Source: Gemmata obscuriglobus
GTDB lineage: Bacteria; Planctomycetota; Planctomycetia; Gemmatales; Gemmataceae
Assembly (NCBI RefSeq): GCF_008065095.1
Contig: NZ_CP042911.1
Coordinates: 930,001 to 962,000, forward strand
Length of the DNA stretch: 32,000 bases
Reading direction: 5' to 3'
Position 1 is the first letter of the stretch; each line of letters starts with the position of its first letter. Both the position numbers and the translations under genes were made by a program. The notes under the pieces were generated by a model. It had not been told where the DNA came from. It was given only the letters and a program-made list of their open reading frames with translations, and ran no database searches. This document shows positions 1 to 32,000 of this stretch, one piece after another.

Positions 1-2029
1 CCGCGAGCAGCGCCAGCACCTGCACGGTTTTGCCCAGCCCCATGTCGTCGGCGAGGCACCCGCCGAACCCGAACTTGCGGAGGAACCGGAGCCAGCCCAG
101 CCCCTCGCGCTGGTACTCGCGCAGCTCGCCCTTGAACACCTTCGGCGGCGCGGCCGGTTCGATCCCCTGGAACCGTCGCAGCTCGTCGCGGGCGCGGGCG
201 AACTGCTTGTCGAACGTCACCTCGGGGCGGGCCGCCAGCAGCGCGTCGAGGACGCCGACCTGGGCGCGCGAGAACCGCACCGCGTCGCCCTCCACGGCGC
301 CCATCTGCGCGAGCAGCCCGTACTTCTTGAGCCACTCCTCGGGCACCATCCCGAAGCTGCCGTCGTCGAGCAGCACGCTCGTCTGCCCCTTGGTGAGCGC
401 TTCGAGCAGCCGGGGGAAGGGGACCGACCGGCCGTCGAAGTTGGCCGCCCCGCGCAGGTCGAACCAGTCGTTCTCGGTGCGCACCTCCATCCGGAAGTCG
501 TCGGCCTTGCGGTACAGCTTCCCTTCCGCTTCTACGGCCCAGCCGGCGGTCACCAGTTCGCGGGTGAGCTTCGGCAGCAGGGTCGGTTTGAGTTCGAGCG
601 GCGGCTCGCCGCCGCCCCAGCCGTAGGTGCCCTGCCGCACGCCGAGCCGGGTGAGTTCCTGCTCGGCGGCGCGCTCGACGGCCGCGTCCCGGAGCAGGAA
701 CCGACGGCTCCCGGGCTTGAACGCGCCGCGCGTCGGCGGGCGCACCGGGACGATCACGCCGTCGTAATCGAACGACAGCTCGGCGTTGAGCACGGGGGCG
801 CCGTAGTGCTGCTTCGCGGGCTTCACCACGAGCCGGGGCCGCGGCGCGACCGCCTCTTCCGTGACCCGCAACTCTTCGGGCAGGTCCAGGCGCGGCAGGG
901 TGGGCATCTGGAACAGTTGCGCGACCAGATCGTCGGACTTCGCAACGGGAACGGTGATCGCCCCGGCGCGGCGCAGCGTCGGCACCCAGGGGAACGCGCC
1001 CGCGTCGCTGAACCGGCCGAACCGCCCGTTCCACACGACGACCCCGGGGACCAGGAGCGCGGGCTCCGTCAGCCCCATCACCTCCGCGCCGCGGCGCAGG
1101 CTCCCGCCGAGCACCCACTCCTTGTCGCCGTCGCGCGTCACCCCGGCGGCCAGCTCCCACGGCGGTCCCGGGTCGGCGGTCAGGTCTTCCAGAACGACGG
1201 GCGGCGCCGGGTCGCGGCGCAGCTTCACGCGGCCGGTCTGGGCGAGCAGCGGCAGCACCGCTTCGAGCAGCGGCCCGGCCACGCGGTACCGCCCGGAGCT
1301 GGACCCGTAACTGGTCCCGTAGGGAGAGCCGTAATAGCCGTAACTGTCGCCGCGCTCGGCCCCGCCGAGTAGGGCGAGCAACTGCCGGTCGGTCGGGTCG
1401 GTCAGGGCCTCGATTTGTGCGTTCGTGAGGTACTGGAACTTCGGCTTGCCCCACTCGCCGTTGCGCTTCCGCTCCTGCGTGCCGACCTCCAGGACGAGCT
1501 TGCGGGCCGCTTCACTGGCCGGCACGTCGATGATGAACACGAGCTGCTGTTCGGTGGTCCGGACGGTCGGCCGTGTGCCGGTCGCCGGCTGGATCTCGCG
1601 GCTCACGGCGGCGAGCAGGTCGGCCCAGTTCTCTTTTTTCTTCTTGGGTGCCGCGGGAGCCGGGAGGCGCAGCGGGTACGGGTCGGCGTAATCGTCCTCG
1701 TAGAACGCCTCCTCGTCGAGCACCAGGTGCAGTGTCCCCTTGGCCGCGGCACTGCGGGCGAACGGCCCGGCGTCGGCCGCGATGACCGTCGCCCAGATGT
1801 GCTTGCAAATGGCCCCGTGCTCGGCGGTGTACGGGCAGGAGCATGCGGCGAAAACGGTCTGCCCCTCGAGCAGCAGATCGACCTCGTAGTCGTCGGCCCC
1901 CTCGACCGTCGCCGCGACGGCGTTGTGCGTCGTGCGGTCGAGGGTCACCGCCCCGTTCCGGTAGTACTCCCGCCCGCGATCGCGGATGGTCTGGGGGACT
2001 TGCGACGCCAGCGTGGTGAGGAGTGACAT
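1..2029 (-). CDS. SWIM zinc-finger + SNF2-family helicase/ATPase (N-terminal about 676 aa; 3-prime end lies beyond nt 1)
   Basis: Absent from the ORF track because it runs off the window. My minus-strand translation from the ATG at 2029-2027 stays open to nt 1. It reads MSLLTTLASQVPQTIRDRGREYYRNGAV...CSCPYTAEHGAICKHIW (CxC..CxH SWIM signature) ... ELREYQREGLGWLRFLRKFGFGGCLADDMGLGKTVQVLALLA (SNF2 Q-motif and motif I near nt 22-48). The + strand ORFs 30..626, 806..1372 and 1415..2026 are low-complexity antisense artefacts. Confidence 0.85.
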   Translation of the reverse strand, partial: MSLLTTLASQVPQTIRDRGREYYRNGAVTLDRTTHNAVAATVEGADDYEVDLLLEGQTVFAACSCPYTAEHGAICKHIWATVIAADAGPFARSAAAKGTLHLVLDEEAFYEDDYADPYPLRLPAPAAPKKKKENWADLLAAVSREIQPATGTRPTVRTTEQQLVFIIDVPASEAARKLVLEVGTQERKRNGEWGKPKFQYLTNAQIEALTDPTDRQLLALLGGAERGDSYGYYGSPYGTSYGSSSGRYRVAGPLLEAVLPLLAQTGRVKLRRDPAPPVVLEDLTADPGPPWELAAGVTRDGDKEWVLGGSLRRGAEVMGLTEPALLVPGVVVWNGRFGRFSDAGAFPWVPTLRRAGAITVPVAKSDDLVAQLFQMPTLPRLDLPEELRVTEEAVAPRPRLVVKPAKQHYGAPVLNAELSFDYDGVIVPVRPPTRGAFKPGSRRFLLRDAAVERAAEQELTRLGVRQGTYGWGGGEPPLELKPTLLPKLTRELVTAGWAVEAEGKLYRKADDFRMEVRTENDWFDLRGAANFDGRSVPFPRLLEALTKGQTSVLLDDGSFGMVPEEWLKKYGLLAQMGAVEGDAVRFSRAQVGVLDALLAARPEVTFDKQFARARDELRRFQGIEPAAPPKVFKGELREYQREGLGWLRFLRKFGFGGCLADDMGLGKTVQVLALLA

Positions 2030-2229
2030 GCGGAAATTGTAGCGGAGGTGGCCGGCGCGCAAGAGCGCAAACCGCGCCACTCGTTGACAAACGAAGGACC
2101 GCGTTCCTGCGCGGAACCCGGAGCGGATTCGGCCCGCGCAACGCCCCAGCCCTCGGGTGCGCGCCACCGAAACCGTTCAACGGCGGTCCGGAGGTTGGGT
2201 AGCCTGACACGCGATGGATGGGGTAAGAC

Positions 2230-2313
2230 GATTTTGACAGGATCGACAGGATGAACAGGATTTTAAACCGGTCGGTCTTTGATCCGGTGAATCCTGTCGA
2301 TCCTGTCAAAATC
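2230..2313. repeat. Palindromic intergenic element: perfect 23-nt inverted repeats (gattttgacaggatcgacaggat / atcctgtcgatcctgtcaaaatc) around a 38-nt spacer
   Basis: Arms at 2230-2252 and 2291-2313 are exact reverse complements. The left arm carries three direct (g/a)acaggat sub-repeats. The spacer adds accgg/ccggt pairing. It lies downstream of the minus-strand lipoprotein gene and could also act as its terminator, but there is no T-run. Confidence 0.7.
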
Positions 2314-2385
2314 TGTTTTCGTAAACGCGAGGCCCGTGCGGGGCGGAACGAAGCCGCGACCGCCTGTCCGCTCCGCCACCGTTTC

Positions 2386-2700
2386 TTACTTGATTCCGCC
2401 CTTCACCCGCGACACCGACACCGTAACCGGTGCGTTCGTCGGGGGCTTGCTGTCGGCGCTCAGCTCGTTGGTGAGCTTGCTGGCCGCTTCGCGGGCCGTC
2501 GCGTCGGTCACGTCGCCCGGGGTCACCAGCGCCGTCGGCAGCGACGGCGGGGTCGGCTTCACGGCCGGCGGCGGGGTCGGGTCGGTCTTGGGCGCCGCGG
2601 CCTTGGGCGCGGGCAAATGGTCGGCGAGCGGGCCGACGGGTTTGATCGAGTGGCAGCCGACGAGGGCCGCAATCCCCAGCGTGAAGAGCAGCGTTCTCAC
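2386..2700 (-). CDS. Small lipoprotein (104 aa)
   Basis: A GTG start at 2700 overlaps the upstream stop as GTGA. GGAGG lies 7 nt upstream. The N-terminus (M)RTLLFTLGIAALVGCHS has a lipobox (LVGC). This is the C-terminal part of track ORF 2386..3654, whose upstream portion is Arg/Gly-rich junk. Confidence 0.6.
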   Translation of the reverse strand: MRTLLFTLGIAALVGCHSIKPVGPLADHLPAPKAAAPKTDPTPPPAVKPTPPSLPTALVTPGDVTDATAREAASKLTNELSADSKPPTNAPVTVSVSRVKGGIK

Positions 2701-3278
2701 GGCTTCACCTCCCGGACGGGTGCATCGGGCACGAGCGGGGCGGCCGACGCGGTGCCGGTCACCGGCACCGGCGCGGCGGGCGCCACCAGCTTCGCGGCCG
2801 CGACCTTCGGGTCGAGTTCCTTTTCGGGCGCCAGGTCCAGCACGGCGCCCGACCCGGTCGGGAGCGGCGCCCGCGCGGCCTTCGGCGCGCCGAGCGCCGC
2901 GGTCCGCGCCTCGTACACCGCCTTCGCCTGCCGCTCCAACTCGTCCGCCTGCCGCATGAGTTCGTCGTCGTTCTTGTCGAACGCGGTCTGGCGGATCTTC
3001 AGGCACACCTCCATCCGCCGCAGCAGCGCGTCGGTCTCGGCCTGCACGGCGGCCCGCACCACGTCGGGCGCGAGCGTGGCCGTGCCCGGCGCCCGGGCCG
3101 GCGTCACCGGCCCGCTGCGGACCGTCGGCCCGGCCGGCTTCGGCCCGCTCACGAACAGCTTCTTGTACCACGGCCGCGCGTCGGCCGGCGGCCCGGAATC
3201 GGCCGCGCTGACCGGCGCCGCGGCGCCCGCCACGCCCCCGAGCGCGACGGCAACCACCCAGGCCCGAAATCGGCTCAT
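2697..3278 (-). CDS. Secreted coiled-coil-like hypothetical protein (193 aa)
   Basis: Track ORF 2697..3290. I prefer the ATG at 3278, which has a G-rich SD (ggggggaacc) just upstream; the alternative start is 3290. Signal-peptide-like MSRFRAWVVAVALGGVAGAAAPVSAAD. The charged helical middle reads ETDALLRRMEVCLKIRQTAFDKNDDELMRQADELERQAKAVYEA. Translationally coupled to the downstream lipoprotein. Confidence 0.6.
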   Translation of the reverse strand: MSRFRAWVVAVALGGVAGAAAPVSAADSGPPADARPWYKKLFVSGPKPAGPTVRSGPVTPARAPGTATLAPDVVRAAVQAETDALLRRMEVCLKIRQTAFDKNDDELMRQADELERQAKAVYEARTAALGAPKAARAPLPTGSGAVLDLAPEKELDPKVAAAKLVAPAAPVPVTGTASAAPLVPDAPVREVKP

Positions 3279-3589
3279 GGTTCCCCCCATGACTCGGCCG
3301 CCGGCGAGCCGGCGCCGAGCGCCGCGACCGCCGCGCGTCCCCCTTTAGTCGGCGCGGCCCCCGCGGGTCGTATGTGCTGTTAAGTGAGCTGCGTATGCCA
3401 GCGGGAACCGGGCGTGTAAAGCCCGACTCAGAGCGGCGTGTGATTGGCACCACCGGGCGGGAGGCCGGCGGCCTTCCCGGGTGGCGGGTGCCTTGGCGCG
3501 TGCATACAGAAACCTGTGAGCAACGACGGGGGCGCCCGTTTCGTTCCCACACGCCCCACGTTCTCCACAACCCGCGGGCGAGACCGGTT

Positions 3590-4606
3590 ATGGTGTTTGC
3601 GGATCCACCCTCGGCCGCACTGCAGCAGGCGCTACAGTTGCTCGCGGAGGGCAAGAGCGAGGACGCCGAGACGGCGGTAAAGAAGGCCGCGCAGTCGGCG
3701 AAGGCGAAGCACGGGTCCGGGTCGCCGCCGCTCGCCGCCGCCTACGCCGACATCGCCCAGCTGCACCTGAAGATGGGTCAGTACGGGAAGGCCGCGGTCG
3801 AGTTCCAGCACGCGTGCAAGGCGCCGCTCCCGGCCGACCCCGCGGGCCGGCAGGCGCGGCTCGGGTTCATGTTCGGGTTCGCCGAGGCCCTGGTCGCGCT
3901 GGGCCGGTTCGAGGAGGCCGAGAAGGTCCACCGGCAGTGCGGCGCGTTCGCGCGGAACCTGTTCGGCGCGAACGCGCCGCGGGCCGTCGCGACCAACGTC
4001 CCGCTGGCCGACGGGCTCTTGAAGGCGGGCAAGGCGGACGAGGCGCTCGCCGCCGCTCAGGAGGCTTACGACGCGCTCTGGCACCTCGGCGACGCGCTCA
4101 TCGCGTTCGCGGTCCCGGTGCGGGCCGAAGCGCTGAAGGCCGCGGGCCGGGCCGACAACCCGTTCGCCGACCTCGCCGACCTGCCCGACGAGTTGACCCA
4201 CCAAGCCGTTGCCGGGGTGCTGACGCGGGCCGGGAGCGGCGACCCGGTTCACGTTCGCGCGGTGCTGGCCGACCTGCTCGCGTTCGCGGACCAGAAGTAC
4301 GGCGACGGCCACGCCGTCATGTGCGACGTGCTGGCCGCCGTCGCGCACCACGAGGCCCGGCAGGGCGACCGCGCCGACGCGACCGTCCGCCGGGCTGCCG
4401 TGCGCCGGTCCGTGTGGGCGTTCGTGGTGCGCCGGCTCCCGGGCGGGCTGCTGGCGAACCTGGAGATCGGGTTCGAGCCGAACGGCACGATCCACCTCGT
4501 GCCGCACGTGTCCCGCGAGCCCAGCGTTCGCGAGGCCGAGCAGCTCGAAGCCGTTCTGACCGAGGCCGTCGACGACCTGTACTCGCGCCCCGCGCTGCCG
4601 GCGTAG
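3590..4606 (+). CDS. TPR-like helical-repeat protein (338 aa)
   Basis: In-frame ATG at 3590 within track ORF 3374..4606; the upstream part has non-protein-like composition. Helical repeat segments include AAAYADIAQLHLKMGQYGKAAVEFQHAC and FAEALVALGRFEEAEKVHRQC. No specific family recognised. Confidence 0.55.
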   Translation: MVFADPPSAALQQALQLLAEGKSEDAETAVKKAAQSAKAKHGSGSPPLAAAYADIAQLHLKMGQYGKAAVEFQHACKAPLPADPAGRQARLGFMFGFAEALVALGRFEEAEKVHRQCGAFARNLFGANAPRAVATNVPLADGLLKAGKADEALAAAQEAYDALWHLGDALIAFAVPVRAEALKAAGRADNPFADLADLPDELTHQAVAGVLTRAGSGDPVHVRAVLADLLAFADQKYGDGHAVMCDVLAAVAHHEARQGDRADATVRRAAVRRSVWAFVVRRLPGGLLANLEIGFEPNGTIHLVPHVSREPSVREAEQLEAVLTEAVDDLYSRPALPA

Positions 4607-4653
4607 CGGCCGGTAGCAACCGCTCCAAGAACGCTGCCTTCACCGAGGTGCCC

Positions 4654-6279
4654 ATGCGACCGGTTCTTTCCTTCGCGGCGGTCCTCGGCCTCGCGGCGCT
4701 CGCGGGCGCGCAAGACCCCAAGGCGCCGGCCCCGCGGCGGCTCCTGTTCATCCAGGCGAGCGGGTACCTGTACGTGAACCCGCTCGCCGCTCCGCCGGAC
4801 GGGGCCGGTCCGCCGCGCGCCGCCGAGCAGTTCGCTGCGGCCCTCCGTGTTCCCGTCGCAAAGGGCAACAACCAGCTCTTCGTCCTGACCGACACGTCCG
4901 CCGCCAGCCCGCACCCGACCCGGGCCGCTGTCGTGAGCGTACTCGACAGCTTCTGCGCCACGACGCGCGAACAGGACCGCGCCGTGATCGTTTTCAGTGG
5001 CCACGCCATCGAACGGGCCGGCGGCGCGTTCTTCGTCCCGCTCGACGGCGACCCGGACGCGCCGGCGACGCTCGTCACGGTCGCGGACGTGTACGCCCGG
5101 CTTGACAAGCTCAAGGCGGCGCAGAAGGTCGTGATCTGGGACGTGTGCCGGCACAACCCGGACCGGGTGCGCGGGCGCCGCGACGGCGGGCCGATGTCCG
5201 AGGGCCTGTTCAAGGCGCTGACGGCGGTGCCGCCGGGCGTTCAGGTGTTGGTGAGCTGTTCGCCGGGCGAGCGCGGACTGGAGTACGTTCCAACCAGGCT
5301 GCAAACGGGTAGCGCGTACCTCGACGCGCTGCGTCTGACGGCCGCGGACGAGTTCGCGCGACTCGGCGCGGCCGACCTCATCCCGGTGGACGCCTGGAAC
5401 CAGGGCGCCGCAAAGACGCTCGTGGCTGCGGCGGTGGCGACGGGGTTGCGCGGCGCGAAGCAAACGCCGGTCGCGGTCGGGGCCGCGCCCAAAGCGCCGG
5501 CGCCGTTCGACCCGAAGGCGGCACCGGCCCGGCGGTTCGACCTGCCCGAGCCGCCGAAGGCGCCGGCGGCCGACGTGAAAGCGGTGCTCGACGAACTCGC
5601 GCTGCCGCCGCTGTTCGAGGCCGACCGGTCGCAGGTGGGTGCGGTCCCGTTCGCCCCGGACGCGCTGAAGGGCGCCGCGCCGGACGTGTCGGTTGAAGAG
5701 GTGCTCAAGGCCGCCGAGAAGTACCCGTTGCGGGCGGCGGTGCTTCGCTCGCTCCAGGCGGTGCGCGAGGTGTGGCCGCGGGGTGGGAAGGAAGCGAAGG
5801 GCGTGACCCCGCTCGCCGCCCCGGTCGCGGAGCGGACCAAGAAGGCGATCAGCGACGCCCAACAGCTGCTGGCCGAGGCGGTGCTGAGGTTGGAGGCCGA
5901 ACTGGAGGCGCTCCGAGCGGTAGAGGGGCACCGGGCGAAGGAGACGCGGCGGTGGCAGGCCCACTACGACCTCACCCTGGCGGAGGTGCGGCTGCGGCTG
6001 GTGGTGCTGAACGAGTACAACCTGCTGCTGGCGCGGGTGCGAACGGAGACGCTGCCGGACCTGCCCCCCGGCGCGCCGGGGTGGCGGCTGACCGCCGGCG
6101 ACAAGCTCACGTCGCGCAAGGAGATGAAGGACCTGTTGGCGGCGGCACAGGAAGGGTTCGAGAAGGTGGCGGCCGACCACAAGGGGACGCCGTGGGAGGT
6201 GCTCGCGCGGCGGTCGCGGGCCACCGTGCCCGGGCTGCGCTGGGAACCGCTCCCGGCCCCGAAGACAACGGATCAGTAA
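4654..6279 (+). CDS. Exported caspase-like (peptidase C14-like) domain protein with long helical C-terminal region (541 aa)
   Basis: ATG at 4654 within track ORF 3814..6279; the upstream 280 codons are Arg/Gly/Pro junk. Signal peptide MRPVLSFAAVLGLAALAGAQD. The caspase-family layout is RRLLFIQASGY, then AVIVFSGHA (His codon 5002-5004), then FFVPLDGD, then KVVIWDVCRHNP (Cys codon 5146-5148), then VLVSCSPGERGLEY. This resembles the bacterial orthocaspase pattern (FSGHG ... DACRNNP ... ATxPG). Recognised from memory of the family, not from a search. Confidence 0.6.
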   Translation: MRPVLSFAAVLGLAALAGAQDPKAPAPRRLLFIQASGYLYVNPLAAPPDGAGPPRAAEQFAAALRVPVAKGNNQLFVLTDTSAASPHPTRAAVVSVLDSFCATTREQDRAVIVFSGHAIERAGGAFFVPLDGDPDAPATLVTVADVYARLDKLKAAQKVVIWDVCRHNPDRVRGRRDGGPMSEGLFKALTAVPPGVQVLVSCSPGERGLEYVPTRLQTGSAYLDALRLTAADEFARLGAADLIPVDAWNQGAAKTLVAAAVATGLRGAKQTPVAVGAAPKAPAPFDPKAAPARRFDLPEPPKAPAADVKAVLDELALPPLFEADRSQVGAVPFAPDALKGAAPDVSVEEVLKAAEKYPLRAAVLRSLQAVREVWPRGGKEAKGVTPLAAPVAERTKKAISDAQQLLAEAVLRLEAELEALRAVEGHRAKETRRWQAHYDLTLAEVRLRLVVLNEYNLLLARVRTETLPDLPPGAPGWRLTAGDKLTSRKEMKDLLAAAQEGFEKVAADHKGTPWEVLARRSRATVPGLRWEPLPAPKTTDQ

Positions 6280-6309
6280 ACGCTGTCGCCGGAAGGTAAG
6301 GAGCGGGGT

Positions 6310-6789
6310 ATGAACCCGGCGTGGCGCACGGGTACGGTGGCGGCGCTGTGCCGTCGGATGCTGGACACCCGCGAGTTCGACGCGCTGCCGATCCTCGCGG
6401 ACGCGCTCCAGGACGCCGGGTGTACGGACCCGGAAATACTCACCTCGTGCCAGGACGGGACGCTGAGCCGGGCGCGGGCCGAGCGGTTGGTGAACCTGAT
6501 GTACTCGGACGAGACCGCCGCCGCGGTGCGCTGGCTCGAGCAGTTCGTCCGCGACATCGATCACTGCGACGCCGAGGGCAATCCGGCCGACACCTACGAG
6601 AGCGCCGTCGAGATCGGCCGTACCGGGCTCGATCAGGGGCACATCACGTTCGTGTCCATCGAAGGCGCTCACTTCTTTTGGCAGAGCGACAACAACCGGC
6701 GGGCCTTCTTCCGCAACTGGTCGCTCGTCACCGGCGTGGCGGTCCCGGACGACCAGCAGGCGCGCATCACGTTCAGTTGCACCTGCTGA
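6310..6789 (+). CDS. Short-form paralog A: N-terminal PILADALQDAGC module + variable region + FFRNWSLVTGV box, ends SCTC (159 aa)
   Basis: Track ORF 6310..6789, with aaggag 8 nt upstream of the ATG. Nt 6355-6558 match 7283-7486 with one mismatch. Confidence 0.75.
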   Translation: MNPAWRTGTVAALCRRMLDTREFDALPILADALQDAGCTDPEILTSCQDGTLSRARAERLVNLMYSDETAAAVRWLEQFVRDIDHCDAEGNPADTYESAVEIGRTGLDQGHITFVSIEGAHFFWQSDNNRRAFFRNWSLVTGVAVPDDQQARITFSCTC

Positions 6790-6899
6790 TCGCGCAGTCG
6801 TTCCTGGCTCGCGCGGGCCGGCCGCGCACATTGCGACAGGCTCGCGGCTCAGGTAACCTACTCACCACACCACGAGCGCCCGGACCCGCGGAGGGACGC

Positions 6900-7241
6900 A
6901 TGACTTTGCCGATCGGCAGACTGATCGACGGCGACGAGGGCCGCGATGCGGTCCACGTTGCCATCGCGCCCACGACGGCCCCGTGCGAGTTGCAGCCGGG
7001 CCAGCACGTCGACCCGCGCGGGCACCCGGAAGGACCGGGCGTCGTGCCGGTGGGGATCGTTGACCCGTTCCTGCGCGAACCGGTCCCCGCCGGCCGGCGG
7101 TTCTGGCTGTTCCTGTACCCCAACACCGTAACCACCCTGCGGCACGAGTGGTCGCACCCGGCGTACCCTACCAACTCCCCCGCCGAAGTGAACCAGGCGA
7201 TTCAGGACTATCTCACCCAGAGAAAGAGGGCCCAGGCATGA
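6900..7241 (+). CDS. Conserved-looking small hypothetical protein (113 aa)
   Basis: In-frame ATG at 6900 of track ORF 6321..7241, with ggaggga upstream. MTLPIGRLIDGDEGRDAVHVAIAPTTAPCELQPGQHV...GIVDPFLREPVPAGRRFWLFLYPNTVTTLRHEWSHPAY. The stop overlaps the next start as ATGA (7238-7241). Confidence 0.6.
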   Translation: MTLPIGRLIDGDEGRDAVHVAIAPTTAPCELQPGQHVDPRGHPEGPGVVPVGIVDPFLREPVPAGRRFWLFLYPNTVTTLRHEWSHPAYPTNSPAEVNQAIQDYLTQRKRAQA

Positions 7242-7747
7242 ACCCGGAGTGGCGGACCGGGACGGTGCTGGCGCTGTGCCGGCGGATGCTGGACACCCGC
7301 GAGTTCGACGCGCTGCCGATCCTCGCGGACGCGCTCCAGGACGCCGGGTGTACGGACCCGGAAATACTCACCTCGTGCCAGGACGGGACGCTGAGCCGGG
7401 CGCGGGCCGAGCGGTTGGTGAACCTGATGTACTCGGACGAGACCGCCGCTGCGGTGCGCTGGCTCGAGCAGTTCGTCCGCGACATCAACTACAACGACTA
7501 CAAGGACGAGAACGACGAGGTCGGTACGCCGAGCGACACCAACCCGCACACCTACGAGTACGCCATTGAGGCCGGGCGGAGCGGCCTCGAAGAGGGGGAC
7601 ATGTACTTCGGCTCCGACGCCGGGGCCGACTTCTTCCTGGAGAGCGACGACAACATGCGGACGTTCTTCCGCAACTGGTCGCTCGTCACCGGCGTCCCGG
7701 TTTCGGACGAGGACCAGGGCGACATTGATGTCCGTTGCGGCTGCTGA
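7238..7747 (+). CDS. Short-form paralog B: same N-terminal module, acidic variable region, FFRNWSLVTGV box, ends RCGC (169 aa)
   Basis: ATG at 7238 inside track ORF 7148..7747. MNPEWRTGTVLALCRRMLDTREFDALPILADALQDAGCTDPEILTSCQDG... 4-nt ATGA overlap with the upstream gene. Confidence 0.75.
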   Translation: MNPEWRTGTVLALCRRMLDTREFDALPILADALQDAGCTDPEILTSCQDGTLSRARAERLVNLMYSDETAAAVRWLEQFVRDINYNDYKDENDEVGTPSDTNPHTYEYAIEAGRSGLEEGDMYFGSDAGADFFLESDDNMRTFFRNWSLVTGVPVSDEDQGDIDVRCGC

Positions 7748-7769
7748 TGGTTTTGGTGTTGAGTGTGGT

Positions 7770-7857
7770 CCGCTCGCTCCGCGAGCGGTCACGAAGCCGC
7801 GCGTCGTAACACCCAAAGCCGTCCGACGCTCGGAGCACCGCTCGCTCCGCGAGCGGG
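7770..7857. repeat. Two copies of an 8-bp-stem hairpin core (ccgctcgc tcc gcgagcgg), REP-like; possible bidirectional terminators
   Basis: The same 19-nt palindromic core occurs at 7770-7788 and 7839-7857, between convergent genes ending at 7747 (+) and 7906 (-). Confidence 0.45.
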
Positions 7858-7905
7858 CCACCCTGAAGACCCGGACCGCACAACCGGAATCAACTCCGTT
7901 CGGCG

Positions 7906-8592
7906 TCACTTGGCCGGCGCCACGTCGGCGGTCTGCGCCGCGCTCCACTGCTCCACGTTGCCGATCGGGAACCAGTAGTCCGCCGCGACCACGTGGAAGC
8001 CCCCGGCCGCCGCGAGCTGGCTCACCGCGTCCGTGATCTCGTACTCGCCCCGCGGCGAGAGCGGCAGCGTCAGGTCGAAGACGCGGCGCGGGAACACGTA
8101 GCCGCCGATGTTCGCCAACTGCGGCGGGGTCAGGCCCTCGGGCTTCTCTTCGATGTGGTGCAGCGTGCCGTCCGGGTTGCGGAACAGAATCCCGTAGTCC
8201 TTCGGGGTGCCCACCGGGTGCGCGAGAATGCCCATCGGCACCTGCGCGAGGTGCGCCAGGTCGGCGCGGCCGATGAGGTCGTCCCCGTTGAGGACCATCA
8301 CCCGGTCCGATTGCACCGCCCCCTTGCAGCTCATGAGGGCGTCGCCGGTGCCGCGGGGCTCGGTCTGCCGGACGGTCGCCCAGTTCTTCACGTGCGGCTG
8401 CCGCGCGAGGTACTCCTCGATCTGCTCGCCCAGGTAGTTGACGACCACCACCAGCCGGTCGACGGGCGGCAGCGCGCCGATGATCCAGTCGAGGATGGGG
8501 CGGCCCTGGACGGGCAGCAGGGGCTTGGGAACCGTCTCGGTGTGCGGGCGCAGGCGCGTGCCTTTTCCGGCGGCGAGGATGATGGCGTCCAA
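7906..8592 (-). CDS. Sugar-phosphate nucleotidyltransferase (NTP_transferase family)
   Basis: Track ORF with a TTG start. (M)DAIILAAGKGTRLRPHTETVPKPLLPV is the classic GxGTRL nucleotidyltransferase motif, followed by ...EPRGTGDAL...VLNGDD.... Confidence 0.85.
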   Translation of the reverse strand: MDAIILAAGKGTRLRPHTETVPKPLLPVQGRPILDWIIGALPPVDRLVVVVNYLGEQIEEYLARQPHVKNWATVRQTEPRGTGDALMSCKGAVQSDRVMVLNGDDLIGRADLAHLAQVPMGILAHPVGTPKDYGILFRNPDGTLHHIEEKPEGLTPPQLANIGGYVFPRRVFDLTLPLSPRGEYEITDAVSQLAAAGGFHVVAADYWFPIGNVEQWSAAQTADVAPAK

Positions 8593-8939
8593 GCGGTTCG
8601 GTGCCTCCGAGGTCGAGATGCCGGGCGTCTGGGCGGCGCGTCCGCTTCCCCCGACACAGCTAGTCTAGGCGGGCGGAGGTGAGAAACCGCGCGGTTCGGC
8701 GGAAACGAGTGAACCCGGGCAACGCGGCGCGTCGATACGATTGGCGTCGGGTGCGGTGACGGCGGAGTCCGACGCCCACCCGGCCGCCAGTGGTTCGCGC
8801 ACGGAAGCGGGCTGTTGGTGCGTTCACCCTCCCGTGCTGCCGTCGGGTCTGAGCGCCGGGCGACCGGCGCCCACCCCGACGGCGGCCGTGGGGCGGACAA
8901 CTCTTCGCAAATAAACACGCCTACGGACGGGCCGATCCC

Positions 8940-9134
8940 ATGCGCCGATATCTCGCGCAACTGTCTGTTATTACCGCCCTGGCGGCCGGGCTCGGCTGCC
9001 AGCACGTCGGGGGCAAGTGCGACTGCGGGTACAGCCCGAGCGACTACCCGATCATGGCCCCGACCAACCCGCACGCCTCGGCCCCGGTCGTCGCGCCGGC
9101 CAAGCCCGCCGCGCCGAAGACCGGCAACGAGTGA
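8940..9134 (+). CDS. Small lipoprotein (64 aa)
   Basis: MRRYLAQLSVITALAAGLGCQH has a lipobox. G/C-ending codons dominate after the first few codons. A strong hairpin follows. Confidence 0.5.
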   Translation: MRRYLAQLSVITALAAGLGCQHVGGKCDCGYSPSDYPIMAPTNPHASAPVVAPAKPAAPKTGNE

Positions 9135-9156
9135 GTGCGGACCAGCGCGCTACCAA

Positions 9157-9210
9157 GGTAGACGGGCTCACCGCCGAGAGGTTCCTCTCTCGGCGGTGAG
9201 CCCGTCTACC
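9157..9210. terminator. Bidirectional hairpin terminator (24-bp perfect stem, 6-nt loop)
   Basis: ggtagacgggctcaccgccgagag (9157-9180) pairs exactly with ctctcggcggtgagcccgtctacc (9187-9210). It sits between convergent gene ends at 9134 (+) and 9213 (-). Confidence 0.7.
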
Positions 9211-9212
9211 CT

Positions 9213-11381
9213 TTACCGCCGTTTCGTGCGGCGGGTCGGCTTGGGTGTGGCGGGGGCGGTTGGTGGGGACGCGGGCGGCACGTTCGCCTGCTCCAGGAAC
9301 CGCAACTGGCTCCGCGCCGCGGGCTGCCCCTCCGGCGGCGCGACCCGCCGGTAGCGCCCGTCGGGCAGCAGCTCGCGGGCCTTCGTCGTGTCGGCCAGCG
9401 TCGTGCGCAGGATGTCGATGACCCGCTGCTTCAGGTCCGCCTGCTCGATCGGGAACACCACCTCCACCCGGCGGCTCAGGTTGCGGTCCATCCAGTCCGC
9501 GCTGCCCACGAACACTTCCTGTTCGCCGCCGTTCTCGAAGTAGAAGATGCGGCTGTGCTCCAGGAACCGGTCCACCACGGAGATCACCCGCACGTTCTCG
9601 CTCACCCCCGGGAGCCCCGGGCGCAGCGAGCAGATCCCGCGGCACGCGATCTCGATCCGCACGCCCGCCTGGCTCGCCCGGTACAGCGCCTTCACCACCG
9701 CCGGCTCCAGGATGCCGTTCACCTTCACCATCAGCCCCGCCGGCTTCCCGGCCTTCTGGTTCGCGGCCTCGCGGTCGATCTTCTCGATCATCTGCGTTTG
9801 CAGCCGCAGCGGCGCCACCAGCAGCTTCCGCATGGGCGGCAGCGTGGTGCTGGCCGTGAGGTGGTTGAACAGCAGGGTCGCGTCCTCGGCGATCTCCGGG
9901 TTGCAGGTGAACAGCCCCAGGTCCGTGTACACCCGGGCGGTCTGCGGGTTATAGTTCCCGCTGCCCAGGTGGACGTACCGGCGGATCGAGTGGTCCTCGT
10001 CGCGGCGCACCACCAGCGACACCTTGCAGTGCGTTTTGAGGCCCACGAACCCGAACACCACGTGGACCCCGGACTTCTCCAGCTCCCGCGCCCACAGGAT
10101 GTTGCGCTCCTCGTCCATGCGGGCCTTCAGTTCGACCACCGCGGTCACCTGCTTGCCGCGGTCGGCGGCCCGCTGGAGCGCGCGCACGATGGGCGAGTCG
10201 CTGCTGGTGCGGTACAGCGTCTGCTTGATGGCCAGCACCCGGTCGTCGGCCGCGGCGGCCTCAATGAACTCCACCACCGGGGCGAACGACTCGAACGGGT
10301 GGAACACGAGCACGTCGCGGCCGCGGATCACCGACCACGGGTTGGTGGCCTGGGCGAACGCGGGCACCGCGGCCGGGGTGAACGGCGGGTCGCGCAGGTC
10401 GGCGAACCCGGGCACCCCGTGGATCTGGAACAGCCCGGTGAGGTCCAGCGGGCCGGGCGTCGGGCACACGTCGTCGGGGTTCAGGTTCAGCCCGTCGGTG
10501 AGGAACGTGAGCATGTCGGGCGGCGCGCCGGCGTCGATCTCCAGCCGCACCGGGTGCCCGCGGCGCCGCGCCCGCACGTGCGCCTCGATCTCCTCGAGCA
10601 GGTCGTCCACCTCGTCGTCCAGCTCGTACTCGCTGTCGCGGGTCACGCGGAAGGCGACCGCGAGGACGCTCTCCAGCCCGGGGAACAGTTCCGCCAGGTG
10701 CAACCGGATCGCGTCTTCCAGGGGAAGGAAGGCGTGCTGCACGGGCGGCGCCGGGTCGCCGCCGGTCGCCGCCGCCTTTCCGTTGCCGGCCCCGGGCAGG
10801 GCCACGAACCGCGGGAGCACGCTGGGCACCTGGACCACGGCGTACACCGGGTCCGCGTCTTTGGGCCGGTGCAGCCGCACGGCGAGGTTGAGCGATTTGT
10901 TGTGCAGGTGCGGGAACGGGTGCGCCGGGTCGGTGGAGAGCGGCGTGAGGACCGGGAAGATCTCGCGGGTGAACAGGTCGCGGATGTGCGCCCGGTCGGT
11001 GTCGGAGAGCTGGTCCGGGGCGCGCACCACGATCCCGCGGGCGGCGAGCGCGGGCAGCACCTCCTGGTGCAGCACCCGGTACTGCTCGGCGACCAGCTCG
11101 CGGGTGGTGGCGCGGACCTGCTCCAGTTGCGCGCGCGGGGGCATCTGGTCGGCCCCGGACCCGACCGGCAGGTTCGCCTGCACCTTCTGCTGGATGCCGC
11201 CCACCCGGACCATGTAGAACTCGTCCAGGTTGGAGCTGAAGATGGCCAGGAACTTGAGCCGCTCCAGCATGGGCACGGTCGGGTCCTGGGCCTCCTCGAG
11301 CACCCGGCGGTTGAACTCGAGCCAGCTCAGGTCGCGGTTGGTGTAAAGGGTCGGGTCGTCGAGGTTGACGGGGGCTTGCAC
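9213..11381 (-). CDS. ppk: Polyphosphate kinase 1
   Basis: 722-aa ORF with a GTG start and ggag 9 nt upstream. The N-terminus YTNRDLSWLEFNRRVLEEAQD...LERLKFLAIFSSNLDEFYMVRV is characteristic of PPK1, and the length is typical. Confidence 0.95.
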   Translation of the reverse strand: MQAPVNLDDPTLYTNRDLSWLEFNRRVLEEAQDPTVPMLERLKFLAIFSSNLDEFYMVRVGGIQQKVQANLPVGSGADQMPPRAQLEQVRATTRELVAEQYRVLHQEVLPALAARGIVVRAPDQLSDTDRAHIRDLFTREIFPVLTPLSTDPAHPFPHLHNKSLNLAVRLHRPKDADPVYAVVQVPSVLPRFVALPGAGNGKAAATGGDPAPPVQHAFLPLEDAIRLHLAELFPGLESVLAVAFRVTRDSEYELDDEVDDLLEEIEAHVRARRRGHPVRLEIDAGAPPDMLTFLTDGLNLNPDDVCPTPGPLDLTGLFQIHGVPGFADLRDPPFTPAAVPAFAQATNPWSVIRGRDVLVFHPFESFAPVVEFIEAAAADDRVLAIKQTLYRTSSDSPIVRALQRAADRGKQVTAVVELKARMDEERNILWARELEKSGVHVVFGFVGLKTHCKVSLVVRRDEDHSIRRYVHLGSGNYNPQTARVYTDLGLFTCNPEIAEDATLLFNHLTASTTLPPMRKLLVAPLRLQTQMIEKIDREAANQKAGKPAGLMVKVNGILEPAVVKALYRASQAGVRIEIACRGICSLRPGLPGVSENVRVISVVDRFLEHSRIFYFENGGEQEVFVGSADWMDRNLSRRVEVVFPIEQADLKQRVIDILRTTLADTTKARELLPDGRYRRVAPPEGQPAARSQLRFLEQANVPPASPPTAPATPKPTRRTKRR

Positions 11382-11582
11382 GACACCAGCTCCATTCGAC
11401 GGGGCAGACTAAAGAGGTCAGTACGGCGGTCCGGCCCGCGCGGGTCCGGCCGGCAAATCTGCGCGCACGACGCCCGACTCGCTTGCGCGGGCAGTTCGAC
11501 GCACGCGCGTCCGCCGATCGGGTTTATTCCCGGTCCCAGCCGTTCCCTGGCGCACGGTGAGGCGTGCCGAACTCGGGAATGT

Positions 11583-11625
11583 AAAAACCCCACCGTATCT
11601 CGACTTGCGCCGCGGTACGGTGGGG
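11583..11625 (-). terminator. Rho-independent-type terminator on the minus strand
   Basis: Stem ccccaccgta (11588-11597) pairs with tacggtgggg (11616-11625). On the minus strand it is followed by TTTTT (11583-11587). The 18-nt loop is large. Confidence 0.5.
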
Positions 11626-11768
11626 CCGGAACAGAGAAGAGGCAGAACTCTTGCAACATATTGTCCGGGCGTCCGGCATCTGTCAACACCAACCGCGCGA
11701 AAAACGTCGCGGCACCGTTAGACGCCCGGCGGCGCCAAGCCCGAAATCCTGACGACACAACCGTTTAC

Positions 11769-12149
11769 TCAATGGCCGTGGCCGCCGCTCATCTCCGGCC
11801 GCCTCACCGGACAACCAGACAATGGTTCGTTACTGGGCGCCCGCAGGGTAGCCGCGTGCGGGTGCTGCTCGACGTTGCCCGCTTCGTTTTCGCCGTGGGC
11901 CGACACCTTGAACGCCCTGTACCAGTTCGACTTCCCACTCGGCGAAGTTATGCGCCCCACCCGTGCCGCGCGGCCGTTCACGACCACCCGGGTCACGACC
12001 ACGGTGTCGGTCGTCGTGACCCGCACCCGCACGACGGCGGTCACGATGAAGAACGTGGCCGGGCTCCATAACCGCGTGTACGGATAACGCCCGACATTCC
12101 CAGTGCCGAGCGACAATATCTCTCGACAAGTGGATATTGCGCGACGCAT
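11769..12149 (-). CDS. Hypothetical small protein, start uncertain (maximal ORF given; GTG at 12044 is also possible)
   Basis: Strong G/C third-position periodicity from about 12070 down to 11769. The predicted protein is beta-strand-rich, ...FFIVTAVVRVRVTTTDTVVVTRVVVNGRAARVG...EMSGGHGH. An AT-rich putative promoter lies upstream and a minus-strand terminator downstream. Caveat: the + strand ORF 11875..12087 shares the same third positions, so periodicity alone cannot assign the strand. Confidence 0.35.
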   Translation of the reverse strand: MRRAISTCREILSLGTGNVGRYPYTRLWSPATFFIVTAVVRVRVTTTDTVVVTRVVVNGRAARVGRITSPSGKSNWYRAFKVSAHGENEAGNVEQHPHAATLRAPSNEPLSGCPVRRPEMSGGHGH

Positions 12150-12321
12150 CTATTATCTTTGTGGAATCGCGGCTAACAAGCCGAACCGCGCGCGCATTCG
12201 TTGTCCCAGTAGGGTCACATGTTGCTCAGCGCGTTCGGCGGGTGACGCCGAGCCGCCCGTCGCATTCGCCCCTGTTTCGCGGTAGGATGCCGGTTCCGCC
12301 ACCGAGCCCCAGAGACGCGCC

Positions 12322-13341
12322 GTGTCTAAAGCCAAGAAGCCGATGCTGGCGAAGCTGTCGGACCTGCAACCGGGCCATTACGTCGACTGCTTCGTGCAAC
12401 TCGCCGAGAAGAGCCGCGGCACCACCCAGCAGGGCAAGCCGTACATCGCGTGCAAGTACCGCGACGCGCGGCGCACCGTCGGGTCGGTGCCGATCTGGGA
12501 GGACTCGCCCCTGTTCGCCGACGCGCTGGACTGGCAGGCCGGGCAGTTCTTCAAGGTGCGGGCCACCTACACCGAGCACGAGAAGTACGGCCCGCAGCTC
12601 GACATCGAGCGGATGCGTCCGGTCAACGAGGCCGACCGGGCCGACGGGTTCAGCGAACTGGACTTCGTGGAGCGGTCGCGGTTCGACTCCGAGGAGATGT
12701 TCGCCGACCTGACGGCGCTGGTGCGGACCGAGATCACAGACGCCCCGCTGCGGGCGCTGGTGCTCGCGCTGTTGGACGCCAACGCCGCGGGGCTGAAGGC
12801 GGTCCCGGCCTCGACGCGGCACTTCTACCCGTTCGCCGGCGGGTGGCTCGAGCACACGCTCGCGGTGGCCCGCTCGTGCGCGTGGCTCGCCGGCCAGTAC
12901 GCCGCCCGGTTCCCCGAACTGAACCCGCCGCTGAACCGCGGGCTGGTGGTGGCGGCGGCGGCGCTCCACGACATCGGCCGGGTGCGCGGGGTGGACATGC
13001 CCCCCGGGCAACCGGGGCGCCCTAGCGTGCCGGGCGAACTGTTCGGTCACGTGTTCCTCGGCTACGAGATGATCCGCACGGCGGCCGCGGGCGTGCCCGA
13101 CCTCGCCCCGGAACTGCTCGACCTGCTGCTGCACTGCGTGGTCGCGCACCCGCGGGCGCCGGAGTGGGGCACGTCGCGCCCGCCGTGCATCCCCGAGGTG
13201 CTGATCCTGCACCACGCCGACGAACTGGACGGGCGGTTCGAGATGTACGCCCGGTGCCTGACACGCGACACCGCCGACGGCCCGTTCACGAACCGCGACC
13301 CAGTGCTCGGCCGCCTGCTGCTGAAGGCCCGCAAGGTGTGA
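12322..13341 (+). CDS. YhaM-like 3-prime-5-prime exoribonuclease-type protein (OB-fold + HD domain)
   Basis: 339 aa, GTG start. The N-terminal OB-like region is FVQLAEKSRGTTQQGKPYIACKYRDARRTV. The HD-domain signatures are WLEHTLAVA ... AAALHDIGR ... LILHHADELD. Confidence 0.8.
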   Translation: MSKAKKPMLAKLSDLQPGHYVDCFVQLAEKSRGTTQQGKPYIACKYRDARRTVGSVPIWEDSPLFADALDWQAGQFFKVRATYTEHEKYGPQLDIERMRPVNEADRADGFSELDFVERSRFDSEEMFADLTALVRTEITDAPLRALVLALLDANAAGLKAVPASTRHFYPFAGGWLEHTLAVARSCAWLAGQYAARFPELNPPLNRGLVVAAAALHDIGRVRGVDMPPGQPGRPSVPGELFGHVFLGYEMIRTAAAGVPDLAPELLDLLLHCVVAHPRAPEWGTSRPPCIPEVLILHHADELDGRFEMYARCLTRDTADGPFTNRDPVLGRLLLKARKV

Positions 13342-13368
13342 CGTGAAACCGTGTCCGAGGAACGCGAG

Positions 13369-14016
13369 ATGACGGAGGCGGAGTGGCTCGCCGCAACCGA
13401 CCCGACGCCGATGCTGGAGTTCCTTCGGGGCACAGCCAGCGCCCGGCAGTTGCGGCTGTTCGGCTGTGCGGCGGTCCGCGCCGTTTGGTCTCAGTTGGCT
13501 GAAGAGCTTCCGAATGCAGTGGCGGTTGCCGAGGAATATGCCGATGGGACGGTTTCAAAAGCCGCCTTGCGAAGGGCGAGGCACATCCTGCGGGACAAAA
13601 GAGACGAACTGGAGGCGGCGGGCCTGAATGAAAGCCCGCGTTGGAACATTTACTGGCTCGCTGAGACGGTTGCCACGATCAACGCTTATGATTCTGTCGT
13701 TGCCGAACTGGATCGACTCGGCTCAGACTCGCCGCAACTGGTGGCGCCCGACTGGCCGGTGCTTAGCGATCGCTTCCGCGACGTCTTCGGCAATCCCTTT
13801 CGCTCTATCGCGGTAGCCCGGGAATGGCTCACCTCGGACGTTCGCGCCCTGGCCGAAGGCATTTACGCCGAGAGAGCCTTTGACGGCCTCCCGATTCTTG
13901 CAGATGCACTTCAAGAAGCCGGCTGCGACAGTGAGGACCTTTTGAACCACCTGCGCGGCGAAGGGCCGCACGTACGGGGCTGCTGGGCGCTGGATCTGGT
14001 GTTGGGTAAATCGTAG
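13369..14016 (+). CDS. Long-form paralog 1: C-terminal PILADALQEAGC module, ends DLVLGKS (215 aa)
   Basis: ATG at 13369; the track starts at the GTG at 13351. MTEAEWLAATDPTPMLEFLRG...FGNPFRSIAVAREWLTSDVRALAEGIYAERAFDGLPILADALQEAGCDSEDLLNHLRGEGPHVRGCWALDLVLGKS. It visibly uses more A/T-ending codons than its neighbours. Confidence 0.8.
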   Translation: MTEAEWLAATDPTPMLEFLRGTASARQLRLFGCAAVRAVWSQLAEELPNAVAVAEEYADGTVSKAALRRARHILRDKRDELEAAGLNESPRWNIYWLAETVATINAYDSVVAELDRLGSDSPQLVAPDWPVLSDRFRDVFGNPFRSIAVAREWLTSDVRALAEGIYAERAFDGLPILADALQEAGCDSEDLLNHLRGEGPHVRGCWALDLVLGKS

Positions 14017-14034
14017 CCGACATCAGTCGGCTTT
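14015..14034 (+). terminator. Short hairpin + TTT overlapping the stop codon
   Basis: agccgac atca gtcggct, followed by tt. Located between convergent genes. Confidence 0.4.
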
Positions 14035-14156
14035 AGCTGCGAGGCCCGGTTGGGATAGTCGCACGCGGTGCCCGATCGCCGCCGCGAAAAGCGGGCGGCG
14101 CCCACTCGGCGCAAGCACACCCTTTGAAACGCGTGCGACCTGCGCATCTTTGGTCT

Positions 14157-15008
14157 TCACTTCAGAGGCGGCGTAGAGCCTTCGGGTGTGACCAGTGCCG
14201 GTGCGGCGCCGGCTTCCCCTTTGCTCTCAGGGAGGAGAGCCGGTTGCTCGGGCGGCGGAACGGCCGTTACGGCCGCGGCGGCCACATCCGCCGTTTTCCG
14301 CCCGGCGCGCCAGGCCTTGAAGCCTTTCCACATCATCGGAAGCACCGACAACGCGATGACCACGACCACGACCTTGTCGATCTGCTTCGCCCAGGTGAAA
14401 TCGGGCTTGCCGAGGAGCTGCTGAACCGGCGGGTCGGCCAACGGGATCAGGTAGTAGCCGAACAGGATCATGCTGAAGATCCAGCCGATTCCGCCGAACA
14501 CGTTGTACGACAGGAACGTGCGGAACTCCATCCGTGTGGCCCCCGCCACCACCGGCACGAACGTGCGGACGATCGGGATGAACCGGGCGATCACGATCGT
14601 CTTCCCGCCGTGCTTCTCGTAGAACGCGCGCGCGCGCTGAAGGTACTCCTGCTTGAAGAACCGGCTCGACGGGCGGTTGAAGATCGCCGGCCCGGTCTTC
14701 CACCCGATCCAGTAGCCGACCGTATCGCCGACGACGGCCGCAACGCTGAGCGCGATCAGCAGCGGCCACAGGTCCCACCCGCCGATCTGTGCGACGATGC
14801 CGACGACCACGAGCAGCGAGTCGCCGGGGAGCAAGAAGCCGATGAGCAGGCCGGTTTCAGTGAAAACAATCAGCGCGACCGCGACCAGCGCCGCCCAGTA
14901 CACGCCCGCCGGTTCCAGCGCCGCCCGGAACTTCTCCGGGTGGCTCAGGTTCCGCGGGTCCACCAGCGTTTTGGTGATCTCCCAGACCTGCGAGAAGAAC
15001 TCTTCCAT
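14157..15008 (-). CDS. DedA-family (SNARE-associated) inner-membrane protein
   Basis: 283 aa. TETGLLIGFLLPGDSLL...GDTVGYWIGWKTG...YEKHGGKTIVIARFIPIVRTFVPVVAG are DedA hallmark motifs. Confidence 0.9.
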   Translation of the reverse strand: MEEFFSQVWEITKTLVDPRNLSHPEKFRAALEPAGVYWAALVAVALIVFTETGLLIGFLLPGDSLLVVVGIVAQIGGWDLWPLLIALSVAAVVGDTVGYWIGWKTGPAIFNRPSSRFFKQEYLQRARAFYEKHGGKTIVIARFIPIVRTFVPVVAGATRMEFRTFLSYNVFGGIGWIFSMILFGYYLIPLADPPVQQLLGKPDFTWAKQIDKVVVVVIALSVLPMMWKGFKAWRAGRKTADVAAAAVTAVPPPEQPALLPESKGEAGAAPALVTPEGSTPPLK

Positions 15009-15059
15009 GTCGCGTGATGTCCTGTGAGGTGCGAACGGCAGCGGTCGGGGGCAAACGAC

Positions 15060-15102
15060 GGGGCGTGCGCGGGAGGCACCGTTTGTCTCCCGCGCACGCC
15101 CC
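15060..15102 (-). terminator. 16-bp perfect-stem hairpin
   Basis: ggggcgtgcgcgggag (15060-15075) pairs with ctcccgcgcacgcccc (15087-15102). It lies downstream of the minus-strand TIGR03067 gene and remnant, and upstream of dedA. Confidence 0.55.
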
Positions 15103-15113
15103 CGCTTCGGACT

Positions 15114-15188
15114 TCACTTCGCCTTCTTGCGGAGCAGCTTGAGAACCACTTCGTCCCGGCCTTCGCCCTGATACGTGAACCCACCTGC
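15114..15188 (-). pseudogene. Possible C-terminal remnant of a second TIGR03067-type gene
   Basis: The 24-codon open frame RAAGGFTYQGEGRDEVVLKLLRKKAK-stop resembles the C-terminus of the neighbouring gene (ADEDVIVLKLKKAEK-stop). An in-frame stop lies immediately upstream. Confidence 0.3.
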
Positions 15189-15344
15189 GGCTCGTCAAGA
15201 AAGCGGCAGTATTACCGGGCAGGTGTATTAGAAGTCCTCCGGGCGTTCCTGCCCCCGCCACGCTGGGCGAGGGTCAGAAACGCGACGGCGGTCGGCGGGC
15301 GCACGGCTCGGCCTCCGGTGAAGTGAGGCGCCGGGCGCGGGCGG

Positions 15345-15788
15345 TCACTTCTCGGCCTTCTTGAGCTTCAGCACGATCACGTCTTCGTCGGCTTTGAAGC
15401 TGTCGTCGGTGGGGAACAGCTTGGGCCGGTCGCCCTTCTCGGTGAACACCAGCGTGAGTTCGCCCTTCTCCAGCTTGTAGATGCCGGGGAACGTCTTGCC
15501 CTTCTCCGGGCCGTCGTTCGGGACCAGGTCGATGGTCGCGAGCTTGTCGGCCGCGCCCAGCTTGACCTTCGCCACCTTCTTGTCGTCCGGCCCGAACGCC
15601 ATGACCAGTTCGTCGCCCTTGATGGTCACCGTGGCCGTGTCGGTCAGCTCCTTCGGCGCCGCCTTCCCGCCCTTCTCGGCGGCCGTGACCTTGTACGTAC
15701 CTTCGAGCTCTTTCAGCCCCTTCTCGTCCGCCGCGGCGGTCGTCAGCGCCAGGACCAGCACCGCGAAGGCGAGCACAAGGTGTTTCAT
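15345..15788 (-). CDS. TIGR03067-type (planctomycete-specific) domain protein, secreted (147 aa)
   Basis: ATG at 15788 within track ORF 15345..17612, whose upstream 600 codons are junk. The signal peptide is MKHLVLAFAVLVLALTTAAAD. Then LKELEGTYKVTAAEKGGKAAPKE...TIDLVPNDGPEKGKTFPGIYKLEKGELTLVF...RPKLF matches my recollection of the TIGR03067 pattern. Confidence 0.8.
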   Translation of the reverse strand: MKHLVLAFAVLVLALTTAAADEKGLKELEGTYKVTAAEKGGKAAPKELTDTATVTIKGDELVMAFGPDDKKVAKVKLGAADKLATIDLVPNDGPEKGKTFPGIYKLEKGELTLVFTEKGDRPKLFPTDDSFKADEDVIVLKLKKAEK

Positions 15789-15941
15789 GAGCGTCGATCC
15801 CCGTCGTGAGGGTGCAGAAACCATAGCCAACAGTCTACGCCACAGCGCGCGGCGCGGAAATGGGAAACGGGCGCACCTTGACCGCGCCCGCCGGGTGCCG
15901 TTACAACGGAACGGTTCCTTTCGCCCGGGCGGACCGGCGCC

Positions 15942-17426
15942 ATGACAGACGAGTTGGCCGAAGCGCTGGTCACGCTGTTCGAGCGGCTCGGCCCGTACGC
16001 GCAGACGGACCCGCACCTGCGGGCCGCGGTGCAGGGGTTGGGCCGGGCGGTCTCCGCGTGGGCCGAGCAACTCGCACCGCCGACCGCTTCCGAGCCAGTG
16101 ACTCCCGCCCCCGCTCCGTCCCCCCCACCGCCCCCGCCCGCTCCGCCGGTCGTGATCCCTTCCGACTTCACGCTCGCCCGCCCGCCCGAACCGAGCCGCC
16201 CGTTCTACCAGGACGAAGACGGGCACGGGGTCACCCCGGTCGAGCCGGCGGTGGTCGCCCGGCGGTGCCGGCTGAAGGCCGAGGCCGCCCGGGTGGTCGC
16301 GGCCCGCAAGCGCGGGGAAGCGGCGGCGCACGACGACCTCGTGCGCCGGGCCGGCGCGGTGCCCGACTGCGACCTGTGGATGCTCCACCCGGGGGACTAC
16401 GTGGACGCGCCCAAGGCGTGGGACGACCTGGGCGGGGCGTTCGCGGTCGGCGCCGAGGCCGCGGACCTGCTCGCGGCGCTGGAGGGGCTGCCCGAGCCGC
16501 TCGCGTCCCGGCACCGCGAGCAGGTCCTGTACGCCGCCGCCGAGGCCCAGGCGCTGGTGTGGGCCGGCGTCCTCGACGTCCACCGCCGCGCCGACAACGA
16601 CCAGATCCACCTGTTCATCCATGTTCGCGAGCGCGCCCGCGAGCACCGGCTGTACATCAACCGGTATCTGCGGAAGGAGGACCGCGTTTCCGCCGACCGG
16701 TGGCCGGAACTGCTCGCCCGGCTGGCGACGCTCCGCGACCTGCTCGCCGACGCCCGCAGCAAGGCCCGCAGCCGCGAGAAGAGCCTCACCAACCTGAAGT
16801 ACAAGCTCCGGAAGATGGCCGCCGCGCCCGCGGCCGCGACCGGCGACTGGCCCCGGGTGCTGGAACTGCTCGAAGAGGTGGTGGCGGCCGGGGTGCCGCC
16901 GAGCAACGTCGAGGTGCGCGAGCTGCTGTTGCCGGTGCTCGACTCGCTGCCCGAGGACCTGGAGCCCGGGCCGCACGCCGAGCGGGCGTTCGCCGCGGCG
17001 ACCGAGTACCTGGCCACCCGCCCCACGCCGGCGGAACTGCTGGGGGCGGAGCCGCCGGGGGCGGAGGTGCGCGCCGCCGCCGACCTGCTCCGCGGCCGGG
17101 AGCTGGTGCTGATCGGCGGCGTGGAGCGGCCTGCGGCCCGCCGGGCGCTCGAGGCCGCACTCGGTCTCAGCCGGCTCAACTGGCTCTCGACCCGGCCGCA
17201 CGAGTCGGTGACGTACTTCGAGCCCGCGGTGGCCCGCCCGGCCGTGGCCGCGGTGCTGCTCGCGATCCGGTGGTCCAGCCACAGCTACGGCGACGTGAAA
17301 GATTACTGCGACAAGTACGGCAAGCCGATCGTGTACCTGGCCGCCGGGTACAACCCGAACCAGGTGGCTCACCAGATCCTCGCCCAGATCGGCGAGCGGC
17401 TCCGCGCCCTCGGCCGCACCGGGTAG
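15942..17426 (+). CDS. Hypothetical protein with Pro-rich linker and C-terminal DUF2325-like domain (494 aa)
   Basis: Track ORF. The C-terminal LLRGRELVLIGGVERPAARRALEAALGL...VAAVLLAIRWSSHSYGDVKDYCDKYGKPIVYLAAGYNPNQV resembles DUF2325 (VGG ... vsH ... vK ... kp). The family call is from memory. Confidence 0.6.
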   Translation: MTDELAEALVTLFERLGPYAQTDPHLRAAVQGLGRAVSAWAEQLAPPTASEPVTPAPAPSPPPPPPAPPVVIPSDFTLARPPEPSRPFYQDEDGHGVTPVEPAVVARRCRLKAEAARVVAARKRGEAAAHDDLVRRAGAVPDCDLWMLHPGDYVDAPKAWDDLGGAFAVGAEAADLLAALEGLPEPLASRHREQVLYAAAEAQALVWAGVLDVHRRADNDQIHLFIHVRERAREHRLYINRYLRKEDRVSADRWPELLARLATLRDLLADARSKARSREKSLTNLKYKLRKMAAAPAAATGDWPRVLELLEEVVAAGVPPSNVEVRELLLPVLDSLPEDLEPGPHAERAFAAATEYLATRPTPAELLGAEPPGAEVRAAADLLRGRELVLIGGVERPAARRALEAALGLSRLNWLSTRPHESVTYFEPAVARPAVAAVLLAIRWSSHSYGDVKDYCDKYGKPIVYLAAGYNPNQVAHQILAQIGERLRALGRTG

Positions 17427-17610
17427 AGGCCAGACGACGTGTTCACCGCAGAGTGCGCGAGAAGGCGCAGAGAAAACCGAGAGGAAATGTGCGTGAGAAT
17501 CACGTCCACGCGCACAGCGCGAATGCTCTTCTCCGGTTTTCTTCTCACTATTCTTGCATTTCCTTCGCGCCCTCTCGCGTCCTCTGCGGTGAACACGTCG
17601 TCCGGCCTCC
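17426..17610. repeat. 185-bp palindromic (MITE/REP-like) element filling a convergent intergenic gap
   Basis: Terminal inverted repeats run 17426-17468 versus 17568-17610. The first 28 nt (gaggccagacgacgtgttcaccgcagag) match the reverse complement of the right end at 27/28, and the next 15 nt at 12/15. The AT-richer interior has further complementary blocks (gaaaaccg/cggttttc, ggaaatg/catttcc). Confidence 0.65.
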
Positions 17611-17618
17611 ATTCTCGG

Positions 17619-18812
17619 CTACGACTTCAGCACCCCGATCTGCTTGCCGACCTCGGTGAAGGCCGCGATCGCGCGGTCGACCTGCTCCGGGGTGTGCGCG
17701 GCGCTCACCTGCATCCGGATGCGGGCCTGGCCGTGCGGCACCACCGGGTAGCTGAACCCGATCACGTAAATGCCGCGCTTCAGCAGCTCGTCGGCCATCT
17801 TCGTGGCCACGGCGGCGTCGCCCAACATCACGGGCAGGATCGGCGTGGGGCCGGGCTTGATGGTGAAGCCGGCGGCCTCGAGCCCGCCCCGGAGCTTCGC
17901 GGTGTTGGCCTTCAGCTTGGCGCGCAGGTCGGTCGCCGACTCGGCCAGTTCGAGGGCCTTCACCCCCGCGGTCACCAGCGCCGGCGGTACGCTGTTGGAG
18001 AACAGGTACGGGCGCGACCGGTTGCGGAGCCAGTCCACGATCTCGGCGCTCGACGCGGTGAACCCGCCGCTCGCGCCGCCGAGCGTTTTGCCGAGCGTGC
18101 CGGTAATCACGTCGATGCGGTCCAGCACCCCCAGCTCTTCGGCCCCGCCGCGGCCGGTGGCGCCCAGGTGCCCGGTCGCGTGGCAGTCGTCGATGCCCAC
18201 GGCGGCGCCGTACTGGTCCGAGAGCTGGCAAATGTCGGGGAGCTTCGCGAGGTCACCGTCCATGCTGAACACGCTGTCGGTGAAGATCAGCTTGAACCGG
18301 CACCCCTTGGCCTCTTCGAGCTTGGCCTTCAGGTCGGCCATGTCGTTGTGCTTGTAGCGGAACCGCTGGGCCTTGCAGAGCCGCACCCCGTCTATGATCG
18401 AGGCGTGGTTGAGTTCGTCGGACAGGATCGCATCCTGATCGGTGAGAAGCGGCTCGAACAGCCCGCCGTTGGCGTCGAAGCACGAGATGTAGAGGATGCT
18501 GTCGCCCTTGCCGAAGAACTTCGCGATCCGCTGTTCGCCCTGCTTGTGAACATCCTGCGTGCCGCAGATGAACCGCACGCTGGACAGGCCGTAGCCCCAT
18601 TCCTTGATGCCCTCCTGCGCCGCCGCCACGATGTCCGGGTGGTTCGCCAGCCCGAGGTAGTTGTTGGCGCAGAAGTTGATGACGTCCTGCCCGTTCACCG
18701 TGATGCCCGACATTTGCGGCGAGGTGATGCGGCGCTCGGCCTTGTACAGCCCCTTCGATTTGAGGTCCTCAAGCTGCGTGCGCAGGAAGGCGTTGATGTT
18801 ATCGGCCGGCAT
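17619..18812 (-). CDS. kbl: Glycine C-acetyltransferase (2-amino-3-ketobutyrate CoA ligase)
   Basis: 397 aa from the ATG at 18812. [33 protein letters not shown]...[10 protein letters not shown]...[12 protein letters not shown]...DSVFSMDGD (PLP-lysine region)...DDCHATG. The track ORF 17619..19136 is artificially extended 108 codons through the palindromic element. Confidence 0.92.
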
Positions 18813-18972
18813 GAAAAGGCTCCGTGTTTGGAGCCGGTATTTTAGTGGGCGGGCGTTCCGGCACCAGAACCGGACCGCTGTCGCGAACGGGCGTCGAAGC
18901 ACTCCGGTCGGTTCAAAAGCGGCACGTGGCGGGCGCCGAATCGGACCAAGCCTGGTTGATACGCAAGTTGTT

Positions 18973-19140
18973 CGGTGCGGGATTCGCGGTGGCGACCCAC
19001 CCCCGGCCCCTCCCTGAAGGGAGGGGAGCTTGGCTGATGCGTCTGGTGGCGCTCGACGCGCAAGGCGTTTCGGACGTGTCTTCCTTCCCCTCCCTTCAGG
19101 GAGGGGCCGGGGGTGGGTCGCCACCGCGAATCCCACACCG
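18973..19140. repeat. 168-bp palindromic (MITE/REP-like) element with 55-nt inverted repeats (54/55 match)
   Basis: The left arm 18973-19027 is cggtgcgggattcgcggtggcgacccacccccggcccctccctgaagggagggga. It is the reverse complement of the right arm 19086-19140 with one c/t difference. Each arm holds its own sub-hairpin (cccctccc tgaa gggagggg). The same peptide ([16 protein letters not shown]) appears in track ORFs on both strands, which is a palindrome signature. Confidence 0.85.
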
Positions 19141-19183
19141 AATACGATCCCGCGAAACAGTCACTCCTCAACCGGATTTGGCA

Positions 19184-20401
19184 TCAGTCCTTTGTCACCG
19201 GGCGGAGCAATCGGCACGCGTAGCGCCCCAGACGGATCAGCAGCACGCGGTTCAGGTAGCCGGTGGTCACCTTCGCGCCCACCTTACCCACCACTTTTCC
19301 GACCACGCCCGCGCTCACGCTCACGCCGACCGTACTCATCGCCTCGTTGAACAACTGGTCGTACTGGTCTTCCGCCAGCTTCTCCCACTCGGTCGCCTGG
19401 CCCGCGAGGTAGGCGTTAAAGAAGGTCCGCCCCATCAGCACCGCCGTCCCGGTGCGCCCGGCCCGCAGGTTGTACAACTGGCACAGCTCCGAGAGCATGG
19501 AGAACGTGTAGAACAGCGTCGCGCCGGAGTCGATCATCGCGTTCGGGGCCACGGCCGTCAGCACCCAGATGCGGCTCGCCCAGTACCGGGCGCGGGCCTC
19601 CGCGGCGGCGTCGATCACGCTCTGGAACTGGTCGCGGAACCGCGCGAACCACTGGTCCGACGAGGCGAACTTGTCGTGATCGAGCAGCTCCGCGCGAACC
19701 GCCTTCAGCCGCGCGACCGCGTCGGGCGTGAGTCCGAGCTTTTCCAGGGCGCGGCGGTCCCTTTCGGTGTCGATCGGGTAGGTCTTCAGGTACGTCTCGA
19801 TCTGCGCCCGCGCCTCGTTGGTGCGTGCCGCCGCGAGCCACCGCAGCCGGGTGCGGTTCGACAGCTCCTTGATCCCCTTCACCCGCAACTGCCGGTTCTC
19901 GCGCAGCCGCACGTACAGCACGAGGAACCGGACGAACGCGTACAGCACGCAGCACCCGAACAGCCCCAGCCCGGCGTACCCGACGTACTGCGCCCACTCC
20001 GGCTGCGCCGCCAGGGCGTGGAGCAGTTGGGCGGTCTGGTTGAACAGGAACACCCCCAGCACCCCGGTTACGCCGAGCAGCGCCGCGAGCGCGATCGGCG
20101 AGCCGAACCACCCGAGCCAGCCGAGCCCGGTGGGGTCCGAGGTGAGGAGCAGTTCCGCCTCAGCGACATCGCGGGCGGCCTGCTCGTCGTCGAGGAGCTT
20201 GAGCTGGGCGAGGTCGGCGCGGCTCAGCTCGGTGAGGTCCGCGGGCACCTGGGGCGGGCGCCCGAGTTCCGTTTCGCCCGGGCGCAGCTCGAGCCCGTCC
20301 GCGCCCTCGGGGGCCGACGGGCGCGTCGGTGCGGGCACGCGCCCGGGGGCGAGCGCGGCGCCGGGCACGCCGATGCGGAGGTCGTCGTCTTCGGACTGCA
20401 T
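19184..20401 (-). CDS. DUF697 / YcjF-like membrane protein (405 aa)
   Basis: Track ORF. It has an acidic N-terminus and two hydrophobic helices (IALAALLGVTGVLGVFLF; GYAGLGLFGCCVLYAFVRFLVL). It then has NAMIDSGATLFYTFSMLSELCQLYNLRAGRTGTAVLMGRTF, which resembles the DUF697 core. From memory. Confidence 0.55.
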   Translation of the reverse strand: MQSEDDDLRIGVPGAALAPGRVPAPTRPSAPEGADGLELRPGETELGRPPQVPADLTELSRADLAQLKLLDDEQAARDVAEAELLLTSDPTGLGWLGWFGSPIALAALLGVTGVLGVFLFNQTAQLLHALAAQPEWAQYVGYAGLGLFGCCVLYAFVRFLVLYVRLRENRQLRVKGIKELSNRTRLRWLAAARTNEARAQIETYLKTYPIDTERDRRALEKLGLTPDAVARLKAVRAELLDHDKFASSDQWFARFRDQFQSVIDAAAEARARYWASRIWVLTAVAPNAMIDSGATLFYTFSMLSELCQLYNLRAGRTGTAVLMGRTFFNAYLAGQATEWEKLAEDQYDQLFNEAMSTVGVSVSAGVVGKVVGKVGAKVTTGYLNRVLLIRLGRYACRLLRPVTKD

Positions 20402-20512
20402 CGTTCGATCCTCGCGTGAAGCGGTGTCCGGCGCGGCACCATTGTACCCGACTTGCGGGCGGGCCGGAACGGACCTACATTGAGCCTCTCATTCAACCGG
20501 AGCCGCGGACGC

Positions 20513-21121
20513 ATGAACACGCCACCGACCACCTTCAAGCCGATGACGCTCGCGCTCGCCGGCGCGGGCCTCGCCCTGACCGCGCTGCTCCCGCTCGCGT
20601 TCGCACAGGCGCCCGCCGAGTACCGCGTGTGGAACGCCAGCGTGATCGGCGCGCTCGCGCTCTTCGCGGCCGCCCGGCTCGGGCTCTGGCAGGGCCTCGC
20701 GCTCACCGCGGTGGCGATCGCGCTGAAGGACCTGGGGCTGTACCTCACCACCGCGTGGTGGGAGCCGTACCCGCCGTCGTGGCTGTACTTCGCCGGGTAC
20801 GCGCTGAGCGGCTGGGCTCTGCTCCGCCGCTCGCCGTCCGTGGGGCGGGCCGTCGGGGTCTCGCTGGGCGCCAGCGTGGCCTTCTTCTTCGTCAGCAACT
20901 TCGTGAGCTGGCTCGAACTGGCCCTCCCCTATGAGCGTTCGCTCGGCGGGCTGTTATCTTCATACGCGGCCGGGGTCCCGTTCTACCGCGGCACGCTGCT
21001 GGGCGATGTCGGGTTTGGCGCGCTGTTCTTCGGGGCACACGCGGTGCTGGCTCGGGCTTACTTCCCCGCGGAGCGCGTCAACGCGGCCCCGGCGGCACAC
21101 GAGGCGGAGGGGAACTGGTGA
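20513..21121 (+). CDS. Polytopic membrane protein, DUF6580-like (202 aa)
   Basis: ATG at 20513 inside track ORF 20453..21121. It contains NASVIGALALFAAARL..., SLGASVAFFFVSNFVSWL and LLSSYAAGVPFYRGTLLGDVGFGALFFG, which matches my recollection of DUF6580. The stop overlaps the next start as GTGA. Confidence 0.55.
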   Translation: MNTPPTTFKPMTLALAGAGLALTALLPLAFAQAPAEYRVWNASVIGALALFAAARLGLWQGLALTAVAIALKDLGLYLTTAWWEPYPPSWLYFAGYALSGWALLRRSPSVGRAVGVSLGASVAFFFVSNFVSWLELALPYERSLGGLLSSYAAGVPFYRGTLLGDVGFGALFFGAHAVLARAYFPAERVNAAPAAHEAEGNW

Positions 21122-21408
21122 AATACGCGGCCGTCATTGAGTACAGCCAGGATCAAGAGCTGGTGGGCACGCACCGCCCGGCGCACCGGGCGTACCTCGC
21201 GAGCCTGATCGAGAAGAACCAGCTCTTCGCTAGCGGCCCGACCGAAGACGGGTACGGCGCCCTCATCGTCTACGAGGCCGACTCGCCCGAGGCGGTCGAG
21301 GCCCTGATGAAGGCGGACCCGTTCTTCGCGGCCGGCGTGTTCCTGAAGTGGACCGTCCGCCCGTGGAAAATGGTGCTCTTCAACCCGAAGCTGGCACCGC
21401 AAGCGTGA
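21118..21408 (+). CDS. YciI-family protein (96 aa)
   Basis: (M)KYAAVIEYSQDQELVGTHRPAHRAYLASLIEKNQLFASGP...ADPFFAAGVF has the typical YciI length and motifs. The GTG start overlaps the upstream stop. Confidence 0.8.
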   Translation: MKYAAVIEYSQDQELVGTHRPAHRAYLASLIEKNQLFASGPTEDGYGALIVYEADSPEAVEALMKADPFFAAGVFLKWTVRPWKMVLFNPKLAPQA

Positions 21409-21415
21409 ACCGACA

Positions 21416-22102
21416 GTGAGGCCCGATATGTTCGATGCCGCCATCGAAAGGGGCACACGCGAGTTGTGGTGGCGTCACGAAACCCACCCCCGCGACCTGC
21501 TAGAGTTCCTTGAAAATCGCTGCCAAGGCCGGAAGTGGCGCCTCTTCATGTGTGCGTGCGGGCGCCGCTGTTTGGACCAAATGCCCAGCGCGGTATTTCG
21601 AAACGCCGTTGCCACGAGTGAAGCTTACGCAGACGGCTTCGCGTCCACTGAAACGATGTCGGCCCTCGCCCACGACGCGAGCCGTGAGCTACAGCGATAC
21701 TACGATCAAACAAAGCCGCATTGTGCGGGTAGCGTTGCCATTGAGGCGGCATCCCTGGGAGGTGCTTATCTCTTCGAATGCACGGTGCGTCTGATCGACT
21801 TCGCAGCTTGTATTACGGAGAACGAGGCTCTTGAAAATGCGGTCCAAGCGCAACTCGTCCGCGACATTTTCGGCAATCCATTCCAGCCCGTGGTGTTCCA
21901 CTCAGAGTGGCTGACCTCTACGGTTCGCGCACTCGCGCACGGGATGTACGAGTCTCGCGACTTCAGCGCGATGCCGATCCTCGCCGATGCACTGCAAGAC
22001 GCGAGATGCGAGGACGGTGCCATCCTCGACCACTGCCGCGACCCGCACGGCGTCCACGTCTGCGGGTGCTGGGTGGTTGACCTCGTACTCGGCAAGTCGT
22101 GA
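21416..22102 (+). CDS. Long-form paralog 2: C-terminal PILADALQDARC module, ends DLVLGKS (228 aa)
   Basis: Track ORF with a GTG start at 21416; the ATG at 21428 is also possible. ...FGNPFQPVVFHSEWLTSTVRALAHGMYESRDFSAMPILADALQDARCEDGAILDHCRDPHGVHVCGCWVVDLVLGKS. G+C is lower than the flanks. Confidence 0.8.
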   Translation: MRPDMFDAAIERGTRELWWRHETHPRDLLEFLENRCQGRKWRLFMCACGRRCLDQMPSAVFRNAVATSEAYADGFASTETMSALAHDASRELQRYYDQTKPHCAGSVAIEAASLGGAYLFECTVRLIDFAACITENEALENAVQAQLVRDIFGNPFQPVVFHSEWLTSTVRALAHGMYESRDFSAMPILADALQDARCEDGAILDHCRDPHGVHVCGCWVVDLVLGKS

Positions 22103-22131
22103 CGTTACGCTTGTGGTGAGGAGGCGCACCG

Positions 22132-22713
22132 ATGAGCACCAAACCGCCATCAACAGGGGTCCGCACGTTCCGGTTCAACTGCGAGCAGTACCACCGGCTC
22201 GGCGCGCTCGGCTTCTTCGACGGGAAGCGCGTTGAACTGATCCGCGGTGAGATCGTCGAAATGAGCCCGATCAACTGGCCGCACCAGCTCGGCAAGATCA
22301 AACTCACCCGGGCACTCGAAGCCGCGTTCACCGGAATCGGGTGGATCAACGAGCAGGGGCCGCTCGCGATCGGCGATTCGGAGCCGCAGCCCGATGTTGC
22401 GGTGATCGCGGGCCAGCCCGAAGACTACGCCGACCACCCGCGAACCGCCCTGCTCGTCGCCGAAATCTCGGACACGACGCTCTCCGAAGACACCACAACG
22501 AAAGCCGAGTTGTACGCGACGGCCGGGATCGCGGACTACTGGGTGCTGGACGTGGTCGGTCGCGAACTGCACGTGTTCCGCGACCCGCGACCGCTTCCGG
22601 CGGGGCTCGGCGCCACCGCGTACCACGCGCACCACGTGTTCGGCCCTACCGATCGCGTCAGCCCGCTCGCCGCGCCGGGCGCGACGATACTCGTCGCCGA
22701 CTTGCTGCCGTAA
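22132..22713 (+). CDS. Uma2-family (DUF820) putative endonuclease
   Basis: 193 aa. FNCEQYHRLGALGFFDGKRVELIRGEIVEMSP...EPQPDVAV...LVAEISDTTLSEDTTTKAELYATAGIADYWVLD shows the PD-(D/E)xK-like Uma2 pattern. Confidence 0.85.
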   Translation: MSTKPPSTGVRTFRFNCEQYHRLGALGFFDGKRVELIRGEIVEMSPINWPHQLGKIKLTRALEAAFTGIGWINEQGPLAIGDSEPQPDVAVIAGQPEDYADHPRTALLVAEISDTTLSEDTTTKAELYATAGIADYWVLDVVGRELHVFRDPRPLPAGLGATAYHAHHVFGPTDRVSPLAAPGATILVADLLP

Positions 22714-22798
22714 GTGACCACATTGAGACGGAACTGCCCACCACGTCCCCGCGGGTGCGACGCACCCGCCGACGGCCCTAATTAGAAGCAGAGACGGA

Positions 22799-23146
22799 AT
22801 GAGCGATATCGATCTCGCGGTGACACGCGCGAAGGCGCTGGAAGGGCTGCTGGAAGCGATCGGCGCGACGGGGAAGGGCCTGCACGACAAGGTCACGAGC
22901 GTGCAGGCGAAGTTGCCGCAAACGCTGGTGCGTAAGATCCGGTTCGTCGCGACCGTGCGGAACAAGATCGTTCACGAGGCGGATTACAAGCAGATCGACG
23001 ACCGGGCCGGGTTCGTCCGCGCGTGCGACGAGGCCGAGGCAGAACTGCGGGCGATGGCCGCGCCGCCGCAGGTTATTAACAAGGGATGCTTCGCGCTGGT
23101 AGTGCTGTTCGCGCTGACGATCGGTGTGTTGTGGCGGGTGGTGTAA
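22799..23146 (+). CDS. Small tail-anchored hypothetical protein (115 aa), weak DUF4145-like resemblance
   Basis: Track ORF. The soluble helical N-domain is GKGLHDKVTSVQAKLPQTLVRKIRFVATVRNKIVHE. A single C-terminal TM follows (GCFALVVLFALTIGVLWRVV). The domain resemblance is only a recollection. Confidence 0.5.
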   Translation: MSDIDLAVTRAKALEGLLEAIGATGKGLHDKVTSVQAKLPQTLVRKIRFVATVRNKIVHEADYKQIDDRAGFVRACDEAEAELRAMAAPPQVINKGCFALVVLFALTIGVLWRVV

Positions 23147-23160
23147 AGCGAGCAAGGCTT

Positions 23161-23185
23161 GGCGGCCCCAAGGCATGGGGCCGCC
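23161..23185. terminator. 10-bp-stem hairpin between convergent genes
   Basis: ggcggcccca aggca tggggccgcc, exact complementarity. Confidence 0.5.
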
Positions 23186-23207
23186 GAGCGTTATCTGTTT
23201 AACAAGC

Positions 23208-23726
23208 TCAGCCCTGCAAGTGAGCTTCGAGGAAGTAGAGCGACTGGTCGATGTCGCGTGACACTTCGGTGAACAAATCGGCCGTGTCCTTATCACCGAG
23301 TTCATCGGTCTCGTCGATGGCCTCGCGGACCGTCTTACCCAGCGCCGCGTACCGGTCGGCGAGCGCCGCGACCACGTCCATCGACTTGTACACCCCGGCC
23401 GGGAACTCCGCCACCCGGCTCGACGCGGCCGCCTGGCGTGTTGTACCGGTCGCGATCCCGCCCAGGGCGGTCACCCGCTCGGCGAACTGATCGACGTGCC
23501 CTTCCAGCAACTCCGCCAGTTCGTCGAACAGCTTGTGCAGGCCGATGAAGTCGCGGCCCTTCACGTTCCAGTGCGCGTACTTGGTCTGAGACATCAGGTC
23601 GAACGTGTCCGCGACGTGCTGGTTCAGCACCGAGATCAGTTTCGCCCGGACATCGGCGGCGAGGTCGATGCGGGTCGGGTACGGCGGGGCGGCATCGGCC
23701 TTCTTGGCGGCGGTGTTGGTGCTCAT
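23208..23726 (-). CDS. dps: Dps (DNA starvation/stationary-phase protection protein, ferritin-like)
   Basis: 172 aa from the ATG at 23726, with ggaga upstream. LNQHVADTFDLMSQTKYAHWNVKGRDFIGLHKLFDELAELLEGHVDQFAERVTALGG carries the Dps ferroxidase-site motifs. The track ORF 23208..24317 is over-extended. Confidence 0.9.
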   Translation of the reverse strand: MSTNTAAKKADAAPPYPTRIDLAADVRAKLISVLNQHVADTFDLMSQTKYAHWNVKGRDFIGLHKLFDELAELLEGHVDQFAERVTALGGIATGTTRQAAASSRVAEFPAGVYKSMDVVAALADRYAALGKTVREAIDETDELGDKDTADLFTEVSRDIDQSLYFLEAHLQG

Positions 23727-23838
23727 CGGTCGATCTCCTGCGGAAGGTACGTTGATCCACCTGACACGGGGAACTACCAGCGGCAGGTGAGAGCCTAACG
23801 CACGATTCAACCGATGTATAGCAACGGCCGTGCCGATG

Positions 23839-24510
23839 TCACGGCCGGGGGACGGCCGGCGGGACGAACGGCAGCGGCGGAATGTCATCGAGAATGGTCG
23901 GCGTGCCGGAGGGCAACGGCGGCACGCTCGGCAGCGGCGGACCTGGTAGCGGTACGGGGAGTTGCAGGTCCGGGGCCGGCACCGGAAGCGTGCTCGGCAG
24001 TGCCGGCACGGGCGTCGGCAGCGAGTCCGGTACCGGCAGCGGCGCGAACTTCGCGCCCGAATCGCTTGGTCGCGGCGGGTCGAACGGCTTGATGACCGGG
24101 AGTTCCGGTTTGGGCAGCAGCGCGACCGGCGCCGGCTCGGCGGGAGCGCTGACCGGCGGGCGGTTCTGCGGCACGGCGGAGCGGGGTGCGGCCGGCTCGG
24201 GTGCGACCGCGGTTTCGGTCGCGTACCGGTAGCCGAGCTGGTACTCGCGGGCGGACACGTCGGCCCCGGGCGCGGGGGGCGTCGGGCCGTGCGCGCGGCG
24301 CTCCGCGTAGCCGTCAATGAACCCGTCCCGGAACTCGTCCGAGAACACCCGATCCGGGTGCCGGTCGCGGACCGTGGCCCACGCCGTCCGGGCCTCGCGC
24401 CGCGCGTCCCGGGCGAACAGGGACCGGGGCGCGGCGTCGTGCCGCAGCGCCCCGCAGCCGGTCAGCACCGGGACGAGACACACCGCCCACACCACCAACG
24501 TCCGACCCAT
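23839..24510 (-). CDS. Proline-rich lipoprotein (223 aa)
   Basis: ATG at 24510 with gagagg upstream. MGRTLVVWAVCLVPVLTGCG has a lipobox. The structured N-domain is FSDEFRDGFIDGYAE, followed by a long P-rich tail. Confidence 0.6.
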   Translation of the reverse strand: MGRTLVVWAVCLVPVLTGCGALRHDAAPRSLFARDARREARTAWATVRDRHPDRVFSDEFRDGFIDGYAERRAHGPTPPAPGADVSAREYQLGYRYATETAVAPEPAAPRSAVPQNRPPVSAPAEPAPVALLPKPELPVIKPFDPPRPSDSGAKFAPLPVPDSLPTPVPALPSTLPVPAPDLQLPVPLPGPPLPSVPPLPSGTPTILDDIPPLPFVPPAVPRP

Positions 24511-24886
24511 GGCGACCTCTCGTTCAAGGGGCACACGGCGCGCGTGCCCGGCGCCGCACCGGGGCTCCGGCGCGCCTGTGGCTCCCGAATCACGCGCCAC
24601 CCGCCTTGAGAAGGTGAACCTGTTCTAAATCGGCCGAACGTAGCGATCAGATTCAGTGACCGGGGGAAATTCCGCGCCTGCGCCGGTTGCGCCGTCCGCG
24701 TCGTGTGGCAGAGTTGGCCCAGTACGGATGGCGGCGCCGGTTGGCGCGAGGGGCGGGCAAACGAAAGCGAACTACTCAGCTTGATTCGCTGCCCCCCGGC
24801 CCCGTAGCGGTCGATGAGTGCGACACCGGTTCGATCCATGGCACCGGCCAACCGCCTCTGATTTACAACCTTGAGGAGCAACTCAC

Positions 24887-25255
24887 ATGGCGAAGGCAGC
24901 AAAGAAACCGGCGGCCAAGAAGGTCGCCGCACCCGCCAAGAAGGTCGCCGCGCCCGCCAAGAAGGTCGCCGCGCCCGCCAAGAAGGTCGCCGCACCCGCC
25001 AAGAAGTCGGCGGCCAAGAAGGTCGCCGCACCCGCCAAGAAGGTCGCCGCGCCCGCCAAGAAGGTCGCCGCGCCCGCCAAGAAGGTCGCCGCGCCCGCCA
25101 AGAAGGTCGCCGCGCCCGCCAAGAAGGTCGCCGCACCCGCCAAGAAGTCGGCGGCCAAGAAGGCCGCACCTGCCAAGAAGCCGGCCCCGGCTCCGGCCCC
25201 GGCTCCGGCCCCGGCCCCCGCGACTGACACCACCGCCCCGGCCCCGACCACGTAA
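24887..25255 (+). CDS. Histone H1-like Lys/Ala-rich repeat protein (122 aa)
   Basis: ATG at 24887 with gaggag 8 nt upstream. MAKAAKKPAAKK(VAAPAKK)n...PAPAPAPAPAPATDTTAPAPTT. This frame has G/C at every third position of the repeat unit (gcc aag aag gtc gcc gcg ccc), whereas the other five open frames do not. Confidence 0.75.
   Translation: MAKAAKKPAAKKVAAPAKKVAAPAKKVAAPAKKVAAPAKKSAAKKVAAPAKKVAAPAKKVAAPAKKVAAPAKKVAAPAKKVAAPAKKSAAKKAAPAKKPAPAPAPAPAPAPATDTTAPAPTT
24914..25153 (+). repeat. Tandem 21-bp coding repeat (10 copies) in two blocks of 4 and 6 units, each closed by a 15-bp variant unit
   Basis: The unit is gccaagaaggtcgccgc(a/g)ccc. Units at block edges carry gcaccc and inner units carry gcgccc. 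Blocks span 24914-24997 (+15 bp gccaagaagtcggcg) and 25013-25138 (+15 bp). All six reading frames are open across the array. Confidence 0.9.
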
Positions 25256-25268
25256 GTGAGCGTCGTTA

Positions 25269-25320
25269 CGAACGCGCGGGGGGCGTCCGGGTAACAACCC
25301 GGACGCCCCCCGCGCGTTCG
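25269..25320. terminator. Bidirectional hairpin terminator (24-bp perfect stem, 4-nt loop)
   Basis: cgaacgcgcggggggcgtccgggt aaca acccggacgccccccgcgcgttcg, between convergent gene ends at 25255 (+) and 25325 (-). Confidence 0.75.
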
Positions 25321-25324
25321 GCAT

Positions 25325-26320
25325 TTACCGCTGAAGGAACCGGTCCAAAAACTCATAGGCCGTCTTACGCGCGTCGGCCGGGAAATCGTGGCCGGCGTCC
25401 GGGTAGACCGCCCTCAACCGGTCGGCGGCGCCGAGCGTTTTGTACACCGGCTTCGCCGCCTCGATCACGTCCCGCACGCCGCTCACCTCGAAGTTACCGT
25501 CCTTCTCCGGCGCCACCGCCAGAAACGGCCGCGGCGCAAAGCTGACGACCACGTCGGAGAAGTCGAAGGGCACCTTCTTGGGATCGCTGCCGAACTCGGA
25601 CGCGATCTTCGGCATGTACCGGTCGCTGGTCCAACCTTTCAGGTTCCCCTTGTAGTACTTCTCTAAGCTGCAGAACCCGCAACTGGACACGATCACCTTC
25701 ACGCGCTCGTCGAATGCGGCCGTGAACATCGCGTTGTGCCCGCCGAGTGAGTGGCCGATCGCCCCGATGCGGTCCGCGTCCGCCTCGGGGAGCGATTGCA
25801 GGTAATCGACGGCCCGCATGTTGTTCCAGATCGCCTTCATCGTGCCGGACTGGTAGTCGCCGCGCTTGAACGCCGCCGGGAAGTCGTACTTGTACTCGCC
25901 GAAACTGGGGTAATCCGGGGCGAGGCACACGTACCCGCGTTTCACAAGGTGCAGCGCCTGGGCCTTGCTGTCCTGCTTGCCCAACCCGACGGGCTCATCC
26001 TTACCGATGGCAACGGTCTGGTGCAGGCACAGTACTGCGGGCGCCCTCCGCTCTCGCGTCGCACCGGCGGGCACGAGGAGCCACGCGGGCACGCGGTCGC
26101 CTTTCTCTGTCGCGAACGTGACTTTGCGCCGCACGTACCCGTCCAGCTTCTCCTCGCTCACCACCTTCGGGTCGAGCGGCACCTTGCGGTCGGCGCCCGG
26201 CAGCGGCCCCATCGCCCGCTCCATTTTCTTGCGCAGGGTGGCACGGTCGGGAACCTCGTCGGCCCCAGCCCAGTCGGACAGCGATAGTAGGAGCGAAAGA
26301 ACGAGGAGAATGCGGGGCAT
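25325..26320 (-). CDS. Secreted alpha/beta-hydrolase (dienelactone hydrolase / acetyl-xylan-esterase-like)
   Basis: 331 aa from the ATG at 26320, with ggaga upstream. The signal peptide is MPRILLVLSLLLSLSDWAGA. The nucleophile elbow is GAIGHSLGG. The C-terminal YPDAGHDF supplies the catalytic His region. Confidence 0.8.
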   Translation of the reverse strand: MPRILLVLSLLLSLSDWAGADEVPDRATLRKKMERAMGPLPGADRKVPLDPKVVSEEKLDGYVRRKVTFATEKGDRVPAWLLVPAGATRERRAPAVLCLHQTVAIGKDEPVGLGKQDSKAQALHLVKRGYVCLAPDYPSFGEYKYDFPAAFKRGDYQSGTMKAIWNNMRAVDYLQSLPEADADRIGAIGHSLGGHNAMFTAAFDERVKVIVSSCGFCSLEKYYKGNLKGWTSDRYMPKIASEFGSDPKKVPFDFSDVVVSFAPRPFLAVAPEKDGNFEVSGVRDVIEAAKPVYKTLGAADRLRAVYPDAGHDFPADARKTAYEFLDRFLQR

Positions 26321-26511
26321 GGCGTCTCCGCGTGGGAGTGATACCAGGTCCAGTAATTTCCATTTTGTCAGGTGTGCGCCACCCGCCGGCTGACGCCGGC
26401 GGGTCGAACTGACACCCCGTCGAGCGTCCACTCTTCAACCGGGGCTGGCATGATGAGCGGAGCCGGAGAATGGGGAGAGAAGAGCCCTTTTCAGCCCGTC
26501 CGCTCCGCACC

Positions 26512-27384
26512 TCATTCCTCGCTCTCTCTCCCGGCGCGTCGCGAGCGCGGCTTCCTGGCCGCAGCGCGGGCGGCGCGGCGGGCCTCGGCGACGAGCGCGA
26601 ACAGGACGTGCGGGTTGGGCACGCCGATCACGTCCGTCAGCGCCCACGGGAGCCATTTGCCGGACTGCTTGACGCTCAGCTTGCCCTGCGCGACGGTGAG
26701 TTCCTTCAGATCGCGCCACGGGAGCAGCTTGCCGCCGTGCCGCAGGCCGGTGAGGTCCAACTCGAGTTCGCCGAACTCGAGCCGCTCGCCCGCGAGAAAC
26801 CGGTCCCGCGCCCGCGGCCACAGCGCGGCGAACGAGCGCGTCTGCACTTGCGCGGCCAGAGTGTCGTAGTCGGTCAGCGCCGGGCCGAAGTGCGCCTCCA
26901 CCCCGTCCTCGCGCACCACCGTGAGCCCCCCGTCCCACAGCTTGAACGTGGGCACGTCCACGGACAGCCAGCAGGCGAGCGGCTCGCCGCCGTCGTCGTA
27001 GGTGTACTCGGCGTCGTCGGCCCGCTGAACTTTTAAATGGACCCGTTCCACCTCTGCCCACGGGAACGAGTCCACCTCGCCGCGCCGCAACCGCAGCAGC
27101 CCGGTGGGGTACACGAGCACGTACAGCCCGCGGTTGCGGTACATGTGGAGCAGCAGCGACGCCCCAGACAGGGGCAGGAACACGAGCAGCAGCAGCTCGA
27201 CGTGCCCGAACGTAGCCGGGCCGTGGACCCACCACAGATAGTTGGCGACGGCGCCGTAGACGAGCAGCGCCACCCCGAGCGACAGCTTGGTAAAGAACCG
27301 CGCGGGGCTGATGCGAAAAAACGCGTCCGGGTCGCCCAGCTCGGTCACTGCCCGCTGGAGGTGGTCGTCGTCCGGCAGGTCCAT
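26512..27384 (-). CDS. Hypothetical membrane protein (2 TM + soluble C-domain, basic tail; 290 aa)
   Basis: ATG at 27384 within track ORF 26512..28053; the upstream part is antisense to the DAHP synthase gene. The TM helices are LSLGVALLVYGAVANYLWWV and LLLLVFLPLSGASLLLHMY. Confidence 0.6.
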   Translation of the reverse strand: MDLPDDDHLQRAVTELGDPDAFFRISPARFFTKLSLGVALLVYGAVANYLWWVHGPATFGHVELLLLVFLPLSGASLLLHMYRNRGLYVLVYPTGLLRLRRGEVDSFPWAEVERVHLKVQRADDAEYTYDDGGEPLACWLSVDVPTFKLWDGGLTVVREDGVEAHFGPALTDYDTLAAQVQTRSFAALWPRARDRFLAGERLEFGELELDLTGLRHGGKLLPWRDLKELTVAQGKLSVKQSGKWLPWALTDVIGVPNPHVLFALVAEARRAARAAARKPRSRRAGRESEE

Positions 27385-27511
27385 GCGGCCCTCGGGGTGG
27401 TGCGCCCTCACGTCTCTATAATACGGTTCCCCGTCCGCCGTTGGGAACGCGAAGCCGTTCGGAACTCCCGGGCGGGGGCGAACAGGCCGCGTCCGTCCCG
27501 AGGTTCCGTCG

Positions 27512-28525
27512 ATGCTCGTTGTCATGCAGTCCCAAGCCACGCCCGCGCAAGTCGGCAAGGTGGTCGAGGTGATCGAGGCGCAGGGGCTGACCCCGCACGT
27601 CATGCCCGGTGCGACCCGCACCGCCGTGGGCATCACCGGCAACACCGGCGCCGTCGACAAGTCCCTGTTCGAGGTGCTGCCGGGCGTGGAAGAGGCGATC
27701 CGCGTGACCAAGCCGTACAAGCTCGCCAGCCGCGAGATGAAGCGCGACGACACCGTGATCCCGCTCGCGCAGGGGGCCGTCGGCCCGGCCACGTTCACGC
27801 TGATCGCCGGGCCGTGCTCGGTCGAGTCCGAAGCGATGATGCTGAAGACCGCGGAGCACCTGGTGTCGCGCGGGGTGAAGTTCCTGCGGGCCGGGGCGTT
27901 CAAGCCGCGGAGCAGCCCGTACAGCTTCCAGGGGCTCGGCCTCGAGGGGCTCCGCATCCTGGCCAAGTGCCGCGCCGAGACCGGCATCGGGATCGTCACC
28001 GAGCTGATGGACACCGAGTACGCGGGCGCGGTGGAGGAGGTGGCCGACATCATTCAGATCGGCACGCGGAACATGCAGAACTTCTCGCTGCTGAAGCGGG
28101 TGGGGCAGTGCCGCAAGCCGGTGCTCCTCAAGCGCGGGATGAGCGCGACGCTGGACGAGTGGCTGATGGCGGCCGAGTACATACTAGCGGGCGGCAACTA
28201 CCAGGTGATCCTGTGCGAGCGCGGGGTGCGCACGTTCTCCGACCACAGCCGCAACACGCTCGACCTGTCGGTGATCCCGCCGGCCAAGGCGCTGTGTCAC
28301 CTGCCGGTGTTCGTGGACCCGAGCCACGGCACCGGGAAACGCGCGTACGTGCCCGCGATGTCGCTCGCGTCGCTGGCCGCCGGCGCCGACGGTCTGCTCC
28401 TGGAGGTCCACCCCGACCCCGACCGGGCCATGTCGGACGGCGCCCAGTCGCTCGACTTCGCGGCGCTCGACGCGCTGCTCGCGCGGCTGAAGGCGCTGGC
28501 CCCCGCCTTCGGCCGGACGGTGTGA
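27512..28525 (+). CDS. aroF: 3-deoxy-7-phosphoheptulonate (DAHP) synthase, type I-beta with N-terminal ACT/ferredoxin-like regulatory domain
   Basis: 337 aa, colinear with the Thermotoga-type enzyme as I recall it. MLVVM...VTKPYKLASRE...IAGPCSVES...LRAGAFKPRSSPYSFQGLG...IIQIGTRNMQNF...PVLLKRG...ILCERG.RTF...RNTLDLS...VDPSH...VHPDPD.A.SDG.QSL. Confidence 0.92.
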   Translation: MLVVMQSQATPAQVGKVVEVIEAQGLTPHVMPGATRTAVGITGNTGAVDKSLFEVLPGVEEAIRVTKPYKLASREMKRDDTVIPLAQGAVGPATFTLIAGPCSVESEAMMLKTAEHLVSRGVKFLRAGAFKPRSSPYSFQGLGLEGLRILAKCRAETGIGIVTELMDTEYAGAVEEVADIIQIGTRNMQNFSLLKRVGQCRKPVLLKRGMSATLDEWLMAAEYILAGGNYQVILCERGVRTFSDHSRNTLDLSVIPPAKALCHLPVFVDPSHGTGKRAYVPAMSLASLAAGADGLLLEVHPDPDRAMSDGAQSLDFAALDALLARLKALAPAFGRTV

Positions 28526-28528
28526 CGC

Positions 28529-28867
28529 TCAGCCGACCCCGTACCCGGTGTGTGGGCGCACCTCCGGCGGGTGCTCGGCGAGAACGATGTCCCCTTTCGG
28601 CACCCCGGCGCGCACGAGTTCTTCCGCGATCGGCCGGTCGGTGCCGTCGTACCGGACCCAGATCTTCCCGTCGATGATGTCGAGGTGGAACATCACCCCG
28701 TGCACGCGCCGGCCCCCGTCCCAGCCGAAGCGGACCAACTCGAAGTGATCGAGAACGGGGTCGAACACGACCTCGTACCGAATGCTGCTTCCCGGTCGCG
28801 CGAGCCAGCTCGCGTAACCGTCCAGCACGTGACGAACGGCTCTGCGGTAGCCTGTCAGCTTATCCAT
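28529..28867 (-). CDS. xisI: XisI-family protein (112 aa)
   Basis: ATG at 28867 within track ORF 28529..29110. MDKLTGYRRAVRHVLDGYASW...YEVVFDPVLDHFELVRFGWDGGRRVHGVMFHLDIIDGKIWVRYDGTDRPIAEELVRAGVPKGDIVLAEHPP is a close match to the XisI pattern. Its 3-prime end lies 3 nt from the convergent aroF stop. Confidence 0.85.
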   Translation of the reverse strand: MDKLTGYRRAVRHVLDGYASWLARPGSSIRYEVVFDPVLDHFELVRFGWDGGRRVHGVMFHLDIIDGKIWVRYDGTDRPIAEELVRAGVPKGDIVLAEHPPEVRPHTGYGVG

Positions 28868-28907
28868 CGGACCAGCCCGCGAGTGACCGGGTCGAATACG
28901 CGCGCCG

Positions 28908-29441
28908 TCACCCGGCCGCGAGTTGGAGCGTGCAGCCGTTCGGCAGGCACACCACCACCGCCTCGCCCGGTTCGATGTGGACCTCTTCGCACGGGTCGAG
29001 CGGTCGCCGCTGCGGGGACACGAGCCACGTCCCGTTCGTCGGCGGGCGCACGCCCCCTCCGGCCGCGGGTACACCGTTCGTGAACACCACGGCGCCGCCG
29101 CCCGCACCACGCAGCGTGAAGTGCCCGCGGCTCACGCTCAGGTCGTGTTCGCCGTTCATCAGCACCGACTGACCGCTCCCCGGTACCAGGCGCGTCGCCC
29201 GATACGCCGGGTCGAGGTACGGAACCCGGTGGTGGGGCGCGGCTCGCCCCACCACCGCCAGCGCGCCGGGCGCGAGGCCCAAGGACAGCTCGGGGAGCGG
29301 GACCGCCACCGTATCGGACCGGACCGCGGTGCCGACCGCGGTCCTCGGATCGGCCCACAGTGCGACGGGGGCGCCGGAGAGCAGGCTCAGCGAGCAAACC
29401 GAGAGCGGCTCACCGGTCTCGGTGTTAGTGGGGGCGTTCAT
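28908..29441 (-). CDS. FHA-like domain protein (177 aa)
   Basis: ATG at 29441 within track ORF 28908..29732. Candidate FHA signature residues are VVGR, then VSRGH (SxxH), then TNGTWL (NG), then a C-terminal IEPGEAVVVCLPNGCTLQL. The spacing between GR and SxxH is longer than canonical. Confidence 0.45.
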   Translation of the reverse strand: MNAPTNTETGEPLSVCSLSLLSGAPVALWADPRTAVGTAVRSDTVAVPLPELSLGLAPGALAVVGRAAPHHRVPYLDPAYRATRLVPGSGQSVLMNGEHDLSVSRGHFTLRGAGGGAVVFTNGVPAAGGGVRPPTNGTWLVSPQRRPLDPCEEVHIEPGEAVVVCLPNGCTLQLAAG

Positions 29442-29845
29442 GATGTGGCCCGTGGGGGCGGGGCGGGGCACGGTCCGACGCAGCTCGCAGTGTAGGCCAC
29501 ATCCCGCCGGAAATCGAGTGTTAATTAGAACGCCCGTCGCGGGGCCACGGGGCGAATTGATCACACCCAATCCGGGCGGTCGCGTCGCTTTTTGTGGCGC
29601 GAGCACTCCAGCGCTGTTGGCGCCGACGCGTCGCACAACTGCAACGAGTTGTGCCACAGAGGCAAAAGACGGGCACCCGCCAGCGGCCGCGGCGGGACGC
29701 CGCGGCCGCGCACGTTGATACACTTCGCGCAAACTCTTCGCCCGCCTGCGGCGTCTGACCTAGCGGGGGCGCGGACCCGTCACTTCCGTGTGCCCGATAC
29801 GCGTCTCCGTGCCCACACGTCCTCTCGTGCTTTCGGAGGTTCGCC

Positions 29846-31762
29846 ATGTCGCGATTCGGGGTCCGTGGCCGGCGGGTGCTGGCCGGCGGTGTTCCAGCGG
29901 TACTGCTCGCGGTGCTGGTCGGGTGCGGTCCGCGCGACGCCGAGCGCGCCCGGGCAGAGGCCGAGCGGGCCGAAGCGGCGGCCCTTGCCGAGCGGGCAAA
30001 GGCCGAGCAGGCCGAAGCGGCGGCCCGCGACGAAGCGGAACGCACGTCCGCGGGACCGGCTCAAATCACCGGCGGGCGCGACGAGTGGCCACAGGGCGAC
30101 ATCGCCCCCATCGGCAAAAAGGGAGAACACGCGCCCGGCCCGGCCCTCCCCGGCTTGCCCAGCCCCGCCCCGCTCGCCGAACCGGCCATGCCCGCCGGTC
30201 CGGACGCATTAGGGAAACGAATCGCTGCGTCGAGTGCCCCGTTCGCTAGTGTGGTCGCGAGCGGTGGCGGCGCGTTCGGCGGCGTCCGAGGCGCCGCGAA
30301 CAAACCGGCCCCCCGGGACGGCTACAACGCTCAGAACGCCGAGGCTTACGGGCGGTACCAGGAGAACGAGTTCCGCTCGCCCCTGGTCGCGGCGCTCTCC
30401 ACCTTCTCCGCCGACGTGAACACCGCCTCTTACGCCAACGTCCGCCGGATGCTCAACGAGGGCACACTGCCTCCCGCCAGCGCCGTGTTCCTCGCCGAGT
30501 TCGTCAACTACTTCCCGTACTCCTACGCCCCGCCGCCCGCCGGCGCCGACCCGGTGGCGTTCCACGTCGAAATGGGGCCGTGCCCCTGGAACGCCAAGCA
30601 CCACCTGCTCCGCGTCGGGGTGCAGGCGCACCAGATCCCGGCCGAGAAGTTGCCCCCGCGCAACCTCGTGTTCCTGGTCGACACCTCGGGCTCGATGCAG
30701 CAGGAGAACCGGCTCCCGCTGGTCCAGAAGTCGCTCGAACTGCTCGTGGAGAAGCTCACCGAGAAGGACCGGGTGAGCGTCGTCACCTACGCCGGCGACT
30801 CCCGGGTCGCGCTCCCGCCCACCTCGGGCGCCGACAAGAAGGCCATCCTTGATGTCGTGACCGGGCTCCAGGCGAACGGCGGCACCAACGGCGAGGGGGG
30901 CATCAAAAAGGCCTACCAGTTCGCCCGCGACACGTTTCTCGACGGCGGCGTGAACCGCGTGATCCTTTGCACCGACGGCGACTTCAACGTCGGCGTCGTC
31001 GACAACGGCGAGTTGGTCAAGCTGATCGAGGAGCAGCGGAAGTCGAAGGTGTTCCTGACGGTGCTCGGGTACGGGATGGGCAACTACAAGGACGACCGGC
31101 TCAAGGAGCTGGCGAACCACGGCAACGGGCACCACGCGTACATCGACACCCTCGACGAGGCCAAAAAGGTGTTCGTGGAGCAGGGCGGCGCGCTGGTGTG
31201 CGTGGCGAAGGACGTGAAGTTCCAGATCGACTTCAACCCCGCGAAGGTGAACGCGTACCGGTTGGTGGGCTACGAGAACCGTCTGCTCAAGGACGAGGAC
31301 TTCAAGAACGACGCCAAGGACGCGGGCGACGTGGGCAGCGGGCACCAGGTGACCGTGCTGTACGAAATCGTTCCTCCGGGCGTGAAGGTGGATCTGCCGG
31401 AGGTGGACGCGAGCAAGTACCAGAAGAAGGACGTGCCCGCGAACGCGTCGGACGAGTGGCTGACGGTGAAGATGCGGTACAAGCACCCGGACGAGGACGT
31501 GAGCAAAGAACTGACCGCGGCGCACAAGGGCGCGGTCGCGAAGGAACTGAGCGACGACTTCCGGTTCGCCGCCGCGGTGGCGTCGTTCGGGATGCTGCTC
31601 CGCGACTCGAAGTTCAAGGGCGCGATGACCTACGCGGGCGTACTCGAAGAAGCCCAGGGCGCACTCGGGGCCGACCCGAACAACCACCGCAAGCAGTTCC
31701 TTGAGCTGGTGCGGCGCGCCAAAGAGCTGTCGAACGTCCAGAAGCCCGGCGAGCCGAAGTGA
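29846..31762 (+). CDS. vWA-domain lipoprotein, YfbK-like (vWA + DUF3520-type C-terminal region)
   Basis: 638 aa, with ggagg upstream. The lipobox is LLAVLVGCG. An Ala/Glu-rich coiled stretch follows. The N-domain reads NTASYANVRRMLNEGTLPP...FVNYF. The MIDAS motif is LVDTSGSM. Then GGTNGEGGI, LCTDGDFNVG and VGYENR follow. Confidence 0.85.
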   Translation: MSRFGVRGRRVLAGGVPAVLLAVLVGCGPRDAERARAEAERAEAAALAERAKAEQAEAAARDEAERTSAGPAQITGGRDEWPQGDIAPIGKKGEHAPGPALPGLPSPAPLAEPAMPAGPDALGKRIAASSAPFASVVASGGGAFGGVRGAANKPAPRDGYNAQNAEAYGRYQENEFRSPLVAALSTFSADVNTASYANVRRMLNEGTLPPASAVFLAEFVNYFPYSYAPPPAGADPVAFHVEMGPCPWNAKHHLLRVGVQAHQIPAEKLPPRNLVFLVDTSGSMQQENRLPLVQKSLELLVEKLTEKDRVSVVTYAGDSRVALPPTSGADKKAILDVVTGLQANGGTNGEGGIKKAYQFARDTFLDGGVNRVILCTDGDFNVGVVDNGELVKLIEEQRKSKVFLTVLGYGMGNYKDDRLKELANHGNGHHAYIDTLDEAKKVFVEQGGALVCVAKDVKFQIDFNPAKVNAYRLVGYENRLLKDEDFKNDAKDAGDVGSGHQVTVLYEIVPPGVKVDLPEVDASKYQKKDVPANASDEWLTVKMRYKHPDEDVSKELTAAHKGAVAKELSDDFRFAAAVASFGMLLRDSKFKGAMTYAGVLEEAQGALGADPNNHRKQFLELVRRAKELSNVQKPGEPK

Positions 31763-31789
31763 GCCCTTCAGGAACGCGCCTCCTAGTCC

Positions 31790-31808
31790 GTCCCCTGCTT
31801 CAGGGGAC
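31790..31808. terminator. Short hairpin (8-bp stem) between convergent genes
   Basis: gtcccctg ctt caggggac. It overlaps the stop codon of the minus-strand gene. The loop is only 3 nt, so this is weak. Confidence 0.3.
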
Positions 31809-32000
31809 GACGAGGGGCGTGCCCGGGGGAAGCCGGAGGCCGAACCGCTCCGCGAGCACTACCAGCAGTTGATTCGTGTCTGCGATTTCGAACCGTTCGA
31901 GCACCTCCGCGCCGCGGCGGTGCGTGAACTCGCGGTTCAGGATCGAGACCCGGGTGCCGTCCCGGTGGGCGAGAGCCACCATCAAGTTCTGCCGGAACTT
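31800..32000 (-). CDS. C-terminal fragment of a gene continuing beyond the window; arylamine N-acetyltransferase-like tail
   Basis: The frame is open to nt 32000: ...KFRQNLMVALAHRDGTRVSILNREFTHRRGAEVLERFEIADTNQLLVVLAERFGLRLPPG. The pattern (L.nr.l... then L...L.ERFGl.L) recalls NAT C-termini. This is a weak, memory-based call. Confidence 0.35.
   Translation of the reverse strand, partial: KFRQNLMVALAHRDGTRVSILNREFTHRRGAEVLERFEIADTNQLLVVLAERFGLRLPPGTPLVVP

Follow-up and report, generated by a model that had tools for sequence, protein, structure and literature searches.

Five genes lie one after another on the forward strand at positions 3590–7747 of the window, the 32,000-nucleotide stretch of Gemmata obscuriglobus DNA that was analysed, and they raise the question of whether they encode one system. 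The first-pass annotation had read them as a single module resembling conflict or immunity loci. Our own reading, to which we give a probability of about 0.8, is that two independent units, placed on the same strand, form a mosaic here and that two of the genes, g4 and g5, arose by gene fission. An old pair, g1-g2, would stand beside a later, phage-derived insertion, g3-g5, and the five genes are therefore not one new system. The genes are g1 (3590–4606, 338 amino acids), g2 (4654–6279, 541 amino acids), g3 (paralog A, 6310–6789, 159 amino acids), g4 (6900–7241, 113 amino acids) and g5 (paralog B, 7238–7747, 169 amino acids). Spacers of 47, 30 and 110 nt separate the first four genes and g4 and g5 overlap in an ATGA, an arrangement that had been annotated exactly and that recurs in independent public gene calls (CP025958.1). 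The GC3 of the called frames is 0.86–0.95 and dN/dS against Gemmata algarum is 0.14–0.29 (g1 0.19, g3 0.14, g5 0.29); all five are therefore real coding genes, and each is under purifying selection. The earlier description of the paralogs as rapidly diverging finds little support in these values and applies at best to the C-domain of g5 taken alone, where dN/dS is highest and somewhat raised (0.47).

The first unit would be an ancestral Gemmataceae pair of a cytoplasmic TPR protein (g1) and a cysteine protease of the paracaspase/metacaspase kind (g2) that is exported by Sec and whose His/Cys dyad is intact. The g1 product matches TPR_12 (E = 2.5e-13, 50.4 bits, cut-off 30.1) and no signal peptide was found in it. 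The g2 product matches PF00656 (23.6 bits, cut-off 21.4) and carries a Sec-type signal peptide at 4654–4710 (about residues 1–19, predicted cleavage between AGA and QD), a caspase domain at about residues 27–275 with His117 (5002–5004) and Cys165 (5146–5148), and a conserved, family-specific C-terminal helical domain of about 240 residues (about 300–541), for which no structural match was found. The catalytic dyad of MALT1 is held by its GHG and DMCR motifs, which align with His117 and Cys165 in the family profile alignment; among 35 g2 homologues the histidine is invariant and the cysteine is present in 34. The AF2 model of g2 (pLDDT 85, pTM 0.86) retrieved MALT1 in Foldseek at E = 3e-9, together with metacaspases, GSU0716 and legumain, and g2 orthologues already bear the NCBI name 'caspase family protein'. 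The TPR-like character of g1 and the signal peptide, caspase fold and dyad of g2, all proposed from the letters of the sequence, were thus borne out, the fold by a structure prediction as well.

The caspase-hemoglobinase fold is common to g2 and to members of MEROPS C14/PF00656 such as human MALT1 and Geobacter GSU0716 (PDB 3BIJ), but the dyad motifs of g2 read SGHA and DVCR in place of GHG and D(S/C)CHS, the C-terminal helical domain is an addition, and the signal peptide would place the protein, whose protease activity is putative, outside the cytoplasm. Paralogs of g2 are membrane-anchored, with a Zn-ribbon and a TM helix ahead of the caspase domain, which backs the envelope function previously suggested for g2, and the most likely role of g2 is in our view that of an envelope protease. 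Genomes of Gemmata and of the Frigoriglobus type keep g1 directly upstream of g2, the two adjoining in nine Gemmataceae loci, and distant g2 paralogs have no TPR gene as neighbour. As this adjacency is confined to a clade in which the flanks are also largely syntenic, a functional linkage between g1 and g2 is only moderately supported. The presumed promoter region of the pair is the divergent intergenic region at 3291–3589, 299 bp where some 300 bp had been noted, which separates g1 from a minus-strand gene for a 197-residue secreted protein (2697–3290); a sigma-70 consensus scan of this region, which is not informative for Planctomycetes, found none.

The second unit, g3-g4-g5, would be a later insertion in the G. 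obscuriglobus/G. algarum lineage, derived from a phage protein of the phrog_11912 type. The g4 product matches phrog_11912 at profile positions 17–118 of 226 (E = 2.4e-24), g3 and g5 match it weakly at positions 129–226, and in hhalign the g3/g5 family aligns with the fused family at 99% probability (E = 4e-18). By sequence comparison, g4 joined to the C-half of g5, or of g3, amounts to one phage protein. This uncharacterised family, with at least 3,868 clusters at 50% identity and no Pfam model, is exemplified along with phrog_17232 by Erwinia phage vB_EamP-S6 gp057, Sinorhizobium phage phiM12 gene 201 and Caulobacter phage CcrColossus gp248, and tblastn with g4 found 66 phage records. Both halves are in one protein in the S6 and phiM12 members, which end in TCAC and TCSC, and the fused homologues P0037 and P0041 are located in phage-like contigs. 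The ancestral single chain, of about 175–230 residues, consists of a small β-barrel N-domain, a linker and a three-helix C-domain ending in F-x-C-x-C-COOH, with D17, H20, D56, H83, W85, H87, C168 and C170 invariant (P0037 numbering). The N-domain corresponds to g4, with its motifs RDAVHVA, GIVDPFL and LRHEWSHP, and the C-domain to the C-halves of g3 and g5, which end in SCTC and RCGC; all the invariant motifs are shared, including the C-x-C in which the family always terminates. In the otherwise good AF2 model of P0037 the barrel core is confident, confidence is low in the two stretches that carry the invariant motifs, and the interdomain geometry is uncertain (pTM 0.49). A Foldseek search with the phage-family model gave no significant match outside the family itself, which therefore has no functional anchor.

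Unlike the phrog_11912 proteins, the version found here is encoded by two genes that overlap, its C-domain follows a PILADALQDAGC module some 65 residues long, the C-half gene is duplicated, and the genes are chromosomal, outside any recognisable prophage. Three steps probably led to this arrangement. In planctomycete lineages a helical module, of the PILADALQDAGC type or elsewhere TIGR02996, would have been inserted into the linker; a split between N-domain and module would then have produced g4 and g5, with translational coupling kept via the ATGA; and duplication of the C-half gene would have given g3. Single-chain intermediates with N-domain, module and C-domain exist (P0342, P0358 and P0362), and Achromobacter phage JWDelta has independently undergone fission at the same interdomain linker into two adjacent genes (JJJA_0026/JJJA_0027), although that pair is in a phage genome and has neither the helical module nor the duplication. 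In g5 the module spans residues 1–65 and the C-domain residues 66–169, and the module of g3 and g5 is also present in a 221-residue ORF at 13351–14016 of the window. TIGR02996, the 'repeat-companion' domain, is expanded in Gemmata, and a bona fide copy occupies the position of the g5 module in C-half partners of other planctomycete and prophage loci. Both modules are short, helical and fused N-terminally to the C-domain, but TIGR02996 gave no match to g3 or g5 and hhalign failed to align the two types.

The first-pass annotation had correctly recognised g3 and g5 (72% identical as proteins) as tandem paralogs flanking a small gene coupled by the ATGA, and had overlooked that g4 corresponds to one half of a phage protein family and the g3/g5 C-halves to the other. 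Judged from its sequence, g3 is a duplicated C-half gene without an N-half gene of its own, and it may stand in for g5 as C-half partner or partly duplicate its role. The 5' halves of g3 and g5 are near-identical because of gene conversion, the tract pairing 6355–6558 in g3 with 7283–7486 in g5 at 1 mismatch in 204 nt; the first 255 nt are 95.7% identical in G. obscuriglobus versus 89–90% in G. algarum, and identity is about 74% in the 3' halves.

The lineage-specific segment (6280–7905, about 1.6 kb) lies between the ancestral neighbours g2 and an NTP-transferase gene (7906–8592, minus strand), and its GC content is 0.68 versus 0.73 in g1-g2. At the site 3' of g2, only G. obscuriglobus and G. 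algarum have g3-g5; these genes are missing in three loci where the flanking NTP-transferase and PPK genes persist and where the site holds a 51-nt spacer (Gemmata sp. IIL30), a WD40 gene or a sigma-region-4 fragment. In all, g1-g2 occur without g3-g5 in seven related loci, with the downstream gene unchanged in three. Overlapping g4-like/g5-like pairs without g1-g2 occur in at least four other contexts, which include prophage-like loci with YqaJ, ERF and terminase genes and, among the contexts inspected, non-prophage chromosomal DNA (L007/L008 and L015).

Within this lineage the two units may be coupled in regulation. A Shine-Dalgarno-like GGAAGGTAAGGAG precedes g3 in the 30-nt g2-g3 gap and a scan of the gaps found no terminator-like site between the five genes, so g3-g5 may well use the g1-g2 promoter, probably by read-through. 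The 110-nt g3-g4 spacer (6790–6899) has no significant structure (fold z = +0.49) and no terminator-like site; it is conserved in Gemmata sp. JC717 and weakly similar to the region upstream of a stand-alone g4 homologue in L007. The twin hairpins noted downstream proved to be two exact copies of a 19-nt palindrome, CCGCTCGCTCCGCGAGCGG (7770–7788 and 7838–7856, where chance predicts 0), between the convergent g5 and NTP-transferase genes, in a region that folds with z = -4.8. Both hairpins lack a trailing T tract. The palindromes are kept in G. algarum, with the second loop inverted and arms reaching about 34 nt, and were found in no other locus fetched; they may be a bidirectional transcription stop or a palindromic repeat element.

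We infer that g4 and g5 could come together as a heterodimer that corresponds to the phage protein made as one chain, in which the invariant histidines of g4 (RDAxH, RHxWxHP) and the C-x-C at the end of g5 would jointly clasp a metal ion, a tentative proposal to which we give somewhat less than even odds. In the CD4/CD8-Lck zinc clasp, C-x-C and C-x-x-C motifs form an intermolecular zinc site. By analogy only, a terminal C-x-C and metal ligands of a partner chain could join two polypeptides here, although the putative partner ligands are histidines and there is no homology.

If such a heterodimer were recruited by its helical module to a host or phage target, g4 and g5 (and g3) might form a module of phage descent, domesticated for defence or superinfection exclusion. 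Their phage origin, the variable chromosomal spots, the lineage-specific interaction modules inserted into the linker and the L015 pair, 22 nt downstream of a PIN-domain toxin-antitoxin-like pair, are compatible with this; we nevertheless hold it unlikely, since no PADLOC model matched, no effector domain is recognisable, and the phage versions are located among early, replication and nucleotide-metabolism genes, a setting no less suited to a role that benefits the phage, in takeover or in metabolism. Quite improbable is a decaying prophage remnant with no present host function. The cassette is isolated, with no other phage genes found near it in G. obscuriglobus, its origin is phage, and in JC717 a 2-bp deletion frameshifts g3 (intact in JC673) and removes its C-x-C end; however, the interspecies dN/dS of g3, g4 and g5 is that of constrained genes, their GC3 is host-like (0.86–0.93), and the module is very strongly conserved. 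Moreover, searches at E ≤ 1e-3 found 152 90%-identity clusters for g5, mostly full-length module-plus-C-domain proteins, and 98 for g4, fused phage forms included, and the pair is retained in the non-prophage contexts described above. One operon-encoded, conflict- or immunity-like system of protease, adaptor and polymorphic small proteins is largely refuted by the gene neighbourhoods and very improbable: the shared strand, short gaps, missing internal terminators, five-gene order kept in two G. algarum strains and raised g5 C-domain dN/dS stand against a lack of co-occurrence beyond one shallow lineage (synonymous divergence only about 0.1–0.2), units that each occur alone many times, inserts 3' of g2 that differ between genomes, an exported g2 beside g3-g5 without signal peptides, and no match in PADLOC.

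For the mosaic of two units that we favour, any specific cellular role assigned to g3-g5 is doubtful. In general terms their role would most likely be phage-related, for example that of a retained moron in phage-host conflict.

The five same-strand (+) genes that the first-pass annotation had joined into one module are present as ORFs at exactly the positions it gave, namely g1 (3590-4606, 338 aa), g2 (4654-6279, 541 aa), g3 (6310-6789, 159 aa), g4 (6900-7241, 113 aa) and g5 (7238-7747, 169 aa), and the public gene calls on CP025958.1 (Gemmata obscuriglobus) match all five. Spacers of 47, 30 and 110 nt separate the first four in turn, and the last two share an ATGA overlap. Values of GC3 (0.86-0.95) and of dN/dS against G. 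algarum (0.14-0.29) across the set show each of the five to be a genuine gene on which purifying selection acts. The divergent region proposed upstream of g1 is also real (299 bp), as are the twin hairpins downstream of g5, where two exact copies of a 19-nt palindrome (7770-7788 and 7838-7856; 0 expected by chance) lie in a region with a folding z of -4.8; a T tract is absent behind both hairpins. In G. algarum (fetched loci L014, 8871-8959, and L016, 13119-13207) the second palindrome has its 3-nt loop inverted from TCC to GGA, and pairing continues through the flanks to give an inverted repeat whose arms reach ~34 nt; in G. obscuriglobus the outer right arm has diverged. The twin palindromes thus resemble a palindromic element in which a hairpin loop has flipped. 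Scans for sigma-70 promoters (0 found) and for intrinsic terminators (terminator-like matches confined to coding regions) were uninformative, and tRNA and Rfam scans of the window were both empty.

To place the five genes among their relatives, all five proteins and the flanking genes were compared by tblastn with 27 loci bearing g2 homologues and 4 bearing g4 homologues. The five gene types occur together solely in G. algarum JC673 and JC717, and g1-g2 and pairs of the g4-g5 type are each found apart, so that the components proposed earlier stand and the single conserved five-gene system built from them does not. A lack of conserved co-occurrence was an outcome that the first-pass annotation had itself named as refuting the module. 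The g1 and g2 genes are adjacent in 9 loci from Gemmata, Frigoriglobus and other Gemmataceae (g2 identity 49-94%), and among the fetched loci g3-g5 lie beside this pair solely in L014 and L016, which come from the two strains of G. algarum. The spacer between g2 and the convergent NTP-transferase gene (7906-8592, minus strand) differs from genome to genome: in Gemmata sp. IIL30 (L017) 51 nt separate the two stop codons, locus L023 carries a sigma-70 region-4-like fragment (2494-2640, plus strand) and locus L018 a WD40-repeat gene (11700-12557, minus strand). These differences indicate that the 1.6 kb from 6280 to 7905 are a lineage-specific insertion in a variable spot. The g2/NTP-transferase intergenic site behaves as a local gene-gain hotspot.

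Overlapping gene pairs resembling g4 and g5 recur with neither g1 nor g2 nearby. They are present in L007/L008, where they sit between housekeeping genes, and in L010; in L015 the pair follows a PIN-domain gene by 22 nt; and in L011-L013 it shares the locus with YqaJ, ERF and terminase genes, these three looking like prophages or phages. The region is of mosaic origin, a g1-g2 pair with an inserted g3-g5. Composition was considered as a sign of foreign origin and is weak evidence, since overall GC is slightly lower in g3-g5 yet their GC3 is host-like. A search of PADLOC-DB v2 matched g1-g5 to no known anti-phage defence system, the hits being g2 to a generic caspase model at 20.6 bits and g4 to HEC-01B at chance level (E=0.052). 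At this locus a pair of a kind that annotation already covers, one caspase family protein and one TPR protein, lies beside a new fission, insertion and duplication variant of a known but uncharacterised phage family.

The assignments made earlier for the first two genes proved correct. The product of g1 is a TPR/alpha-solenoid protein, with two stretches matching TPR_12 (50.4 bits against a cut-off of 30.1), PDB matches to designed PPR/alpha-solenoid proteins that fit a helical-repeat protein, and no signal peptide. For g2 the match to the C14 peptidase model PF00656 is narrow, at 23.6 bits where the gathering score is 21.4 (E=4.8e-5), and precomputed matches to the same model are present in many orthologues. 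The His and Cys occupy the canonical positions after strands beta3 and beta4: in a profile of 35 homologues H117 (SGHA) and C165 (DVCR) align with the YAGHG and LDMCRK motifs of MALT1, which hold its catalytic residues, H117 being invariant and C165 kept in 34 of the 35. The AF2 model (pLDDT 85.1, pTM 0.86) has the caspase-hemoglobinase fold, its top Foldseek matches being MALT1 (E=3e-9, probability 1.0), plant metacaspases 4 and 9, GSU0716 of Geobacter and legumain. The protein begins with a signal peptide typical of Sec export, MRPVLSFAAVLGLAALAGA with QDPK after the cleavage point, whose cleavage region, A-x-A then Q-D/E, is kept in orthologues; AF2 renders it as a detached helix of low confidence. 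By sequence and model, then, g2 is a caspase-fold protein with an intact His/Cys dyad, marked for export by its signal peptide. Its orthologues are already annotated as 'caspase family protein' at NCBI, and literature searches on Gemmata with caspase and on orthocaspase with Planctomycetes found nothing relevant.

The C-terminal ~240 residues of g2 make up a helical domain that is conserved and for which no structural match turned up. In loci L037-L042, from Isosphaeraceae and Planctomycetaceae MAGs, the match is limited to this domain (aa ~320-530), sometimes twice per locus, and the domain seems to exist apart from the caspase domain in other planctomycete families. In longer g2 paralogs (L025, 9263-11884; L026, 9272-11614; proteins P0163-P0171) the place of the signal peptide is taken by a zinc ribbon (CPxC…CKxCG) at the N-terminus, after which come a long linker rich in Pro, Tyr and Gly and a TM helix ahead of the caspase domain, a layout that would again put the caspase domain outside the cytoplasm. 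The L025 paralog also bears a C-terminal cytochrome-like CxxCH extension.

The inserted genes belong to the phrog_11912 family, an uncharacterised phage protein family built of an N-domain, a linker and a C-domain. The g4 protein matches profile positions 17-118 of 226 (E=2.4e-24) and carries the RDAxH, GIVDPF and RHxWxHP motifs of the N-terminal barrel domain. The two paralogs that flank it, g3 (paralog A) and g5 (paralog B), match positions 129-226 weakly by hmmscan (E=0.055 and 0.14), and when hhalign compares the g5 and fused families their C-domains align at 99% probability (E=4e-18); both retain the terminal C-x-C, g3 ending in ...ITFSCTC and g5 in ...IDVRCGC. Searching by tblastn with g4 retrieved 66 phage records, including N4-like Schitoviridae, jumbo, Sinorhizobium phiM12-like and Caulobacter phages, whose homologues of ~230 aa contain both halves and end in ...FFTCAC (Erwinia phage S6 gp057) or ...FFTCSC (phiM12 gene 201). 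These alignments show g4 and the C-halves of g3 and g5 to be homologous to one phage protein. In this locus its two domains lie on separate chains, divided between g4 and g5 with the ATGA overlap, which makes the pair a fission variant of the family.

The fused family is large: at 50% identity an exhaustive HMM search yielded at least 3,868 clusters, of which 2,065 score below 1e-30, and almost all members are single-architecture proteins of 170-200 aa. Pfam, NCBIfam and PDB sequence searches gave no match for proteins of this type, scanning g3, g4 and g5 with Pfam, NCBIfam and PADLOC gave nothing useful, a Pfam scan of 10 longer members revealed no informative domain fusion, and a literature search on S6 gp057 found nothing relevant. 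The PDB sequence matches of the fused-family and g5-family profiles were dismissed as chance (e.g. Strep-tag WSHPQF sequences). Invariant columns, in the numbering of the fused homologue P0037, are D17, A18, H20, G53, D56, P57, P75, H83, W85, H87, C168 and C170. The AF2 model of P0037 (pLDDT 82.6, pTM 0.49) shows a small beta-barrel followed by three helices, with the invariant motif regions (81-100 and the C-terminal tail) at low confidence, and Foldseek against PDB and BFVD found no significant match beyond the family itself (a member in phage JWDelta). A weak likeness of the barrel to head-decoration/DUF2190 barrels (E>0.01) was dropped as a lead to function because the phage genes lie in early and replication regions, not in structural modules. 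Two members depart from the usual form. P0292 (404 aa, metagenomic) has two tandem N-domains and a C-domain lacking the terminal C-x-C; P0259 (176 aa) is a full-length g5-like protein (module and C-domain, 44% identity) on a 39-kb contig labelled 'Candidatus Parcubacteria bacterium', an unexpected host, for which a contig of phage origin or faulty binning may account.

How the Gemmata arrangement arose can be followed in homologues. Three single-chain metagenomic proteins (P0342, P0358, P0362) carry a WRTxxV...ALPILADALE module between the N- and C-domains, and the g4/g5 pair corresponds to such a protein cut between N-domain and module; they are predicted intermediates between the fused phage protein and the split pair. 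In L010 and L011 the downstream partner bears TIGR02996 instead (43.5 and 34.9 bits, cut-off 29.05), a model that g3 and g5 do not match at E<=1; the one linker has thus taken in more than one kind of planctomycete helical module. Homology of the PILADALQDAGC module to TIGR02996 was not detected by hhalign, and a literature search on TIGR02996 or 'repeat-companion domain' found nothing relevant. Achromobacter phage JWDelta has undergone an independent fission at the same linker as g4/g5, but without an inserted module: JJJA_0026 (N-half, 110 aa, ending ...RHVWEHPDFPEGT) and JJJA_0027 (C-half, 115 aa, ending ...FFSCSC) occupy 2926-3608 of locus L049. Elsewhere in the window, the g3/g5 helical module recurs over ~50 aa (…WLTSDVRALAEGIYAERAFDGLPILADALQEAGC…) towards the C-terminus of a 221-aa ORF (13351-14016, plus strand; GC3 0.70 against 0.91-0.97 in its neighbours), aligning with the g5-family module at 98% probability by hhalign, so the module is common to otherwise unrelated Gemmata proteins.

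The paralogs g3 and g5 share 72% protein identity, unevenly spread: a 204-nt tract (6355-6558 in g3, 7283-7486 in g5) has one difference, and the 3' halves are about 74% identical in nucleotides. Within G. algarum the same 5' regions are just 89-90% identical, and the 3' halves pair A with A and B with B between the two species. This pattern indicates that the duplication is older than the species split and that, in G. obscuriglobus, gene conversion has lately made the 5' halves alike. A tandem duplication including downstream sequence was rejected as the source of g3, the similarity of g3 and g5 stopping at the stop codon. The description of the paralogs as rapidly diverging applies at most mildly, to the g5 C-domain (dN/dS 0.47, against 0.07 for that of g3); over whole genes the values between species are 0.14 for g3, 0.17 for g4 and 0.29 for g5. 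In Gemmata sp. JC717 a 2-bp deletion just before the terminal ITFSCTC of paralog A (L014, 7411-8004) removes the C-x-C end, and the frame runs on to 197 aa, overlapping the g4 start. As g3 is intact (159 aa) in JC673 of the same species group, it may be dispensable and decaying, or the deletion may be an assembly error. Taken in order, the series is module insertion, fission, duplication and gene conversion.

The recurrent fission, the kept adjacency and the start/stop overlap suggest that the two halves work as a complex, and the evolutionary series predicts one of g4 with g5. These would form a heterodimer with a metal site shared between the conserved g4 histidines and the C-x-C at the end of g5, by analogy with zinc clasps, and g3 would be an alternative partner of g4. 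Expression of g3-g5 may come by read-through from g1-g2, to which the 30-nt gap with a Shine-Dalgarno-like sequence points, as does the fact that neither a terminator nor any unusual structure turned up between the genes. In phages the family gene lies among early, replication and nucleotide-metabolism genes, adjoining helicases, Metallophos, NT5C and MazG-like genes, and on Gemmataceae chromosomes its location varies, in one case next to a PIN toxin-like gene; a role in phage-host conflict or takeover is tentatively favoured. The boldest reading is that g4/g5 with g3, like the whole family with its 3,868 or more clusters, would be a new phage protein class whose halves are joined by an intermolecular His/Cys metal site. 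In planctomycetes it would have turned modular, one N-half being retargeted through the targeting module inserted there and through C-half subunits, g3 or g5, that can be exchanged, and the host would keep the unit for phage-host conflict. We consider this whole unlikely, at a probability of about 0.15.

The locus is an example of how same-strand clustering can mimic a novel system, through a lineage-specific insertion behind a conserved gene pair. For the phage family it offers a clean evolutionary series, from fused protein through module insertion and fission to duplication with gene conversion, and eight invariant residues, including the terminal C-x-C, are pointed to as its functional core; if the proposed mechanism is true, a large and widespread phage family with no Pfam model gains a mechanism that can be tested. 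The g2 proteins, for their part, appear to be a conserved extracytoplasmic caspase-fold protease family of Gemmataceae, with a unique C-terminal domain and predicted membrane-anchored paralogs, and as such a tractable way into the envelope proteolysis of planctomycetes.

Follow-up and report, generated by a model that had tools for sequence, protein, structure and literature searches.

Two tandem paralogous genes of Gemmata obscuriglobus, copies A and B, share a short, nearly identical tract close to their 5′ ends, and this identity is very probably the product of ectopic gene conversion between the two old paralogs after their lineage had split from that of Gemmata algarum. Comparison of the sequences from the two species establishes the existence of the tract, its timing relative to speciation and, for its right part, the direction of the transfer. 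We propose that homologous recombination between A and B in the G. obscuriglobus lineage led to a non-reciprocal conversion, in which a short 5′ segment of one copy would have been overwritten by the sequence of the other.

Organization of the A-M-B locus

The window analysed here is a stretch of 32,000 nucleotides of the G. obscuriglobus genome (contig NZ_CP042911.1, positions 930,001 to 962,000), and all positions are counted from its first letter. Copies A and B lie in direct orientation, 928 bp apart, with a third gene, M, between them (Table 1); all three are annotated as hypothetical proteins in G. obscuriglobus. Shine-Dalgarno-like sequences are present for A, M and B (for A, AAGGAG 8 nt upstream of the ATG), and the stop codon of M overlaps the ATG of B, as ATGA. 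The homology between the copies extends from 6307 to 6790 and from 7235 to 7748, that is from 3 nt before the ATG to 1 nt after the stop codon. Beyond these limits the flanking DNA is unrelated, as had been stated in an earlier sequence-only reading of the locus; that reading also took the flanks to be non-coding, which does not hold upstream of B, where the 3′ end of gene M is found. No relic of M was detected upstream of A by tblastn.

Table 1. Positions of the genes and of the features discussed in the text (window coordinates).
Feature	Position	Strand	Description
Copy A	6310..6789	+	GobsT_07990, WP_010050073.1, 159 aa; ORF and translation
Gene M	6900..7241	+	GobsT_08000, 113 aa; predicted beta-barrel half of a phage-type protein
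Copy B	7238..7747	+	GobsT_08010, WP_010050078.1, 169 aa; widespread form of the A/B family
Near-identical tract, copy A	6355..6558	+	Maximum extent; part bounded by informative sites 6367-6501
Near-identical tract, copy B	7283..7486	+	Maximum extent; minimum converted segment 7295-7429
A-type donor markers in copy B	7360-7415	+	Six-sequence informative-site table
Variable linker, copy A	6559..6594	+	Residues 84-95; alignment gaps; corresponds to the low-confidence loop in the B model
Variable acidic linker, copy B	7487..7552	+	Residues 84-105; low pLDDT, length variation across the family
Exact 32-nt block, copy A	6706..6737	+	Encodes FFRNWSLVTGV
Exact 32-nt block, copy B	7664..7695	+	Same 32 nt as 6706-6737

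Mosaic identity between the two copies

An offset of 928 nt aligns A to B, and all coordinates and counts given in the sequence-only reading were reproduced. Seven mismatches are found in the first 45 nt (6320, 6327, 6330, 6333, 6340, 6341 and 6354), four of them synonymous and three non-synonymous by Nei-Gojobori counting. The tract that follows contains a single mismatch in 204 nt (6522 C versus 7450 T). Further downstream, copy B is longer by 10 codons (169 versus 159 aa), which are located in the acidic stretch NYNDYKDENDEVGTPSDTNPH, and identity is found again as an exact match over 32 nt that is not extendable on either side.

Comparison with Gemmata algarum

A syntenic A-M-B locus is present in the same neighbourhood in G. 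algarum JC673 and JC717, with about 94% nucleotide identity to the window. We aligned the six Gemmata sequences of A and B, and changes were polarised with this one sister species, represented by its two strains. The G. algarum B orthologs are 87-89% identical to G. obscuriglobus B. Over the 204-nt tract, a single difference separates the two copies of G. obscuriglobus, versus 21 between A and B of JC673, 12 between the A orthologs (GobsA/JC673A) and 19 between the B orthologs (GobsB/JC673B).

Synonymous divergence follows the same partition. In codons 16-83, dS is 0.020 between A and B of G. obscuriglobus, 0.357 between A and B of JC673, 0.160 between A orthologs and 0.250 between B orthologs. 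From codon 84 to the end, dS between A and B reaches 0.55-0.62 in both species, versus 0.085-0.14 between orthologs, indicating that the A/B duplication predates the species split; judged from these synonymous distances, it is several times older than the separation of the two species. In their 3′ halves, the sequences of both species group strictly according to gene type. Between species, the C-half of A shows 98.7% amino-acid identity (dN 0.006) and that of B about 85% (dN 0.067), while the variable and C-terminal segments of JC673 B and JC717 B are separated by a dN of 0.005. Between A and B the dN of the C-half amounts to 0.32-0.34, A being highly divergent there. We conclude that, once the duplication had occurred, the C-half of A went through rapid divergence and was fixed thereafter. 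Throughout the A/B family, strong purifying selection acts on the N-terminal 83 residues; the mosaic seen at the protein level is older than the conversion, which added nucleotide identity on top of it.

Partitioned neighbour-joining trees separate the two parts of the genes in the same manner. With the N-terminal part, GobsA and GobsB are sisters, i.e. the sequences group by genome, whereas with the C-terminal part (GobsA, JC673A) stand apart from (GobsB, JC717B, P0002), i.e. they group by gene type. A Sawyer-type permutation, of the GENECONV/RDP kind suggested in the sequence-only reading, gave for the G. obscuriglobus pair a longest concordant run of 28 out of 115 polymorphic sites (p < 5e-5), versus runs of just 4-6 sites for the G. 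algarum pairs. The maximum chi-square segment, 6342-6558, contains 2 differences in 217 nt, a value that was reached in none of 300 shuffles. Synonymous differences within the tract (1/51, compared to 15/53 for G. algarum A/B) were also unequally distributed according to a Fisher test (p = 2e-4). The ortholog comparison, the collapse of dS and the permutation tests concur in favour of recent gene conversion over uniform decay after duplication, as had been supposed from the G. obscuriglobus sequence. In JC673, we also noted a possible separate 5′ conversion (p = 0.007).

Extent and direction of the conversion

From the informative sites, the converted tract is estimated to cover at least 135 nt (6367-6501 = 7295-7429) and at most 167-204 nt. 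Its left edge falls between 6354, which is a mismatch, and 6367, the first informative site, and its right edge between 6501 and 6522. The upper bound depends on the mismatch 6522/7450, which could be either the edge of the tract or a later mutation: the tract would measure 204 nt if the mutation came later, and 135-167 nt otherwise. The T at 7450 is common to JC673 B and may be an ancestral state that B has kept and that indicates the 3′ limit of the tract, a reading made ambiguous by the C that JC717 B carries at this site. Positions 6523-6558 are invariant in the six Gemmata sequences and are therefore uninformative on the extent of the tract.

The direction of transfer was read from sites at which the two gene types differ in the sister species. 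G. algarum B bears a specific signature of 11 sites in columns 123-178 of the alignment (PEVLAQ...A51 versus PE(L/I)LTS...T51), and G. obscuriglobus B has the A state at 11 out of 11 of these sites, all of which distinguish G. algarum B from each of the A copies. Outgroup B-type proteins retrieved from metagenomes read 'LLAQCQ', like G. algarum B, indicating that 'TS' is specific to A and that the transfer went from A to B. On these markers the direction A to B is clear for at least 7360-7415: copy B is identified as the recipient, and copy A, a lineage-restricted paralog, as having donated at least the right part of the tract. Columns 58, 60, 87, 127 and 190 carry G. obscuriglobus-specific changes that are common to both of its copies.

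The left part of the tract is less simple. At 6399, 6402 and 6408, both G. obscuriglobus copies have the state of G. algarum B and not that of G. algarum A. This could reflect a cluster of three synonymous changes acquired by G. algarum A, two of which created rare codons ending in A or T, or else a transfer of the left part from B to A, by a second event or by patchy repair. With a single sister species for polarising, either direction may hold for the left third (6355-6426).

Recombination of the RecA type would be the mechanism of this conversion, and there would have been a single event rather than two. The 3′ limit lies where homology collapses into the length-variable linker, a natural barrier to the extension of the heteroduplex. 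A third gene bearing the same N-terminal module was considered as donor and rejected: among the other module-bearing loci on hand, even the best candidates do not exceed 79% identity, over about 110 nt, so that none of these genes can have served, and no other donor was seen. Neither was a third copy found in G. obscuriglobus, in the protein search or, at the nucleotide level, in the window.

The variable middle and the 32-nt block

The AlphaFold2 model of B, computed from 75 aligned sequences, has a mean pLDDT of 91.6 and a pTM of 0.87 and forms one compact, mostly alpha-helical globule. Residues 84-105, which correspond to the acidic insert, are its sole low-confidence segment (pLDDT 66-79 versus >89 elsewhere); they have no predicted secondary structure, and the segment is variable in length across the whole A/B family. 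In the model, the variable middle behaves as a tolerant surface loop and not as a diversified cassette.

FFRNWSLVTG, encoded by the 32-nt block, is the motif that the family conserves best, with invariant F143, W147, S148, L149, T151 and G152. Over 29 nt the block is identical in both G. algarum copies too, and distant orthologs vary at its synonymous sites. Since it is a conserved motif that is also identical in both copies of the sister species, the block cannot be assigned to the recent event. We also considered a second recent conversion for this block and rejected it, the identity being just as high in G. algarum. Given the conserved peptide, the probability of identity by chance is roughly 0.03, an estimate uncorrected for the many blocks that could have been picked. 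The block is either the trace of an older, small conversion or the result of chance.

Alternative explanations for the shared tract

Several processes other than conversion can leave two copies identical over part of their length. An artefact of assembly or consensus building that collapsed both repeats, which would make the observation disappear, has for it nothing beyond the generic risk that repeats carry, and the copies retain distinct flanks, distinct 5′ ends and one internal mismatch. Moreover, positions 3200-9111 of the window (5,912 nt) are matched with 100% identity by ABGO01000400, an independent draft contig from this strain, and the A, M and B proteins are each recorded on 4 contigs, with four protein accessions apiece; they were located on this contig as well as on two others of more than 1 Mb. 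The identity of the draft contig and the records from 4 contigs exclude a collapse, whose probability we regard as negligible. Constraint acting on the nucleotides themselves, or purifying selection combined with a strong GC-rich codon bias, could in principle keep the tract identical without recombination: the N-terminal 83 residues are highly conserved family-wide, the GC-rich genome restricts codon choice and 6523-6558 is identical across the six Gemmata sequences. However, A and B of G. algarum differ at 21 sites of the tract (dS 0.357) and orthologs at 12-19, synonymous sites vary freely throughout in distant orthologs, and no Rfam family matches the window. The divergence in G. algarum and the free synonymous variation of the distant orthologs exclude this explanation, which we hold to be very improbable. 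Equally improbable is a very recent duplication followed by extremely fast 3′ divergence of one copy. The C-half of A is indeed highly divergent and lineage-restricted, but G. algarum possesses both A and B with orthologous 3′ halves, which excludes a recent origin of the pair; besides, the 3′ dS between A and B is 4-6 times that between orthologs, and the first 45 nt already hold 7 differences, 4 of them synonymous.

The sequence-only reading had also considered a cassette-like exchange of a constant module, with diversification of the middle region. A related alternative would be a programmed system, such as those of antigenic variation or diversity generation, in which a constant module guides swaps of a hypervariable middle. 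The conserved segment next to a variable acidic one, the tandem arrangement and the phage association of the family speak for such a system. Comparison of the species bears out neither, as the middle and the 3′ parts are conserved between G. obscuriglobus and G. algarum (dN 0.006 for A), and it is the constant segment, not the variable one, that was copied. The 'variable middle' coincides with the low-confidence predicted loop whose length varies in the whole family. In the window and in the protein search, no silent cassettes and just two full-length copies were seen, each of which has a start codon and a Shine-Dalgarno-like sequence; reverse transcriptase and recombinase domains are absent from the called neighbours within about 5 kb. 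Programmed exchange is, in our opinion, highly unlikely. We give a similarly low probability to a donor from another cell, whereby copy A of a related strain would have recombined into the resident B. A nearly identical donor strain would be indistinguishable from an intragenomic donor by sequence alone, but the tract matches the resident A exactly, lineage-specific substitutions included, and a donor on the same chromosome, at a distance of 928 bp, offers a simpler source.

Phage relatives of the A-M-B genes

No significant Pfam, NCBIfam or PADLOC match was obtained for A, B or M, nor for the other ORFs that carry the N-terminal module. M matches the N-half of phrog_11912 (profile positions 17-118, E 2.4e-24). 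Many M homologs of 170-195 aa are fusions that continue into a helical domain ending in ...FSCSC, and residues 66-169 of A/B are homologous to the C-half of these fused homologs (hhalign probability 99.1%, E 1.2e-18), while a direct comparison of A/B with phrog_11912 gave E-values of 0.05-0.14 only. This homology identifies M and the C-half of A/B as the two halves of a single phage protein, fused in many phages. The fused form was found in 66 phage records, mostly of large lytic phages; in Erwinia phage S6, the fused homolog gp057 is encoded between the dUTPase gene and the helicase and DNA polymerase genes. Both halves, including the terminal CxC, are matched in the fused homologs of phrog_11912 (Erwinia phage S6 gp057 and hypothetical proteins of Achromobacter phage Motura and Sinorhizobium phage phiM12). 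These consist of a single chain in which a beta-barrel precedes a helical domain with a terminal CxC, whereas the Gemmataceae have two translationally coupled genes, and the second half (A/B) has in addition an N-terminal module of about 65 residues that is extra relative to the phage form.

This module, which covers the first ~65 residues of A/B (WRT..V..L...R.F..LPILADALQDAGC), is named in no curated library. It is very abundant, with at least 551 loci in a scan of genome contigs, mostly from Gemmataceae and other planctomycetes; the scan was dominated by loci of the N-terminal module and returned only two full-length loci. M and a B-like gene overlapping it by 4 nt were found as a pair in four or more other neighbourhoods, in each case with one B-like gene only, and the pair is also present, with M directly upstream, on two IMG/VR viral contigs (L087 and L092). 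Among the 120 matches listed from a search of 5.8 billion proteins, the A-type C-half is confined to G. obscuriglobus and G. algarum.

When the PDB sequences were searched with both profiles, chance-level matches alone were obtained, and the best Foldseek hit of the confident B model in the PDB had an E-value of 3.8. When the model of the fused protein was compared to the PDB and BFVD, weak similarities to beta-tulip, DUF2190 and head-decoration folds were obtained (E 0.005 or worse), from which no function was assigned; the exception in this search was one true homolog, itself without known function. The fusion in phages and the translational coupling of M and B suggest that M binds B, and probably A, and M probably has A and B as alternative partners. 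A shared metal site would be compatible with the terminal CxC and with the D/H residues conserved in M (RDAVHV, GIVDP, RHxWxHP).

Discussion

Gene conversion and concerted evolution of paralogs are known in bacteria, for example in tufA/tufB (Commun Biol 2018, PMC6053082). The A/B pair resembles this type of concerted evolution in the non-reciprocal homogenisation, which makes paralogs within a genome closer than orthologs, and in the way it is detected, by phylogenetic incongruence and lost synonymous divergence. It differs in that homogenisation affects only a 5′ tract of 135-204 nt, in tandem genes 928 bp apart whose 3′ halves have diverged, and in that the firm evidence concerns one recent event, with hints of recurrence, and not long-lasting concerted evolution of the whole gene.

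In the pilE/pilS system of Neisseria and in vlsE of Borrelia, a single expression site receives, at high frequency, variable segments from silent cassettes. The likeness to A/B lies in the short conversion tracts between paralogous copies and in the conserved segments that supply the homology. In contrast to these systems, the segment copied between A and B is the conserved one, the variable segment stays stable from one species to the other, and both copies have the appearance of ordinary genes.

A broader scenario can be drawn, in which A-M-B would be a domesticated split phage protein, the beta-barrel subunit M pairing with either of the helical subunits A and B, and recurrent short-tract conversion keeping the N-terminal module identical, so that A and B would both continue to fit their common partner; we regard it as rather unlikely. 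The C-halves of A and B would then have diverged in specificity, and the locus would exemplify partial concerted evolution maintained by selection instead of a single neutral accident. The hints that point to this scenario are the possible 5′ conversion in JC673, the fusion in phages and the translational coupling of M and B.

We found no paper in the literature that deals with the A-M-B locus or with gene conversion in Gemmata. As a mechanism, gene conversion is well known from bacteria, and what is described here is a new instance of it, in an uncharacterised phage-related gene family. No new mechanism is revealed, but the locus offers a clean and well-bounded natural case of short-tract ectopic conversion in a planctomycete, in which the relative timing and, for the right part of the tract, donor and recipient are readable from the sister species. 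One practical consequence is that trees or ortholog calls built from the 5′ half of A/B family genes will mislead. Finally, M together with B, conserved across the Gemmataceae, corresponds to a split version of a protein that is widespread in large lytic phages, and this correspondence provides a handle on the phage family.

M and the C-terminal half of B as a split phage protein

We found that a phage protein of the family phrog_11912 (phage records H1-H20) corresponds to M, the gene lying between the tandem paralogs A and B, combined with the C-terminal half of B (window 6900-7747). This protein is a single fused chain in jumbo and N4-like phages, and is encoded by two genes in Gemmataceae. 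The split pair carrying the N-terminal module, with M directly upstream, was also present on IMG/VR viral contigs (loci L087, L088 and L092). Proteins of this type have the conserved motifs RDAVHV, GIVDP, RHxWxHP and a terminal CxC, the conservation of which suggests a putative metal site.

Divergence of A and B between Gemmata species

Protein-level evolution between G. obscuriglobus and G. algarum is much faster in the C-terminal half of B than in the C-terminal half of A, with dN/dS of about 0.47 versus about 0.07, the value for B (window 7487-7744 against 4250-4507 of L002, the G. algarum JC673 locus) relying on small counts of 13 non-synonymous and 7 synonymous changes. Yet of the two paralogs it is B that represents the ancestral, widespread form.

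In JC673, A and B are identical over their first 30 nt (L002 3071-3100 and 4001-4030; permutation p = 0.007 for the pair), and codon 4 of B is the A-type GCG (Ala) where other B copies have GAG (Glu). This pattern points tentatively to an independent short conversion event affecting the 5' ends in JC673. Copy A is intact in this strain. Copy A of G. algarum JC717 has lost 2 nt from a GCGCGC run close to its 3' end, and the resulting frameshift yields an extended, 197-aa product devoid of the conserved C-terminal CxC. The copy also carries a C14G substitution at a nearly invariant cysteine; it may be a decaying gene or reflect an error in the draft assembly.

Flanks of the locus

The conserved gene directly upstream of A encodes 541 aa with a signal-peptide-like N-terminus. 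Its synteny is kept in G. obscuriglobus and G. algarum, and the G. algarum ortholog gives a weak caspase-like (Peptidase_C14) match. On the other side, B (+) and a convergent NTP-transferase gene (-) are separated by a repeat region (window 7755-7871), in which a 35-nt inverted repeat encloses two exact copies of the near-palindromic 19-mer CCGCTCGCTCCGCGAGCGG (7770-7788 and 7838-7856). Folding of window 7745-7905 is predicted at -81.3 kcal/mol (z = -4.8). The 19-mer also occurs twice in each G. algarum locus (2/2), there with the second copy inverted. The region may act as a bidirectional terminator or be a REP-like element.

The N-terminal module in other genes and on a viral contig

Coordinates of features at and beyond the A-M-B locus
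Feature	Sequence	Position	Strand	Remark
Gene upstream of A	window	~4650-6279	+	
ORF with module	window	13351-14016	+	module C-terminal
ORF with module	window	21416-22102	+	module C-terminal
Copy A, G. algarum JC717	L082	4073-4666		
B-like gene and next ORF	L086	5462-5968		IMG/VR contig 3300036853_000241, viral, 40.7 kb

Two ORFs further along the window (221 and 228 aa), without Pfam or NCBIfam match, contain the module as a stretch of about 45-60 aa (W.T..V..LA..Y..R.F..(L/M)PILADALQ(D/E)A.C...), followed by H.(R/C)GCW..DLVLGKS. A genome scan confirmed at least 551 module stretches, in the main in Gemmataceae and other planctomycete genomes. On the viral contig, the next ORF directly after the B-like gene contains FADWLEEHGDKRA, which probably resembles the TIGR02996-like 'repeat-companion' motif of Gemmata. 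This arrangement suggests that planctomycete viruses carry several small host-typical modules of this sort.
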